Below, piece after piece: positions 1-64,000 of a DNA stretch of 64,000 nt (its first letter is position 1; each line of letters begins with the position of its first letter). The DNA is taken from NCBI GenBank assembly GCA_951406725.2, contig OX597823.1, forward strand, positions 106,950,001-107,014,000, given 5' to 3'. Both the position numbers and the translations under genes were made by a program. The notes under the pieces were generated by a model. It ran no database searches. It had not been told where the DNA came from and saw only the letters and a program-made list of their open reading frames with translations. Origin of the DNA: Octopus vulgaris. Its lineage: Eukaryota.

Positions 1-95
1 TTTAAATTGATGTAATAATTGCATTATTCAATTAAATCGAGCTGCTTGAAACGGTCATACTGCATTATCTTTGGATGTCCTTGTTGCTTATTTTG

Positions 96-157
<62 letters not shown>

Positions 158-166
<9 letters not shown>

Positions 167-505
167 CAATGTACATTGAAACACATAAGGAATCCAATCG
201 TGGGATTCAACACGCTAGAAAGAACAGCTAGGTTCTATAACCACAAAATTAGGGATAAAATTCAACAGGAACGAAATGAAAAAATAAAAACATTTTACCA
301 TCTAGTTTCCTGGACCAATTGGTTTCTGATTTTAGTTTAGCAAGCAAATACCATTTACCCGCTAGGTGAAATATTTCTCAACAGGTACACCTTAGATTAA
401 ATATAAAAACACGAGGTGATCAACTATGTACCTCTTGTTTATACATCCTAATTTTTTCGAAATCTACGGATTCCTTATTTGTTTAGATGTACACTGTATT
501 TTATA
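158..505. mobile_element. MITE-like element or inverted repeat with ~38-bp imperfect arms
   Basis: 158-195 TATAAAATACAATGTACATTGAAACACATAAGGAATCC is the reverse complement (4 mismatches) of 468-505. The inner ends read TA-CA(A/G)TG...CACTG-TA, as in Tc1-type MITEs. Confidence 0.6.
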
Positions 506-628
506 ACTAGTACATAGTCTCTGGACTAAATTTTTACACGTTAGGCCACTTGAAATGGTAATTTCTATAAATTTCCATTTCCCTTTGATATGATTAAGTA
601 TATATATATATATATCACTTATATCTCA

Positions 629-699
629 CGTATTAATCGCTGAAGAGGGGAAAATTCTTATGAATTAACCCCGAAATTGGGACCAATACGGTAATAACG
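629..699 (+). ncRNA. Type I hammerhead ribozyme, copy 1
   Basis: ATCG-CTGAAGA(640-646)-GGGG..AATTC TTAT GAATT..CCCC-GAAA-TTGG GA CCAA-TA-CGGT. Predicted cleavage after 688. Stem I has one extra mismatch compared with copy 2. Confidence 0.75.
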
Positions 700-1084
700 G
701 ATTTTTTAGAAATTTCTATCAGTTTATTTCGAGACGCATGAATTATAATGGTTATTGACAATTTTTGTCTTTTTTTCGGCATATTTGGCATTAGAATTTT
801 TCTTGTAAATTATTTATAAATTTATCCTTTAAAGGTATTTTTTGATATGCTGGGCATTGATAAAAAATTTTTCCCGAAAAAAATTTTATCCTACATTAGT
901 TATAAATTGAATAGTGTTCACTTCCGGATTCTCTCACTCTGTGAAAGTTTCTAGTTCGAATCATACGTGTCTCGAGATGTGCCGAAGATTTTCTATTTTG
1001 GATATATTTGGGGTACTTAGGTCTGCTCGGGACTTAGTGCTTGCTTTTTCCATGGGTATGAGTAAGTATTTCACTTATATCTCA

Positions 1085-1155
1085 CGTATTTATCGCTGAA
1101 GAGGGGACAATTCTTATGAATTAACCCCGAAATTGGGACCAATACGGTAATAACG
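1085..1155 (+). ncRNA. Type I hammerhead ribozyme, copy 2 (canonical core)
   Basis: TTATCG-CTGAAGA(1096-1102)-GGGG..CCCC-GAAA-TTGG GA CCAA-TA-CGGTAA. Stem I has 6 bp, extended by CGT/ACG across a 2x2 internal loop. Predicted cleavage after 1144. Confidence 0.8.
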
Positions 1156-1279
1156 GATTGTTTAGAAATTTCTATCGGTTTGTTTCGAGACGCATAAATT
1201 ATAATGGTTATTAACAATTTTTGTCTTTTTTTCAGCATATTTGGCATTAGAATTTTTCTTTTGCCCTTATCTTGTAAAT

Positions 1280-1328
<49 letters not shown>

Positions 1329-1330
<2 letters not shown>

Positions 1331-1650
1331 CGGGAAGCTTTATGAAAATAAACAAAAGACGAAGGCAGGTGGAAAACAAACGAACAATTGTATTAGTATG
1401 GCGCTCAGGAAATATAAATAAAACAAGTCTTTAACGTTTCGAGCCTACGCTCTTCAACAGAAAGATACACAGAGAGAGAAAAACACAGAAAGAAGGAGAG
1501 AAAAAAATGCGTGCAGTAGCTAACGAATCAACATGGCGATCTGATTTCGGCCAGAGGTCAAAGATCAAACATGAGACGCGAGAGCGAAATAAGGGGAGAT
1601 AATAGGGTTGATAAAAGGGTTGAGGGACCAGCTAAAAGTGCGTGGGAGAT
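1329..1650 (-). mobile_element. Short Penelope-tail-like repeat with minimal hammerhead variant (1428-1465)
   Basis: Reverse complement reads TCTTT-CTGTTGA-A-GAGC GTAG GCTC-GAAA-CG-TT-AAAGA. Homologous to 3130-3320 and 60800-60995; sits next to (TA)n. Confidence 0.65.
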
Positions 1651-2486
1651 ATAAACATATATATATATATATAAACATATACATATATATGTGTAGGTGT
1701 TTGCGCGCGCGCGAATGTGTTATGCTGATAAACATATGTATCATATATACGAATATAATATTCATACAAAAGTGCACCTAATTAGTATTGAAATTAAATA
1801 AGAAGCAAGGTATACAATGTTGAAAAGTAGTCTACCCCAATTATGTAGTATTTCCACCATTGTCGTCGTTGCCATTGGAGACGTTCTTCACGTAACTGTT
1901 GCTCTTGTTTGTATTGTTTTTTTTACTTCTGTTTGTTAATATTTATTCTTATAAATTCTTGAAGCTAAGAATAACACCGAGAAAATTAACAATTAAGAGA
2001 AGGCAATAAAGCTCTAACAATGAAAGCATTCAAATTTAACTTACTGAGCAGCTGCCCTTGGCTTTATTGTATATTCTCAGCGCACACTGTTTCTGCACTG
2101 CACAATAGCATTGAAAAAACAATTATGTAAAAATCTGTAATGATATATAGATCGTCAAAACTGTTTGGAGTATGTCTCTTCATGTCGTTATTATTCAGTG
2201 AGTTTCGAATATAATGATGATATTAAACTAATGTGTAATTTCTTCCCAAATACTCGATTACGAAATATCAACGGGGATTCGGGATATACGTACATTGTGC
2301 GTGAAGAGACTTTGCGTGTGTGTGCGTGTGTGTGTGTATGTGTGTGTGTGTGTGTGTGTATGTGGGTGTGTGCCAATAAGAGAGTGTTTATTATTATTAA
2401 AATTATCTGATTTCTACTTTTTCAATGCTCCGAGGGATACGTGTTTTTCATTCAACATATGTAAAAAGTTTTCAAAGCTATATAAC

Positions 2487-2636
<150 letters not shown>

Positions 2637-2839
2637 TACCTACACACATACATATATACATTTGTATGGGATTGGGTTTGTATGTATATATATATATATA
2701 TATATATATACATTAAGAACAATCTTAGAAATGGATGCGTGCGTTCCGTCATATTTTAAATTAATAAATAAATAAAACATATACATATATATATACATAT
2801 ATGTACGTACCTACCTCTACATGTATATATACATGCATA

Positions 2840-2980
2840 TATGGGTACAGGACACCAGAAAACGTCGAACACAATGAGAAACGAAAACATAAACACAAAA
2901 CCAAGGAACTGGACATTTTTTAAACAACGAAAACATAGAGTACAGGACATACAAAACAAGGAAAATTCCCCTTCTTCAGG
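2840..2980. mobile_element. Interspersed repeat fragment (unclassified)
   Basis: Internally repeated GTACAGGACA...AAACGAAAAC motifs between microsatellites. Confidence 0.35.
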
Positions 2981-3024
2981 TATGTATGTATATATGCATA
3001 TATTTTATTTATTTATTAATTTAT

Positions 3025-3064
<40 letters not shown>

Positions 3065-3074
3065 TATATGTACT

Positions 3075-3315
3075 TACTTTTTACCTCCCCTACTTTCCTT
3101 CTCCTGTCTGACCCCTCTGTCCGGCACTAGTCGCCATGATAGATCGTTATCCACTACACATATTTTTTTCTCTCCTTGTTTTTTCTGTGTACTTTTCTTT
3201 AGAAGAGCGTAGGCTCGAAACGTAAAAGAAGTTTTCTATTCCCGAGCGTTATACTAATACATCTGTTTGTTTTGTACACCACCTGTCTTCGTCTTTTGTT
3301 TTTTTCGTAAACTTT

Positions 3316-3320
<5 letters not shown>
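3075..3320 (+). mobile_element. Short Penelope-tail-like repeat with degenerate hammerhead (3192-3228)
   Basis: CTTTT-CTTTAGA-A-GAGC GTAG GCTC-GAAA-CG-TA-AAAG. Same family as 1329-1650; ends in (TA)n. Confidence 0.6.
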
Positions 3321-3364
<44 letters not shown>

Positions 3365-3549
3365 TGTATTTCGAAAATACATACACACGCTCATACACTC
3401 ACACACACATACACACACTCATACACACACTCACACACACACATATGAGTATAGCAGAATTTGCAAAGGGTAAGAAATCTAATGAACCAGTTTATTGTAT
3501 TTTCGGACAAACTAGAACTCTCGAAACTTCTCCAACACTCACCCTTCTA

Positions 3550-3707
3550 CAGTAGCTGTGTGGTAAGTAGCTTGCTTATCAACCACACGATTCCAGGTTC
3601 AGTCCCACTGCGTGGCATTTCGGGCAAGTGTCTTCTACTATAGTCTCGGGCCGACCAAAGCCTTGTGAGTAGATTTGGCAGACGGGAACTGAAAGAAGCC
3701 TGTTGTA

Positions 3708-3710
<3 letters not shown>
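3550..3710 (+). mobile_element. tRNA-derived SINE, family A (head)
   Basis: GCTGTGTGGTAAG...GGTTCAGTCCC A/B-box-like head. Five copies in the window. Confidence 0.85.
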
Positions 3711-3761
<51 letters not shown>

Positions 3762-3765
<4 letters not shown>

Positions 3766-4061
3766 CGTGATCGACCAGGCTATCAGATGTTGCTACACAT
3801 CGCTGGTCACAATGCGCTTCGCATTGTTTTAGCCTTCAAATGATGCCACTCCGCTGGCGAAGAGAGCAGGCCAACAGAAGAAAGAGTGAGAGAATGTTGT
3901 GGCGAAAGAGTACAGCAGGGATCGCCACCATCCCCTGCTGGAGCCTTGTGGAGCTTTAGGTGTTTTTGCTCAATAAACACTCACAACGCCTGGTCTGGGT
4001 ATCGAAACCGCGATCCTACGACCGCGAGTCCGCTGCCTTAACGACTGGGCCATTGCGCCTC

Positions 4062-4063
<2 letters not shown>
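3762..4063 (-). mobile_element. tRNA-derived SINE, family B
   Basis: Reverse-complement head GGAGGCGCAATGGCCCAGT...GGTTTCGATACC. Homologous to 5490-5798 and 52718-52878. Confidence 0.85.
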
Positions 4064-4132
<69 letters not shown>

Positions 4133-4361
4133 TATATTACCTACATACATATACATACATATACATACATTCATACATGTTTCTGCGTGCTATGTTAATG
4201 TCTCTGTGTGCACGCGCACGTGTGCATATTTTATTTTTATCTTTATTTATTCTCTTGATATGCTTAATTGATTGCATCGCCGCGCCTCCCGCCTTCTCGA
4301 AACTATTGGAATGTAGAAATTTGTATAATATACTTTATCTAAGAGCAATAACATCATATTT

Positions 4362-4438
<77 letters not shown>

Positions 4439-4495
4439 TGTAGTAGTAGTAGTAGTAGTAGTAGTAGTTGTAGTAGTAGTAGTAGTCGTCGTCGT
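4362..4495. repeat. (TAG)n microsatellite
   Basis: Seen directly. Confidence 0.95.
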
Positions 4496-4635
4496 TGATG
4501 TTGCAAATACTAACACACACATACACTCTTATACACGATCATTTACATACATATTCACTCACACAGTAACACTCATAGACTCACACACTCTGCTGTATTC
4601 AATGCCCCACCCCATGCACACAATGTGTCGTAATA

Positions 4636-4689
<54 letters not shown>

Positions 4690-4849
4690 TATATATAAAG
4701 CTATGAAGTTATCTTTTTCCAGATGTGCGTATGTATGCATATATAAAGAGATATATCTATCTATTTATATATATATATATGCGTGTGCGCATGTGTGCGT
4801 GTGTTTGTATGTATGCAGTGGTGTGTATGTATGTATGCAGTGGTGTGTA

Positions 4850-4895
<46 letters not shown>

Positions 4896-5026
4896 ATGAC
4901 TATCGTCTGCATTTATGGCTGTTACATGCACTGACATATGGATGCGGACATTCACAGACAGACGCACGCATACACAAATAATTGGAGTCGATAGTTACAT
5001 AAATGAAAAAAATCAATACACACACA

Positions 5027-5071
<45 letters not shown>

Positions 5072-5078
5072 ACACACA

Positions 5079-5114
<36 letters not shown>

Positions 5115-5489
5115 CAGACACATATAGAAATATGCATATGCACCAGGTGGCATCGAATCATGTATACGTGATTCATAATGACGTAATCGTCCTAGGTTAA
5201 CAAACAATTGGATGCCAAAGTCAGAATCTGCTATTATGAGATAGTGAAAATTTTACACGGCCGTTCTCTGCAATTTGCAAGTACATAGCCCACATCGTGT
5301 AGCGTTTCCGGGTTTGCTTTTTGATATGGGTTGAGATTTTGTTTAAAGCGCAAACTTCTATTTTTGCAAAACAGATGCAAGTTATTTTCCTTTTGTCTGC
5401 TTCAGTATGTCATGCTTTGGTTTAGGAAGATACTGTTTAATATATTTCTTTCATATCATGCTTTCTCTAATGATCATATTCATCAACTT

Positions 5490-5798
5490 TCGTCGCCCTT
5501 TTCAAGCCTAGCCAGGCTCGAGGGCCCGGTTTCCCTGTTTCTGTGGCGTATGTGTTCCCCCCAGATGGACGGGACGCCAGTCCATCGCAGCGTTACTAAA
5601 AAAAACAGGAAGAGAGAGTGAGAGAAGGTTGTGGCGAAAGAATACAACAGGGGGCGCCACCACCCCCTGCCGGACCGTCGTGGAGCTTTTAGGTGTTTTC
5701 GCTCAATAAACACACACAGCGCCAGGTCTGGGAATCGAAACTGCGATCCTCCGACCGCGAGTCCGCTGCCCTAAACACTGGGCCATTGCGCCTCCACC
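5490..5798 (-). mobile_element. tRNA-derived SINE, family B, with 12-bp TSD
   Basis: ATTCATCAACTT at 5478-5489 and 5799-5810 flanks the element. Confidence 0.88.
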
Positions 5799-8700
5799 AT
5801 TCATCAACTTACATTGTTAAATATAACTGTAAAAGAAGTAGCATTAGGCAAGAGTAAAAGCTATCACTGTTGCAATAGCGCTTGACTAAAAAGCAGGAAA
5901 GGGCAATCTAGTTTAAGCTTGCGTACCCCAATACCGATTGTTACAAAAGTGTTATCTTCAAAGGCAGACTATGCAACCAATACAACGAGACATTTCACCC
6001 GATCAGCTCCAGCTGCTCAGTCTTTGCCAAATCATAGTATATTCATTGACATAATTGATTCTGGGAGTTTGATCACTGGGCAATATCGTGGAACTTCGAC
6101 GTAAAAACGGATAGAAACAGGTATATGAATTTATCAAACACGATACATCACAATGGTATGGCCACAACAATATGTTATATGCTCACCCAGACTGATTAAG
6201 AAGATCGGATAAACTGTTCAGATATTATAAACAATAGGAATGAAAATATCTTGATTTTCTCGATCACTTCATAACAAATCTTTCCAGAATAAATAGTGAA
6301 CAAACCGACCAAGAACAGAGATCTTGAAACTGAAGTATGTGTGAAGTGGGCCATAAAAATGTAAACAGTGGCAATAATAAATAGAACATTAGATGCAGAA
6401 TCCTATGGAAAAAGATATTGAAGCGTACAATTGAAGCGTACAATTCAAACGAACACTTTCTGCATACAAGAGGCAGCCTATAGAATAACCACCTAATAAA
6501 ATTACATAACTTATACAGAACTTACTCTTGGAGTTACCAAAAGACGATGTATTACACAGACATTACTCTACATAATCACCACACAAACTAGACGACCAAT
6601 TGCTCACCAAAGAAAATCTCATGATTCACATTCTATACAATTGTTTATCTAATAATATAACGCACTGCACACAGCATATATGAAAGTCAAACTTAACCTC
6701 GAAAAATAACACAACTCCACGTTAAGCAACCTATTCTATGCAGCGGTTTAAACACTAAAATGACACCGTAAACCAGAAACGAGATCTCGCAACAATACAA
6801 AGCTGATGAAGAGTACAAATATGTAACCAGGACCCCCAATGACAGAGATACGTCATTGCGCGGATTATATGTGATGTGACTCAGTGAAAGACAAGACTGT
6901 GCCTTTTGGATTACATGTACAATCCACTCTATAGGATTCAATGCAGTTTTCTTTGCTATGAAGCGACCTGAAGCGAACTTGTTAAGCATTCGACCATGCT
7001 GCACCTGCAAACACACACACAAACACATGCGCGCGCGCACATACACACACACTCACAAACAAACAAACACACGCACTCGCACACGCACACACAAATACAT
7101 GTATATATTGAGGGATTGCACGTGCGCACAAGGCCGTACAATTGAGGACATGTGCATAATAGATGAAAGTGATTCCCAAGATGACTAATACAATTTTTGA
7201 CCTGTTTAATGACAAGAGAGAACGCCATGCATCCGTGTAATTTTTTTAATCATTATTTTGAGTTTTTGCTCCGACTTTGAAGAAGGTTAAAAATAATTTT
7301 TTAAATTTATTAAACATAACGATCTATTTGCTGCTTTTTCCACGCAAGACCTTCATCAAGGGGCCTGGTTCAATATGACGATCAGTGGAGTAAATCTCCC
7401 CTGAATCACTTGACAGGTTTCTTACTAATGGCACAAAGTAACATGTACATTTGAGGAGATTTATATATTTAAGCACTTACATTATTTGTTTATTTGACTG
7501 AAAGGAAAAGGCTACGTCGGCAGGATCTGAACTCAAAACATACACTAATAATAACGATGTTAATATATTTCAAATAACACCAACTATAATGACAATTCGA
7601 TAAATAATAATAACGGCACCAATGATGAAAAACGAAAACAGAAAAATAAAAGAGTTGTTTTGTTTCGTTTTTTGTCTGGTTGTTTTTATAATGCAATGTT
7701 TTTCTATGTAATATATAGATATATTTCTATATCAAATAGATATCTTATTAAAAAGACTTATGAAACGAATAAAGCAATTAATATTCATAACTTTCTCTTC
7801 TAACAGTCTCCTGCTGTACTAGAACTGCATCTGAATTAGGCGCCATATTTATTCACCGATTGAAATCATATTTACTTTTGGCAGACATTTTATTCTAGAA
7901 GAATTTATCAATTGGTGAGGAAAATATTTATTTTCTTCCGATGAACTTTAGAAAGTTTATTGCGTCATCCATTTAAAGTTGCTTCAGTGTGTTATTTTTC
8001 GTGTTTAAGTAGGATATATGTGTGCCTCCTCCCTAACTCTAAAACATACATACAAGCATACCCTCGTATGATATATATATTTAATACGTTATGTGTAAGC
8101 ATATGTGTGTGAGAGAAAGAGAGAGACTATGTGTATGTGTATTTCAAGAATACTGACCCAGAGGACCTACGATCAGCGCCAAATAAAATACAGGAGTACA
8201 ATCGCAATCCAAAGATAGCGCCTCCGCATAGTCACTCGAGCTGGTCGAAGTTGCTGTTAAATCTACCTCAAATTATACTCTGTCGATTTAATAAAGGAAT
8301 GATTTGAGAAAAAAAATCCTAGAAATATAAACTCTGAAGCTAAAATAGTATAGTCACAGCTGCAATGCATTTAACTATAGATCTTCCCGATCATAAATGA
8401 TCCAGGGCTAAAAGTCAACCAAGACATCAAAAGGAATATATTTGCGTTTATTTCGAGAATTTCGTGTGTCAGAATTTGCTATTCTTTCTGTAGCTATAAA
8501 TATATTTAGAGAATTCCGAGTTCAAAGTTAAGCAAGCTTTATTTTTGACCCAGTTGATGCTTAAAATCATATTGTTTGTTTGCACAAATCTATATAGATT
8601 AGGGAAGAAGTAATGAACAGCATGACAAACAAAAAATTCTCTGTTAACTGAAATTTCCTTTTTAATTGGAGAAGGTGAAGGAAAAAATAATTTTACTTCA

Positions 8701-9539
8701 TTGTCATTATAAAATGTCTGTATAGCTGACTGAACTGCCCACTTAACCAGCAGGATAGCACTATTCGAAAGCTGCAACAATGCCAGGAAGCAGAGTATTG
8801 TGAACAGCGGTGTAGACAAAAATCCGATAGTATCTTCGATTACAGTCAGACAGCGATGTAGCTAACATTTCGGTTGAAAAGACGTAGTAATGGAAAAATT
8901 AATGACCTTCAAACATTTCCCACATTTCACTATCGTTAAATATTGAGGCCGCACCTTCGTTTTTATCTTCTTCCTACGACACATTTTCCCGAAGCAGATA
9001 TTACTAGTAAACATGGCTTTAAGGGCGCACAACTTCCCCTCCGGTGGAGAAATAGAATATCATCAAAATCCTCCATTCACCTATTCGGATGGTCAGAAAA
9101 AAGTAGTCATTGCTATTCCTTTCTTCGTTCGACTCATCCTTTTTAATGGCTGCTTCTCTTGTTACATGGATGTTTGTATGTTGTTAAAATATTTAGAGCC
9201 TTAAGGGCTTTTTCTTTCAAGAATCAGCTATGTGGACAATTGATAATTGTCAAGTTAATAAAATAGACCGTTTAATACAATACTGAATGGATTTCTTAAT
9301 TCATCAAATATTTATTGTTGAAACGAGAAAAACAATTCAAATTAAATAATTGTATAAACTTTATACGACATACTTCATTCCATTAAGCTTCAACATCATT
9401 AATGAAAAATAAAATGGCAAGATGGTTCTATCTTTTGCAATAAATAGGAAGAAACAACTAACAAACGTGCGTGTATGTGTATGTATATATATGTATACAC
9501 ACATACTGATATTTTCGCGCGCTAATAATATATATACAT

Positions 9540-9759
<220 letters not shown>

Positions 9760-10355
9760 GACAGACAGACAGACAGGGAGTATAAACGGGATAAATTTTC
9801 CTGAGCGGATACCGCAATATATCTCTAATTGGTTTTGATGCCGGCTATCCCGAACGGTCCATGACATAGCACTGAAGCTTAGAAAGAAATACTGGTGCTG
9901 GTAAACTTCAATCGTTAGGTAATGCCGTGTTCCTATTCAGAACTGCGAATATTCCGAAGAGTATTTAATAACTTTATTCTAACGGAAATAACTTTACTCT
10001 AACGGAAATAGCAGCAGAGATTATTATAAGACCAGTATTCCATTGAATAGAAACAGTTACAGGGTTACCTTCAACTGAATACGAACGCGGGACACTTGTT
10101 TGAATAAGTTCACTTTGAAACATCGTGAGTGATGGACCCTTGAGGAAATTGTAACGACTAGAGTGCATAATTGTATACGAAGCAATGTGCAGTCGCTGCA
10201 GTAGAAATATTTGTAGGTCTGATGTATATACTGTAGAAAACTTTTAAATAAAGTTTTCAGATGTGATTAAAATCTCCATTCTTCTCTTCGTTAACACACA
10301 CAAACACACACACACACACAAAAATTCAGACACAGACACACACAAACACATACAC

Positions 10356-10411
<56 letters not shown>

Positions 10412-10412
10412 T

Positions 10413-10578
10413 ACGACAAGCTTCTTTCAGTTTCCGTCTACCAAATCCACTCACAAGGCATTGGTCGGCCCGGGGCTATAGCAGAAGACACTTGCCCATG
10501 ATGCCACGCAGTGGGACTGAACCCGGAACCATGTGGTTGGTTAGCAATCTACTTACCACACAGCCACCCCTGCGCCTA
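10413..10578 (-). mobile_element. tRNA-derived SINE, family A
   Basis: Reverse complement of the 3550-3710 family. Confidence 0.85.
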
Positions 10579-11157
10579 TGTGTACATCAGTTCAAATTTG
10601 GGCTATCATACGATGTAGATTGCTGTTTAGCCGAGTAATAGTACATGCTTATCTAATCTTATAAAATAATGTTTGTTTAAATTTAGATGTGGTAAAATAA
10701 ATGACTTGCGTGAAGCGTTACTGAAACTTCTACACCTATGGTTGAGAAAAAACGATTGTGTAACAATTTAAAAAACATTTTGATACGGCGATAAAGACTT
10801 GGTGCCTAAAAGTGGAGCTACACCAACTTAGGTTACTGTTACTTGTTTTATTTTTAATGGAGGAAAATAGTTGATAATCTTTAATTTTATTTATTTGTAA
10901 TAATGTATTGTTTCTATTTCTTTCTTGCTAATGTTGTTTGTACATCCTTGTCATATAGTTTTTGTTTGTTTGTTTGTGTGTGTGTGTGTGTAAGAGAGAG
11001 TGAGAGTAGGGAAGAAAAGAGAGATGTTTCTAGGTTTATATAAGTTCTTACGTTCTGGGGAGATGCAGTTACTGCTGTTTCGAGAGTGGCACTTCGTTTC
11101 TGAGACGTGTGTGCGTGTGTGTGCGCGTGTGTTTGCGAGTGTGTATGTTTGTTATTG

Positions 11158-11195
<38 letters not shown>

Positions 11196-11347
11196 CTGTA
11201 TATGTATATATTTATATATGTATTTGTTTATTTATCTATTTATCTATCTCTCTATCTCTCTATCTATCTACCTATCTTATCTCTCTCTCTATCTACCTAT
11301 CTTATCTCTCTCTCTCTATCTATCTATATTGTGTATATGTATGTATG

Positions 11348-11378
<31 letters not shown>

Positions 11379-12234
11379 GTATATATATATATATGCATAT
11401 GTGTATATATATGTGTATGTATATATAAATATATATGTATATATATTTGTGTGTGTCTGTGTGTGTGTATACAGATTAGTTTGTACTTGAATACTTGCGT
11501 GTGTCAGTATGAACGTGTGTCGGGAAAGTGTTATAACATCTGGTGTTAAATTATATTCACTTACCTCTTACCACTATGTGATATTAATCGAAAGCATTAG
11601 AAAAAACACAAATACCAATAACAAAATAAGCCAAAAAAAAAAAAAAAAGCTCACCAAAATGCTCTGAAAGTCATGCATTGGAAAAAGAAATGAAAATAAA
11701 AGCGAAAAATGAGTAAATGTGGAATAAAAACAAAATAAGAGAAGGAAAAAATTGTAAGGGTCATTTGTAAATAATATAATTGAAAAACAGTGAAATAATA
11801 ATGGAATTTCTGTGGTGGCGGAAATCGAATTAGTTTCTAGTCATTGTTTCTAGTGTGCGATCGTGTTCAGTACCTGTTTCACCACAAAGCGGGCTTTTGA
11901 TGTCATTTAATAGACACGGTGGCCTCTTTACTGCGATACTATTTAATAGAGCATGTGATAAACAAAAGCTGCTTCATAAACACAGCAGCGAGCAGAATGA
12001 AATATTCTGCTTCTTTTTTTTTTTTTTTTTTCTTTCCCTCATCATTTTATTTTTGTTGATTTGTTTCTTGCTGTTGTTGCTGTTATCTTTGATGCAGAAA
12101 TTGTTGGTGTTTTTGTTGACCAAACCGAATATACACATTTCGACTGAAAAAGAAAATAAAACGTGTAGTAGCAGTGGCAGCAGTAGCAGCAGTAGCAGCA
12201 TGGCAGCAATAAGATCAAGAATAGTAGCATGAAT

Positions 12235-13493
<1,259 letters not shown>

Positions 13494-13928
13494 GTGCGAT
13501 CACCATAAAACAGTATTTCGTCGATTAGGTTACGGTCAACTCGACTTTCGCACTCAATCGCCAAAATTGCATTTTTGACCATTTCCGTACAGAGCAAAAA
13601 AGATGGGAAATAAGTGGTGGTGGTGGTGGCGGTGGCGGTGGGAAGAAACAGAATAGGGAGACGCTAAGAGAAAGAAGAAGAAGAAGAAGAAGAAGAAGAA
13701 GAAGAAGAAGAAGAAGAAGAAGAACAACAACAACAACAACAACAGCAACAACAACAACAACAAGCGGATTGACTATATCGATACTTACAGCTTCAACTAG
13801 CGCTAAATGGTCTTTTGTATACGGCTTCAAAACCGCAAATTTATAGTGAATTGTTGAGATATGAAAGAACATATATCATTCACGTTTTTCTCAAGATATT
13901 AAAAAGCGCTCTTTATTGCCACCTCTCA

Positions 13929-14014
<86 letters not shown>

Positions 14015-14370
14015 GGTATGAATGACGAAGCCACATTGAGCATAATCCTATGAACCCGGAAAATTTTTAAACAGTGAGTTACTTGCAAATAAATGTGTTA
14101 ACATGTGACATTATTGACCGAGGTTACCGTGGCCTTTTCCCATAGGCTTTTCTTTCCACGGATAAACTCTATCTGCTTTCCCCTTTAGACTTTACATCAC
14201 GACATTTCTGTGATACACGATCCCTATTGATCGTTTTTTTCCCTTTTGATCGAAAACCTAACCCACTTGTTTTTTTCCCATTGTTTTTTCTTTTCTCCCC
14301 ACAAAGAAGAGTTCTACTTTGTAATCTGTCCTGTCTGTGTGCAGCCCTGTGTAGCTAATAAAGAAACATA
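14015..14370 (+). mobile_element. 3' end of Tx1/L1-like LINE (short copy)
   Basis: Reverse-complement homology to 18043-18385. AATAAA at 14357. (TATC)n on both sides. Confidence 0.85.
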
Positions 14371-14378
14371 TCTGTCTG

Positions 14379-14457
<79 letters not shown>

Positions 14458-14829
14458 GACTATCTGTCTGTCTATATATCTATATATCTACCTATCAATT
14501 TATCGATGTATCTATCTCTGACATCATATATAGGCAGAGTCTTTAGGGCAAAAAGCAAGTATTTTCTCAACTTTGTGTTGCAAGCTCAATTATAGCAGAA
14601 GTCAATTCCTTTTCATCTTTCAGTACAAATTAAGTGCGAGTCCAGGGCAGTGGTTGAAAGAATTGTTAGTGTCGAACTTACGATGTTTGTTCCGCTCTTT
14701 TACAGCTTGACTTCTTGTGTGGTTGGCTTAATCTGTGGTCCGTTTGACAACAATACTCGATGGTTGATTTTGGCAACCTTCAATCTGTTGCAAGCATTCG
14801 AAGCATGTCACACGCTCACACGCACATTT

Positions 14830-15035
14830 TAACTTTTACTTATTTCTGACACTAAAAAGCAGCCATTCTGGGGCACAGCTTTGAAGAGTTTCAGTCGTAA
14901 CAAATCGACACCAGTACTTAGTCTAATACTTTTGCAACGGTTTTTTGCCGAACTGTCAAGTTACAAAGATGTAAACAAACCAATACCGGTTGTCAAGCGG
15001 TGAGTGGGGGCAAACTCAAATACAAAGACACACTG
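14830..15035 (-). mobile_element. Diverged SINE family A tail segment
   Basis: Similar to 26625-26860 (CAGTACTTA...TTTGCCGAAC...GGTTGTCAAGC). Confidence 0.65.
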
Positions 15036-15075
15036 ATCGGCAGACAGACAGACAAATATATATATATATATATAT

Positions 15076-15766
15076 ATAGTAAAGCAAATAAAAGGGTTAG
15101 CAGCAGGCTGCTTCGCCTCATACCGAAGGAATTAGAAATGGCAGTCAAAGACTGTTTTTTCCATTTTCTGTAAGTGGAGATTCCAAAAACGAAGGCCCGT
15201 GCGGCTCACATACACAAAACCGGAGTAGCAAATAGACGCAAACAGTCACTTACCGTTAATAACGAACATGTTTCTGGATCACAAACTCAGAAAATAGTTT
15301 GATTTCCTTCTTCGGCGCTATATTCGATAGATTTACCAAATGCCACAGGCCCTCACTTCTGACCCAGCGACATCAGATAGTGGGGGAAGTGTGCAGATGT
15401 TAAAACTAAGTAATGACTGGGAACGTAAATTCTCCCTCCAAAATTCTGCCATGCGCGCCTTCTGGGTAATCGTAATGGAATAAGGGATCCACATGGTAAT
15501 GCAATAAAAATAGTAAATAATTTTTCTGTGGTTTTTCATGTAACCAACAATTATTTACCGGTAAATTTCGGTATGTAAATACGACAAATTCATCGTCAGG
15601 AACTTTGTAAGGTTCAGTATATAGTAAAGCAAATAAAAGGGTTAGCAGCAGGCTGCTTCGCCTCATACCGAAGGAATTAGAAATGGCAGTCAAAGACTGT
15701 TTTTTCCGTTTACTGTAAGTGGAGATTCCCAAAACGAAGGCCCGTGCGACTCACATACACAAAACC
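15076..15766 (-). mobile_element. Penelope pLTR/retrozyme-like partial tandem (unit 545 bp) with hammerhead motifs
   Basis: Near-identical direct repeats 15076-15221 and 15621-15766, flanked by (TA)n. Minus-strand hammerhead motifs at 15259-15321 and ~15545-15605. Confidence 0.7.
15259..15321 (-). ncRNA. Minimal type I hammerhead variant (U4C)
   Basis: Reverse complement reads ATAGCG-CCGAAGA-AGGA..CAAACT/AGTTTG..TCCA-GAAA-CATG-TT-CGTTAT. 6-bp stem I; palindromic AACATGTT stem III. Confidence 0.6.
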
Positions 15767-15844
15767 ATTTATATATATATAATATATAATTATATATATA
15801 TAAATATAATGTATATATATATATATATATAATTATATATATAT

Positions 15845-17017
15845 ACTAGCTGAAGGTGACCCGCTCTACGCGCGGATAAGAGTGTGGTTGTTACTTTCTG
15901 TTGCTTCCTTTCAGCACGTAAAAAACACCATCCGAACGTGGCCGATTGCAGCGCCGCCTTGACTTGCTTCTGTGCCGGTGGCACGTAAAAAGCACCAACC
16001 GATCGTTGCCGCTGCGAGCCCCCTGGCACCTGTGCCGGCGGCACGAAAAAAGCACCCACTACACTCACAGAGTGGTTGGCGTTAGGAAGGTCATCACCTG
16101 TAGAAACACTGCCAGATCAGACTGGAGCCTGGTGCAGCCTCCTGGCTTCCTAGACCCCGGTCAGACTGTCCAACCCGTGCTAGCACGGAAAACGGACGTT
16201 AAACGATGATGATGATGATGATTCTCCGTCTTTGTTTCTCTCTCCTTTCTCTCTCACTTTCCCACTCCTTACTTTTCTTTTCTCTCGGACTCTCCCTCGC
16301 TTTCTCTTACTCTCTATCTTTATCTCTCTCTCTCCCATTTATAAACAACAGAAGATCTTGAGTAAGTTGAGAAATAAAATATTTAGAAAGATCAATCATA
16401 AATATCAGGCAGTTGCAACGGAAAGGTCTGCTTCAAGGCAGACAGCAAAACGCTAACATTTAAAAGGGACAGACGAACTTGCGAGCTGAATAAAAAAAAT
16501 AAAATATTGGAAACCAAAGTTTGAAGGTATAGAATCTGAGGATAGTAGAGTCACCATGGCTGGCATTTCTTTACGACGGACAGCAACCTATTGACAGTTT
16601 AAAGGCTGGCGTAAAATTTTGAACTTGATGTAAAAGAAAATTCGTAAACACCAATTTTTGAAGTGATTCTTTCTCACGACAGTAGACTCACCATGGCCAG
16701 CATTCAAAACTTCTTTATCATGGACGGCAACACATTGACGCAAATTTTTTAGCTTGATGTAACAGAGAATTCCTAAACACCCGCTCCTTGAAATTTTAAT
16801 CCCCTTCCAGCCCCATTTAGACCCCTTTTAACATTTTGATTAATATAACCCGATCTCATTCGGGTGTACTGGGGTCACATTTTATAAGATGAGGAATTTT
16901 GTCCTAGAGGTGACGCCTTTCATTTGAGGAAATAAATAGTTGTCATGCAAACTTGCCAGCACTTTTAACATAGGTGTGCATATTTTCAGCTGAATCGACC
17001 GACTACGTAATGCACAC

Positions 17018-17066
<49 letters not shown>

Positions 17067-17898
17067 GTGTGTGTGTGTGTGTGTGTGCACGCATTATATA
17101 TACAAATGTATACAAATGAGATATATATCTGTATAAATTAAATTAGAGATAAAACCACTAATAGGCAAATCAAACAGTGAAAAACCAAAAACAAAAACAT
17201 AAAAAAATATAATATAGAAAATATATAAAATATAAAATTGAAAAATTTAAATTATTTAAATTGAAAATAAAAATTATTAAATTATATTTATAATTTGTTT
17301 AAAAATATATATAACTATGAAAAAGTATGAAAAAGTTTAATATACATAAATACAGATATATACACTTTGTATATATACATTATATATATAGAACACACGC
17401 ACACATACATTATATATACATATTCATATATAGAACACACACACACACATACATTATATATAGAACACACACACATACACACATATAAATGAACGCAAGA
17501 ATATCTGATTCATAATATTTGTTCTCATGCTCGTGTGTTGTTGGTGACAGACAGATACATAAAAGAACGCCGAAGCGATGGGAAGGTAGGAAACAGACTG
17601 AGTGAAAAAGAGAGGAAATAGCGAGAGTGAGTTTATGAAGACAGATACTTTAAATAACGGAAGTGTAATTGTCAAAGTTATATATAAAGGGGAGTGAGAG
17701 GGTAATAGAGGAAATAGCGTGAGTGAGGAAGATGGCCCCTAGCAACTACACCTTTTAAGCTAGGGTTTTCTAAGGTAGCCAACGGGCATCATCACCTCAT
17801 TCTACATGTCCCTGTAAATTTTGGAGCGAATCGGACAGGGTGTAGTGGCATTGAAAGCGATCCAAGCGGTAAAAACGCATTTCAGTTTTATATATAGA
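15845..17898 (+). mobile_element. Non-autonomous Helentron/Helitron-like element (HINE/DINE type) with nested insertions
   Basis: 5' ACTAGCTG..ACCCG..CGCGG. 3' ...TAAATTTTGGAGCGAATCGG...CAGTTTTATATATAGA. These termini are typical of the class. Confidence 0.55.
15910..16221 (+). mobile_element. SINE 3' part with RTE-type tail ending in (GAT)n
   Basis: Repeated GGCACGTAAAAAGCACC units, GGCGTTAGGAAGG...GGACGTTAAACGATGATGATG. Confidence 0.75.
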
Positions 17899-17965
17899 GG
17901 TATACATATATATATAGCTAGATGGGTAGATAGATACATAGATAGATAGATAGATAGATAGATAC

Positions 17966-18033
<68 letters not shown>

Positions 18034-18042
18034 GATAGATTG

Positions 18043-19765
18043 ATATGTTTCTTTATTAGCCACACAGGGTTGAACACAGAGGGGACAAATTACAAAGTAG
18101 AGCTTTTCTTTTAGGGGAGAAAACAAAAGGTTTTCGATCAAAAGGGATCGTAAAAAACAAAACGATCAATAGGAATCGTGTATCACAGAAATGTCATGAT
18201 GTAAAGTGTAAAGGGGGGAGCAGATCGGGTTTATCTGTGGAAAGAAAAGCCGACGGAAAAGACGACGGTTACCTCGGTCAGTAATGTCACATGTTAAAAC
18301 ATATATTTGCAAGTAAGTACTCTCTATTTAAAATTTTTCCGGGTTCATAGGATCATGCTCAAGGTGGCTTCGTCAGTCATACGTGCCATCCTTGCTACAA
18401 TCACCCATCTTAATTGAAACATTCGCTAGACAAAACTTGCCTCTCTACTCTCACTTTCCTTTTCAAGTGATACTTGAAGAAGTTGATGAGAGATTGACCA
18501 GAGAGGAAAGTGTTTGTCTCTAATCCTTTCAGACGCGTCCTCCAGATACATTCTTTCGCCATAGCGAAAGGATGATGAAAATATCTCTTCCTTCCCGTTT
18601 GAAGGAAGGAGGCGTGACAATACTGACGATAGACTCGGCTGATAAACCGACTCGTCCCACACGTGACAGCAGTCGTTCGACATAAGTCCACAGGTCGGAG
18701 ATTGTTGGACACAGCCCGATTGCGTGCAGAACGGTTTCGTCGCTCTGCCCGCATCTCGGGCAGGTCGGCCCCGTGTTTCTCGAGCCGTGTCTGTAGAGAT
18801 TATCCCGAACGGGTAGCGCTTCTAGGTAGCACTGCCAGGCCAGGGATCTCTGGAAGTTGTCCATAGGTCCCGGCCCGAAAGTCGTCTTGAACAGGTGGGT
18901 CAGGTATTCCTTGTCGATGCCCAAGTTCGCCCCGAGATCGTCGTCGTACCTCTCTTCTTCCACTAATCCCCTATAGAGTGCTTTTGTTGTGTTGAAGTCA
19001 CTCAAGGTCGACCCGGAACGGCATAGTTGTTTGAGATCAACGTGCCACTCGTGGTGCCATTCCCCTTCCTTGGCCTCTTTTTGATCCACGACTGGAGTTC
19101 GTTCATAGAGACGAGCTGCGGGAGGGCGTGCCTCACAAACGGCAACCACACCTGTTCATCGTCGTCTACATAGAGCCGGAGATGTCGCAGTCTCGGCGCG
19201 TGTCTGCGCATCGTCAACCACGGCATGCCCAGCCCTCCTTTTAACGGGTGTGGACAGCAAATGGATCGCCTGACCATCGGGACGCATCCTTTCCACAAGA
19301 AGCGGAAGAGAATGCATTCTAGTTTGGTGATGGTAGGGTCGGGACAAGGTACGACGGTCGGGTGGTAGTTGATGACGGACGCGATATACGTGTTCGCACC
19401 TCTGCCCGACCTTTTAGGGACAGTTTCCTCTCGGCCCATTGCCGTGCGGAAGTGACCACCCTACTCGTTATCTCGTTCCAGTTCTTCTCCATTTGGAGGT
19501 CTGGACCGAACCAGACCCCGAGCATCTCGACTGGACCGTCGTCCAGCTTCCCACGGCGTCCACGGCGCTGGTGGACGGCATGGACTTCTTCTCCAGTTGC
19601 CGAGCCGCAAGCCCACTGACTTTTCCTGGTTGATTTTCGCTCCTGTCGCCGCTTCGTAGTCTTTCAGTGTCTCGCCGACCAGCTCGATGTGCTCGTGACT
19701 AGACACTATGACGTTGACGTCGTCCGCGGAAGACGGGACCGAAACCAGCCGCTCTGAGGACAACC
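18043..19765 (-). mobile_element. 5'-truncated, frameshifted Tx1/L1-clade LINE (RT C-terminus, zf-RVT, 3' UTR)
   Basis: Overlapping ORFs contain SADDV (YADD-like), ATGAKINQEKS, LSLKGRAEV, FRFLWKG..GGLGMP and CPRC..ETVLHAIGLC. AATAAA is followed by a (TATC)n tail. Confidence 0.9.
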
Positions 19766-19951
19766 TCCAAGTATCGATTGTCTACCCTATCGAAAGCTTT
19801 CGATTGATCCAAATTGATCAGGGCCCCAACCATGCCAGGTTCCTTCTTTTTTCGACTTCACCATCATTATAATTACAAACATTGATTTCCACTATTATTT
19901 CTAACCGCTGCTACAGCACCACCTTCTCACACTACTACTACAACAACAACA

Positions 19952-20035
<84 letters not shown>

Positions 20036-20200
20036 GCTGCTGCTGCCACTGCTACCACAGCTGCTGCTCATTATATCAATAAAATTTAAAATACCGATCA
20101 TTACTTATTTTGGTCAATATCGATGATAATAATAATAATAATAATAACAACAACAACAACAACAACAACAACAACGATGATGATGATGATGATGATAGTG

Positions 20201-20257
<57 letters not shown>

Positions 20258-20692
20258 TTTATGGTATATACGTTGCTATTAATACAAGAATCACCAAGGG
20301 ACGCCATCAATTTTTTTCATTAAGGTATTCATTTCCATCTTTGTTTCTGTTACTGTAACAACAGTCACATTAACAACAGCACCGACAATTTCTCATTAAC
20401 ATCCACATTATCATCATAATCAAAATCACCACCATTTCCATCAACATCATCAACATCATCATCATCATCATCATCATCATGTTTAACAACATATTGACAA
20501 CCACGATGACGACGACGAATATAAAAACGATAGCAACAATCATCTGAAAATAAATGAAATGTAATTTAGAAGATACCCTCCCTCCAAAGACAAACTTTCA
20601 CCTCAAGCGCTATAAATATAGCTCACACATACACACACATAGACATACAGGGACACACAAATATACGAACGAAGACTCACCCGGTCACACGC

Positions 20693-20801
<109 letters not shown>

Positions 20802-20864
20802 CATGTTAAAATACGAACACAGAAATTTACTCAAGCTCAATGTGAACAGCAGAAATATCGACAG

Positions 20865-20897
<33 letters not shown>

Positions 20898-22702
20898 GAC
20901 AGACAGACACACACACACACACACACAAGCACAAACACACTCACAGACGCACACATATAGGTGCTCATATACGATCCATGCGCATAAGCACACAGGGTCC
21001 TACTGGGCTCCAAACAATGCCACAACTCACACAGGCTTTGCTATAAATGTATAACAGGAAGTCGCCATCAACGCCACTTTCCGATCAAAACAGACAGAAA
21101 TTAGTGTTTGTTTTTGGCTGCCATTTTAGCTCTTGTTATTTTTCCCGTCCTCGATGTTTCGTCTCTTCGGCTGCCATCTTTCTTGTTTTCTCAAACCGCG
21201 TACCACACACAGTCACTCCCCACCCTCTCTACCTTCCCTCCCTATCTCGCTTTCTTCTTTCCTTTCCTCTCCTCACTCCCCTCTCTCTCTCTCTCTCTCT
21301 CTCTTTCCCACTCTCATGTTCCACTTATCCTCCTTCTCTAACCCGATCACATTTTTTTAGATTGACAAACGAAGTTACAAACCAAACAGGTAGTTAGTTA
21401 TACATATGTTTATACATGTATATTTTTTCTTTTATCATCATGTCTAAGAATAAACACAAAAGTCACTCGCGCGCGAGCTAGCAAAAACAGTCCCGAGCGC
21501 ATGCACATATATTTATGCTGTTTGTTTGCCTCTAAGTTTAGACAAATAAATGCATCATTATTTTTACATACACAAACGCACCAACCCGCAGCCAAACACA
21601 GACACACATATGTATGCCTGTATGTATGTGTATGTATATGTACAGAAGATGGTTGAACAAGTGTTATATGACAAATAAAGGAACACTCAATATTCGTAAT
21701 AGTTAAATATTTATATAATTCCAATATAAGATCAATGAAAGCATGTTTCTCTGAGTCTCAGATAAACTCAACAGAAATTCATACTCAATTGAGCTAAAAC
21801 TATATCAGTAAGTTTTAAATCGTCAGACATATATCGACTCGATCCCAACAACTCTACGAATGAAAAATGTGTGTTACCTCCGCGCCAAGATCTGGATCAG
21901 CCTAATGCTAGTACATATTTGATTTAAGTCAGTTTTTGATTTCAGGTCTTGGGACCGTAAAGATTTGCTCCCAACACAAAAACTGTCCTGATCGCGATAA
22001 CTGCTGGTCATCATAACATTTGCTGAAAATTTGGCGTTCAACCCTTACCAAAAAATTTCAGCGTAGTTGCTCTAAAAGAAATGGTGAAGGAATTAGAAAC
22101 AGAATGAATAACTGAAGACAATAAAAAGTCAATCCCTGATACAGAGATTAACCCATGTGCTTTAAGATTATTAGTGGAAAGACAAAGTTACAAAAAATTA
22201 ACTTCAGATGGACACAAAGGTAAGAGTCTCCTTCAAAGCTACCAAGACATGTTACGAAGACTACCTTACGATCCCTCAATAGAAAGCATTTGAAAATAGG
22301 AAGTGCTCTTAGACGCTTTTGAACTCTGAGACTTCTGGTCTGATGCGAAGTTACTCGAGTATAAGCCAGATATCATTCCCTTCCCTCCTACATAGTTCAG
22401 AAATCCGAGTTTTCTGCCCTCGATATCTGATCCAATTCGTGGATTTCTACCAACACTCCTCTGGTTGTTTCCGAAAAACCAACTGTGAGGACTACAAAAC
22501 CAACAACAGCTTTCTCAAAGGGGAAGAAATCTCCTGCTTCGAAGCAACCAACATCAAGAAGTGCCCTTAGTGGGTGGGACCCTTGCTTTGAATAGAGGAC
22601 AACCGATTAAACACGTAGTTTTTTGCGGCCAATTGATGGAACAGAAACAAACAAGAGAATGACAGCTGAAGTACTTCAAGGAAATTCTGAAAGTAACACT
22701 GA

Positions 22703-22771
<69 letters not shown>

Positions 22772-22797
22772 CAGCAGCAGCAGCAGCAGCAGTTGTG

Positions 22798-22833
<36 letters not shown>

Positions 22834-23018
22834 ACTAAGCTAGAAATAAATTGTAGTGGTACACATTGCATAATTGGACACATCATTTCTCTACTACTAC
22901 TACTACTACTACCACTACCACCACCACTACTACTACTATTACTACAACTACTACTACTACTACCACCACCACCACCACTACTACTACCATTACTACAACT
23001 TCTACTACCACCACCACC

Positions 23019-23071
<53 letters not shown>

Positions 23072-23110
23072 CACTACCACTACTACTACAACTAATGGTA
23101 CTGCCACTGC
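22703..23110. repeat. (AGT)n and (ACT/ACC)n arrays in inverted orientation
   Basis: (AGT)n 22703-22832 faces (CTA)n 22890-23090. Confidence 0.9.
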
Positions 23111-23531
23111 TACTGCTGTTTTCCCAACCACTTTCACCGTCGCCATCACCGGAACCATCATTTCTTACTTTGTCATCGTTGACGAGTATGACACTTAAAA
23201 ACCTCCTCATAGTTTAAGTTAAATTTCTGTTTTCACATTTTCCTTATATTAACCCAAATTCTAGAAATAACAAAACTGTTTTTATTTAGGATTCTGGAAC
23301 AGCAAAAATAAAGGGAGCGACATGAAGGAGGGGTGGTCGGCCTTGTTCTCATGAAGTAAAGAATAATAACATTTGACAGGGGTTTGAAAATTGTCAAAAC
23401 AACAGATGGTGGGGTTTAATTAAACTTAACTATCTTTCAGTTCACTTGCTACCCTGGGCTCACCCTCACCACCTATGAATACATACAAATATTTGAACGT
23501 ACCCTCTATGTGTCTGTATGTATGTATGTGT

Positions 23532-23572
<41 letters not shown>

Positions 23573-23704
23573 CACATGCATATATAAACATACATATTTG
23601 CATATATAGCGTATATATTTATACATACATATTTTGTGTATGTGTATGTGTGTTTGTGTGTTTGTGTGTGTTTCCGTGTCTCTGTGTGTATAACTACTGT
23701 ATAT

Positions 23705-24107
23705 CAATGATACTTAAACGGTGTGCGGCAAGGAATGTCTAGGTGTGCCAGTGATTTTGATAAAAATATGATTTAATGCTTTAGAAAATGCGCACTAATT
23801 GTTAAACATCTTGGAAGGGTTAATTGTTAAACGTCTTGGATGGGTTGAGTATTAAACGTATTGAAAATTTTGTTATACGTAGATAAAATTAAAACGGTAA
23901 TTAATAGTTTTCCATACATACTGAATTCTAAATTTTTAGCATTAAATCAATATTTAATTTTTGTAAGTAAAATAGGGTGTTTTATCTCCAGTGCACCACG
24001 AAGTCAAAACTACTGAGAACTACTGCTGGACAGACAAACAGGCAGACAGATAGACAAAGAGAGCGAGAGAGAAAGAGAGAGAGAGAGGGAGAGACAGACA
24101 GACAGAC

Positions 24108-24141
<34 letters not shown>

Positions 24142-24160
24142 TCAGACAGTCAATTAGACT

Positions 24161-24246
<86 letters not shown>

Positions 24247-25560
24247 TCACATCTTTCAACTTATCCTCGATACCTACAACATCTATTCGCACTATCTAAG
24301 CTGCTGGCACAAAATACGGAAGTCAACAAAATGTTCTGAAACTGTCTTTATCTTGAAACCTACTCGAAAACTTCACCGCCATATGCAGGTGGAGCTGATG
24401 AAAATATGTAATTATTCAATGTTTCGCAATTTGAGAAAATTGTCATTCGCCTTTTGACACTTGACAGCCTTAATAGCTTGAGAAGATTATAATCCCCATA
24501 TAAGTCAGAATCAGTGCGTGTCTCGAGAAGTGTTACTAAGACTTTTTACAAATCGCAGATGACTTATTTGCTGGATGGATCCAGGGAAAAAACATCGCGT
24601 CTGGGATATCGATTCTAGATAGTTCCTGATGCAGTTGTCAAGACAACTTCAGAATTGAAAGCAATTGCTTCTATGCTTCATATTTAAGTCTGCAGATATT
24701 TCTGGAAAAGAAATATATGCAACATCTTGCAAATACAAGTACTTAAGACACACAATAATGGTGGCATTAAAAGCAATGGATCTGTTATATAATTCCAATA
24801 TCAAGCTGAGATTGTGATAATTAAGTGAATGATATCCAAATATTATTTTTTAAAGGGTGCAGTGTTGGTTAAAGAACAGACAATGAAAAAGCCAGACAAT
24901 GAACTCATCTCGTGCTTTGTAGCTTGAAATGGTCCCGTTCTCAGATGACTATCCGAGCGTATGTTTCATTTGTTGATGAAATTCTTAGTCAGTGAAAAAT
25001 CCAGCTGTTTGAGGTAATTTCTGGTAGGAGAGTTGTGCAAGTGTTTTGGCAGCAAAAATCTCGTTGATTCCTAAACACTGAGAAAGTTCAACTAGTTGTG
25101 TTTTATGACACCCAACTTGTGTGACAACAATCTCAGCTTCTGAGCATCGTCAATATTTGTGAATTTTATCTTCGAAGAGACCTTTACATTTTTTGGAATT
25201 AGTGTCAAAATTGACTCTTTCGAGAGAATCATACTAAAACCACTGGATTCTTCTTCAGTCACATTTGGTTCACACTCTTTGCCTTTACCCAAATATCCTT
25301 TATCCTACTTCCATGCATAGTCCAATTAGGTTTTGTACTCAGCTGACGGTATAAATATATTCAGAAAATCAATGAACTTTGATACTAATTCACTAATTGA
25401 TTTTTACTAATTAAAAAGAGTGATTAACTATTACTTTCCAAAAGTCAGGTTACCACAATTTTTTGTTTATATAGCATTACTACAAATCATGATTACATGA
25501 AATTTAAATAGTTAACGGGTTTTCCGACATTGCAAATATTAGCATGCCCTGAGATATTTT
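23705..25560 (-). mobile_element. Highly decayed hAT (Charlie-like) transposon relic
   Basis: End-like CAATGATACTTAAACGGTGTGCGGC at 23705. Minus-strand remnants KFTNIDDAQKL (DESTD..AQL-like) and NQHC (THC-like). Confidence 0.45.
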
Positions 25561-26624
25561 TCTTAAATTCAACCATTTTAATTTTTAATGTACCGGGTTT
25601 TTTAAAATCTTATTTTTATTATTACATTTTCAGTATGTTTAATGACCGAAAGTTAGTAGAAAAAGAAACAGAGTGTGGGATTAACTTAACGGAAAAGTGC
25701 TAAAGAATTTGATATCAGAATATGTTCACAAGTGCATACAGACGCACGGGAACTTACATACAAATCCACACATGTATAACATTGTTTTTTTATTATTTTT
25801 TTTACTTGTTTATGCTTTTGCGCTGTAACCACGTTGTAGCAAAATATTTAAAAGATTTAGTCAATCATATCATATCGACTCAAGTAATTGTGTTAGTCTA
25901 GTACTTATTATATTGATCTGTCTGTATTTGTTGAATCATTAAGTTACAGGGCATAAAAAGGCTCAATATAAACAATACCGGTTTTCAGAAAGATATGAAC
26001 AAAAGTACAGACTTTAAAATACGTTGTAATACACACATACACAGTCGCGCTCAAGCACACAGGCACATACACACGCGCGAACACACGACCACACACACAC
26101 ATATCGGGTTTTCCAATACACAATGTACTGTATATGAATATTTATTAAATCTTTAATGACGCCACTCAAAAACGCATGGTGTGCAAATTAGAGGAGCCTC
26201 ACCATCTTAATTCTAGTCTGCGTTTCACATAAATAGCAAAATATTGTAATTTCTTTTCTGAAGCAGAGAATGAGGAAGTATTTGTTCTCTGATGAGAAAG
26301 CATGAACCAAGAAATACGTCCTTTATTTTTCTATGTACTGAGGGAAAAATAAGATGTTTTTACGTCTGTTTAAAGGTGCACAAAGTTTAGCTCAGCTTAG
26401 GAACTGGTATTTGTTATGATATATTTAATTAATTAATTAATTAATTAATTGGGTATGTATATGAAAGAGTGTGATTAGTAGTCTTTCTACATTACTCAGT
26501 TACAGAAGTTTCACGCTGATGTTGCTGTCGGTTGCAGAACTTCTGGCAACATCATCAAAGCGTCAGGCTAAGAAACAATACGGCTAGCAATAAGGCTATA
26601 TAATGAACGGTAAAGGCCGACAGC

Positions 26625-27030
26625 ACTCTTTACTCTTTTACTTGTTTCAGTCATTTGACTGCGGCCATGCTGGAGCACCGCCTTTAGTCGAGCAACTCGA
26701 CCCAGGGACTTATTCTTTTTTTGTAAGCCCAGTACTTATTCTATCGGTCTCTTTTTGCCGAACCGCTAAGTGACGGGGACGTAAACACACCAGCATCGGT
26801 TGTCAAGCAATGCTAGGGGGACAAACACAGACACAAACAAACAAACACACATACATATATATACATATATACGACAGGCTTCTTTCAGTTTCCGTCTACC
26901 AAATCCACTCACAAGGCAATGGTCGGCCCGAGGCTATAGCAGAAGACACTTGCCCAAGGTACCACGCAGTGGGACTGAACCTGGAACCATGTGGTTGGTT
27001 AGCAAGCTACTTACCACACAGCCACTCCTG
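26625..27030 (-). mobile_element. Near full-length SINE family A (tRNA head, central microsatellite, tail ending in GTAAAAGAGTAAAGAG)
   Basis: Head matches 3550-3710; tail matches 50085-50265 and 52878-52925. Confidence 0.88.
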
Positions 27031-27603
27031 AGTTAAATAATATTTAGCAGTAATGTATGGGGCGTGGGCGCTAACTCGGGTAATTTGAGCGTTAGATCAA
27101 GTCCATTGGACAGGTTCTTTGCAAAAGAATATAATCGTTAAAGAATTGACGAGGATATGCTTACACACATAAATGTGAAACGTAGTTTATAAACAGGCAT
27201 AGACAGATACATTGTATACTATATATTTAATAATAATGTATGTATACACATACACACACGCACACACACTTACATATATATATATATGTATATACACACA
27301 CACACTCATACACACACATATTTATATATATGTGTGTATGTGTGTGTGTGTGTGTATTTTGCTTTTGCATCCTTTTGGCCATTGTTTTTGCTGCTCCTCT
27401 CCCTTCACTCACGTCTTTCTTTATTGTTTCTCTTTCCTCTCCCTCTCAGTCTCTCTGCGTGCATGCATATGTGCATATGTGTGTGTGTGTGTGTGTGTAT
27501 ACACACACACACACACACACATATATATATGTATATAAACTTATGTATGTATATATATGTGCACATATAAGTTTATATATATATATATATATATATATGT
27601 ACA

Positions 27604-27635
<32 letters not shown>

Positions 27636-27841
27636 TATTTACATGTATATATATGCATACCTTCGTCTTCTTGCTAGCTACGCAGCCATTAAGAACCTAC
27701 CGAACAGATCAACTACTTTTCTATTACAGTAAATTTATTATTATATATTCTATTGCAACTATTTTCCCCGCGGCTGAAAACTAGATCGTGTAGAAAAACA
27801 TAACCATATAACTATATGTATATATATGTTTATATATAAAC

Positions 27842-27992
<151 letters not shown>

Positions 27993-27995
27993 TAT

Positions 27996-28034
<39 letters not shown>

Positions 28035-28416
28035 TATGTTTATATATATATATATATATATATAAGGAACATCGATGCAGAAATGTAGTAAAGCATTCAC
28101 ATTTACACAATTCACACGCATACACACACACAAACACACATATTTATGTATACATACAAAACCACGGTCACACACGCATATATATATATACGTATGTATA
28201 TATATGTGTGTGTGTGTGTGCGTGTGTATAAATATGTATACACATACATATATATATATATGTGTGTACACACATACATATTCATATATAAGTGTCTTTA
28301 TTGAGACATACACAAATTTACATACATGAATAAGCACAAATACATGCATTTATATATGTATATACTGCTGTCTCTTTCTCTCCCTCTGTCTTTCTTTTCT
28401 GCTATATACATACATT

Positions 28417-28510
<94 letters not shown>

Positions 28511-28642
28511 CATATATGCATAAATATTTACACGTGTATGCATACATACAGGCATACATATACATATAAACATATATATATATATAAATATATATATATA
28601 ATTATGTATATATACACATATGTATGTATATATATATGTGTT

Positions 28643-28701
<59 letters not shown>

Positions 28702-30245
28702 AATTCTATACATAAACATATATATATATATATATATACACACACATATGTATGTAAATATATATGTGTGTGTATGTATGTATATATATGTATGTATGCA
28801 TGTATGTATCTATAATTCTATACATATGCGCATATTTACTTTACATACATAAACATATAATCCACCAATGGAAAATGATCAGGTGTGAGATCCTAGTGGA
28901 ATATATAATAAGACGTGAAATACTAATAGATGGTTGGTGGAGAGTTTGGTCGGGATAAAGTGTGAGAGAAGATTTTGAAAAGAGAATACATAATATGCCA
29001 CACTCCACATCCCACCTCGGCACCAACCCCCACACAACTATTTTATATTCGTCTTCCCTTTCTTTTCCAGTTTGCGAGGGGCAGGAGTGTTGCTGGCACG
29101 AGAAGAAAACGTATTTCTACAAAAATGGTTTGTTATATACAATAGGAACATATTGCTCAAATATACAGCAGCAAAGATTAGTTTGTAAAATAAACGGACA
29201 TCATGGCGAGTAGATATGTAAATATTTTCTCAATGAAATAAGCATACATGAATTGCTTTTTATTGCTTTCGCATGTTTTCGTTTTGTTCTCTTCTGTTGC
29301 TTTTCTCTTGCCTTTCTTCGACCTTAAAACTGTTGGATCGCAAAGCCATTTTGTTTTGTTTCTTTTTTCTCTAGAATTATTAGAGTGCTAATCCAGCGAC
29401 CATATTGGATTCGATCGCTTAACAATCATACAGACTTCTTTTAAGATGTTATTTCTTTATTTCTTCGCTATTTCTCTTATTCCGTTTTCCTTTCTTTTTA
29501 TTTTCTATTTTATTGCCTGTTTCTTGTTTTCATATAATTTATTTTCCTATATTTTTATTATTCATTTTTCTTTCTACCCCCTTTCTAGTTGCATCTTTCC
29601 TTCCCTCCTTCCTTCTTTTCTTTTCGTGCGGGTGTGGTAAAAGAGGGGGAACGAATACTTTCTCGCTTTCTTTTGCATTATTCTTTGTTATTACTATATT
29701 TCTCGTCTCTCTCGTCTATCATTTCATCTCTCATTTACCTTCTTTCACCTCTTGCTTTCTTATCGCCATACTTCTCTTCATATTCATATGCATTTTCCAC
29801 CTCCGATCCCCCCCTTCGTACTACCTTCAGTTTTCTTGTTCTTCATTCTTATTTTCATTTCCTTCTTTCCACTCCTCCTCATCACTATCATATCATCATC
29901 ATAAGCAGCAGCAGCATCAATATATCGTTCATCGACTCACTTTCATATCATTCTGTTTGCCCCCACCCCTTCCTTATCAATAACTACATCTTTCAGAATT
30001 TATCTTATCCCTTTCTCTCCGCTCTTTCTTACTCTCCTCCTCCTCTTCCTCCTCCTCCCCTCCTGCTAATTTTTCCTTATCTTTTTTTTGTCTTCCTCCC
30101 CATCTCCACCTTCTACGTCTTTTAATCTTCTTTCTTTCCTTCCACATTCGATTCTCCTCCCACATTAAACTCCTCTTCCTACTCCTAGCTATTCAACCAA
30201 TCCAAACTTTCCTTGATATACATATACATATACTTACATACACGT

Positions 30246-30329
<84 letters not shown>

Positions 30330-30630
30330 ATATATACATGTATGTATGTATGTATGTGTGTATGTATGTATATGTGTATGTATGTATGTGTGCATGTATG
30401 TATATGTGTATGTATAACAAAAATGTCCGCCAGAAGAAAATCGAAACGGTAAATGTTATGGTTACATTAGTCTCCCGTTTGGTTTGAGATTTCCTCATCT
30501 TTGGCTTGTTTATCTCTTATTCTTTACGGAGACAGATGTATGTTTATGCTGAGGCATGCCTGCACTCTATGTCTATGCATTTAGTGATTATTGGACATAC
30601 ACAAACATGCCTAGAGAGAGAGATACATAC

Positions 30631-30675
<45 letters not shown>

Positions 30676-30797
30676 AAAGATATATACATACATAATACAT
30701 TTTATATATACATCTATATATATATGTATACCAACATACGTACATATGTACACATCAGTATATATGTGCGCGTGTGCATACATACATATACGCGTGT

Positions 30798-30845
<48 letters not shown>

Positions 30846-30962
30846 ATACGCATATATGGTACGCATGCATGCACATCGTGCATATATACAGAACAGTAGA
30901 AACATATAGGCTAAGAGCCAAAATGGGAGAAGCAAAGTTAGACTTAAATATACAAGCCGATT

Positions 30963-31038
<76 letters not shown>

Positions 31039-32736
31039 TATAGATAGACAGAATAACTGAGAGAATGATATATATAGATGAAAAGACTGAGTGATTGCTA
31101 GAAAGATACGTGGATATATAGATTTATAGAATAATCGAAAATGTGAAATCTCTCTCTCCCTCCCTCTTTTCTCTTTCTTTCTTTCTTTCTTCTCTCTCTC
31201 TATATATATTTAGAGAGAGAGAGACATACACATATACATACATATACATATACATGCATACACATACATACATACATACATACATACATACATACATACA
31301 TACATACATACATACATACATACATACATACATACATACATACATGCAAACATACATACATACGTACTTGTATGTGCGTGGTGTGTATGTGTGCGTGTGT
31401 ATATATACAAATAGACTGAAAGACAGATAGGTAGACAGATAAAAGACTGGATAAGTAAATGAAATGGCGTTGCTCAGAAGTTGATTAAGAGACGTGAGAA
31501 GACATGTCTTAGAACTAAAAGCTTCCTTGATTCTAAGCCTGCTCTCACTAAATCCTACAGTACGCAAGGTCATAGAACTATTTCCCAATTTCTTCAAGAC
31601 GCTCAACATTTCCGGTGTCAACATTACACAGGGTTATTCGGACATAATCAGCCAAAGACGTAAGTAAACGAACAGTAAAGCACACATATATGTCACGTGA
31701 CAGGATCTAACAGACAACGTTAGCCATCTTCTCTCCTGCTCTCTTCTGATTATTCTCTATATCTTAGTCTTTCACACCAACTGATATATTCTCTTTCTGT
31801 GATTCGTAGTCTGTCCAGCTCTCACCCCTCTCCCTTTCTCTCTTTCCTTCTCTCTCTCTCATTCTCTCTCTCTCTTTCTCCTTCTCTCTCCCTCTCTCTC
31901 CGTCTCTCAGTTTCAGTCACTCACTCGATCTCCCTTACCTTATAACTACGATGTATAAGGCCTCCTCGCTCATTCATTCTCTTCTGGTTTGTAACTACGA
32001 TATCTAAGAATTCCTCTCTCACTCACTGTCCCCTCTTTTTACAATCACTATGTCTAAGCCCCCTTACTATATATACTGTTCTTTAAATCTATGCAATACG
32101 ACACTTAAGTTAGGTAGTTACTTATTGAGTTTTGTTTTACCACACGCTTACCATACCTATCTCATTAACTGCCTGTCTACTTTATGCACCTGCCACAACA
32201 GTCAACCCATCATCATTTTGCAACATCATTCTATGGAAGGCTCATGTTGAAAAAAAATATCTAGGATGTGAAGAAAAAGACCCGCCCAAACGAACCAAAT
32301 GTTGTAAAGACCTCAAAACAAGAATTATTGTAGCTATCTATATTTGAAGGACTTGCATTCCGATATATGTTTTATGGTTTTCAAAATTGCAGTAGCTATT
32401 TGACTCTCTATAAATATCGGTACACACACACCTACACACGGGCACACACACAAATACACACAAATACACACACACACACACGCACACACAAAATTACACA
32501 CAGACATGTAAATGCAGGGAGCGACAGAAAGACAAAGACAGAAAAAGAGGAGTTTTCGGTAGGATGACTCAAACTAATAGGTATGCGTTCTGAGTGCTTA
32601 ACTATCGCATACATTTCCACAATTCTCAACCGATTTTCACCAAACTTTACGCGGTCCATCAGCATGGCCGCAGCCCTGAGCTGAAAAAAAACCACATTAT
32701 TTCTGTCCCAACATTTTGCCCAGAGTAGTGGTAGTG

Positions 32737-32795
<59 letters not shown>

Positions 32796-32799
<4 letters not shown>

Positions 32800-33343
32800 A
32801 GAGAGGAGCGCATGCGGCACAAAGCGATGCGGGCACAAATGTACAAAGCCCAATATACCTTTAATGACTACTCATCTGATAAGGGTACACCACGTACAGG
32901 CATCACAACCATATGTGCGCGATATAGTGATCTCATATCAAGATAAATAGCGTAGGACCTTGTAGGCGGGGCCCAGTTAGAATTTTCTTCTGGTTGAGTA
33001 ACTCATCCCGCTCAAAAGTTCCCTGAATAAGGGTAGTCTAAGGATGTTGAACGAAACACCCATGTTTCCAGAGGTGAATTATTCAAACCCCAAAGAATCC
33101 CTCTCAACACATGGCTATGATGCTCCCCCACTACTGCTCATGATCAGAGATGCACATATTGTCAGCCACTAAGGGACATGCTCAACTGGTTAAGGTCAAA
33201 CAACTGACAAGCAAATCTGTGGTATTGAGCAGAATATTTACTGTAGGCCATCTTTTATACCAAGACAAAATAATGTGCATGATAACACTTCCAATCAGTT
33301 AAGATCAGAAGTTATGATAGCCACTGCCTGGTACTGCATCAAG

Positions 33344-33345
<2 letters not shown>
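32796..33345 (-). mobile_element. SINE/LINE-tail family E
   Basis: 32796-32950 is homologous to 42897-43055. Bounded by (TAG)n and (TTA)n. Confidence 0.75.
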
Positions 33346-33407
<62 letters not shown>

Positions 33408-33573
33408 CATTATTATTATTGTTGCTGTTGTTGTTGTTAATTTTATTCTTTTTCTTTACACGCAAAACCCTCACAACATACATTCACACACACACACACA
33501 CACACACATTCTTAATTTTGTCCTGTTCTGTCCATAATGTTTTTCTTAATGTAAACATTTGTAGTTAATAAAG

Positions 33574-33637
<64 letters not shown>

Positions 33638-34404
33638 TATTATATGGACGAATAGTTTAGAAGGTCGCTTCTGGAACCACGATGACCCGTATCCATCCTC
33701 ATCGTATAAGGCAGAGTTTAATTTCTTTTAAATATAATTGAGTAAACACGAAAACTGTACAGAAACCCGTGGGGGGGATTGTACCTCTAATTTAGAGAAG
33801 AAATCCTTTATCACACACCCTGTATCATGCTTATTCTGCTTGAATTAGGGGAATTCTGTCCGTGCATTTATAAGTTACATATATAAGTTACTCAAAGAAA
33901 ATGTAGGCGGTTTACATAGCTTCAATAAGTCAGAATAGTGTGGTGTGTTGTCTTCGAGCAAGGCATTCCCTTTTCTTTGATCTAATCATCTCGGCTTGAA
34001 ATGAGTACCCACCTTGTGATAATGCATCTCTCTCTCTCTTTATCCCCCCCTCTCTCTCTCTCTCTGCTGCAGTTATAACCATAATATTTTGCTGGGTCAT
34101 GTGTGATTGGTTCTTCAGTGTGCCTCTATCTTCTTGCTACGTACTAAAACATATTATAAGCATTGATATGACACGATGACATTATTTTGCCTGTCAACAC
34201 TTGATATCCCATCATATATTGTCGACATATATTATGCTAATGACTATATTCTGAATACATATCATATATTAATGACTCCATAAGGAATGAATAGATTAGG
34301 AAAATATGTGTATGTGAATAGAGACATGTAGGTATTTATACACACATTGATACACACACACTGATGCACACACGCACACACACGCACACACATATATACT
34401 TATA

Positions 34405-34560
34405 TACGACGGGCTTCTTTCAGTTTCCGTCTACCAAATCCACTTACAAGGCTTTGGTCGGCCCGAGGCTATAGTAGAAGACACTTGCCAAAGGTGACAC
34501 GCTGTAGGAATGAACCCGGAACCAAGCAAGCTACTTACCACACAGCCACTCCTGCGGCTA
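34405..34560 (-). mobile_element. tRNA-derived SINE, family A
   Basis: Homology to the other family A copies. Confidence 0.82.
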
Positions 34561-34564
34561 TATA

Positions 34565-34600
<36 letters not shown>

Positions 34601-34613
34601 TATAACATACATT

Positions 34614-34662
<49 letters not shown>

Positions 34663-35218
34663 GCACACACACACACACACACACAAAGCTGATTATTGGA
34701 GAATAAAAGCAAATGAATAGCACAGTTCTTGAAATTATAGTAACATTAAACTAAATCGAATCATAGGTTCTTTTGACTAAGTTCGATAAGTTATTTAATC
34801 GGCAGTAGACTCTGTCCGTCCTTGCTCAATGGACCGACCCACTCAAGAAGGAAATAACAGGAAAAAGCCATTGTGTAAAAACACCATTTATGATGAAATA
34901 TGGGTGAGATGGAGAGAAGAGCAAGTCTGAAGAAAGTGTCCTACCGATGGGATTTTATCTAAATATAAAGGTGAGTAAATGAAAAATATAATTAAAATGT
35001 GTAACGAAAGTAAATGGAATGACAATAATAGAAAAAGACTGATAATAATAAGAAAATTAGATGTAGTTCTGTAATACAACAACTACTAACACAATTAACC
35101 ATAATGTAGTAGTACTAGTTGTAATAGTAGTAGTAATACTAGTAGTAGTTATAGCAACAGTAGTATTAGTAGTAGTGAAAAGTAAAAATAATAATGATAG
35201 CTGTGATGATGATGGTGA

Positions 35219-35285
<67 letters not shown>

Positions 35286-35317
35286 ACTACTACTACTTCA
35301 ACCACTACCACTACTAA

Positions 35318-35375
<58 letters not shown>

Positions 35376-35407
35376 ACTACTACTACTTCAACCACTACCA
35401 CTACTAA

Positions 35408-35472
<65 letters not shown>

Positions 35473-36051
35473 AAATAACAATAATAATAGTAAATTGATA
35501 ATCTGTGAAGTGTAGCATTAGGGATATAGAGTGATGTCTCAGATCCCATGTGCATCTGTTTCGAAAGATGAAGGTGACAGAGCGACTGGTTGAGAGAGTT
35601 AAGTTTGACCAAATGATGCATACATCATCATCGTTTTTCCTCTGGATTAACACATCAACTCGAAGCAGCAAAAACGAAAGAGAAAAAAAAAAAAAAAAAA
35701 AAAACAAAAAAAAAAGGGAAACGTATTTGAAACTAATCTATTAACATCATTTCGCTGTTAAACTTTTTATTTATTCATTTATGTAACCTTAGGGGCCAAG
35801 ACACGACTTGTAATTATTTAGAAGTCCCGTAACGAGGCCACTTGATGTACATGTGAATGTGTACGAGTGGATGTGTGTTTATATATACTTACACACATAC
35901 ACAGAACCACACACACACATGCATACACAGACACATATTTATATAAATATATACATATACGTACATACATAGAAATACACACATACACACATTTGAAAGC
36001 ATACATGCGTTTGTATACTTATATGTATGTATAAAAGTCTATGTCTATTGT

Positions 36052-36112
<61 letters not shown>

Positions 36113-36125
36113 TACATATATATGT

Positions 36126-36181
<56 letters not shown>

Positions 36182-36349
36182 GTATGTATATATATATATA
36201 TATAAATGTATGTCGATATAAACAATTATATACATATGTTTATATATATACTTATATATATACAAATATATGATATATATATATGCATATATATAGGCAT
36301 ACATACATCTCTATATATACAATATGTACAATATATACATACAAATAAA

Positions 36350-36409
<60 letters not shown>

Positions 36410-36769
36410 GCATGCATATTTATATATGTGTGTGTGTATGTGTGTGTGTGTGTGTCTGTATTAATGTGTGTGTGTGAGTAAAGTGGTAGGAATAATGCTA
36501 AAACAGTCTAAGAGGATTGATAGCTGCCTTATTTCTTTTGTTCACCAGGATGATGTCCCTTGAGGGAACTGTCCAGAAATAATGCAATGGTGATGAAAGA
36601 ATAAAAAGTAACAAACCCAGTAAAAACAACAAAAGAAGAAGTAAAAAAGATAAGGGGTTATCTAGTGTCAAGTGTCAAGATTTTTGATGCAGGAACAAAA
36701 ATGACCAAATAAGGTGTTTCCTTCGTCTTTTCCTTTTGCGTAAGGAGACACCTTCTCCTCCTCTCACTG

Positions 36770-36808
<39 letters not shown>

Positions 36809-36832
36809 AACATATATGCATATATATGTATA

Positions 36833-36906
<74 letters not shown>

Positions 36907-36986
36907 GGGATGAAGAGAAATAGATATATATATATATGTGTGTGTGGATAGGTAGATATATTGATTATAAATAAATGTATATATGG

Positions 36987-37023
<37 letters not shown>

Positions 37024-37195
37024 CGTGTGCATTTGTGTGGGGGAGGTGCGTGCATGCGTGTATGTATTTACAGACTATATTAAATTCTTTTCTAATTCTT
37101 TATCTTTGTCATTTCCACTTATGTGTGTGCCGGGTTTTATATAGATATGAACATATGTATATATGTATGTATTTATATACATATATATGTGTGTG

Positions 37196-37248
<53 letters not shown>

Positions 37249-37258
37249 ATGTGTGTGT

Positions 37259-37312
<54 letters not shown>

Positions 37313-37434
37313 TGACACATGCATACATACACACACCTCCAGCTGTACATGCGCATATATACAGACGCAAATCTCACGTATATATCGAATATAGCTGATT
37401 ATGTGTGCATATGGCAGCATTAAAAACGCATACG

Positions 37435-37465
<31 letters not shown>

Positions 37466-37879
37466 TCAGGAATATATAGTGCAATGGTGATAGGGGCAAT
37501 CATTCTTTTTTTCAGGTGAGAGCATTTTGTATGAATGTTTTGTCACTCATCTTCTTTAAAGAGAGATGAATCTCACCACATTTCTTCATGTACCACCAAA
37601 ATATAGACCCACAAATAGCGTTCAACAATGCATTATATCGTATCATTGAAATATTAGAGTGTAATCACAAGTTTATTTCACATTAATGTAAGCATCGTAT
37701 TCCTGTAAAGTATGCTGTATTTCATATTGGTTACGTTGCATAACTGAAATTTTCTCACTCAGTTTTTCTCATTTATACATCACAAAATTATTCACTGTGA
37801 ATATTGAAATGTATTTTTTCTTTTTCTTGATACTAGCTTTAGCTCAAGAGCTGCGGCCATGCTGGGGTACCACCGTTGG

Positions 37880-39330
37880 CTTTGCTTCACTTTCACTACT
37901 TGAAACCTCTGACGTACGTGGCATTTGGTGAATGAGGGAGTTTGATGTTTCTGCCCCTCATCTGCATTTCCTACCGCAGAACTCTTGACAGGAGGAGATC
38001 GAGTTTTGTTGTGGAGACACTTAGAGCTGCCCCATGTATGTCTCTAAAGTTTTGGGGGGACGATACTGAAGGCCCTTGAAACCCAAACTATTGCAATATC
38101 TGGTCCCGTATCCTGAATGCACAGTTGAGATCTTTGGCATTATACATTGGCGCCCCTTCTATTGGTTGTGAAACACTCAACGTACAAGACTTTCCTGAAT
38201 TTTGCAGTTCTATCTCACTGCATATCTTTGCTGCCTTCATTCTAAGCAGTTGGAGCTTTTTCAACCTCTTCCAGTTGCAAATATGTCGCATTGAGACGAT
38301 CTACTTTCTGTAGCTTCGCTGGATTACTATGACTTCTGTCATTAATATTACACTATGTAGTGACCAAAGTTTAAAGCAGTAATCTAAATAGTTGAGGACA
38401 AATATCCCCCAGACAGCGCTGGATTAAACCTATTAAACAAAACAAAACAAAACCAAAAAACCAGGGGCTTAGGGCATCAAGGGACGGGGGCACCACAGAA
38501 ATGAAAATGGTTTACGGCACGAAAGAAATCACTTTAAACTTGCTAAAATAATATTCCTAATGCCTTATTCCTACTAAGTATAGAAGCAAAAGTTTTACGT
38601 AAAAGTAATTTTTAAAATATCATCGAAGACTTTGCAATAAAAAAATAAAGGAGAAAACTTTTCAAATATAAATAAAGTGAAAGCATACAAAAATCAACAT
38701 TATTTTCCATCTTTTTGTGAATTTTGTGAATTTTGATAGATAAAAAATATTTTATGGTTTATTATCGTTTATATTTTGAATTACTTTTGTTAACATTTTG
38801 AACCATTTACATAGGACCTCTATGCGTTTTAATCCGGCTCTGCCTCCAGAGGACCATTATGGTTTCCTGTTCTCTCGTTCTGACAATTCTAAGGAACCAT
38901 TTGGCCAGCCGCCAGCAATTTATTGCCAACTCAGTAATATACGCCTGTAAAGATTCATTATTATTCATATCAAATCCCAGGTCGCGTCCTGATTTTGATT
39001 CAGGGATTGCAATCCCTCCTCGGCGGTGTATCCTGTCTGCATTTCATTCCGCTTTGTATTTTGTAGTGCAGGACTTGGAATTTTCCAATACCAAACTGCA
39101 TGATTTTTGTCCTCAACCCACGTCTGTACTACGTTTCCAGAGTTCTGCTTCTTCTGAGAGACTTTTGTATGTAAATATTTTGGCTGAGTTGTGATTTCTG
39201 GGTTCAACCTGCATATATTGCTGGCACTCTCAGTTCTTTGTAAGAAATCACGAGAATATTGTCAGATAGAAGGATGTCTATATCATAGAATTTGCTAATC
39301 CCCTTGCGATACGTTAGATGTTATGTTAGT
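37880..39330 (-). pseudogene. Decayed CR1/L2-group LINE RT 3' region, interrupted by a hAT MITE
   Basis: Minus strand reads IRDQIL / SLGFKG (CR1-like C-terminal motif) and QDATWDL (KDLGI-region-like). Multiple frameshifts. Confidence 0.55.
38414..38842. mobile_element. Non-autonomous hAT MITE with 8-bp TSD
   Basis: TIRs CAGCGCTGGATTAAA / TTTAATCCGGCTCTG. TSD CCCCCAGA (38406-38413) / CCTCCAGA (38843-38850). Confidence 0.8.
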
Positions 39331-39403
39331 GATTTTCTGTTTTTTTATAGTCTGGGAGTTGTTTACATATTGTAGAATCATTGCCAATGTATATGTGTGT
39401 GAT

Positions 39404-39449
<46 letters not shown>

Positions 39450-39569
39450 TGTGTGTGATTGTTTTTGTTTGTGTGTGGGAACGTGGGCATGTGCGCGCGT
39501 GAATAAGTTCCTATACTGTGGAGGAGAGAAACAGCGGATACAACTTTCAGATTGATCCTTCTTGGGAGG

Positions 39570-39718
39570 GAAGAGGAGAGAGAGGAGAGAGAGGAGAGAG
39601 AGAGGAGCGAAAGAGAGAGAGGGGAGAGATAGATGAGAGAGGGGAGAGAGAGAGGAGAGAGAGGAGAGAGAGGAGGGAGAGAGGAGAGAGGAGAGAGGAG
39701 AGAGGAGAGAGAGAGAGA
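39570..39718. repeat. Polypurine (GAGAG)n tract
   Basis: Almost pure G/A on the + strand. Confidence 0.9.
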
Positions 39719-40191
39719 ACATTCATTTCTTTCTTATAGGCTCAATGTAGTGATTAATCTATCTGAAAAATGCTGTTTCTTTCTTTCAGGCAAAGGAAGA
39801 TGAAGGTGTTGTTACACTCACAATTGTAAGAGTGTGGTTTCAATTCCTGGAGTGGGTGGTTTGTTGTTTTCTTGAGCAAGTATTTACATTTCGTGCTGCT
39901 CCAATCCATTCAGCTGTAAATGCATTGAAATGGTATCCCATTCCAAGGAAATTATGTGAAGTCGGACATTTATATGCCATGGAAATCGAGTAACCAGGCC
40001 TGAGTTCTGGGACTCGAGACACTAATGCCTAAGTCTTGATGATGAAAAAAGAATAAATTCCAAGAAGTCAGTTCTCTACTTTTCAAAGCATGAGCTTTAC
40101 CAAACTCACCAAATTCACAATGCTTGCTGAGACAAACATCATTACTTTCCTTAAACTCTGTTTATCTTCATCATCATCATCATCATCATCA

Positions 40192-40325
<134 letters not shown>

Positions 40326-40639
40326 TAAATGTAATCAGTATTAGCAATATGATATAGATATTAAATTATTATCATCGTTTGAACGTCTAATTTTCCATGC
40401 TTCCATGATTCAAATGAGACAGATTTTCTATAACCACCGGTTTCTTCTGCGTGTGCGTGTGTGTGCGCACACACACACACACACATATATTTATATACTT
40501 GAAGTATTTGATTAAAATAGCAATGTTCATATACTTAGGCTAAATATATTTACATTATGACAAATTTAATGCGGTATTCGTCCGAGGATGATAGCACTTA
40601 TATATATGCTATGTTTAAAAACAGAAAATATATCGGATG

Positions 40640-41150
40640 GAGACGAAATTCATTCCACTAGTGGCTGGTGAGAACGTGTATCAATAGCGTGTACTCACAT
40701 CCAGTGGAGCATGTCAGTCGTTCAGAGGAGAATGTCACTGTTCTCCAAGGCAACACAGGCTAGCAACCACCGGATGCCCAACCAAAGAGAAAGGATCTTA
40801 ACGACACAGGCGCTTCTAGCTAAATGTGTTTGGAAGAGGATGGGTTACCTGTGACACATGGGAACTATGGAATGCTTCAGTGCGAGGGCTTCGCTCTTGA
40901 AGAGAGTCTCGGTGTTCCCGATGTGCTTTATCTTAATAACAGGGTCTATATCTGTCCATATTTCTTTGGGAACTCTTTCCACACAGTTGTACGTTGCCGG
41001 TCCAGGACATAAATGTTATCTAACATGAAGCGATACCCCACATTCTTCGAGCAGCTGTTGCCAAAACCTTGGCCTTGGATGTCAATTTGTGCTCTCCTTC
41101 AATTCACTTTTGTAAGCTGTCTCGTCTATATCAAGCATACCTTGCAACCA
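40640..41150 (-). pseudogene. Decayed RLE-type (HERO/NeSL-like) non-LTR relic
   Basis: Minus-strand fragments TVWKEF, LLR*ST and PMCHR resemble the WKEL / FLLRS.YD / CPLC region upstream of the RLE domain. Confidence 0.4.
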
Positions 41151-41639
41151 CTGTTTTGTTGTGGTTATTCTTGCTTTTGTTGTTGATATTGTTCTTTTTG
41201 CTGCTCCTGTTACTGATGGTTTTGCTGTCGCTATTGCTGCTGTTGTTGTTAATTTGCTACTGCTCCTGTTGCTGTTATGTTATTGGTGTTTTAGATTACT
41301 AATTGCTGCTGTTGTTTTTGTTGATGTTCTCGTGTGAATGCTTTCTCGTGGAATTGGTAGTGGTATGAGATTTTCCTGTTACCTCCTCGTCGAATCAGAT
41401 TGCGGGCGTTACAGATACCATAATTCCAAACAAAAAAAAAAAAACAGAAGAAAGAAATATTACAAAGACCGCTTTCATAAGGGTACAATTTAGCATTTCC
41501 CATCTTCCAGAAGGGGATCTTTATCTACATTTTTTTTTTAAATATGAGAGTAAACAAAGCAGTTTCAACAAAACCTAGAAACCTTCGAGAGCTGAAGCGA
41601 CTTACGCACAATACTAATAACTGTTCTGTTTTGTTACTG

Positions 41640-41815
41640 ATATAGGCACAAGGCCTGAAATTTGCAGGACGGGGACATTCGATTGCATTGACCACAGTAC
41701 TTTATTTTATCGATCCGAAAAGAGTGTAAGACAAAGTTGACCTCGACGTTATTTGAACTCAGAAAGATAAGAGTTTTGTCCGATGCGCTAATGATTCTGC
41801 TAGCTCACTACCTTA
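41640..41815 (-). mobile_element. Diverged SINE family C
   Basis: GGCACAAGGCCTGAAATT...AAAGTTGACCTCG...TTCTGCTAGCTCAC. Confidence 0.7.
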
Positions 41816-42074
41816 ACAACAACAACAACAACAAAAAGAACAACAATAATAACAGCAACAACAACAATAACGATAACAGCAACTTTAAATATCAGTCTAG
41901 AAAATGTCGTTAATATATTTTTTTTAAAAAGAAGCAGATATACACATTTTATATAAAATGTATTCAATGAGTGTCTTATGTAAAAATTGATTTTTTTTTC
42001 ATAGTCATCAGACATTGGAGCATTATATGTCTCTGTGTAAATATGTGTGTGTGCGAATATATATGTCTGTATAC

Positions 42075-42129
<55 letters not shown>

Positions 42130-42896
42130 TGTGTGTGTATAGTTGTGTGCGTTTGTATGTATCTATATGTGTGTGTTTATGTGTATACCTATGTATATAG
42201 ACGCAGATATTTTATATGCAAGTATATTTCAGAATAGAGTGATTGGAGTGAGTAGATGTAAAAGTCTTGAAATCTATATGACAAATTACCTGGAACTGTC
42301 GAAATGGCTGGCTGACAGCTACCAAGTGGTATTGATTGGCCTTCTTTCATTTTCCTTTATATTAAATTCGTTTTCATCGCCACCATCACCATTACAGCAA
42401 CATCACTATCACCATCATCATCCTCTTTTTCTCAATTCATCATCATCATTGCCGACATTACAATTATTGCTTTCTTTCTTTACTCTCTCTCCCTTTTGGC
42501 TAATGTCATATTCGTAATTTAATATTGAGATTATAACTACGACAATGAATTTAACCTCAATACAACCTATGATAATTTTAATGTGGCTATTATGTTGTTG
42601 TTGTTGTTGGTACCCTTGTTGTCCTTTTGGCATAGTAATTATTCCTAGCAGAATCCTTTACGCGTCGGACAAAAAGCTCAACTGTATTTCTTCCGGTTCT
42701 TTACATTCTGAGTTCAAATTCGCTAAAGATGACTTTGCTTCTCATCCTCCCGGGGTCAATAAAGTAAGTACCAACTGAACACTGGGACCGATCGATTGAT
42801 TAACATCCTCACACGAAATTTCCTGAAATCATTTACATTATTGTTATTATTAACAACATCATTCTCATCAACATTATTATCATTATTATTATTATT

Positions 42897-43054
42897 GAGT
42901 GAGAGAGCAGTGCATGCCATCATAGTGACACTGGGGTAAAATATACGAAGCCCAGTATACCCATCATGACTACCCGTCTGATAAGGGTACACTAGGCACA
43001 TGCATCACAACCATATGTGCGCGACATGGTGATCTCATATCAAGATAAACAGCA

Positions 43055-43055
<1 letters not shown>
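42897..43055 (-). mobile_element. Family E 3' fragment
   Basis: Homologous to 32796-32950. Confidence 0.75.
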
Positions 43056-43102
<47 letters not shown>

Positions 43103-45219
43103 CATCATCATCATCACCATCATCACCATCATCACCATCATCATCATCACCAGTATTATTACCATAATTGTCGCCGTCATTGTCATTATTCAGTTAAGAA
43201 GTTGCGGAGAACCTGCATCGCAATATTTATATGATTATCTTTAGGTTCTTAGGACCAATATTGACTTTATCTTCTTCCCCTTTAAATCAGGTAACGTATA
43301 TAAAACAAAATACCAGTAATGCAACAGGAACATATTTACTGAAAGATTATTTTGACAGCGACCTATGTATGTACGTCAAAGTTGGCAATTATTTTTATCA
43401 TTACTATGTTTTTATCATAAATATTATTCACACAAAACAAATAGTTTAGGAAAATACTTTAGCAATATTTAAAGTTAATAGCATTGAATCTTTGTCGAAT
43501 ATGCTTTATTAATTACAACTGGAATGATATTCTTTCTTAAATATCGCAATGTCTTTACTTAACTGGTTAACAGTTTATTTTGTTAGCTTTTCAGCTAACA
43601 TGGAGACATGATTATAGCCTTTTTGTATTTCTATCTGTTTCTCCATTCAGCCATTTTCGAGCCACCACAAGACGACGCTTATCTGTGCTGTTCGCAAGCC
43701 GACATGTCTAGACTGGCTAAGTCTACGTTGGAGAGAAAGCTTCTGCGGATAGGCGATTGTAAATGACCGTGGCATTTGCATATCAATTATAAAAAGATTT
43801 TTTATATCGAAAACTATTTATCAATTAGTTATTTACTAGGAAAGATGGAGATTCACACGAATGAGTATTGGTAAAAACGTTGGTGTACCTTGTAAAGCTG
43901 TGCTATGTAGACTATATAGATGAGGGGTTCTTCGAATTTTATGTCTGTTTTGTTTAGCAGCTCTTGATGCGAATTGTTTCTGAAAAACAGAAACACTTTC
44001 TGTGTTGGAAAATTTTATGTATCGAAAAAGAAATATTCATGTCATTTTCGAAAAACAATGTCTAGACGGTTTTCTATGATTTTCATCTCAACTTGTACAA
44101 ACATATCTCCAAGAATTGTCATTTGACTTCTTTGTAACGGCGTTTATTGTGTGCTGCAGTATTTTCATGTTGGTTGTATTTTGTTTGCATATTCCCTCAA
44201 ATAAAACTACCTACTTGCTCAAGGAATGTACGTAGCTTGAGCAAAACAAAAGTAACTATCATCTAGAAATTTGTACAGTTTTAAGAGACGACACTATGGC
44301 AGATCATTAGAGGATTCCCATATGTTATTCATTCCAGCTCGCATTGTTCTGAGTCAAATACTCACGAAGGATAACTTTGCTTTCATCATTACAGAGTCAA
44401 TGAATAAAATACAAGTCTACCCCTAGGGTCGATTTTTCTTTCACTATTTCTTATTAAAATGCCCAGCATTGTCATATTTTGTCACACAGATTCTGACTGA
44501 GAACTGCATTTAGAGTACACCTGTTTCAAATATTCAACGCTTTGCACATAAATTTCAGTCATAGAGAGGAGCATTCGGTTCATTGAACACCTAAATGCTT
44601 CTCTACAAGACTCACAGAAGATCCAGCACCACTCAAACATTTGAAACTATAATATATAAAACGGTGTGTCCTGCCTTTTAATTTCTACTCTTCATAAAAC
44701 AGTTTCTGTTCCTTCCACTTACAAACTCAAACCAGTCGCCCCATTTATCCACCAAAATCCATCAAACTTTGTAATAAATAAATTCACCATGTCTTTCCAT
44801 CACAGGTTTTATTGAAACCCTTGAAAATCATTTTCTAACTTTCTACATTCCCTCACAAATACTGACCGCCTGAATTTCATGCTCGATGCAAACATCTTCA
44901 TTTGTTTTTTGAAGATCTGCCAAGGTTATGGCCATTGTTGCTAATCCCTCAACAAAATAATTATTAAAAAGTAAAAAATGAAGAAAGAAAGAAAGAAAGA
45001 AATGGGGTTTGTTTCTTAGAATGACTTGAATGTCTCTCATATGTTATGTCCCGAATGTCGATTTCAGTGAACAATATGTGTGTGCAGTGATTATAAAAAC
45101 CATTATTTCAGCCTTTTGGTCATTATTGGGACAGACATTTGGCTTACTTTCAAATTTACCTCATTCCTTTCCATTCAAGCCAAATAAGGATTTGTTTCGT
45201 CTCCTCTCTTAAGGTTTAT

Positions 45220-45220
45220 G

Positions 45221-45296
<76 letters not shown>

Positions 45297-45430
45297 CAAC
45301 AACAACAGCATCAACAATAACAACAACAACAATAATGATAATAATGACAATAATAATAATAATAATAGTAATAATAATAGTAATAATAATAATAATAATA
45401 ATAATGATAATAAAAATAATAATAATAATA

Positions 45431-45465
<35 letters not shown>

Positions 45466-45488
45466 TATTATTATTATTGTCATTGTTA

Positions 45489-45535
<47 letters not shown>

Positions 45536-45615
45536 GTTATTATTATTATTGTCATTATTATCATTATTATTATTATTATTATTATTGTCATTATTATTAT
45601 TATTATTATTATTAC

Positions 45616-45646
<31 letters not shown>

Positions 45647-45657
45647 GTTATTATTAT
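45220..45657. repeat. (AAT)n switching to (ATT)n; quasi-palindromic microsatellite
   Basis: Strand switch near 45432. Confidence 0.92.
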
Positions 45658-45664
45658 CAGCAAT

Positions 45665-46130
45665 GAGACGGCAGTCTGCCAGCATCGTTACCATGCCGGA
45701 AAAATGTTTACCGGCATTTCTTCCGGCCTTACATTCTCAGCTGAAATTGCTCCGAGCTCAACCTTGCATTTCATTCTTTCAGGGTCGATAAAATAGATAA
45801 CAGTTAAGTACTAGGTTCGATGTAATTGACTATCCCCCCACTCCAAAGAAATTTCAGACCTTATACCTATTGTAGGAAGAATTATTATTATTATCGTTAT
45901 CAAGTTGGCGAGCAGGCAGAAACGATAGCACATCACACCGAACAAAATGCTAAGCAGTTTTTCGTCCGTCTTTACGTTCTGAGTTGAAATTCCTACGAGG
46001 TCAACGTTGCCTTTCATCTTTTTGGGGACGATGAATTAAGTACCAGTCAATATGAGCAACTGGGGTCAATATGAGCAACTCACCGCCCCCGAAAATTTCA
46101 GACCTTGTGCCTGTAATAGAAAGAATTATG
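45665..46130 (+). mobile_element. Two older tandem SINE family C copies
   Basis: Heads at ~45665 and ~45903; each ends in AATTTCAGACCTT..TAG(G)AAGAATTAT. Confidence 0.75.
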
Positions 46131-46155
46131 ATCACCGTTATTATTAACACTAGTA

Positions 46156-46531
46156 AGGTGGTGAGCTGGCAGAAAGGTTAGCACGCCGGGCGAAATGCTG
46201 AGAGGTATTTCGTCTGCCGTTACGTTCTGAGTTCAAATTCAGCCGTGGTCGACTTTGCCTTTCATCCTTTCGGGCTCGATTAAATAAGTACCAGTTACGC
46301 ACTGGGGTCGATGTAATCGACTTAATCCGTTTGTCTGTCCTTGTTTGTCCTTTCTGTGTTTAACCCCTTGTGGGTAATAAAGAAATAGGTTTTTCGTCTG
46401 TCTTCGTGTTCTGAGCACAAATTCCGCCTAGGTCTGCTTTACCTTTTATCCTTTCGGGGTACTGCGATCGATATCTAATCGACTGGCTCCCACCCCCAAA
46501 ATTTCAGGCCTTTGAGCCTATAATAGAAAGG
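46156..46531 (+). mobile_element. Dimeric SINE family C with 16-bp TSD
   Basis: ATTATTAACACTAGTA at 46140-46155 and 46532-46547. tRNA-like head AGCTGGCAGAAAGGTTAGC..GAGTTCAAATTC. Confidence 0.88.
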
Positions 46532-46697
46532 ATTATTAACACTAGTAGTAGTAGTAGTACAATGTGCACAAACACATGCGACGCATGCGTGTGCTCATGT
46601 CGGACAACTACCTTAAAATATTGTAAGAATAATAAAGCAGCACTTCGCGATGGAGGGACTCAATCTCGAAAGTAGATTCAACTTTATTAAATAATTA

Positions 46698-47225
46698 GTT
46701 TTGACTGCTGAGTTCATGCTTCACCTAATGCTTGGTTCAGTTGTAAAGCGAAACTTGATGACCCAGTCAAATCTTATACAAAGAAATATATATATATATA
46801 GAGATTTGACTGGGTCATCAAGTTTCGCTTTACAACTGAACCAAGCATTAGGTGAAACATGAACTCAGCAGTCAAAACGAAATTACGACCAACAGACGAC
46901 GACCAAGACTCACTATTGTTGCTTCCATTGAAACACAAGGTAACACAAAAGCGGTTCCTTTTGATACCAGCAAGAAATCTATAATGAACGTCTCCACTAC
47001 ACTCGACAAAACAGTAAGAAACGACTATGGATTTTTTCTATTATACTCTTTATAATATATTTGATAAGGTTCGTCTTTTCAAGAACATGGATTCTATTGA
47101 ATGTATGTAACGATTATGAACTGTTCCATTATACATTTTATAATAAATTTTTTTTGATAAGGTTCGTTTTTTCAAGAACCGAAACATGTAAAATTAAAAT
47201 TTATCTAATATAGTGGCGTTTTCAA
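46698..47225 (+). mobile_element. Penelope-type terminal fragment: 77-bp inverted repeat plus U3:A8 hammerhead
   Basis: Arms 46698-46774 and 46802-46878 (1 mismatch). Hammerhead motif at 47146-47195, with a partial duplicate at 47061-47088. Confidence 0.65.
47146..47195 (+). ncRNA. Minimal type I hammerhead, U3:A8 variant
   Basis: TTT-TTGATAA-GGTTC..GAACC-GAAA-CATG-TA-AAA. Palindromic ACATGT stem III; weak A/U stem I. Confidence 0.6.
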
Positions 47226-47236
47226 ACTTCTTTTTT

Positions 47237-47274
<38 letters not shown>

Positions 47275-47398
47275 GCACACTCACACACACCACACACGTA
47301 TATACGTATGCAGATATATCTGTGCGTGTGCGCATACGTGTTTGAGAACATGCGGATTTGTATGTATGAGGTGTGCCTATGTGTATTAATATTATATA

Positions 47399-47630
47399 TA
47401 TTTCTTTATTGCGCATAGGGGGCTAAACATAGAAAGGACAAACAAGGACAGACAAAGAGATTAAGTCGATTACATCGACCCCAGTGCGTAACTGGTACTT
47501 ATTTAATCGAGCCCGAAAGGATGAAAGACAAAGTCGACCTCGGCGGAGTTTGAACTCAGAACGTAATGGCAGACGAAATACTGCTAAGCATTTCGCCCGG
47601 CGTGCTAACGATTCTGCCAGCTCGCCGCCC
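47399..47630 (-). mobile_element. SINE family C with 21-bp TSD
   Basis: TATGTGTATTAATATTATATA at 47378-47398 and 47631-47651. Confidence 0.9.
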
Positions 47631-48389
47631 TATGTGTATTAATATTATATAATTAATATTCCTGTTATTATTTTGCTCCAGTTCTTTTCGCTACTATTGC
47701 AACATCAATAACAGTAATAACAATAACAACAACAGCAACAACAACAACTGCAACTCGTAGCAAGCTGATGATGAATAGAAACAAATAGCAGACGTTAGTC
47801 AATCAATATGTTGTAAGAGTCTAGTTTCATTGAGTTAAACATTTAAAATGTTTAGGGTAGGTTAGAGTGGGTGGGTGGGCAGGTGGTGGGTGATGACATG
47901 TCTGGGTTGTTACTTTATTACATACACAAAGATATAGGTTATATATTGCTTTGTTGCTGCACTAAGGAAGGTGGGGGGAAGCGCGTTCGTGTGGGGGTGG
48001 GTGAGAGAGAGAGATGGTATTAAGTTCTGGATTGGAGGCTAATGGTGAAGGTAATCAGAGAAGAGGGAAGGGTGGTGGCGCTGCTGCGAGAAAGAAAGGA
48101 AGGATGAGAGCTGATGATAATAGTGAGACAAGAATAAATTGTATGGCAACCGTGAGAGAGGGAGGACTGGTGTGGAAGAGATAGCAAAACGGGTTGCGAT
48201 TAATGGAGGCAATAGAGATATGTTTTCTCAGGGTTATATAAGTACTGATCTGTCTGTCTGTCACTGCCTGTCACTGTCTCTCTCTCTCTTTCTATTTCTC
48301 TCTATCTATCTATCAATTTATCTATCTATCTATTGATCGGTCTCTGTATGTGCTTGTATGTACGCTACTTGTTGAAGCCTTACCACATA

Positions 48390-48424
<35 letters not shown>

Positions 48425-48444
48425 TACACACACACATACATACA

Positions 48445-48520
<76 letters not shown>

Positions 48521-48625
48521 ACCTGTCAATAACGAACCTATAATGTCTACTGGAAACAGTTGTAAGTCGAATTTACTACTATAAAGAAATATGCAATGAC
48601 TTATGCTTTGTCTTATATATATATA

Positions 48626-49870
48626 CAGGGTGGGGAAGCAAAATTTACAATATTTTGAGGCAGGGATTGAAAGACAGTGTATGACCAATTTGTTTATTGA
48701 AAGTCATGAGAATTTATTTGCCACAAGAAAATTTACATAATAGAAAATATTTTTATTCTATGTGTCCTCCTTCTTTCTCAATAACTTCCTTCCCACGCTT
48801 CCTGAAACTTGCACAGGCGTTCCTCAAATATTCGAGAGACAACTTCTCCCATTCTTCTGTAATAGTATCTTTAAGAGAGTCGACATTACAGTGTGATGTT
48901 CTAGTGGTAGCATGTTCTAAAACGCCCCAAATAGCATAATCCAGAGAGTTTAGATCTGGGCTAGAAGGCGGCCATAAACATGATTCCAAAGAATTACTAA
49001 AGTTGGATTTGCAGAAATCTTGTATTTTTCTGGCTGTGTGGGCTGGAGCACCATCCTGTGTCCATACATAATTACCATCTGAGTAGTTTGCTTTAAGCCA
49101 TGGCAATACCTGGTATCTCAGAGTCTTGTAGTAAGTATTAACATTGATCTTTCCATCAGCTTTGCAGAATTTTATAGGCATTTTCTTTCCATCGGAGGCC
49201 ACAACACCAAAATCCATAACTTGAGCAGGATCTCTTGTTTTGAATGTCCCCTTAACCTCAGCTGTTGATTTTGCAATAAATCTGTCATTTCTGCTGTTCA
49301 GAAAGAGCATCGACAGTGAATAGCTTTTCATCTGAATTATTACTTGAACCAAGTAATAATTTTCTTGCATCTTTCCAATCTCTTTTCCTTCATAGCTGTT
49401 GTCAACAAGTGTTTTGGTGTTCTTGTGTAAGATTTTAACCTCAAATCATATTTTATAGCATTTCTAATGGTCTTGTTGTCTACCTCAAGTTCAATTGCCA
49501 TTTTTCTTATGGATTTGGTTGAATCCTTTAAGATTTTGGATTTGAGAGCTTAAAAGCTTTGGTACGTTTTTTGCTGATTCCTCCACTTCCAGACTTCCTC
49601 GTAATAGTTTTGCTCATAGTCATTCTATTCTTTACATTATAAATAGTCTTTATGGACACTCCAACTATTTTTGAAATCTCCTTTGGTGTGATGAGTGCAT
49701 TCAGCAAATCACACACTCTTTGACGTTTGCTTTCCTGATTACTCATATGGCAAAGTTTCTGAAAAGGTAAGGATAACAGTGTAAGGTATGATTATGACAT
49801 TAATATATGCTAGGTTTCAAAACAACTGACTTAGTGTCTGCTGAGAAAAAACAACTTATAACAGACTTTT
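48626..49870 (-). mobile_element. Tc1/mariner DD37D (maT-like) transposon, frameshifted transposase 48753-49746
   Basis: QDGAPAH...WPPSSPDLNSLDY has 37 residues between the last two Asp. N-terminal HTH in ORF 49528-49746. One TIR TA|CAGGGTGGGG; the other is not seen. Confidence 0.88.
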
Positions 49871-49933
49871 AAATCGTCAATTTCCACATATTATTTACTT
49901 GTTTCAGAAAAAAACACGAAGAACTGAAATCTT

Positions 49934-49977
<44 letters not shown>

Positions 49978-50084
49978 TACCCTCGTCAGAATCATTTCAC
50001 GTTATAACAAGACAGGACACTGAAAGAATGGTACAGGCTGGGAAGGAGAACGGAGAAAGGCAATAATTATAAGGTAAGTGAGAT

Positions 50085-50265
50085 CCCACCACCAGTGTTG
50101 GTTTGTTTACGATCGCATAACTTAGTGGTTCGGCATATGAGACCGACTGAATAAATACTAAGCTTTAAAAAGTCCTGGGGTCGATTTGTTCAACTAAAAT
50201 CCTTCAAGGTAATGCCCCAGTATGGCTGCAGTCGAATAACTGAAACAAGTAAAAGATAAAAGACA
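50085..50265 (+). mobile_element. SINE family A tail segment
   Basis: Reverse complement of 26625-26810; ends GAAACAAGTAAAAGA. Confidence 0.7.
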
Positions 50266-50321
50266 CACACACACACAATTATATATATGTGTGTATATAT
50301 TTAATATATATACGTATAAAA

Positions 50322-50487
50322 TCGCAGTTGTGGCTGTGTGGTAAAAAGCTTGCTTACCAACCACATAGTTCCGGGTTCAGTGTCACTGCCTGCCACCTTG
50401 GTCAAATGTCTTCTACTATAGCCTCGCGCCGACCAAAGTCTTGTGAGTGGATTTGGTAGAGGGAAACTGGAGGAAACCCGTCGTATA
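50322..50487 (+). mobile_element. tRNA-derived SINE, family A head
   Basis: Homology to 3550-3710. Confidence 0.82.
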
Positions 50488-50817
50488 CATGTGTGTGTGT
50501 GTGTGTGAAGGCGCGTGGCCTGGCGGTTATAGCATGAGGTTCACGAGCATACGGTACCCAACCCGGATGGCACATTTGTGCATTTAGCAGGTTCCCTCAG
50601 TAAACGCTACTTCAGGCTACTCAGCTAAAGATAGTGCTGCTGCTGATCCCGCTCTCCTCCAGCTATCACATTCCTGCTGTTCTACAAATTCAATCGTAAG
50701 AAATCGAAAGGGTATCTATATCTGCTCACGAGTACATATGCACCTAAAAATAAACTAACTAAAGCGTGATACATGCTACTAGGTCTTGCACGCTTGAGAA
50801 TCACAGCTAAGATATAT

Positions 50818-50850
<33 letters not shown>

Positions 50851-50854
50851 CACA

Positions 50855-52520
50855 CCAAGCTTTGATGTAGTAAGCCTTTACACTAATATCTCACATGATT
50901 TAGGAATAAAGGCGATCAAATACTGGTTAGATAAACAGAGAGAAGCAATTCCCAACGGATTCACAGTGATATTTATATTAGACTCAGTCAGACTTATTCT
51001 GGAAAACAACACTTTCCAAATTAAAGGCACGGCTATGGGAACGAAGTTTGCTCCCGTTTATGCGAACTTGGTGATGGGATACTTAGAACAAATTCTCTAC
51101 CAGGAAACAGAGGAAAGATACAGCACAGAATTTAGGAAGTATATTGTAAAAGTATGGATGAGATACCTCGACGATTGCTTCATAATCTGGGCAAAATATC
51201 AAAACACTGTGGAAGAATTCAACATCCTCCTGAACAACCTACACCCATCCATCCAATTTACAAAGGAGATAATTAGTACCAAATTACCATTCCTAGATAT
51301 AATGGAGATTAAAAAGAACACCGCCATTACCACAGATATATATTATAAACTCACAGATACACACCAATATCTGAATTTTAAATCGTGCCATCCACCGCAT
51401 ACAAAACGTAACACCCCATTCTGTTTAGCCAGCAGTATCTGTACCATTGTAGAGGATCTAAAGACCAGAAATCAGCGCCTGATGGACTGAAAGAACTTCT
51501 GCTCAAGTAAAAATACCCGTCACTACTTATAGAAAATGGTATTCAGCGGGCTTTGAAGATATCCATAGAACAACTGAGGACACCACAAAGAAGAGATAAC
51601 AAGAACAAATCATACCATTTATAGTGACACAGAATCCATGCCACCAGAACATCTTCAATATCGCTAAAGCAAACCTACCAATCATTGCACAAAGTAAGGA
51701 ATTGAGAAATATCATTACAGATCAAACTTTAACTCTCAGTAAGAGACAACCTAAAAGCTTGAAAAAAGTTATTAACAAAGGCAAGGTTTCACCTTAGCAA
51801 CAAAGATCAACCATTCACCGTGTCCTAAATGCAATGATAGCCGATGCGGTACATAGCAATTAATTCATACCGGCCCATATATGAACACAAAAACAGGGAA
51901 AATATTCACAAACGCGAACATGAACTGCAAAAACAGAAATTTAATCTACTGCATCAAATTCCCAAATTGTGAAGAACTGTACGTTGGCCAGACAGGTAAT
52001 GCACTATCAGAACGATCGCGTGTGCATCGACAACAAAATAAAAATCCAGAAGTCCGCCAAATACCACTGAGTAACCATCTGGCAACATGTGGTCGGAAAA
52101 TTTTTGTGATATTTCCATTTCATAAACTTTACAACCTGAATGAAATTGAGAGAAAACTGAGAGAAAAGGACTTTATTAAGAAATTCAAACCTAAGCTTAA
52201 CAAACAATGATTAAATTAATCTTATTTGGGGTTTAAAAATCTTATCCCTATAACTAAAACACAAAAAAATCTCTAAAAAGTACTGCTGTCATCATCTCTA
52301 AAAATAGCTAAACAACTACTACTGCTGTCCACAGGAACGTATATAAAGGACAAAAGACAGCCAGTCAACTACAGTTGAAACACTCCTGTCACAACCTGGG
52401 ACCTTGAAGACTGCTTAAATGCAAGAAAGTATACTAGTCCCTTAATATTTTATATTCAATATTTCATCAATTCAATAAGACAATCATACTTCATTTCATT
52501 TTATTATATATACTATACTC
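50855..52520 (+). mobile_element. 5'-truncated Penelope-like element (RT + GIY-YIG endonuclease, disrupted)
   Basis: SFDVVSLYTNI, KGTAMG, RYLDD, PFLD, TDIYYK..TDTHQYL..SCHP. GIY-YIG NLIYCI..C..LYVGQTG..R..H. Stop at 52210; several stops/frameshifts. Confidence 0.93.
52398..52441 (+). ncRNA. Degenerate minimal hammerhead in the Penelope 3' pLTR
   Basis: GGGAC-CTTGAAGA-CTGC TTAAAT GCAA-GAAA-GTATAC-TA-GTCCC. 5-bp stem I; palindromic AGTATACT. Confidence 0.6.
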
Positions 52521-52584
52521 TACATTAATATTAAAAGAATATATATAAAATATAAAAATTCTTGGAATTCCTTTGAATAATATA

Positions 52585-52930
<346 letters not shown>

Positions 52931-52931
52931 A

Positions 52932-53005
<74 letters not shown>

Positions 53006-53009
<4 letters not shown>

Positions 53010-54299
53010 GTTGACAACTAAGTTCCCGCCGTTTTTTTAAATTTGGGGATTTATTGCGTTTTTAAATTTTGGAATCTATTTTCTTTGAGAATTCTATCTT
53101 TGAATCCTTTTAGAATCTATTTTGTTTTTTTTGTTTTTTTTTCCTAGTTAATTTTAATTAATTTTTGTTTATTTTCAGATCATTAAAATGGAATGTCAAG
53201 TTAAGAACAACGAGCATTTTCGACATCTTTTTGCTTTGAATCAAGGTTCTAAGGCCGCAAAAGCTGCTCGCGACATTTGTGCTGTGTGGAGAAGGTGCCA
53301 TAGCTGAAAGAACTGCTCATGATTGGTATGCTAAGTTAAAAAATGGAAATTTTGACCTCAAAATGCACCTCGTTCTGGCCGTCCAGTTGAATTTTATGAA
53401 GAGCGACTAAACCAACTTCTGCACGGAAATTCTCACCAAACAAGGGAACTGGCAGAGAAAAGGGAATACTCCCACACTGCTATAGAGAAGCATCTTCACT
53501 CGATGGGAAAGATTCGGAAATATGGAGCATGGGTTCCGCATGCTTTAAGTGACATCCACAAAAATCAACGACCCACAATCTCCGCTGGTTTGCTTGCTCT
53601 CGTCACTGCTCAACTCATGGACACAAGCAATGATTCCTTTACCGAATCATTATTGGCGACGAAAAATGGTGCCTGTACATCAGTGTGAAGCAGCGTAAGA
53701 AATAGCTTAGCCCCGATAAACAAGCGACACCGCGCGTGAAATAAGATCTTCGTCCGCGTAAAACGATTTTGTGCGTATGGTGGGACTGGGAAGGAATTAT
53801 CCATTACGAATTGCTTGAAGGGAACTAAACGAACAACGCGGAACTCTATGTTCAATTGATGGAACGACTCAACACGGCTATTCAAGAGAAAAGACCTAAT
53901 CGGCAGCATGGAGTTCTTCTGCTGCACGACAACGCCCGCCCTCATATTACCAATATGATCAAGCAAGCGATTCAAACGCATGGCTGGGAAGTGCTGCCAC
54001 ACTGGCCGCACTCTCCTTATTTGGCACCAACGGATTTTCACCTCTTTCGATCTCTTTCAAGTGCTATGTGCGGGGTTTAGTTCGATACTGATGCAGAATT
54101 GAGAGCTTGGTGGGATCAATTTTTTGAGTCGAAATCGGGTGATTTCTACCAATGAGGTATTGAAAATCTTGTTGAATGTTGGGAAGAAGTTGTAAACAAC
54201 AAGGGTGAATACGTTATTGATTGATTAGTTGTTATTTTTATAAACCTTAAAAAAAATTTAAATTTAAAAAAAACGGCGGCAACTTAGTTACCAACACAA
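53006..54299 (+). mobile_element. Full-length defective mariner (DD34D), 1294 bp
   Basis: TIRs TTGGGTTGACAACTAAGTTCCCGCCGTTTT / AAACGGCGGCAACTTAGTTACCAACACAA with TA TSD. WVPHAL, HDNARPH and HSPYLAPTDFHLF motifs. Pseudo-ORF 53188-54224. Confidence 0.95.
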
Positions 54300-54304
54300 T
54301 ATAA

Positions 54305-54519
54305 CCCTTTTGGTACCAACCTGGCTGAAACCGGCTCTGGCTCTGAGTACAAATGTATTGTTTTCATAAGTTTTGAATTAAAATCTTCCACCAAACCTTA
54401 GTCACAGTTTATGTTTCTAACACTAGCTTAATGATAACTAAGTTATTTTACTAAAGTATTTGTTATATTTAAAGTAACTGAAAGAAACACAGAGCATCTC
54501 AAAATAAATACAGTAACGA

Positions 54520-54524
<5 letters not shown>
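54305..54524. mobile_element. piggyBac-like MITE
   Basis: Termini CCCTTTTGGTAC / GTAACGAAAGGG preceded by (A)TAA, a TTAA-like site. Confidence 0.6.
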
Positions 54525-54578
<54 letters not shown>

Positions 54579-56747
54579 TTGTGTATGCATATATACATGT
54601 ATGTATGAATATACAGTATATACATATGTGTGTCTGAATATAGGTATGTATAAGTATGCATATAGGTCTAGACGTTTTCTCGAAAGTTGTAGATTCTAAC
54701 CAAACCAGACAGACTACAGACTGCTTGGTTTGACCTCTAACTAGTCTCAATATGCGTTCAAAATTTACTTCTTAATATATATTTCATCTATCACATAATA
54801 GTTTTACTGCAATACCACACTAATAGCACTATTAATTTGTTTGGCTATAAACATAGATATCACTTTTTTATGGTTTATAATAATTTTCAATTTAACGATC
54901 ATAACAATTATATCAATCATTGTATATAAAATATTTAAAAATAGTGAAAAATAAAATACTAAAAAAAAGCACCTGCGCAAAATTACATATGTAGATGGAA
55001 ATCTACAGAGTCGTGTAAATACGTGTAGGTTTGTGTGGGTAGGATGTTGTGAGTATGTTTTAGAGCGTGTGTTATTCATATATTTAGTCTCAACTTCCTG
55101 TATTCTGAAAGAAACTTCATAAAACCAGTATACATTGTATTGATTTATCAAAACACTCTTTTCAACTGAAGTTTTACTTTTTTATGACTTTATAACTATG
55201 GGACATATAATTTTTATGACCGTTAAATTACAAATTATTGTAGAACTTAAATAACGAAGTAAACATAGGTGTACAGTAATATGAAAGTTAATTATGATAT
55301 TTAATAGTAGTGAATTTTTATGAGATAACTATTGCAATCTAAAACAAGAATTAAATTTTATCCAATGTAAATATGATCCAGTAACGGCATGGTCAACTCT
55401 TGTGACGACGAGGCTTCCAAATATCTCAACTTCTTTGTTTGAAATTTATACAAATGTTTTCTGAATACAAGTCGACGTAGCACAGTGTAAACATGTAGAG
55501 TAAACATTGGGAGATATCACTATTTTTCTATATCCTGCTGTATTTCATATGGATGTTTGGGCGTATAAGTCGACTTAGCATTTTGTGCTGAAAATTCTGG
55601 TCTGAAAAATTCAACTTATATGTCGGAAAATATAATATATCTGACGTTGAATGACACTCCATTTATATACAGTATGTCTCTGTCCACTCACATATTGGAT
55701 GAAAGTGAACTAGTTGTTGTGACATATATGCCTTTCCAATGGATGTTAGCGCTCATAGAGAAAGAAATTGTCTTCAATAGAAAATCAGAAACGGTTTGAT
55801 GAATTTGGACTCGAGTCAATAGCAAAATAAATATCTTGAAGCAATACTTATTGATATAAAATATCTTCGCATATTCCCAGTGTTTAAAATTTAGACAAAC
55901 GATCGTTTCCACCACAAAATTTAATCGTCCCAAATGATCAGTTTGTATCATAGCTTTGAGAAAATCGAGTGAGATCCGACTCTTATTGAGTACTCATACC
56001 TCGATGACGATAGAAAAGCTCATCGTATTTATAGCCTTTGTCTATGCATAGACATAAAGTTTTTATTATGACAAAAGAAAACGGGAGCTTGTGACATTCA
56101 TACCTTTCTGAGTGCTATAAATAGCAAAAAAAGTCAAGTATAATGTTTTGAATAAAAAAAACAGAAACTGGGTCAAACATTCAGATCTCCTTGAATTTTT
56201 TTCTTCCCCTTTTCTCCGTCTTTCTTATGGTACAACAACAACAAAAGCAACAACAGTAACAAAATTAATGAGGAAAACAATACAGACGATTTCACACAAT
56301 AAAACTACTTCATATGAACAACTACTACAACCTGGTTAACAATAGAGATGAGGACAGCAATAATAAAATGAAGAATGTGGACAAACATCGCATTATCATC
56401 ACCATTTGAACCAGCATCATCATCGGCAGCAGCAGAAGCAGTATCATTATTACCATCATCATCATTAGTAACTGCAACAACAGTAAAAGTTACAAAACCA
56501 ACTTTGGCAGCACTATACCGTTACCACCTGCTCCACATGGCTCTGTGATTGGAGTGAGAGAGAGAGGGGGAGTGAGGGGTGGAGAAGAAACGGAGAAAGG
56601 GAGACCTCTGTCAACAGTGACATGTAGAGAATTCTAATCGTAAAATCCTGTCGGAATCGGTCAAGTGGAAAACTTGAATAATTTTATAGAATTTAGGAGA
56701 AGGGTGAGAATATTAGGGGATGAATGGATAAAGGACTGGAGTGGATA

Positions 56748-56840
56748 ATGAAGAAGAAGAAGAAGAAGAAGAAGAAGAAGAAGAAGAAGAAGAAGAAGAA
56801 GAAGAAGAAGAAGAAGAAGAAGAAGAAGAAGAAGAAGAAG

Positions 56841-56870
<30 letters not shown>
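56748..56870. repeat. (GAA)n microsatellite
   Basis: Seen directly. Confidence 0.95.
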
Positions 56871-56871
<1 letters not shown>

Positions 56872-57714
56872 TACCGTTGTTGATGTTTTTGGTGGTGGTG
56901 GTGGTAATATTGTGACGATGACGATGATGGTGATGCAGATGAATGAAAAAAGTAAGGAAAAGGCTGATCATCAGGAAAAAGGAGAGAAAACCTAACCTAC
57001 TTAAGCCATATTTTGCGGCCAATGGTTTCATTGAATGCTGTATTTTGTTGCTGTTCATGACGTCGTCGTTTTTGCTTTTGTTCATTTTGTCTTTGTTTTT
57101 GTTGCTGCTGCTACGGCTGCTGGTGCTGCTGATGTTCCTATTGTTGTTGATGTTGTTAGTGCTACTATTGCCCTTTCATAGCTACTAAAACAGTTTGCAA
57201 ATCCTATAGTTGGGTAATTGTTCAAATTTTCATTGAACTTATTCTACAATTTATGATAGTGTTGGGTGAAACCTTTAGTACACAGGGTTCATAAAACAGC
57301 ACCGTAAACTCTCCCTGTTGGTGCTGAGCCACCTTAACATAGAACGCACCATACTATTCACGCAGAAGTCTCTTCACTCATGTTGAACTGAATTCTGCAA
57401 CGTAGCGAAACATTTGGCAATTCATACATCACTGCTCTATATTCTTATAGTGATGTTCTTGCTGCTACTACAGCTGTTACTACACTTGCTGCTACTACTA
57501 CTACTACTACTACTACTCGTGTTATATTCATCCGTATGGATGGGGTCATTATAAATGTTGATCATCATAATTACTCTTAGGAGGTAGTATCAGTACAAAG
57601 ATGCGAACTACAGACAGCACAGATTGACTCTACTATCACTAACTGTTAATAGAAATCCATCTTCAACGTTTCTTCAATCCTGCTCAAAAATCTGATGACA
57701 ATCAGGAAATTTAT

Positions 57715-58885
57715 CTGATTATCTATGACTTCCTTCCATTTATTTACAAGCTTTTTAATCCCATCAATGTAAAACTCATTTGGTTTCAAAGCGAAGAGCT
57801 CTGAAATGTCAGTTTCGACCTCTTCCTGGCTTGCGAAAGTTATGTCCCCCAAATGATTCTGTAAATTACGAAACAAATGGTAGTCTGAAAGAGCAAGGTC
57901 GAGAGAATAAGGTAGATGAGGAACTTTTTTTCCAACCAAGCTCTTCGATCTTCTGTGATGTGACCTTTGCAGTGTGAGATCGTTCATTGTCTTGATGAAA
58001 CATCACTCCTTTTCGATTCACTAAAGCGGGTCTTTTTTTCTTCAAAGCTTGGTTCAAATGCTCTAATTGCTGGCAGTAGACTTGAGTATTGATTGTTGTA
58101 TTAAGTGGTAAGAATTCAAAGTGAATTTCTCCTATGCAATCCCACCAGATAGAGAGAAGAACCTTTTTTACATGAAGTTCCCTTCTTGGTTGTGGTTGAG
58201 CTTTTTCCCTTTTACCAAGCCATTGTTTACGACGTTTAACATTTCGATAGAAGATCCATTTTTCGTCACCAGTCGTAAGTCTATCCAAAAAGGGTGAAAT
58301 GAGTTCGTGAGACTGGAGAAGAGCAGATGTCACCTCGGGATTTGCGGTTGCTTTCGGACAATTCATGAGGCACCCATTTTCCAAGCTTAGGAACCTTTCC
58401 AAGTTGTTGAAGATGACGATGAACAGTTGTATGGTTTGAATTAAGCTTTATTGCCAATTCTTCAACTGATAAGGCAGGGTTTTCTTCATGTAATACCCCA
58501 AGGAGCTTAACATCAAACTCAATTGGACGTCCTGTTCGATCTTCATCTTCTGAATTTTGCAAACGAACTTCTGCAAGTTCTTTCATTCAAGCATTCTTTC
58601 CCATAAACTGAGTGTATGTTTCGAGTCGCTTCTGCTGCAGAGTTTCCTTTTTTGTAATCATAAAGCATTATATGCCTTAAATGCTCTTTGGATACCTCCA
58701 TGTTAGAAAGAGTTTTACTCAAAGAAATTTTAATTCTATTATTCTGTAAAATAATATTTAATTAGTTTAAATGTACACAAATGCATAAAAATAATTTTTA
58801 ATTCCATTAGACATTCTAAAATACTATTAAATTTCATTCAATTTTAAAAACGGTAAAATCGGACAGAACTTATGGGATGACCTGA
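57715..58885 (-). mobile_element. Defective mariner (DD34D), second lineage; 3' TIR missing
   Basis: WVPHELS, TGDEKW, HQDNERSH and YSLDLALSDYHLF motifs. 5' TIR TA|TCAGGTCATCCCATAAGTTC at 58885. ATG at 58701. Confidence 0.92.
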
Positions 58886-59199
58886 TACAATCCAAGGTTC
58901 GCACTTACAAGAGTTAAATGCCTATCATTGTTTTACGGCATCGCAACAAGATGGTGCACCTGCCGTTCTGCCAAACGTATAGAAAATTTGTTTAGGGATA
59001 ATGATATTAACACGGTGGGTTAATGGCTAAGATCATCTTATCTGAACCCTGTAAAAGAAAATTACTAATCATTAACTGATGTTCAGAGTGCTGATCATTG
59101 GGCGACGGCTTAAAATTGTTTGAACCGCTTTATAAAAATACTAGTTAAAACTGCTCAGGCCGCTCAGATAAAAAAAGGTGGGGAAAATACAAATGAACA

Positions 59200-59690
59200 T
59201 ACTCTTAATACAATGTGTTATCATCAATAAACATTGTGAAAACACTGGAAATTGCAACAAGGAAAATGCATGTTGAATTTTGACTACCTCTATCATAGTG
59301 GTATTGATAGATGGTTAAGCAATACTAGTTGGAAGAGGGTGTATATTTAAATGGCTTTAGTTTGCAGATGTGGGTACAAATGTGAGTGTAGGGGGTTGAC
59401 GTATATCTTGCCTTCTAAATGATTGATTGGTGTGAATGATAATTGAAAAGTGATAAGTAGCTTCTATTGATCATTAATTCAAGTCTGGGTGAGGAGATTA
59501 CTTCTGCTGAGGCTGGCGAAAATATGTGCAAATGATGACAGTATTGACATTTTAGAGTCTATTGTTTGATAGGTCGGGGGAAATTAATGAATGAGAACTT
59601 TAGTAGTTAGCAGTTGTCAGCTGTAAAGGCAGGTGGAATCAGGGGTGAAGATAGATAATGAAAGTAGATAAACGATAATAAATTAGGGAG
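59200..59690 (-). pseudogene. Possible highly decayed Penelope RT relic
   Basis: Minus-strand fragments ILSSF and EGKIY resemble the LVSFD and FNGKIYKQ motifs. No ORF remains. Confidence 0.3.
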
Positions 59691-59867
59691 ATATGAAAAT
59701 ATGTGTGCGTGTGTGTGTGCATGAGAGAGAGAGAGAGATTATATCTATGTGCGCGCGTGCACTTAGTTATAATATCTACAATATAATATGAACGCAGGAA
59801 GAAGTGCTGCTAAATATAATGTACGACTTGCTAACGCTTCTGCCAGCTCATCAACCTAATATTGTTC

Positions 59868-60425
<558 letters not shown>

Positions 60426-60464
60426 ACTTAATATTATTAACAGTAACAACAAAACAAAAACCCT

Positions 60465-60572
60465 GAAAAGCAAAGTCAAGTTCGGTGGTATTTGAACTCA
60501 CAACGCACAGACAGAGGAAACGCAACTAAGCATTTCATTTGGCGTGCTAAGGACTATGCCAGCTCGCCTCCA
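60465..60572 (-). mobile_element. SINE family C head fragment
   Basis: GCAAAGTC..TTTGAACTCA..TGCCAGCTCGCC. Confidence 0.65.
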
Positions 60573-60733
60573 TAAGACCTAACTCTCCACATATAGGATA
60601 GTTTAATCCTTCCAGTGTTTGGCGTTTAATTGCACAGTGGTCTTTATAACCCTTCGACACCAAGTGTATCACATATCCCCTCACATACGCATAAATACAT
60701 ACAAACATATATACATACGTATAAATATATGCA

Positions 60734-60799
<66 letters not shown>

Positions 60800-60801
<2 letters not shown>

Positions 60802-60990
60802 GGAGATGTTTACGAAAAAAACAAAAGACGAAGACAGGTGGTGTACAAAACAAACAGATGTATTAGCATAACGCTCAGGAATAGAAAAAGCCTTTTATGT
60901 TTCGAGCCTACGCTCTTCTACAGAAAGGAACACAGAAAAAACAAGGAGAGAAACAAGGAGAGTAAAAATATGTGTAGTGGCTAACGATCT

Positions 60991-60995
<5 letters not shown>
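60800..60995 (-). mobile_element. Short Penelope-tail-like repeat with hammerhead variant (60891-60928)
   Basis: Reverse complement reads CCTTT-CTGTAGA-A-GAGC GTAG GCTC-GAAA-CA-TA-AAAGG. Embedded in (TA)n. Confidence 0.65.
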
Positions 60996-61049
<54 letters not shown>

Positions 61050-61094
61050 GGTGGTGGTAATATTGTGATCTATCTATCTATATATATATATATA

Positions 61095-61270
61095 TCGTGT
61101 CACTTCAGCAAATGTAGCAAAACACGTGCTGTAGGCGATTTCTTTTCCTTCTTTGGATTTTTCTCTTTCTCCTTTCCGACGAAGAGCTATGCTCGAAACT
61201 TCAAACTCTCTTTTCACTAAACGTCAAGCTAATAATACATTCCTTGTGCACGTACTCTTGTTTATTTGAA
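61095..61270 (+). mobile_element. Related short repeat with hammerhead variant (61173-61205)
   Basis: TTT-CCGACGA-A-GAGC TAT GCTC-GAAA-CT-TC-AAA. Confidence 0.5.
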
Positions 61271-61333
61271 TTGACTATATCTATACTTACATAAATACAC
61301 AGATGTGAATGTAAATATAGATGCACGCACGAA

Positions 61334-61369
<36 letters not shown>

Positions 61370-61482
61370 TGTATGTATGTATGTATGTATGTATGTATGC
61401 ATGTATGTATGTCTATCGTGCAGGGTGTATGAATTTATATACAATATAGTATTATAAAAATATGAGATATAAATATATTGTC

Positions 61483-61535
<53 letters not shown>

Positions 61536-61896
61536 GTATGTGCGTGCGTGTGGATGTGTACAAATTCAATTTACCGTTGCGATATAATGGAACAAAATTT
61601 TAAATTATATTTAAAGAATTATCTATTTCCCTGAATTCTTGCAATAAATTCTTAATTTCAGACAGAATGTAAATTAAAGTTTTAAATTAAAAAAAAAATT
61701 GAAATATTTATAGAAGCTAAACAATTTTGAATATAAATTAAGATAAATATACACACATATATGAACACAAATAAAAGCAGACGCGCGCGCGCTCACACAC
61801 ACACACACACATACACATGCACACATATATTGGACTCGTATCACTGTCTCTCTTTCTGAGTGTGTATATATATATATATATATTTTTTTTAATATA

Positions 61897-61935
<39 letters not shown>

Positions 61936-61936
61936 G

Positions 61937-61995
<59 letters not shown>

Positions 61996-62016
61996 ATACA
62001 TAATACATACATGCAT

Positions 62017-62083
<67 letters not shown>

Positions 62084-62175
62084 TATGAGTGTGTGTGTTT
62101 GTAAACAATTCGGAATATAGGTCGAGATAACTACACACACATGAACATTTATGTATGTGTGTGTATGTATATATG

Positions 62176-62225
<50 letters not shown>

Positions 62226-63805
62226 ACACACACACACACACACCCGTACACACTTGTATGTATGTATAGCCTAAAAGCCTGTATATTTATAAATATTTTC
62301 TCTTTAGTCTATCCATAGTTCACCATGCTGTCTGCTAGACGAGACAGACACGTTCACGTGTGTTCACCACTTTCTATGTTGTAATGAATATTTAATAATT
62401 TTTATCAAATTTAATGAAAATTGATTAATTTTACCAATTCCCATAGAAATATTAAGGTGTGAGTAGCTCTCCTTTTTTAGCCTGTCTCATCCTTGCAGCT
62501 ATGTGAGTAATATTCTTTGTAATTAGGCTTTATTTATATAGATTTTGTCTACGTTGTTTGGTTACTTTATCAGTAGTCAACATTAAATTTAATAAAACAA
62601 TAATTTCTATAATGTTTTTTTTGTTGGTTTTGTCTGCTTTTGTTATCAATGAAGTTGTTGTTGATGATGATGATGATGATGATGACGACGACGACGACGA
62701 GGATGACTATGATGATAATGATGATGACAATGATGATAAATGATGATGGTGGTGTAGGTGGTGATGGTAGTGTTGCTGTTCTTGTTGATGATGATGATGA
62801 TGATATTTATCTTATTCATATATTTTTCCAATTATTTGATGTTGTTGATCAGTATCATGACCTTATTTTTATATTGTCGTTGCTGGTCGCTTCATTGTTT
62901 TGTTCTTGTTTCCTTTTTTCCAAGTTTTAATAGTACATTATTATTATTACTATTATTCTTGCAAACTTTGTTATCATTATTATCAAAAAATGTTATGATA
63001 GTAGTTACTGGTGCTGTTGTTGTTGGTGTTATTCCTTATTGTCGTTATCGTTGTTGTTGCTGTTGTTGTTGTTGCTGTTGTTGTTGTTGTTGTTGCTGCT
63101 GCTGTTGCTGCTGTTGATGCTGCTGCTGTTGTTATATAGCAGGGTGCCAGACTAAATACTTTAAAATATTTCATTTTATTCCTCAATGAACTCAAATCCC
63201 GTTTGGGTCGATTTGTTTTCCACGTGTCTGAGATCGATAAAACACACAGATAGATACACACATACACAAATATTTATAAGTACGCATACACAACCACATA
63301 CATGCTCACATACACATATACACACAAGATGCGTCGATAATAATCTTGCGCGAATCAATTTACTCCAGCCTTTCCCCAGCATAATTTGGGCAACAATCCA
63401 AAGTTACATCTAGTTTTCAAATTAATATTTTCTGTTTGTCTTGTGGTTCTTCATAGTGTAGTATGTTGAAATGACAGTGAAGCGAAGTAATCAACCCACG
63501 TCCTTTCTAATCAGGTGCTTTACACATTTGACTTTTTACATAAACTCATTTGCACAATTGTGTGTGAATCTACGTATATATATGTATGTATGTCATTATT
63601 CAGTTTAGTTTCAAGATTTCTTGCCAATAGAAAAATACCGGTTTCAAACCTAGGTGCAAAGCTTCTTCACTGGAATTTTAACAGGGTCTGTATATGTCTA
63701 GATTTGTACGCATTTTTAATGTATGCATTCTCATACATATAGTTGCATATGTAGACATGCTCGTATGTTTGTACGTATTTGTATGTATGTATGTATGTAT
63801 GTATG

Positions 63806-63837
<32 letters not shown>

Positions 63838-64000
63838 CATGCATGCATGCATATATGTGTGTGTATCAATCTATCTATCTACATATGATAATTATATACA
63901 CATACATATATGTGTTTGTGTTTAAATGGTGGAAAACACAGACCCAAAGTTACACATAATGACATATATACATACACGCGTATATATACATGCATATATA

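Follow-up and report, generated by a model that had tools for sequence, protein, structure and literature searches.

Animal retrozymes of the non-LTR type have been described from coral, Mytilus (350-390 bp) and axolotl (330/350 bp), among others (main account of Cervera and de la Pena 2020, PMC7229834). Penelope elements were proposed as their helpers, both there and by Li, Clavereau and Pollet 2026 (10.64898/2026.07.22.740005). So far, copying by Penelope enzymes has been argued from shared ribozymes, the tandem layout, co-occurrence and similarity to Penelope terminal repeats (pLTRs), and the main accounts of both studies call the mechanism open.

Neptune-type Penelope elements form partial tandems and inverted, 5′-truncated arms, carry a tail at one end and target (TA)n (passages of PMC8557442, PMC11167929, and PMC4209133). 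They have two internal reverse transcriptase (RT) start sites and a type I hammerhead in their repeat (passages of PMC11167929 and of Cervera and de la Pena 2014, PMC4209133). The “Penelope tail” is described as an extension of 30-40 bp at one end only (Craig et al., PMC8557442, section cited), and in vitro it is the sequence between the two internal RT start sites (Frangieh et al., PMC11167929, section cited). Non-autonomous elements of Chlamys such as MRC1 are non-coding Penelope derivatives with pLTRs and head-to-tail insertions; they share 3′ sequence with an autonomous partner, and most Chlamys elements are devoid of canonical hammerheads, according to the relevant passages of PMC8557442.

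Judged by its genomic sequence, the Octopus vulgaris element described here falls under the definition of an animal non-LTR retrozyme and behaves like a non-autonomous Penelope element. With animal retrozymes it shares the non-coding, low-GC unit (32% here) with one canonical type I hammerhead, a core flanked by 6 bp of helix I and 4 bp of helix II, the head-to-tail arrangement of repeats, and coexistence with Penelope elements; no LTR, PBS or PPT was seen. The unit of 468-489 nt is longer than the 150-450 bp given in the main account of PMC7229834, but lies within the 51-972 bp of 10.64898/2026.07.22.740005. Helix III has 4 bp, in contrast to the 1-2 bp typical of animal retrozymes, and helix II extends beyond an internal loop. 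Animal retrozymes form long arrays, whereas the copies here are mostly partial tandems and head-to-head pairs. Expression and circles have been shown for animal retrozymes (PMC7229834, main account; 10.64898/2026.07.22.740005), while in this family circular RNA is a prediction.

All of the Neptune-type features listed above recur in the family. In contrast to Penelope elements, it has no ORF, its tail of ~90 nt exceeds the typical 30-40 nt (passages cited above) and the 32 nt of a local autonomous family, and its ribozyme is complete instead of minimal. The non-coding units, pLTR-like layout and head-to-tail insertions are reminiscent of the Chlamys elements; unlike these, the unit was not found to share sequence with an autonomous partner's terminal repeat: comparison with two local Penelope families described below, over the last 3.5 kb (4.27-kb family) and 2.2 kb (NepB) at the 3′ side, gave no significant similarity (best E 0.25). 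Two further classes were rejected. Plant LTR retrozymes have a type III hammerhead, LTRs with PBS/PPT and a 4-bp target duplication, whereas the hammerhead here is of type I (open stem I) and the copies are permuted tandems ending in (TA)n; autonomous Penelope-like elements have an RT + GIY-YIG ORF, which the unit does not contain.

The element class is therefore already known, and there is no pointer to a host function. The main accounts of PMC7229834 and 10.64898/2026.07.22.740005 yielded no description of a two-end insertion footprint, and literature searches on Penelope tails, non-autonomous hammerhead elements and octopus hammerheads gave no paper on this family among the matches listed.

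A partial tandem copy with two hammerhead ribozymes

The window, i.e. the whole stretch of 64,000 nt that was analysed, contains one 5′-truncated copy of 1.4 units of a dispersed non-coding hammerhead repeat. S and L denote the short and the long end site. The features are:

600..615, no strand: upstream (TA)n target microsatellite (basis: sequence)
629..699, plus strand: hammerhead 1, type I (basis: sequence, structural descriptor and fold), with stem I 5′ at 629-639, core CUGAAGA at 640-646, stem II at 647-672, GAAA at 673-676, stem III at 676-687, predicted cut after A688, stem I 3′ at 689-699
689..1144, plus strand: cut-to-cut monomer of 456 nt, 32% GC, non-coding
813..902, plus strand: 90-nt “tail”, flanked by S (after 812) and L (after 902)
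1054..1069, plus strand: block invariant among three subfamily representatives, just 5′ of the ribozyme
1085..1155, plus strand: hammerhead 2, core at 1096-1102, predicted cut after A1144
1145..1281, plus strand: second partial repeat, ending exactly at S, 137 nt past the cut (1144+137 = 1281)
1283..1329, no strand: downstream (AT)23 target microsatellite
1330..1648, minus strand: neighbour outside the element, 3′ end of NepB, with a minimal hammerhead-like motif at 1433-1460

The initial annotation had proposed tandem type I hammerheads that define a non-coding 456-nt monomer within (TA)n, and most of its structural claims hold. The direct repeat at offset 456 covers 611-804 and 1067-1260 (194 nt, 95% identical) and extends to ~210 nt if one 13-nt gap in copy 1 is allowed. 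The longest ATG ORF in the tandem monomer has 58 aa, and (TA)n flanks the copy at ~600-615 and 1283-1329. The length of 456 nt is correct for this copy but not for the family, which has a unit of ~468 nt: the window monomer carries a private 13-nt deletion near 801, and its loop III has 4 nt instead of 3. The 5′ end of the element is a truncation at unit position ~392. Only ~13 nt of the element precede the first ribozyme, so this locus could yield a monomer only if transcription read through from the flank. The NepB fragment at 1330-1648 lies tail-to-tail with the copy at a common microsatellite.

Both ribozymes have the complete core that had been proposed: CUGAAGA, a stem II with GGGG/CCCC (4 bp), an AA/AA internal loop and an inner AAUUC/GAAUU stem, GAAA, and the AUA triplet. 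The structural descriptor also places the predicted cuts where they had been expected, i.e. after 688 and 1144. Stem III is foldable as claimed, with 4 bp (AUUG/CAAU) and the loop GGAC; the UUGG/CCAA pairing given for it fails, since just 2 nt would remain for the loop if the additional G-C pair formed. Stem I has 6 uninterrupted bp in copy 2, followed by a 2x2 internal loop and a distal helix, and 4 bp with a bulged extension in copy 1. The 16-nt block at 1054-1069 holds GUAAGUA, which resembles a 5′ splice site; one or two such motifs lie a short distance 5′ of stem I. An intron end coincides with helix I in Drosophila Penelope, as a passage of PMC4209133 reports.

The descriptor has two matches in the window, which are the two copies. 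Under a strict threshold (I≥6, II≥4, III≥4), met by copy 2 only, 20 shuffled windows gave 0 matches. A loose core pattern is uninformative alone, with 22 matches in the window and 3 of 100 shuffles reaching that number. Detection by covariance models, which had been suggested, was negative: an Rfam scan of window positions 1-5000 at E≤1 returned no hammerhead family, just microsatellite-driven matches of miRNA type.

Other strings in the window resemble a hammerhead core (60335-60376, plus; 15546-15599, minus; 19754-19815, plus; 25196-25258, minus), and none passed the descriptor; the string at 60335 resembles the minimal motif typical of Penelope elements. The window also contains a LINE fragment with zf-RVT and two fragments of DDE/mariner-type transposases (18529-19460, 48753-49445 and 57866-58447, all minus).

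The lowest-energy fold is an inactive register in which 629-634 pair with 685-690 and cover the cut site. It is favoured over the active fold by 5.0 kcal/mol in copy 1 and by at most 7.2 kcal/mol in copy 2, where the constraint forced a 3-nt loop III; the energies leave out tertiary contacts. The cut-site-covering helix is predicted in subfamily A (subfamilies are described below), and an equivalent inactive fold is predicted in B and C despite the sequence change. For each of the 27 ribozymes folded with ViennaRNA, the inactive fold comes out ahead, by margins of 1 to 14.5 kcal/mol. The predicted competing helix might possibly serve as an off-switch protecting a circle.

The dispersed family and its conserved regions

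The family is dispersed and includes head-to-tail partial tandems; a core motif of 24 nt occurs at least 436 times without mismatch in the 2.8-Gb genome (control 0). A degenerate core pattern spanning three subfamilies has 456 exact matches (control 0), and both counts are lower bounds. In a DNA search of the genome, in which 40 of 3,753 candidates were scored, there were at least 40 main matches at 88-100%. Full monomers of subfamily A are mostly 464-473 nt long (22 of 29), with a consensus of 468 nt from which copies deviate by 1-8%. The sister subfamilies B (unit of ~488-489 nt) and C (477 nt), each judged from a single representative, are 83-84% identical to A. Across the family, the units of 468-489 nt have 32% GC and a longest ORF of 41-66 aa, without an RT/GIY-YIG ORF. 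Copies with two ribozymes are common, and the longest comprise up to ~2.6 units.

The stems covary: both partners differ in 8 of the 23 pairs, with stems I, II and III all represented. The alignment comprised 27 ribozymes chosen to represent variants from an extraction of 88, and 92.8% of its stem cells pair, compared with 23-44% in slid controls. Most compensatory changes sit on the single branch between A and B/C and therefore represent few independent events. The core is conserved across genomic copies as well. G5, A6, G8, A13 and A14 are invariant (81-91 subfamily A copies each), although GAAA lay within the motif used to pick some of these loci, and A9 is present in 83 of 83 subfamily A segments. 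The only core base with recurrent variants is position 7 (10 of 81 subfamily A copies), which is a free position. Selection has thus very probably acted on ribozyme function.

The best-conserved region across A, B and C is the segment between S and L, with 78 of 90 identical positions versus 146 of 176, 88 of 137, and 43 of 65 elsewhere. The 90-nt tail (813..902 in the window) is a candidate signal for the helper enzyme.

Insertion footprint and template

The footprint was determined in 178 loci, after removal of 12 duplicates and of 19 loci fetched for the autonomous element. They contain 298 segments, 127 of which end at L, 120 at S and 51 elsewhere, i.e. 247 of 298 end at S or L. In subfamily A, the two sites are 137 nt (S) and ~227 nt (L) past the cut. 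A TA run follows directly after 175 of the 247 S or L ends, versus 11 of the 51 other ends, and in most copies the junction matches the TA run by 1 nt at S and by 3 nt at L. The 95 head-to-head pairs comprise 66 of the type S+L, one L+L, one S+S, and 27 with an unclassified end; the 66 of 68 classifiable pairs compare with an expected fraction of 0.5 (p ~1e-17). Arms have a median length of 0.63 unit and reach ~2.6 units. Few arrays are long: in motif-selected loci, 32 of 203 segments span at least one unit, four at least 1.5 and one at least 2.

The 90-nt segment between S and L is a Penelope tail, because Penelope elements carry an extension at one end only (PMC8557442, passage cited above) and use two RT start sites (PMC11167929, passage cited above). 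Together with the copy number, the covarying stems and the finding that none of the 178 loci is the end of a coding element, this footprint supports the suggestion of the initial annotation that a retrozyme-like element could be mobilised by Penelope machinery, and we consider Penelope-type mobilisation of the family to be very probable.

Repeats within a copy differ by 4.4%, versus 7.0-7.3% between copies. The paired repeats of 34 elements share 176 non-consensus alleles, compared with 30±9 on random re-pairing (0/2000), and in 43 elements 37 variants are private to one element and present in both its repeats. At discordant sites of these 43 elements, 117 variants recur in the same repeat position and 120 crosswise, i.e. 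there is no inherited variation specific to the 5′ or the 3′ repeat. These values argue that both repeats are regenerated from one monomer sequence. Of 165 5′ ends, three (including one alignment split) are no more than 4 nt away from the cut, versus 33 in the flanking 80 nt, and copies that read through L have no indel scar at this site. Because ends do not pile up at the cut and L is unscarred, cut linear RNA is unlikely as the template.

The template footprint fits a ligated circle as well as uncut RNA copied with a jump guided by homology, and we lean slightly towards a circular instead of an uncut linear template. The competing explanation, namely that Penelope copied an uncut linear tandem transcript, that the upstream repeat arose by such a jump, and that the ribozyme is silent or trims read-through, is unlikely but has several points in its favour. 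It accounts equally well for the lack of stops at the cut site and for the identity within copies; inactive folds are predicted, arrays are short, and the 4.27-kb family also forms multi-unit tandems with just a minimal ribozyme motif. In vitro, an Anolis Penelope worked mainly on unprocessed RNA, and insertion was normal with ribozyme mutants (relevant passages of PMC11167929), and for Xenopus 1 of 9 dimers was cleaved in vitro (10.64898/2026.07.22.740005). Against it, subfamilies that differ by 12-17% have all retained a catalytically complete ribozyme, whose stem III has 4 bp and whose stems show compensatory changes. Furthermore, the monomer closed as a circle folds far better than shuffles (z of −2.3 for the window monomer, −5.6 for consensus A and −6.0 for a B monomer, 25 shuffles each; the consensus is given without a linear-fold comparator), and circles have been shown for comparable repeats of coral, mussel and axolotl (PMC7229834, main account).

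A generic 1144/689 junction would be no proof of a circle, because tandem genomic copies contain the identical junction. In four runs guessed to be RNA, contigs of the family extend across most of the unit; they show neither strand, ends nor circles. A promoter of the U-snRNA type was not found in A, B or C, for which the matrix, built from 17 U1/U2 upstream sites of the analysed genome, gave scores no better than those of shuffles (139-165 of 200 as high).

Candidate helper families and a proposed insertion cycle

A young Penelope family with a unit of 4,271 bp was traced from an RT fragment at window positions 50798-51490. The fragment belongs to an old (81%), broken copy of this family at 50798-52579 (plus), with a variant minimal hammerhead motif near 52395-52440; in the young family, C replaces U at position 4 of the hammerhead core. 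The unit has an RT + GIY-YIG frame of at least 775 aa, with a cysteine motif preceding the nuclease, and is inserted in (TA)n. By the cysteine-motif criterion given in a passage of PMC8557442, which is not tree-based, the family is Neptune-like. In each of the 12 inverted insertions inspected, of which 10 had been picked from opposite-strand pairs and two came from fetched loci, one arm ends at S and the other extends into a 32-nt tail. The distance from cut to S is 137 nt, identical to that of subfamily A and close to those of B (145 nt) and C (147 nt); it is 143 nt in an older helper relative (window 52436-52579), and in NepB the distance from cut to end is 104 nt.

The youngest copies of the 4.27-kb family (99.7% identical) postdate the retrozyme insertions (repeats 4.4% apart). 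As these helper copies are younger and sequence likeness is lacking, the helper is assigned by footprint alone, either to the 4.27-kb lineage or to an unsampled relative; other Neptune-like families, with proteins ~30-50% similar to that of the 4.27-kb family, exist in the genome. On balance, the chances are a little above even that the helper came from the lineage of the 4.27-kb family.

NepB is a second young Neptune-like family and is very abundant, with at least 4,668 matches to its ribozyme motif. One of its loci (L213) has an ORF of >1,000 aa, and its minimal ribozyme-like core has U at position 6. Older 3′ ends related to NepB (73-76%) lie in TA runs of the window at 3114-3318 (plus) and 60809-60987 (minus). 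NepB was considered as the helper too: it shares the (TA)n target, its abundance is high, one of its ends adjoins the window copy, and at L117:2224 an arm of subfamily C is joined head-to-head, without TA, to a 5′-truncated NepB arm. Nevertheless, NepB is a rather improbable helper, as 30 unselected loci have a single fixed 3′ end and no inverted arm, and its cut-to-end distance of 104 nt is at variance with those at S. The arms at L117 differ in apparent age (NepB ~0.6% from its family, the repeat ~10% from other C), which suggests separate events, and this is one junction in 178 loci; it was rejected as proof of a helper. The same applies to a junction with the 4.27-kb family at L071, made at a truncated 3′ end, which looks like a deletion between neighbours. 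These two mixed-template junctions (2 of 178 loci) were not used as support.

It is very improbable that the copies are truncated pLTRs of an unsampled autonomous Penelope element: most Penelope insertions are indeed 5′-truncated and keep one terminal repeat (10.64898/2026.07.22.740005), the family was sampled in part, and further Neptune-like families are present, but where a copy exceeds one unit it continues into a further stretch of the unit itself (34 and 43 elements; up to ~2.6 units), and in none of the 178 loci does a same-strand Penelope ORF lie immediately upstream. A same-strand ribozyme pair 2,934 bp apart at L111 was considered as an autonomous parent and turned out to be a local duplication. 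Between the duplicated repeat fragments at this locus (~2900-4600) lies a different repeat of ~350 bp, tandem and inverted, which sits in (TA)n and contains a variant string resembling the core.

In our preferred reading, the retrozyme copies were likely pasted into TA microsatellites by a Neptune-like Penelope enzyme that used a predicted circular RNA. A copy with two ribozymes would be transcribed, self-cleavage after AUA would release a monomer of ~468 nt, and ligation would close it to a circle. The helper endonuclease would then nick both strands of a (TA)n run, as the footprint suggests. RT would start inside the RNA, at S (+137) from one strand and at L (~+227) from the other, with the 1-3-nt match to the TA run that is seen at the junctions. 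The arms would be copied for variable distances past the ribozyme junction, in line with the observed ends, which do not pile up there. The products would be single arms, partial tandems like the window copy, or head-to-head S+L pairs.

A more specific version of this cycle is tentative and has, in our opinion, a less than even chance of being correct: the ligated hammerhead circle itself would be the direct substrate of a Neptune-type Penelope enzyme, TA would be nicked on both strands and the two fixed internal starts used at once, S would lie ~137-147 nt from the junction in the parasite as well as in the helper, and the 90-nt tail would be the cis signal.

To the arguments available so far for Penelope copying of animal retrozymes, the family adds a genomic footprint, i.e. 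paired S and L ends, which it has in common with a young autonomous element with intact ORFs in the same genome. This footprint makes the insertion mechanism testable in vitro with one protein, an RNA of ~470 nt, two predicted starts, and the comparison of circle and linear RNA. If the circle is indeed the substrate, the animal retrozyme cycle would gain the insertion step that it has been missing.
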